Below are positions 1-20,000 of a stretch of 20,000 bases of DNA, one piece after another. Source of the DNA: an uncultured virus (IMG/VR IMGVR_UViG_3300026549_000072). Taxonomy: Duplodnaviria > Heunggongvirae > Uroviricota > Caudoviricetes. The notes below the pieces were generated by a model, which worked only from the letters and a program-made list of their open reading frames with translations, ran no database searches and was not told the DNA's origin. The position numbers and the translations under genes were made by a program. Every line of letters starts with the position of its first letter. Positions within the stretch are counted from its first letter, which is position 1. The stretch lies in IMG/VR virus record IMGVR_UViG_3300026549_000072; one strand, 5' to 3'.

Positions 1-828
1 GATAGAATTCCGATGTCTACATCTGGAACGATGTACAATGTACCACATACATCGAGCGGAAATACTGTAAGTGCCACACTCTCCTATCCTTTTTCTGGAT
101 TTAGTGATTCAAACGATTACTTAATTCGTGCCCAGGGTAAGACTCAGAACGGTATTAGTGTTGATACTGGTTATGTTGGTATCACTTCGAACTATTCAAC
201 GAAGTCAATCTTTGCCGTACTACAGGCGGATAATGTTCCGACTGAAGGTAAGATATATGTACATTCCAATATCGTTTCTTCGGTGTGTAAAGTTTATAAC
301 CCTGACGGTAAAGAAATACCTGAGTCACAACTTGGTTCGCATGGGCTTTTATATTTAAGCGATTACACAAACCCATCTGATAATACTAGAGTGAATGGTA
401 ATCACGCTCTTATTCTCCCAGAAGGTTATTATATGGAAATTGACGATGGTTTCTCGCTCGGCGGTGATTTCTCAATGTCATTGATTTTTATTAATCCAGA
501 GCCGAACAAACCATTAGTTACATTTGTGAACGTTAACAGCAATTATAATACCTATCTTTATTATCGTGTTGGGAAATTTAAGAGTGACTGGGCTGATAGT
601 CCGACTGGAGAGCAAGCCTGTTTTGAATTGATTGTTGACGGCAAGCTTAGAGATATATATGTAAGCGACGTATTTAATCGTGTTGGCGAAGATGAACGTG
701 TAGGTGTTGTAATCATCAGAGAGGACAATCGCTTCCATTTAGTTTCGAAGACTGGATTCAGGTTAACCAATGTGGCAGTCGATCCTGTTGAATCTTATGC
801 TACATCCGAAAAGGAGAACATTGGATAA
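1..828 (+). CDS. Phage tail/baseplate structural protein, 5'-truncated by the window edge
   Basis: Frame is open from base 1 (GAT AGA ATT CCG ATG...), so the true start is probably upstream. Ends TAA at 826-828, overlapping the next ATG (TAATG). Beta-rich, with a fibronectin-like stretch (DYLIRAQGKTQNGISVDTGY). No in-frame TAG. Function inferred from context. Confidence 0.7.
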   Translation, partial: DRIPMSTSGTMYNVPHTSSGNTVSATLSYPFSGFSDSNDYLIRAQGKTQNGISVDTGYVGITSNYSTKSIFAVLQADNVPTEGKIYVHSNIVSSVCKVYNPDGKEIPESQLGSHGLLYLSDYTNPSDNTRVNGNHALILPEGYYMEIDDGFSLGGDFSMSLIFINPEPNKPLVTFVNVNSNYNTYLYYRVGKFKSDWADSPTGEQACFELIVDGKLRDIYVSDVFNRVGEDERVGVVIIREDNRFHLVSKTGFRLTNVAVDPVESYATSEKENIG

Positions 829-1766
829 TGTTTTTAGGAACATTGCTGTGTAGTGGTGCTCCGAAGTACTAGATGTATAGCGGTTTAAATGAAACCGCAA
901 CATACGAAACGCTCAAGTATCAAAGCACAACAATAGATGACATCTACGCATCGGCACACATACTACACGATTTTGATTGGGTACTCCCGAATAACTGGGA
1001 TTACCATATTGTATTACATGCTATGTTCACCAACGGAGATATGAACGCAGGTAACGCCATATTCCGTGATGCAACAAAGATTATGTTAAAGAAACGTATT
1101 AAAGGAACTTTCGACTGGAAGACAATTTACATTCGTGACATTAGCACAGAGATACAGAACAGTCTTCAAGCGTTGAATATAGAGTACGATGATTATCTGG
1201 AACCAAATAAGAAAGATATTGAATACGCATATACTGCCATTATTGGCGGCAAAGAAACTGACCCAGTGCTCGCTGACACATCTTCATTCTTCTATTGCTA
1301 TTATCTTGTTGGACAGTATCAGGATGGTGGTGAACAGCCGCATTATCCTTGTATGTTTAATATATCTCATCAGTTATCTCTACATCGTCCGTCCGCCACT
1401 GTAATATCACCAGGTTCAAAGTACCCATATGTTGTTAATAATGGTTCAACAAAATATTATGGTGGAAACTTTAGTGTGACGTTTATGCCGCATGATGACG
1501 AGATGCTACCAATACCAGAGCACGGTGCTACTCTTCGGAACACGATTGATGAATTTTTAACAGATGGTTACCCGAAGATTCTCAAAACTTATGATGGCGA
1601 TATTTATATGGCTGCTATTACTGGTGATATCTCTAGAAATAATGGACAACACTATCAGAATATCGGTCAGTCATGGGAGTGGGTAGAGGTTGGCGATCCA
1701 AACGACTGTGGTGACTTATATGATTATGGGTTTATAAATACTGATATAGGTCGAAGCGGAGGTTAA
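828..1766 (+). CDS. Phage tail protein (possibly distal-tail/Dit-like), 312 aa with 1 TAG read as sense
   Basis: AAGGAG at 811-816; ATG 828 overlaps the upstream TAA. MFLGTLLCSGAPKY[TAG 870-872]MYSG... joins the 873..1766 ORF in frame. C-terminal motifs (KYPYVVNNG..Y.GG, FLTDG.PKILK.YDG, WEWVEVGD) resemble tail proteins of large Firmicutes phages. Ends TAA. Confidence 0.7.
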
Positions 1767-1768
1767 CC

Positions 1769-3430
1769 ATGCCGTACATTCCAAGTCAAGATGAAATAAG
1801 CGCAATCAAACAAAACGTAAAAGATGTCTATGTTAAGGTCGAGCTTCTGACTGAGAATATGACAATTATTGATTCTTTAACTGGTAATTTGGTAAGCGAT
1901 AGTTTTAGTTCTGATTCAAACTCTATTCAACGTAGAAACTATACATGCAATCTTGTTGTGAGTGACCATGCACGTAAGATTAATAAGAGTACGATCCTAT
2001 CCGAATATCTTGTTGGCAAAGATAACAAGATTTGGATTGATAAATATATTCGAGTCTATTACGGAATTTTTTCGTACCGAGCCAAAGAAATAATTTGGTG
2101 GAGAATTGGAACCTTCACATATGTTTCTGCGAATTATACTTTTGGTGCAACTGAATGTAATCTTTCGCTGACATGTGCTGATAAGATGTGTGACTATGAT
2201 GGTACAAAAAATGGATTGATTCATCAGACAAAGTACGATGATATTACAGGTGAAAGTGCCGCCGGGTTTAAAATCCCAGCGGTTGCTCAATACGAGACGG
2301 ATTCAAGTGGCAATGTGTTAAAAGACTCTAACGGTAATCGTATTGTTAAATCATATAACAAGATTCGTGACTCTGTAATTGCGCTACTAAATCTTGCAGG
2401 TATTACTGACTACGAGGTTGGATATTATCCTGCCGGAAGAGATATTGTGCCTTATGACTTGGAGTTTAGTGGCGAGGTTGTTTATACCACGGTATGGAAT
2501 GCGCTTAGAGATTTATACCCAAGCTGGGAATATTTCTTCGATGTTGATGGTCGTTTTATATGGCGTAAAATCCCAACGGGTAAAAACGAATCCGTTGCTA
2601 TTAATGATGAAATCATCGATGATATATATGTAACAGAAAGTACAAGTAGCAGTTTTGCAGGTATATATAATTGTACTGAAGTATGGGGAAAGACATTCAC
2701 CCTGACAAATGAAGACCGCTATGCAAATACTTCTACATATAATGCATCGTCAAATACATATACTATTACCATCCCGTTAATTAAGAAAAATGGTGTTACC
2801 ACAGGGAATACTTCTCCACTATCATATTTCTGTCAGGGCGACAAGATAGCTTTTAGGGTGTTTAACACGAATACCTCGGCCTCTCCAAAACTTATCATTA
2901 AAGGAACAGACGGCACAACTATAAGTGCTCTGCCAATTGTTGATAGTGCTGGTGATGCTTTGGGAGCTAGGGTTCTCCCGACATCTTCTACTGGTAAAAT
3001 TTGTGTCTTTACTTATCGTCAAAACATTAAAGCGAATTTGAATGTTCAAGGTGTGTATCTTAATGGGCAGACCCAAGCGTATGGATATTACGAAGAGACA
3101 AACCCTGATTGTCCATTCTCAACGGCTAATATAAAGAAGAATGTAAAACGAATCATCAAAGAGACATTGTTCTCAGATGACCTTTGTTATAATCAGGCTG
3201 AATATGAAACATATAAGACATGCGCTATGAAAGATACTATTACTCTTACTATGTTGATTGTCCCCTGGCTTGAGGTAAATCAAAAGGTGTCTTTCACATC
3301 AAAACTAACTGGCGTAACTGAGCAATATATGATTTCGAATATATCATGGTCAACACTTGATGGTACGATGACTATGAGTATGTATAAATTCCTCGAAGAC
3401 TTTGAGTATGTCAAGAATCAAGGGAGTTAA
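1769..3430 (+). CDS. Phage tail/baseplate hub-like protein (possibly DUF5048-like), 553 aa
   Basis: GGAGGT at 1758-1763; intact ORF ending TAA; no TAG. Motifs typical of hub/Tal-like proteins: LSLTCADKM, VPYDLEF, WEYFFDVDGRFIW, IVPWLEVNQKV, YMISNISW. Family assignment is from memory of motifs. Confidence 0.7.
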   Translation: MPYIPSQDEISAIKQNVKDVYVKVELLTENMTIIDSLTGNLVSDSFSSDSNSIQRRNYTCNLVVSDHARKINKSTILSEYLVGKDNKIWIDKYIRVYYGIFSYRAKEIIWWRIGTFTYVSANYTFGATECNLSLTCADKMCDYDGTKNGLIHQTKYDDITGESAAGFKIPAVAQYETDSSGNVLKDSNGNRIVKSYNKIRDSVIALLNLAGITDYEVGYYPAGRDIVPYDLEFSGEVVYTTVWNALRDLYPSWEYFFDVDGRFIWRKIPTGKNESVAINDEIIDDIYVTESTSSSFAGIYNCTEVWGKTFTLTNEDRYANTSTYNASSNTYTITIPLIKKNGVTTGNTSPLSYFCQGDKIAFRVFNTNTSASPKLIIKGTDGTTISALPIVDSAGDALGARVLPTSSTGKICVFTYRQNIKANLNVQGVYLNGQTQAYGYYEETNPDCPFSTANIKKNVKRIIKETLFSDDLCYNQAEYETYKTCAMKDTITLTMLIVPWLEVNQKVSFTSKLTGVTEQYMISNISWSTLDGTMTMSMYKFLEDFEYVKNQGS

Positions 3431-3437
3431 TTTATAA

Positions 3438-4091
3438 ATGGCAAAAATGTATGAAGACCTAGCTCACACCCTCTTCCCAGAGGCTACTGATGATGAAGCA
3501 GGTCATCCGTTAATGAATGACGTAACGTAGAGTCCGACGCTTCTTCAAGCAGCGAACCAATACAATACGGCAATCATGTCAAACAATAATGTGACAGCAA
3601 AATCAATTCTTGATAATAACGAGGAATTGGCGAACTGTCTATTCAACGCAGACAAATATAACTGGATGCGTGATGCGATTATTGCAATGGAGCGATATTA
3701 TATCAACGATGTCTAGACGATGATTGAGGATGTAGCAGCTCGTACTGTTGGATTTGACGATACAAATTCACAGGAAAGCCCTAATACTAATGGGTATTCT
3801 ATTACAAAGATTACTGCGATGGTGGATGGAACCTCAACCAATGTGACATTGCAACCAGGGACATGGCAAGGTGGTGCCGCTCCTTTTACATATGAAATTA
3901 GTAATGCAGATATCACAGCGACAAACAATGTAGATGTAAGTCTTGCCACGAGTGCGACTCTTGACCAAGCTAAAGTATGGGCTAAGGCTATGGTCATGAA
4001 TGCAACTCAGGCGGCTGGCAAGATTACGCTTAAAGCCTATGGTAAGAAGCCTGGGGCTAATATTCCGATTGTTGTTACGGTACATAAATAA
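3438..4091 (+). CDS. Phage structural/baseplate-associated protein, 217 aa with 2 TAGs read as sense
   Basis: ATG 3438 after AGGGAG (3421-3426). MAKMYEDLAHTLFPE...; TAG at 3528 and 3714 are in frame with ORF 3720..4091; ends TAA. C-terminal module (VTLQPGTW...ITLKAYGKKPGANIPIVV) is common in phage tail proteins. Confidence 0.8.
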
Positions 4092-4099
4092 GGAGGTGA
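4090..4099 (+). promoter_or_regulatory. Strong Shine-Dalgarno site AAGGAGGTGA for the giant tail gene
   Basis: Near-perfect complement of the 16S rRNA 3' end, just upstream of GTG 4103. Under the standard code it would serve only a 50-codon peptide. Confidence 0.85.
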
Positions 4100-4102
4100 A
4101 AA

Positions 4103-7100
4103 GTGCCTATTTCATTTGGTGCGGGTTCAGATAGTCAGAACACATCCAGTGGTTCTTTGACTGCTGATTCCAATGAGACCTATACCAGGCTCTCTCAATA
4201 TAATAGTACATGGTATCCTGAGTACACAGATGAAAACACTTTCACTGTTACTTAGACAAAGAATGTCATAACGTCTCAGGATCATCCGAACTTAAGTCAG
4301 GAAACAAACAGTCAGTATATACCATTCGTAATGCCAAGATTCTATGATGGTATTGACCTGACTAACATGACTATTCAAATTCATTTTGTCAATGCTAATA
4401 ATGATGATTTCATTGCAAACCCAGTTAATGTTGAGGCCAGTGAGAATCATATAAGATTTGGATGGCTCGTTGATGAGCGTGCAACTGTAGCGGCTGGTAA
4501 GCTTCAGTTCGAAATCAAAATCTTTGGTGTGACATAGAATGGTTTAACATATATTTGGAGAACACGTCCGAACTCCGCTCTTGTTGTTGAGAAGTCTTTA
4601 GAGGGCAATGGATTTATCCAACCTGAGAACTATACAGATTGGTATACCACGTTTGAGATTGCAATGAATACCAAGGTTGCAGATGCTCAGGCGGCGGCGA
4701 ATACTGCCCTTGAAGCAGCGGCGGCGGCTGAAGAGTGGGCATCCTCTGTGGATGTTTATAGTAAGAGCGACATTGATGAAATGTTCGCAGAAACGAAGAG
4801 CTTATCTAATCTTGGTGCAGAATTTACAGGTGGTGCGCTCGTTTTATATGATAAGAGCAAGCTTAGAAGTGACCCTGATTTTGTTATCGCTTCTGTAGAT
4901 AACATTGATACTCTGAATAAACTTAGAGTTGTTTTTAATCGAGATGATAATACTGGAGACTCATCATTATCGTTTTATGATGATGAAAATTTATTAAGTA
5001 CTGTTGTGCTTGATTTTACGCCTAATGTTGAGTGGCAAACAGAGTTTGCTTCGGCTGTTGGGACACAGACAGATTCTAAGATTTAGGCATATAATACCAA
5101 TACGGTTCAACCAGCTCTATCTGCTATTAATAGTGACCTCACATCAATTCATAATAACATTGATAGTCTTCCGCAGACGCTTCAAAGTGATTATTATACA
5201 AAGGCCACTGTTGATCAGAAGATTGCTGATGCTATGGAAGACGCTGTTGATGAAAGTGAAATCAATTCTTTAATTTCTACTAATCCTACTGTTACAGGAA
5301 TTCAGAGTAGCATTCGTAGCATCACTGAAGATGTAAGTAATGCAACGTCTCGTGTTGACGATCTTGATGACGCAGTTGAGAATCTTCGCAATAACATTAC
5401 ATCTCATAATGTGTATGATATTGCGTATAATGATAAAACAAATGAGCTTTCATTATATGAGAATGCAGATCCGACTGATGAGTCTGCTATTCCAAAAACG
5501 AAAGTAATCATTAAAGGTGGTTCTGGCGGATAGTCTTCTGGTTCTACCCTTACCATTACAAGAATCACTCCTGATACTGTTATGGCTAAGAGTGATGTTG
5601 AATCTATTTTGATTCAGTATAATTTCACATCTGTAATGGCGGATGGTGATACCAACTCTATTACTGGTACTGCGGTATGGAAAGTTGGAAGCACAACTGT
5701 GGCGACGGAGACAAATCTTTCCCAGGGCGATAAGAGCTTTAATATAAGACCGTACCTTACTGTTGGAACAAACCTTGTCACTCTCTCATTTACAGATAGT
5801 GAAGGAAGCATCTCAACTAGAAGATGGACTGTTACACTGATTAATTTTAACATCACAAGTTCATTCAATGATGCGACCACATATGATACTGATATAGCGT
5901 TCAGATATACTCCGAATGGTAATATCTCAAAAGTCGTTCATTTTGTGCTTGATGGTGAAGAGATAGATACCGTAACAACAAACACGACTGCAAAACAGCT
6001 TACATATACGATTGCAAAACAATCTCATGGTGCTCATCTTCTTGATGTGTATATGACTGCTACGATTAATGATGTTCCTGTTGAAAGTAATCACATATAT
6101 AAGGATATCATTTTCGTAGATGAGGCCAATACCACCCCGATTGTTGCAACCGCCGTTAGAAGTATTAGCGCAAAGCAGTATGACACCACAGCGATTTAGT
6201 ATATTGTTTATGATCCGCTTCATAACCCAGCGACAGTAGAACTAATTGTTGACGATGATGTTATTTCTACGCTTTAGGTTGATAGGACATCTCAGCTTTG
6301 GAGTTATAAGACGGGTTCTGTCGGAGAGCATACGTTAAAGATTCGTTGCGGTGAAACGTTCGTTAGTATTAGTGCGACCATCGAAGATATTGGTATTGAT
6401 GTTGTACCGATTACCGACAATCTCATGTTTGACTTTAATCCATCTGGTATGTCAAATGCAAATACTAATCGTATTTGGACAGACGGAACATATCATATGA
6501 CAGTCAGTGAGAATTTTGACTGGGCTAATGGTGGATACCAGGTTGACTCAGATGGCGATACATATTTCTGCGTCAAAGCAGGAACGACTGCAAGTTTTGA
6601 TGTTCCTCTGTTTGGCGATGAGGCTAAGACATCTGGTAAAAACTTTAAGTTTGTTTATCGCACAAACAATGTCAGAGACTATGATGCTCATGTATTGAGA
6701 TGTATGTCTGGTGGTATTGGTCTTGAGATGAATGCACAGAATGCAATCCTTCATTCTCAACAGAACTCTATCGAGGCTCCATATTGTGAAGACAATTTCA
6801 TGGAGTTTGAATTCAATATTTTGCCATCAACTCATTATAGAGAGATGGTTCTTTGGATTGATGCAATTCCGACAAGAGTTAAACTCTATGAAACAACTGA
6901 TAGCTTCACACAGATTCCTACTGTCCCGATTACAATTGGTTCTGATGATTGTGATGTCTGGGTTTATAGGATGAAGTCTTACTCTGTGTATCTTGAGGAA
7001 GATGAGATTCTTACGAACTTCATTGCTGATGCTAAGAATGCAGAAGAAATGATAAACCGCTACAACAGGAATAATATCCTGAACGATGCCGGTGAGCTTG

Positions 7101-10100
7101 ATCCAGACCTACTTGCAGAGAGATGCCCAGACCTTAGAATTATTAAACTCTCCGCTCCGTATTTTACAAACGACAAGTATAACAAGGTGTCTAACACTAC
7201 CGTCCAACATATCTACAAGAATGGTCGTGCTGTTGAGGATAACTGGACTGCAACTGGTGGTGTTCATAAAGGACAAGGTACGTCATCTAACTATTACGGC
7301 GATTCTGCTCGTAATATTGATATAGATTTCCGCAAAGCATTTAATGAAGAAGCTGGTACTGGATTTAGATATGGAGACAACACACTTCATGCTAAGTATG
7401 CTATGACGCCAAATTCCGTCGAGGAAGCATACTTTAATATAAAGCTAAATGTTGCATCTTCTGAAAACGCAAACAATGCTGTCATTGCCGATGACTATAA
7501 TACATTCAATCCGTATGTCAGACCAGCTCGTGCTGAGAATCCAAAAGTAAGAGATACAATGGAGTTCCATCCATGCGTAGTCTTTATTCAGGAAAGTGAC
7601 CCAGACCTTTCTACTCACAGAGAGTTCCAGGACAACAACTGGCACTTCTATGGTTGCGGTGACTTTGGTAACTCCAAGAAGAATAATGGCGCTATGGGTA
7701 TGACTGATGATCCGAATGAGTTCATCATGGAAATCAGCAATAATATCAATGCTCAGTGCAGGTGGTTATCTGATGACCTATCCACAGAAACATGGGGATT
7801 AAACGACCAAAAGGCTGTATCGTTTGAGTTTAGATATATCAAAGACGAAGATGATTCAGAGATGATTGCAAACGCTCAGGCTGTGTGGCAAGCAAATCTC
7901 ACATGGGTTGTCAATCAATACAAAGCTGATGTTATTGGACAGCTTGCGACTCTTGATGCGGCAATTGAATAGGCAGAAACTCCAGAAGCTATTACTGCCG
8001 CTACTGAAGCAAGAGATAGTTATATATCTAACTTCAAGTCCGAGTTTGAACAGCGCTTCCAAGCAAATAACCTTTGCTATACATATTTGTTTACTGAGCG
8101 CCACATGATGATTGATAACCGTGCCAAGAATACATTCTGGCATTATGACCCGACAACTGAGCTTCTTAGCTGTACGTTTGACTATGACAATGACACAGCT
8201 GAAGGTAACGATAATGAGGGTGGTTTGACTCTTCGTTATGGCCTTGAAGATACTGATACTATTGGTCAGAAGGATGTTTATAATGCGGCTGATTCTTATA
8301 TCTGGAAGCTTGTAAAGAACTTCTACCGTGTCGATCTTGCAACGATGTACCGCACTCTCGAAAACAATGGTGCATGGTCTGCCACAAGATTCCTTAATAA
8401 GATTGAGAGCTATCAGAACGTTAAGCCTGAGAGACTTTGGATTTATGATATGCAGAGAAAGTACTTCCGTCCTTACGAGGAAGGTGGCATAACTGAGGAA
8501 ACTGACAGCAAGCCGAGTACAACCGCATATCTTGAGATGATGCATGGTTCAAAGAAACATCAGCGCAGACAGTTTGAGAAATACCAAGAGAAGTATATTG
8601 CTTCTAAGTATATTGGCGTTGCTGTAACTTCAGATGTGCTAACGCTTAGAACATATACGCCTGAAGTATGGTCTGGTGTTGCGCCGTCAACCACATTCCA
8701 TATTACTCCATATGCTGATACATATATTGTCGTAAGCTATGGTGGAACTCAGGTTCAAAAGCGTGCTGTACGTGGACAGGAATATACTATTAGTGCACCT
8801 CCTGGAACGAGAGTTAACGATACTGAAACATATTGCTATAACGCTTCTATGCTTTAGAGCCTTGGTGACCTTTCAGCTTTCTATCCAGGCTATGTTAACC
8901 TTGCTGGTGGTGTCAAACTTAGAGACCTTTTGATTGGTTCTGATGAGACTGGGTATTCCAATACAAACTTTACCGCTGTATCTGTTTCAACAAATCCATT
9001 GCTTGAAAAGCTGAATCTACAGAATCTTCCGAACCTTGCGATGTCTGTTAACGTTGAAACATGTGTCAACATGACGGAGCTTCTTGCTGATGGTTCTGCT
9101 ATTACTGGTATCGTTCTTCCGACTGGTGGTAAGATTAACACCGTTCACCTTCCTGCAACGATTACTTCATTTACAGCTAAGGGATTGAACTACCTTACTA
9201 GCCTAACGATTGATGGTTATAGTAACATTGCAACCATCTCAATCGACAACTCTCCTTCTATTGATTCGTATGCTATGTTTATGGCATGTAATAATCTGAG
9301 GGTTGCAAGATTGATTGGTATTGATTGGAACATCACAGACGATACCGAACTTGAGCGGTTATATAACTTAAGTGGTCTTGATGAGAATCACAATAGTACA
9401 TCTAGAGCTGTAGTCTCTGGTACTGTTCACATTACCACGACTCGTGAGCGTAACCTTGCGAAATACACTGAGGCATGGCCGAACCTTACAATCACTTATG
9501 ATAATATGATTCGTCAGTTTTCTGTCGCATTTTATAATGCTGAGGATGCAAGTGGTACAAGTGCTCTACTTGATATTCAGTATGTCGATGTGAATAATTA
9601 CCCAGAAGACCCAGTTACTCGTGATGTTAATCCAGTGACTCCTACGCTCGACCCTACTATCAGTACTGTTTACACTTATGAGGGTTGGGATCGTGAAATC
9701 TCCGCTGTTACTGGTAACCAGATTTACACCGCAGTTTACTCTGAATCTCCGAGAACTTATACTGTGACTTATACAAATGGTCATGGTACTGTTCTTCAGA
9801 GAACGACTAACTGTCCGTTCGGTGCTTATGTACCTTATATAGGAATAAGCGGTACATACTCTGAGAACATGTCTGTTCCTACAACTGGAACTGGTTATAC
9901 TGCGCTTGCTGAGTCAAAGCAAGCTATTATACCGACATACACCACTGGCGAAGCGGCGAACAGTTATTATCTGTTTACTGGTTGGGATCAGTCTGGATAT
10001 GTCAGCGGATATACGAATGCTGAGCAAACAACGATTGGCGACAAGACTATTAACGCTTTGTATGATACATTTGCATACACTTCAAGCGGTAGTACTAATT

Positions 10101-11437
10101 CATTTACAGATGAAACAGGTAAGTATAAGTCACTGAGCACTCTTACTCCTGTCGAAATTTATGCAATGAAGAAGCTTGAGGCTAAGTATGCTGTAAATGT
10201 AAATGACGGCGATGACGATGATAGTGATGACTTTATTGCTATCGGAGACGAAATTGCAATAACTCTTGGTAACGATATTAACTTCTCTGATGTTGAAAGC
10301 CATGAGTTTGTTACACTTTCTCAGCCGTTTACTATGAATGGTAGAAACACAAAGATTGATACTGCATCTATCGGTAGTCATTTACCATACGCAAAACTTC
10401 TTGCGGAAGACAGAGATTTTGTATTCGCATTTGAATACTATCTGAACTCTTCGAGTAATTCTGGATCTGTTTTGATGCAGTGCTTCGATGACTTTACCAA
10501 AACCGGATTGCAGATTAGTACTACTGGAATTAACTGGTTTGGCACATCTGTCAACGCTGTGAATGTTAACACTAGAGATATTATTGTCTTACGTCACAGA
10601 AAGGGCGATAAGAAGCTTTATGTGTATAGCGGAAATTTAAGCGGTTCTTCTGTGGCTTATACTGAGATTACGAATAGTACAACTGCTACGACCGTAGATA
10701 CAGACGTTGTATTTGGCTGTGCGAAATATGTTTCTTCTACGTCTACAACATATGATAGCTATGCTAATGGAACCATATATTGGGCAAAACTTTGGAATGC
10801 AGACCTTGGCGACGCTGTGTGTAGAGACCTTGCGGCTTGGACTCATGAGACGATGAATTTCAAAGTCGCAAAATATAAAGACTACTACACACCAGAAAGA
10901 AGTAAAGCCTTATTCACCTTCATCGCTGTAGAGCTTCTTCCATATAAGAAGGTGCTTGGTGCATATAATTGGCCTTCCGCATCTCTCAATGAGTATTTAC
11001 AAAAGAGATTGTATTTTGCTATGCCGATTGAATGGCAAGCGATTATGGCAGAAGTATTGCTTCCGTCCTGGGATGGTTATGTGACTACTACAAACCCAAG
11101 AGGCCAGACTGTTGTTTCAAAGTCTGAAACCATTACAAACTCAAACGCTTATATATTTATTCCATGTGCGGCAGAGGTTGATAGCACTGCTGGTAATGAT
11201 TTACTACTTTCAAGAGAGTGCAATAATGGTATGATTAAATTCATGTCGACTGCATCAAATCTTGTTGGTAGGTATGCAGATGGATATGGCGATAATTATT
11301 GGACGAGGTCTTGTAGCGCAAGCTATGCTGACTTCATAGGTACTGTAACTTATAACGACGATTCTGATACTGCATCTGTAAGCTATTGGGAAGGTTATTC
11401 CAACTCAAATGCTGTCAGAATTATGTTCTCGATTTAA
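4103..11437 (+). CDS. Giant multidomain tail/baseplate protein, 2444 aa with 8 TAGs read as sense (BppU-like N-terminus, Ig-like, LamG-like, CotH-kinase-like, LRR, InlB-B-like repeats, lectin-like, DUF6273-like C-terminus)
   Basis: GTG 4103 after the SD. ORFs 4331, 4664, 5234, 5582, 6425, 8087 and 8930 share one frame. The only stops between them are TAG at 4253, 4535, 5084, 5531, 6197, 6275, 7970 and 8855; I translated the gaps and found no TAA or TGA. Ends TAA 11435-11437, directly before a terminator. Confidence 0.88.
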
Positions 11438-11442
11438 TGTTT

Positions 11443-11467
11443 GGGGCGGCTTCGGTCGCCCCTTTTT
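11443..11467 (+). terminator. Rho-independent terminator
   Basis: GGGGCGGC-TTCG-GTCGCCCC-TTTTT: 8-bp stem with one G-U pair, cUUCGg tetraloop and a 5-T tail, beginning 5 nt after the TAA of the giant gene. Confidence 0.85.
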
Positions 11468-11477
11468 AGGAGTTTGA

Positions 11478-11789
11478 ATGTTTTATAAGATAACGAAAGA
11501 CGGACGTGTTATAGATGTCATCGATTAGATTGTGTATGTAAGATATGACAAACGGCACGATGACATACATATCTGCGAGCCAGAAAACGCAAATGCATTT
11601 CTCTCCTCTGATCGAAGAAGTTGTTGGAGGGTACGGTAGATGAAGCTCAGCGATAAGGTCTTTGACACTGTTGAGCTTAGCGAAATTACCGAACAGGAAT
11701 ATCTCCAACTTCGTGCGCTTAATATGAAAACGCCAGAGGAAATCATAGACGCATATACTCTCGCTCTTATTTCTGGAGGTGTAATATGA
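11478..11789 (+). CDS. Small tail-fibre-associated protein (XkdW-like position; possible fibre chaperone), 103 aa with 2 TAGs read as sense
   Basis: AGGAG 11468-11472, ATG 11478. MFYKITKDGRVIDVID[TAG 11526]IVYVRY...RVR[TAG 11637]MKLS...EITEQEYLQLRAL..KTPEEIIDAYTLALISGGVI, ending TGA. Missing from the standard-code ORF track. Lies upstream of an XkdX-like gene. Confidence 0.75.
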
Positions 11790-11926
11790 GTCAGTTTGTT
11801 GAGAGCTTAGCTCGGCTTTACAGCCAAAAACAAATTACACAAGAAATGGTGAGGACACTTTTTACAAAAGGAAAAATCACGAGTTCCGAATTTGTCTATA
11901 TCACCTCTTCTAAGGAGAAGTCATAA
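11786..11926 (+). CDS. XkdX-like small phage protein, 46 aa
   Basis: GGAGGT 11775-11780; ATGA overlap with the upstream stop. MSQFVESLARLYSQKQITQEMVRTLFTKGKITSSEFVYITSSKEKS fits the XkdX-type pattern (LY....I....V......GKIT..E...IT). Ends TAA. Confidence 0.7.
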   Translation: MSQFVESLARLYSQKQITQEMVRTLFTKGKITSSEFVYITSSKEKS

Positions 11927-12561
11927 TGTATACGATTATTGTTAATAATGATAATGTGCTGGACAAAACTAATGTCGAGCGTGTTATGTGCAAAAGTAAA
12001 CTCGTGAATAATATGCATTTTCTTGTGCCACTTATGTACGATTAGATTAGTATGGATGGATTTACTGCCGTACTTGAATATCGTCTTCCTGTGAGCAAGG
12101 CGTATCATACCGAGATTCTTGTTGTACAACCAGAGATTTACAAGGATGATTATCTAGAATATCGTTTACCGTTTGATACAAATTTAACGGCAGAAGCTGG
12201 TGAGATTGAATTACAGCTCACGTTTACTAAAGCCATTCTTAATGATGATGGCACAACAACTCAGTATGTTAGGAAGACTCTTCCAACCTAGATTGTAATT
12301 ACGCCGATTGCATCCTGGGCTGATATGATTCCTGATGCCGCACTTACCGCCCTCGACCAGAGGATTATTGCACTTGACCTTGCTCAAGAACAGCTCGCTC
12401 AGCTTGCTCAGCTTCTTAACACAGGTAAAGCTGATAATGTTGTTATCGAGGGTGACCAGCTACAGCTTACTTCTAATGGCGTTAAGATTGGCGATGCTGT
12501 TACTGTTAATCAGATTTACAATATTAACACGACTGGCGAACTGAAGGTGGTGGAGATTTAA
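11926..12561 (+). CDS. BppU-like baseplate/fibre attachment protein, 211 aa with 2 TAGs read as sense
   Basis: AAGGAG 11912-11917; TAATG overlap. TAG at 12043 and 12289 join the N-terminus with ORFs 12052 and 12325. The motif LPFDTNLTAEAGEIELQLTF resembles BppU N-terminal domains and the WLVDERATVAAGKLQFEI motif of the giant protein. Confidence 0.8.
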
Positions 12562-12929
12562 TGCCAAACGAAGAATCTGCCAAGCTAGGGTACGGTAAAT
12601 ATGACCGAGTTAACAAGGCGGTGGATTCTGGAACATTAGATGCTAGAGATTTGGTCATCACGAGAGATACATCAGAGTTTATCTATATTCGTGATGACCT
12701 GTCTCAGCAGGTAATCCGCCCACGCCTCAGATGCTTCGATGATGTGTTTACCGCATTGAACGAATTAAATAATTCTGCTGATACATATGCTGGCCAGTTT
12801 GTTTGTATTAAGAATGAGTCAGGTGAATATGAACCATATGTCGTTCAGCAAGGAACATCTATCTTCGAGGTACAACCAATAGTACAAGCATAGGCTCCCA
12901 CTGCTAATATTCAGTGGGTGCGTTTTTGA
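12561..12929 (+). CDS. Phage fibre-associated protein, 122 aa with 1 TAG read as sense; paralog of the N-terminus of 14473..15372
   Basis: TAATG overlap. Reading through TAG 12891 extends the frame to TGA 12927-12929, which overlaps the next SD (GAGGT) and closes the intergenic gap. Confidence 0.75.
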
Positions 12930-12937
12930 GGTAATAA

Positions 12938-14032
12938 ATGGCGAATGTAAGTTTTTACTATGGCACAAAAGCGAACTATAATTCGCTCCAAACAAAGAGT
13001 GCCGATACTTTATATTTTATTACCGATACGCTGCAATTGTATAAAGGCGAAGACGAATATACCAAATCAATGTAGTTCGTCTCTTAGCTCCCGGCTAATG
13101 GTGAAGCTCGGCAAGGTATTCTTTATATTCTATAGAGCGACTTTTCAGCATATCGGTTCACTGGGTAGGCATATCAGAAACTATTTCTTGGATACGCAAC
13201 TGCTATTCCAAATGTATCGCCTACCGATGACAATGTTCCTACAACAAAAGCTGTTGCAGACTATGTAAATGCAAAGATAGCGGCTATTACTGGAAGTGCA
13301 GACGGATGGGTGTCTGATGTTACATATAACAACGGCACTTTAACTGTTGTCAAAAGTTCTGGCGGAATTGAGACTACTCTTTCTCATGTTGCTCATGATG
13401 TTTCGTATGATGTTGCAACTCAGACGCTAACTGTCCCTATGTTTGGCGATGAGTCATTGTCAATTAATTTCGCACAGATATCTTCTGTCTCAGGTGGATA
13501 GTATAATTCCGAGACTGGTAATATTGAGCTTGTGCTTGGCAATGGTAATATAGTTGAAATTCCAATTGGTTCTTTGATTGATGTATATACTGGGATCGCA
13601 ACGCAAACCACAGAGACATCTGTAAGCAACGATAATAAAATCTCTGTGCGTGTCAAGCTTTCCGCTTCTGCAAATAATGCATTAACGCTTGAGCAGGACG
13701 GATTATATGTGCCTCTCCCAGATGCATATACAAAAGCTCAAATTGATGGTTTGTTTCAGACAGTCAATGCTGTAATTAACGACCACGTAAATAATTCAAC
13801 TGCACATGTTACAGATGTTGAACGTGCCACATGGAATGCTAAAATATCAAGTGACCAGTTGATTGCGGCTAAGAGTGAAGCAATCGCTACTGCCGCTGCT
13901 GATGCTACTGAGAAAGCAGACCAGGCTCTTATTGATGCAAAAACATATGCTGATGGTCTTAATAGTAATATGATTAACAGAATGACCGTTGTTGAAAGGT
14001 CTATTATCTGGAATACTATACCGTCAGATTAA
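12938..14032 (+). CDS. Phage tail fibre/structural protein, 364 aa with 5 TAGs read as sense
   Basis: GAGGT 12928-12932, ATG 12938. MANVSFYYGTKANYNSLQTKSADTLYFITDT...; TAG at 13073, 13085, 13133, 13166 and 13499; joins ORFs 13310 and 13532; ends TAA. Fibre-type motifs VPTTKAVADYV, NNALTLEQDGLYV and HVTDVERATWN. Confidence 0.82.
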
Positions 14033-14041
14033 GGGGGTTTA

Positions 14042-14473
14042 ATGGCAAACCTCTCATTATTTGAGGTAACTCAATCACAGCTTTCATAGGTGGCAGTTAA
14101 AGATGGTCAGCTGATTGTATGTACTGACACTGGGAACTTCTATAGAGATTTAAGTGATAGACGAATTATTCTTGGGTCTAGTATTGAAAAAGTCAATACT
14201 CTTCCACTTGCACCGCTTAGCAATAAAGTATACTTACTGCTGTCGGATCAATCACTCTGGTACTATGAAAATGATTGGATACAGCTAAGTAATAGCCGTA
14301 TTGTAGTGACGGCGTCAACTTATGCATCACTTCCATCTGTTGGATAGGAAGCGTGTGTATATATAGTTAAAAACCAAAATAAAACATATCGATGGGATGA
14401 TACTGATACTCGCTATTATTGTATTGGTAGTGATTACAACGATATTACTATTATAGATGGAGGAACTCCGTAA
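14042..14473 (+). CDS. Small fibre-associated protein, 143 aa with 2 TAGs read as sense
   Basis: AAGGGGG 14031-14037, ATG 14042. TAG at 14087 and 14345. Ends ...YRWDDTDTRYYCIGSDYNDITIIDGGTP then TAA, overlapping the next ATG. Confidence 0.8.
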
Positions 14474-15372
14474 TGGCTGATAAAAGCGCTAAGCTTGCAT
14501 ATGGCTCATATGCGTAGATTAACGACAAGATTCGTGATGGTGCAATTGACGAGCATGATATCGTTTTTACATCTGACACATCCGAGATTGTCTATATAAA
14601 AAGCGACCTCTCTCCGCAGGTTATGAAGTCAAGAATTGAACTGTTTGATAATATTGATTCCGCTGTGAATACACTCAATCACAGGTAGTCTTCTTATCCT
14701 GGGCAACCTGTTGGAATTAGAGGTACAGATGGTAATTACGACCTTTATACAACATTTCTTCATGGTAATACATTAAGTGTAAAACGTGTTTTTTATGCTC
14801 CAGAAATAGAGTCTCTTACTTAGGAAGTATCAGAGCATATTAATGATAGCACGGCGCACATTACCGATGGCGAGAGAACGCTTTGGAACAATAAGTTAGA
14901 ATCTTCTGCTCTTGACCCATTTAATGAGCATATTGATGATTCATATATCCATATTACTCATGGAGAGCATGAGAATTATAATGCACATATAATCAATGAT
15001 GAAATTCATACCACTCAAAACGAGCGTGAAACATATAATTAGCATATTGAGAATCAAAACATTCATGTAACTGCAAGTGATAAAGAACGTTGGAACTCTC
15101 AGGGAATTACTTTTAACAGTAAAGCTGACTTTATCGCTGAAATGCAACGTCATGATGTTGGTTCTGCCACGCATGTATTCTTCCCAGCGAATGTCATTAA
15201 TGATGTGACTGGCGGAAAGATTACATCTGCTGTTTATGGTTTGATGTGTCATACAGCGGCTTCGAGATATGATATGAATTTGTATGCAGATGGTTATATG
15301 ATGTATTTGGTGAGGCTTGATGAGAATGGAACTGTGTCAAGAGTATCAAGAGCTACTCTTGCAACTGTGTGA
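14473..15372 (+). CDS. His-repeat phage fibre-like protein, 299 aa with 4 TAGs read as sense
   Basis: GGAGGA 14459-14464; TAATG overlap. TAG at 14515, 14686, 14821 and 15040; in frame with ORF 15142..15372; ends TGA. N-terminus aligns with 12561..12929. Confidence 0.82.
14836..15096 (+). repeat. Four degenerate protein-level repeats H-x6-H-(I/T/V)-T-x2-(E/D)-x3-(W/Y)-N
   Basis: HINDSTAHITDGERTLWN, HIDDSYIHITHGEHENYN, HIINDEIHTTQNERETYN, HIENQNIHVTASDKERWN. Confidence 0.85.
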
Positions 15373-15380
15373 GGTAAATA

Positions 15381-16601
15381 ATGCCTAACACAACACTTAA
15401 TACCATATTAATTTTAAGAAATGGCACAGCATCAGAATGGGCATCGACATCCAGAATTCTCATGAAAGGTGAGATGGCGGTTGAGTTCCAAACTGATTCT
15501 GGTGGAAACATTTCAGGATAGCCAAAGCTAAAAATTGGTGATGGCGAAAGTGCATATACTGCTCTGCCATACGTTGGGTTGACAGCAAGTGAAATAGACA
15601 CAATCATTTCTGATCAGATTGGTGATTTAAAGAATTTTAAAACCATTAAAGTTGGAAACACAAATATTGTCGCAGCTTAGATGGAAGATACAATAACATT
15701 AACTGCTGGAAGTAATGTCACTCTTACACCAAACACAACCAATAAAAGTGTAACAATATAGGCCACCGACACAACATATGACCCAGCAACACAAAGCGCC
15801 GATGGTTTAATGTCTTCTACAGACAAACAAAATCTCGACAATGCGGTTTAGAAGTTAAGCGGAATTGATGCTGGTGCAGATGTTAATGTTATTGAGGCTA
15901 TTAAAGTAAATGATAGTGCGCTAACACCAGATTCAAATAAAGCTGTTAACATTACTGTCCCGACTAAAGTTGGAGATCTTACAAACGACAGCGGTTTTAT
16001 CACAAAGGCTGTAAACGATTTAACTAATTACTACAAGAAATCTGAAACATATACAAAAACTGAGGTCGATAATCTTGTAGATGTAATTCCAAAATTTTCA
16101 ATCGCTGTAGTGAATGCACTTCCGACAGAAAGCATATAGAACACAACGATTTACTTAGTGTAGAGTGGTAACAATACAAGTAATCTATACACTGAGTATA
16201 TTTATGTAAATAGTGCTTGGGAGATACTCGGCGCTCAAGAAGTTGATTTATCTGGGTATGTAAGGAAGTCTGATATTGTAACTCAAAGTGCCGACGGTCT
16301 AATGTCAAAAGAGGACAAACAAGCATTAGATACTATTGCAGATGACTATGTTAAATCAATCACTGTGAATGGTAGAGTTATCACTATCACATATGGTGAT
16401 GATGGAACAGATACAATCACAACTCAGGATACTACTTATGATATTGCAACTGCAAACGTCGCTGGTCTTGTAAAGTCATAGACCGGCACTAATCAAATTG
16501 CTGTTGATTCAACTGGAATAATGTCATTTAGCGCCTGTTAGACAGATACATTTGTCCAGGGTACAAACACTTTAATCTTAAATGGCGGAGGGGCTTCGTA
16601 A
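15381..16601 (+). CDS. Tail fibre protein with Mtd_N/hyaluronidase-type N-terminal domain, 406 aa with 8 TAGs read as sense
   Basis: GAGGT 15371-15375, ATG 15381. LRNGTASEW...ILMKGEMAVE...KLKIGDGESAYTALPY is the Mtd_N-type motif. TAG at 15519, 15678, 15759, 15849, 16137, 16161, 16479 and 16539; ends TAA. Entirely absent from the standard-code ORF track. Confidence 0.85.
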
Positions 16602-16629
16602 TGGGGCCTCTCCCATAGGAGTCTCTTAA

Positions 16630-19599
16630 ATGGCAGATAAAACTATTAATGTGAAAATTCGAGAAGCTTATGATACAGAGTAGAACTGGAGGTAGAATGA
16701 CCCAGTTTTATACTCTGGTCAATTAGCTATCTCATCTGATAGACATGGGATGTATAAGGTCGGCAATGGCACAGCAACATGGAGCGAGCTTGATTATGCA
16801 TCTCATCCAGCTTAGGATGTATCATCCTGGGCAAAAGAATCTACTAAGCCGACATACACGATTAGTGAGATTTCTGACGCTGGCACCTTAATCACAAATA
16901 TGACTAGAACCAATATCACAGATGCTCTTGGGTATACACCTATTGGCGAAGGCAATTATGTGATTTAGGTGGATCATGGTGGAACTGGTAAAACGACTGC
17001 AAATGAAGCGGCAAATGTTTTTATTAATGCACTCACGGATGATTAGACAAAACCTGTCGATAGTGACTATTTTATTTCACAGTATGTAAATGGTCATACA
17101 ACAACCACAACTTATCATCGAAGACCGCTCTCCGCCTTATGGGATTATATCAAAGATAAATCAGATGCGGCTTATTTAGCGATAAACGGAACCGCAGCCA
17201 AGGCCACAATTCTTGAGTAGAATCGTACAATTGATGGTATTGCTTTTAATGGCTCGGCAAATGTAACGCATTATGGAGTGTGTAATACTGAGGCCGAAAC
17301 AGCAGAAAAAGCTGTGGCGTGTAATAATTTCTCTCTCGATACAGGATCTGTAATCACGGTAAAGTTTACCATTACAAATACGGCATAGTCCGATGTCACA
17401 TTAAATGTTAATTCTACTGGAGCTAAATCAATCAAGTATCGAAATAGCGTGGTTCCTAGTAGTAGCCTATTTGTTGCTGGGCGTACATATCAATTTGTGT
17501 ATGACGGAGAATCGTATCAACTTGTTGGTGATATCGACACAAACATTGATACAAAGGTAATGCAGTCTTTATCTACTGAAGATATGGATTATCCTGTTCT
17601 ATTTTCATATGCAAATAAGAACGATACCACCGCTGATATTAATAATGGTTCATATAGAAATAATAGTATATATGTAAATCCGTAGACAGGTGCGCTGACA
17701 GCCACAACGCTTAAAGGATATCTTGATGGAAATGCAAAAAGCGCAACTGTTTCGAGTTTCTTAAATCCGACTGATAGCAATACAACTTATGGCTCATCCA
17801 CTGAGAGAGGCACAATAACAGATGGTGTTGTTGTGTTTGGCGAATCATTTAGGAACACTGTCGACTTTGTAAATGAAGACGAGAGTATGATTAGTGATAG
17901 TGGCGATATCACCATGTGGATGAAGCAAGAGGCAGACGATGATGTTCGCCTTAACATGAGTATAGATGGTGATTATTATGCACATAAGGATCAACCAATT
18001 GCAAAGTTAAGCGAGGTTGTTACGCTTAATGGTGATCAGACAATCACTGGGTATAAGACATTTCCTGGCGCGACTTTTACCAATGATACTCGTTGGGAAA
18101 AAGGTGACTATGGTTTCATGATAAGGAATGACGGTGAAAGCACATGGTTCTTATTGACTGCCGAAGGTGATCCGACTGGTTCATAGGAAACGCCTCATCC
18201 GATTCGTATTAAACATGATAATCACGAAGTCTATTTTGGCAGTCCTGTAACCGCACATCAGGGAATAACTGGTAACTTAAACGGCAATGCAACAAGTTCA
18301 ACACAAACAACGCATATAATTGAGCCACATCATCTCAATACAAATTACCAAACATGGGCATCTACATCATAGAATATTCATACAACTGGGCAATATAATG
18401 AATTGAATATAGGTCGATTCTTTATAACAGATGGTACAACTCCTGCAAATTATGGGCTTCCAGTCGTAGATAATCATGTCATGACATATAGCATTGATAA
18501 TACTTCTACTGCATATATGAGATAGCTAGCATTCGATATTAGGTCAAATGCTGTTTATGCTGGTGGACGTGTCAATAATGCCTGGTAGTCATGGGATAAG
18601 CTTGTCTCTAAAGGCAATATCGTTTATGGGCGTGGCAATTTAAATTCAAACGGAACGTTTGACGCAAATGGCAATGTGACGCTTGAAGACTATGGATACG
18701 GCTCTAATATAAGCGTTGGATAGGTTGCTACAAAACCATTTTTAAGATTTGCGTATATGAATGCTGGAAGCGCATCATGGTATGATTGCAGCATAATATG
18801 TTTGATAGACCGTGGTTATAACGGTGGTGAATGGGGAATATTTAAAGCTTGTATAAGAACAAATGATAACTCTAATTCGGCAAGTTTCTCTGCGTCGGGT
18901 GCTATTGTGCAGTGGTTGGTTAGAGTAGGAATTCCAACTGATGCAATACAGATTGGTCTTCACAGTCAATTCCAAAATAACTATGCTAGTTTGTTTTATA
19001 AAATAACTGGTAGTTATCAGGGCGCAAGAATCACAGTATTATCTCAAAACCATAGAGGTAGCCTTGGAAGGCGATGGACATTCCTGAACTGTAGCGAAGA
19101 TAATAATGGCAACGGAACTGAATGCTATGCAAGTATTGCCGCTTACAGTTCAGCTTTGTCTACTATCGTGGCTGGTTCAGACGTTGGTTATACTAATAAT
19201 GCAAGATACGGAGAATATGTATATGTGTCTAATAGAAGGGGATCTGGTGCTTCTGGAAGGATACCATTAATTGTTGATGGTGGCATAAGTGGAACAGATA
19301 ATGCATATAGAAGGCCATATACGATTCAAGATGATATTGGATTTCATTATCGCCCTGGTACATAGTCAAGCAGGACTGGGTATGCATATCTGCAACTTGG
19401 AAACAATATAGCATATACAGGTGGCAATGGAACACGAGGTTTGATAAGACTCTATGGAAACAACTCTTATTTTACCGATATATTAGCGCCTGATTCAAAT
19501 GCGAATAGAACTATTTATCTCCCAAATAGAGGTGGACGAATATTCACCACAGATATGTTTTCTCTCAGCGGAACCACTCTAACTATCTCTACATCATAA
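16630..19599 (+). CDS. Long mosaic tail fibre / receptor-binding protein (Mtd_N-like N-terminus, gp37-like and pyocin-knob-like segments), 989 aa with 14 TAGs read as sense
   Basis: AGGAG 16617-16621, ATG 16630. TAG at 16681, 16693, 16813, 16966, 17044, 17218, 17386, 17683, 18184, 18370, 18523, 18586, 18721 and 19363; joins ORFs 17449, 17833 and 18757; ends TAA 19597-19599. Fibre motifs: ALGYTP, HGGTG.TTA, RTIDGIAFNGSANV, TLNVNSTGAK.I, GDQTITGYKTF, GNLNGNA. Confidence 0.87.
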
Positions 19600-19608
19600 A
19601 GGAGTAAA

Positions 19609-20000
19609 ATGGTAAATATATATGGTTCAGGTGGCGGTGGTATCACATCTGATGATGTCACTGCTTCTCGTGCTGATGTCCTCAATACAGTAGCTACAAT
19701 CACTTCTGATTCAAATGATGAAGTTGTGGTTGGAACTCTTGCTAATATTGGAGCGACAGAGGCACACAAAAGTATTCGCACAGATTCTTCCAACTTGTAT
19801 CTTGGTATGACTGTTGGAGCGCATGTAACAAATGCTTCTTCTGGATATCCTGAAGTTTATGTACCGCTTTCAACACTCCGTTCTAAGATCGGATATACTG
19901 ATGCAGCAAAAGTGTTGGCTGGTACTACAATTGCAGGTCTTGCAGGAACGATGCCGAATAGAGGTGCTGTGAATGCTACGCTTGCAATAAATGCAACTTA
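19609..20000 (+). CDS. Tail fibre-like protein, 3'-truncated by the window edge
   Basis: AAGGAG 19599-19604, ATG 19609, open to the window end with no TAG so far. MVNIYGSGGGGITSDDVTASRADVL...DSNDEVVVGTL...AAKVLAGTTIAGLAGTMPNRGAVNATL resembles fibre motifs of Clostridia-type phages. Confidence 0.75.
   Translation, partial: MVNIYGSGGGGITSDDVTASRADVLNTVATITSDSNDEVVVGTLANIGATEAHKSIRTDSSNLYLGMTVGAHVTNASSGYPEVYVPLSTLRSKIGYTDAAKVLAGTTIAGLAGTMPNRGAVNATLAINAT

Follow-up and report, generated by a model that had tools for sequence, protein, structure and literature searches.

Amber codons in the tail module of a gut phage, probably read as serine

The tail module

The window, by which we mean the whole stretch of 20,000 nt analysed, contains late genes only: 15 tail-module genes, all on the + strand. 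It opens inside a gene whose 3' part (1..828, 5' end open) has no TAG and ends in TAA; the ortholog of this gene in G001, the nearest sequenced relative (~70% nucleotide identity), encodes 483 aa. A 312-aa protein follows (828..1766; phrog_27355) with a TAG at 870, where 31 standard-code homologs have Ser (17), Thr (8), Ala (5) or Asp (1) and where G001 and another relative, L045, also have TAG. The 553-aa DUF5048 protein (1769..3430) is baseplate-hub-like, being 25% identical to the 'baseplate hub protein' of phage PMBT24; strains and relatives have TAG at Ser positions of this protein, whereas the window has none. A 217-aa protein (3438..4091; TAG at 3528 and 3714) precedes a 2444-aa tail-associated protein (4103..11437; phrog_14959, phrog_24896 and a weak DUF6273 match) which is interrupted at 4253, 4535, 5084, 5531, 6197, 6275, 7970 and 8855. 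Its G001 ortholog is equally 2444 aa long and free of TAG. A putative terminator-like hairpin (11443..11462, +), a consensus match only, lies 3' of this gene.

Downstream are a 103-aa protein (11478..11789; TAG at 11526 and 11637, ending in TGA), a 46-aa XkdX-like protein (11786..11926; weak match below cut-off, no TAG), a 211-aa protein (11926..12561; TAG at 12043 and 12289), a 122-aa protein (12561..12929; TAG at 12891, ending in TGA), a 364-aa protein with a weak Phage_tail_C match (12938..14032; TAG at 13073, 13085, 13133, 13166 and 13499), a 143-aa protein (14042..14473; TAG at 14087 and 14345) and a 299-aa protein with tail and minor-tail PHROG matches (14473..15372; TAG at 14515, 14686, 14821 and 15040, ending in TGA). 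The 406-aa tail-fibre-like protein (15381..16601; weak Mtd_N, phrog_6049) has eight TAGs, at 15519, 15678, 15759, 15849, 16137, 16161, 16479 and 16539, and the 989-aa tail fibre protein (16630..19599; Gp34_trimer and tail-fibre PHROGs) has 14, the first at 16681 and the last at 19363. The window closes inside another tail-module gene, of which the 5' part (19609..20000; phrog_35834) is present and free of TAG. A promoter scan of the window stayed at chance level (74 matches against 71 +/- 10), and its repeats are chance-like only.

TAG as a sense codon

The 49 in-frame TAGs are spread over 11 of the 15 genes (1, 2, 8, 2, 2, 1, 5, 2, 4, 8 and 14 per interrupted gene, in order), with no internal TAA or TGA and no frameshift. 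Each of the 14 genes with its end in the window stops at TAA (11) or TGA (3), never at TAG, and neighbouring genes overlap through TAATG at 826, 11924, 12559 and 14471 and through ATGA at 11786. Our recount thus gave the same numbers and positions as the original prediction, which had been made from the letters of the window. That prediction also held that read-through makes the window nearly all coding, and it proposed a comparison of coding density as a check. Counted from ORFs of at least 100 aa on the + strand, cover rises clearly from 0.606 under table 11 to 0.987 with TAG as sense; taking TGA or TAA as sense instead gives 0.634 and 0.723, so the gain is specific to TAG. Domains split by TAG are restored, as had been expected: the Pfam match Gp34_trimer (residues 431-525 of the 989-aa protein, above cut-off) runs across TAG residue 519, Mtd_N (11-56 of the 406-aa protein, below cut-off) across residue 47 and phrog_14959 (462-1202 of the 2444-aa protein) across residues 477, 699 and 725. 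The claim that standard annotation fragments these structural genes can be seen in the databases, where 11 of the window's TAG positions coincide exactly with the ends of 21 non-identical proteins from other assemblies.

Could the TAGs be real stops, left by the decay of a prophage or by sequencing or damage errors? Decay is a possible fate of prophages in bacterial chromosomes, and many relatives do sit there. Against this stand 49 TAGs to zero TAA or TGA, zero frameshifts, the lack of any gene ending in TAG, and a suppressor tRNA in the sister genome G001. Five window TAGs (870, 11637, 14515, 16137 and 16693) are common to G001 at the DNA level, and since the same TAG positions recur both there and in independent assemblies, an assembly or damage artefact is ruled out. 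Contigs of four of the 24 listed runs span 11400-16700, one of them as a single piece; the 40 differences listed (of 556), none of which touches or makes a TAG codon, are uninformative about the code. Real stops are thus scarcely credible, and TAG is a sense codon in this phage tail module.

Serine or glutamine

Which amino acid is inserted at TAG? The original prediction was right about the sense codon in the tail module, but its choice of 'probably Gln, table 15' did not hold up; homolog columns, exchanges between strains and the tRNA of G001 point to serine instead. In pooled homolog columns at 48 of the 49 TAGs, Ser ranks first (22.7, Gln -3.8), by a method that, applied to the 61 sense codons, returns the table-11 residue every time. 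Column by column 32 favour Ser, 14 Gln and 2 tie, bearing in mind that counted sites here and below are not independent evolutionary events, and Ser came top in 1960 of 2000 bootstraps of the TAG columns. Ser-like sites include 870, 13166 and 17044. None of Tyr, Trp, Leu, Lys, Glu or Pyl ranks near Ser in these tests. The four recoded relatives likewise score Ser first at their own TAG columns.

A pure glutamine code (code 15), possibly after a full switch from a Ser-reading ancestor whose Ser-like columns would be relics, fits these data poorly. With TAG as Gln, a change between CAG and TAG would be a silent transition, and TAG columns should resemble CAA/CAG columns. The alignment of homologs at TAG columns, which the original prediction had itself suggested, shows them to be different: their S-Q score is +26.4, against -104 +/- 12 for resampled CAA/CAG columns (highest -69.5), and relative to G001 the window's TAG is opposite Gln at 6 of 27 non-TAG positions compared with 89 of 140 for CAA/CAG (p=9e-5). 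In favour of a Gln-only code, with recoded relatives alone as reference, the fit of the first 35 columns is better for Gln (-71.4) than for Ser (-77.0). A subset of columns, 8/48 (17%), is Gln-like and counts against Ser, among them those of TAGs 12891 and 13085 and that of TAG 8855, one of 17 near-invariant Gln columns, with Gln in 21 of 21 homologs; the window departs from 16 of 638 near-invariant columns overall. Gln is also the reading of TAG in phages that has been validated by proteomics, according to PMC9523058. Taking both sides together, we regard a glutamine-only code as very improbable.

The signal is not purely serine either, as no resample of true TCN columns came as low as the observed S-Q of +26 (they gave +80 +/- 9, lowest 44.9), and a mixture fit describes the TAG columns as 75-80% Ser-like and 20-25% Gln-like. 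Pairings with CAA/CAG make up 26% for window TAG and 6.5% for the relatives' TAG. By columns, however, the Gln-like share of the window (8/48) is not significantly above that of the relatives (9/114, p=0.16; G001 alone 2/28). Pfam and PHROG bit scores do not separate the two residues; over 20 shared PHROG rows TAG=Q scored higher in 12 and TAG=S in 7, with one tie.

Exchanges between close strains

Homologs of at least 90% aa identity allow the code to be followed within the species, provided that their 'Gln' is recognised as the code-15 translation of TAG. Gln in full-length close homologs is circular as evidence, because the gene calls were made under code 15; database protein P0225, for example, is a window protein with all 14 TAGs as Q. 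This artefact takes away a further apparent argument for a Gln-only code. Strains show such 'Gln' opposite window Ser at 13 of 458 Ser sites, but at only 5 of 2197 T/A/N/G/D sites (p=4e-7), and all 13 of these Ser codons are TCN, none AGY (p=0.003). The sites are mostly Ser in outgroups (e.g. in 88/89 and 13/13 standard-code homologs), and two of them are literal TAG in the relatives L045/L046/L048. In the other direction, window TAG is opposite real Ser in strains at 4 of 39 columns, compared with 2 of 151 for CAA/CAG (p=0.017). At the level of sequence, then, TAG swaps with TCN serine codons between close strains. Because the gains fall at conserved Ser columns, the serine reading is likely current in the species and hard to reconcile with a completed switch to Gln.

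Might TAG be read as both? Under such a mixed reading, both residues would be supplied by two CUA tRNAs in competition or by a serine-type tRNA that is mischarged in part. TAG would then be a living ambiguous intermediate within the species, on the way from a serine code to code 15 (or back), through which the same protein sites could mutate between Ser and Gln. Strains have acquired TAG in near-invariant Ser columns, and the window has acquired it in the near-invariant Gln column 8855. Table-11 strain fragments have real Gln at five window TAG columns, which counts against Ser, and two of the five (5084 and 6275) are Ser-like in relatives. The mixture fit points the same way. CUA tRNAs mischarged with Gln are known. 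In yeasts, competing tRNAs are documented to give ambiguous Ser/Leu decoding (PMC8629427), and the phage phAss-1 combines a long-armed CUA tRNA with two short ones, so both shapes are possible in one phage. On the other side, the Gln-like share is no higher in the window than in relatives by the test above, and G001 shows 2/28 although only a serine-type CUA tRNA was found there. Several strain fragments end at Ser positions and none where the window has CAA/CAG, although cases are few. Transitions exceed C>A changes ~7-10 fold between strains, alone enough to feed TAG from CAG. We therefore consider dual reading unlikely, and the ambiguous intermediate that it implies equally so.

The suppressor tRNA of the sister phage

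The window has no tRNA genes, but G001 (CheckV completeness 83%) has 11-12, of which one carries the anticodon CUA (51797-51883; 87 nt). It has a long variable arm and discriminator G73, and its D-arm resembles that of the G001 tRNA-Ser(UGA). Long variable arms and G73 are serine identity marks, and this CUA tRNA is accordingly of serine type. For G73 this role is described in PMC5389517. The label 'Pyl' given to it by ARAGORN reflects the anticodon only. A short-armed, Gln-type CUA tRNA was not found in the 83% complete G001. Phages whose DnaE is 53-58% identical to that of G001 do have short Gln-like CUA tRNAs, a point in favour of Gln only. A search of the incomplete G001 record for a release factor (PF00472) gave no match (0/1; control match in 10/14 genomes), and no synthetase was found there. 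G001 encodes DnaE, two integrase-family proteins and a tape measure protein; internal TAGs number 74 in 19,084 codons on its virion strand and 2 in 7,744 on its replication strand.

Lineage

The tree places the five recoded members (the window plus four relatives) on a single branch (SH-aLRT 100), with the window sister to G001, nested among standard-code Lachnospiraceae/Clostridium phage-like loci. The relatives, siphovirus-like phages (130-200 kb) and prophage-like loci, come from these bacteria; in aligned stretches, 99 of 106 related loci have 0-1 TAG and are readable in table 11. Judged by these sequences, amber capture arose once inside a standard-code clade. The lineage appears to be without match among GenBank phages, as megablast of the window found none among 50,697 records. 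Searches with G001 DnaE and TerL for clade members with a tRNA cluster yielded distant phages and, apart from G001 itself, just one near-copy fragment (L155); five other phages with long-armed CUA tRNAs gave 0/5 matches to G001 TerL in a search run without positive control. Kinship with Lak or crAss-like phages was considered and dropped, as no such record was among the tblastn matches of the 2444-aa and 553-aa proteins or of G001 TerL.

A probable serine code in late genes

Given the homolog columns, the TAG-TCN exchanges and the serine-type CUA tRNA of G001, we favour serine over glutamine. The window would belong to a siphovirus-like gut phage (~140-150 kb; probable hosts Lachnospiraceae/Clostridia) which reads TAG as serine in its late genes and stops there only at TAA and TGA; we put the probability of this at about three in four. 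The recoding is real, and probably of a rare serine version. The window's phage may encode the same kind of tRNA-Ser(CUA) as G001. Alongside the lack of a release factor or synthetase among the G001 genes found, it seems reasonable to assume that the host seryl-tRNA synthetase charges this tRNA and that the tRNA competes with host RF1, in which case late proteins would reach full length only after its synthesis. CAG-to-TAG transitions could account for the Gln-looking minority of TAGs, as Gln-to-Ser changes that became fixed where the site tolerates them, a plausible supply because transitions are the commonest mutation type.

Phage surveys find amber recoding from coding density, and Gln is then their default translation of TAG; the proteins of this phage are already in a public collection in code-15 form. 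If TAG is serine, those sequences are wrong at every TAG site, and as serine is the most likely reading they are probably mistranslated; proteomic searches based on code 15 would miss peptides spanning TAG. Amber capture in gut phages would have more than one outcome, and would need only an anticodon change in a tRNA-Ser chargeable by the host synthetase. Public gut metagenomes contain many close strains, which makes the code testable at both DNA and peptide level.

Comparison with known recoded systems

An amber-to-serine reading is itself not new, since phages of this kind appear to have been predicted by Ivanova et al. 2014 (Science 344:909), as summarised in PMC4695839. In that account UAG is read as Ser via a phage-encoded Ser-tRNA(CUA), the same as proposed here, but a phage RF2 is part of it and none was found in G001. 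Our literature search turned up neither a named clade nor strain-level evidence for the 2014 phages, and the later phage-recoding literature searched does not mention serine.

The code-15 (TAG=Gln) gut phages described by Borges et al. (bioRxiv 10.1101/2021.08.26.457843), i.e. crAss-like, Lak, Garnet, Sapphire, Agate and Topaz, resemble this clade, with G001 as its example, in confining TAG to structural and late genes with TAG-free replication genes, in having a CUA suppressor tRNA, in their standard-code close relatives and hosts, and in their temperate members. They differ in the residue, here apparently Ser, and in the class II serine body of the G001 tRNA. The clade may belong to Agate or Sapphire, which, by their description, are of similar size and come from cattle gut. 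The phage phAss-1 (proposed Phassvirus; OQ749652), as presented in PMC10607447, is also a siphovirus-like gut phage (~136 kb) with DnaE, TAG in virion genes and CUA tRNAs without its own synthetase, but its authors assign Gln. It is not of the same lineage: window proteins have no match in it, and G001 portal and DnaE are only 23-25% identical to their counterparts. Among standard-code relatives, homologous tail modules occur in the Enterocloster phages PMBT24/CB457P/CB473P (25% identity) and, closer, in chromosomal loci of Lachnospiraceae/Clostridium (37-49%).

TAG as a sense codon in the tail module

The 15 genes of the window lie on the + strand in a single run, with a tail module marked by Pfam and PHROG matches (a DUF5048 baseplate-hub-like protein, a 2444-aa protein at 4103-11437 and tail fibre proteins). 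When TAG is read through, 49 in-frame TAGs are spread over 11 genes, some of them inside these matches, with no internal TAA or TGA and no frameshift. All 14 gene ends are TAA (11) or TGA (3), and both these ends and the gene overlaps named in the original prediction were confirmed. Opening TAG lifts the fraction covered by ORFs of 100 aa or longer from 0.606 to 0.987, far above the cover obtained by opening TGA (0.634) or TAA (0.723). But could the TAGs be artefact or decay? They are neither, because the same TAGs recur in other assemblies, where 21 non-identical proteins end exactly at 11 of them, and in G001, the nearest sequenced relative (~70% nucleotide identity), which shares five. The recoding is real and TAG is used as a sense codon, as predicted; that this phage is not recoded is scarcely credible.

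Other features of the module deserve mention. The TAG at 18184-18186, within a Gp34_trimer match, is TGG (Trp) in 5/5 close strain proteins and appears to be a recent Trp-to-TAG change. A strong terminator-like hairpin (11443-11462) separates the 2444-aa gene from the next. The 2444-aa protein has distant homologs in Bacteroides phage p00-like records (24-25%) and in records of Bacillus phage G (gp353), and these span host phyla.

Which amino acid is inserted?

The original prediction favoured Gln, and on this point it was probably wrong. A Codetta-like column test was restricted to homologs below 85% identity, since closer ones may have been translated with code 15; its control recovered 61/61 sense codons. 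For 48 of the 49 TAG columns it scored Ser at 22.7 and Gln at -3.8, with Ser chosen in 1960 of 2000 bootstraps. Ser also ranked first in G001 and in three other recoded relatives (L045, L046 and L048), each taken separately. At position 870, thinly covered in this test, a MAFFT alignment of 31 standard-code homologs gave S17, T8, A5 and D1. Is a Gln-only code compatible with these columns? It predicts TAG columns indistinguishable from those of CAA/CAG, yet the Ser-minus-Gln sum at TAG columns (+26.4) is far from CAA/CAG resamples (-104 +/- 12), while remaining lower than TCN resamples (+80 +/- 9). Against G001, 30 aligned window TAGs face S7, A6, Q6, TAG3, E2, T2 and one each of D, P, K and R, whereas window CAG faces Q in 52/83 cases and CAA in 37/57 (TAG versus CAA/CAG, p=9e-5).

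Close strains offer a further view. The protein collection contains code-15 translations (P0225 is the window fibre protein, 989 aa, 16630-19599, with Q at all 14 TAGs); therefore its Q is circular evidence on the residue, and for the same reason 'Q' reveals TAGs in strains. Among strains with 90% identity or more, window Ser stands opposite 'Q' at 13/458 sites, every one TCN, compared with 5/2197 for window T/A/N/G/D, and window TAG faces real Ser in 4/39 columns versus 2/151 for CAA/CAG, the counted sites not being independent events. At strain 'Q' sites the outgroups mostly have Ser, as do 88/89 and 13/13 standard-code homologs at two of them; relatives literally have TAG at two such sites.

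Gln nevertheless has points in its favour. Eight of 48 TAG columns are Gln-like, and the TAG at 8855 faces Gln in 21/21 homologs, in a window that departs from only 16/638 near-invariant columns. Strain fragments translated with table 11 carry a genuine Gln in five TAG columns, while Trp, Gly, Thr, Lys or Ala each occur in single further columns. Compared with the recoded relatives, the first 35 columns fit Gln better than Ser, and PHROG scores over 20 shared rows are higher for Q in 12 and for S in 7. TAG faces CAA/CAG in 26% of pairings in the window and 6.5% for the relatives' TAG; counted by columns (8/48 versus 9/114) the difference is not significant (p=0.16). Is TAG then read as a mix of Ser and Gln? 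The Gln-like columns would suit such a mix, which we consider unlikely. In the window CAG is threefold commoner than TCG (96 versus 31), and in three of the four runs holding close strains C>T exceeds C>A by a factor of roughly seven or higher; many TAGs would thus arise from CAG at tolerant sites even under a Ser code, explaining the Gln-like minority. Overall, the comparisons show TAG behaving as Ser-like in the window clade. We favour Ser alone or dominant, with a probability of about 0.76, and regard Gln alone as very improbable.

Of note, window 12127-12129 (residue 68 of 11926-12561) is CAA (Gln) and aligns with TAG in G001 and L045 and with S/S/A/A/N/T in standard-code homologs, possibly a Ser-to-Gln change via TAG.

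The suppressor tRNA and a proposed mechanism

G001 (IMGVR_UViG_3300021431_000082; 151.9 kb, 83% complete) is syntenic with the window and, among 42 proteins scanned, codes for DnaE, NrdD, a tape measure protein and two integrase-family proteins. One of its 11-12 detected tRNAs has a CUA anticodon; it measures 87 nt, its variable arm is long and its discriminator base is G73. A long arm and G73 are marks of serine identity. The text available of PMC5389517 also notes G73 as such. A suppressor tRNA of serine type is therefore present in G001, again at odds with Gln; no such tRNA was seen for the window phage itself. In the 83% of G001 available, searches for release factor, class IIb-core and Glu/Gln synthetase domains were each negative (0/1), with positive controls. 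On its virion strand internal TAGs number 74 in 19,084 codons; the opposite strand has 2 in 7,744.

How would such a code operate? The phage would produce tRNA-Ser(CUA), host SerRS would charge it, and in the late phase of infection it would outcompete RF1; only then would virion proteins reach full length. Early genes would avoid TAG.

Three tRNA-like genes of G001 (L005:10160-10230, 10690-10779 and 12363-12435) are unusual in scoring low or having an irregular anticodon loop; they adjoin genes for an RNA ligase and for an AAA_33 protein resembling polynucleotide kinase. Another G001 gene (L007:18477-20000), with a weak Pfam RdRP match (E 1e-4, below cut-off), possibly encodes a phage RNA polymerase subunit.

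Lineage and host

Megablast of the window against 50,697 GenBank phages gave no match. Using the 553-aa protein (1769-3430) as query, 106 loci were collected, six of them clearly TAG-recoded (G001 and L044-L048); the short locus L049 probably is as well, and the remaining 99 have 0-1 TAG in aligned stretches. In a quick-search tree of the window and 36 hand-picked loci of the 106, near-copies omitted, the five recoded rows form a single branch (SH-aLRT 100) with G001 as sister of the window, showing one origin of recoding within the clade. The titles of most of the 29 chromosomal loci name Lachnospiraceae, Lacrimispora, Hungatella or Clostridium, and we therefore infer a host of this type. Close strains occur in four sequencing runs, one recorded as bovine gut.

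Comparison with other amber-recoded phages

According to the accessible text of a review (PMC4695839, citing Ivanova 2014), both Ser and Gln occur as reassigned readings of UAG in phages, with a phage-encoded Ser-tRNA(CUA). The word 'serine' is absent from the main texts, as far as accessible, of Borges et al., Peters et al. (PMC9523058), Mgcod, Cook et al. (PMC11210395) and PMC13037316. Neither a described Ser-reading phage lineage nor a description of the recoded clade was found in the openly accessible literature searched. Long-armed CUA tRNAs were found in 13 viral loci (L011-L023), which include G001 and five IMG/VR records (G003-G007). In sampled stretches of G003, G005, G006 and G007, opening TAG raises ORF cover (e.g. 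0.44 to 0.81, 0.80 to 0.99, 0.66 to 0.86 and 0.43 to 0.82); none of the four matches the G001 TerL, and they are probably further, separate Ser-type amber phages. Four phages with DnaE 53-58% identical to that of G001 (L130, L131, L132 and L150, near 2200-2800) share an identical short Gln-like CUA tRNA, so amber lineages of the Gln type and of the Ser type may coexist in the wider group. The gut phage phAss-1 (OQ749652), only remotely related to the lineage of the window, was assigned Gln in the portion available of Babkin et al.; of its three Sup-CTA tRNAs, two are short and one (L159:12445-12532, OQ749652 62445-62532) has 88 nt, G73 and a long variable arm, so this phage may hold suppressors of two types. 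Set beside these systems, the window clade probably represents a rare serine version of amber recoding, predicted once before.
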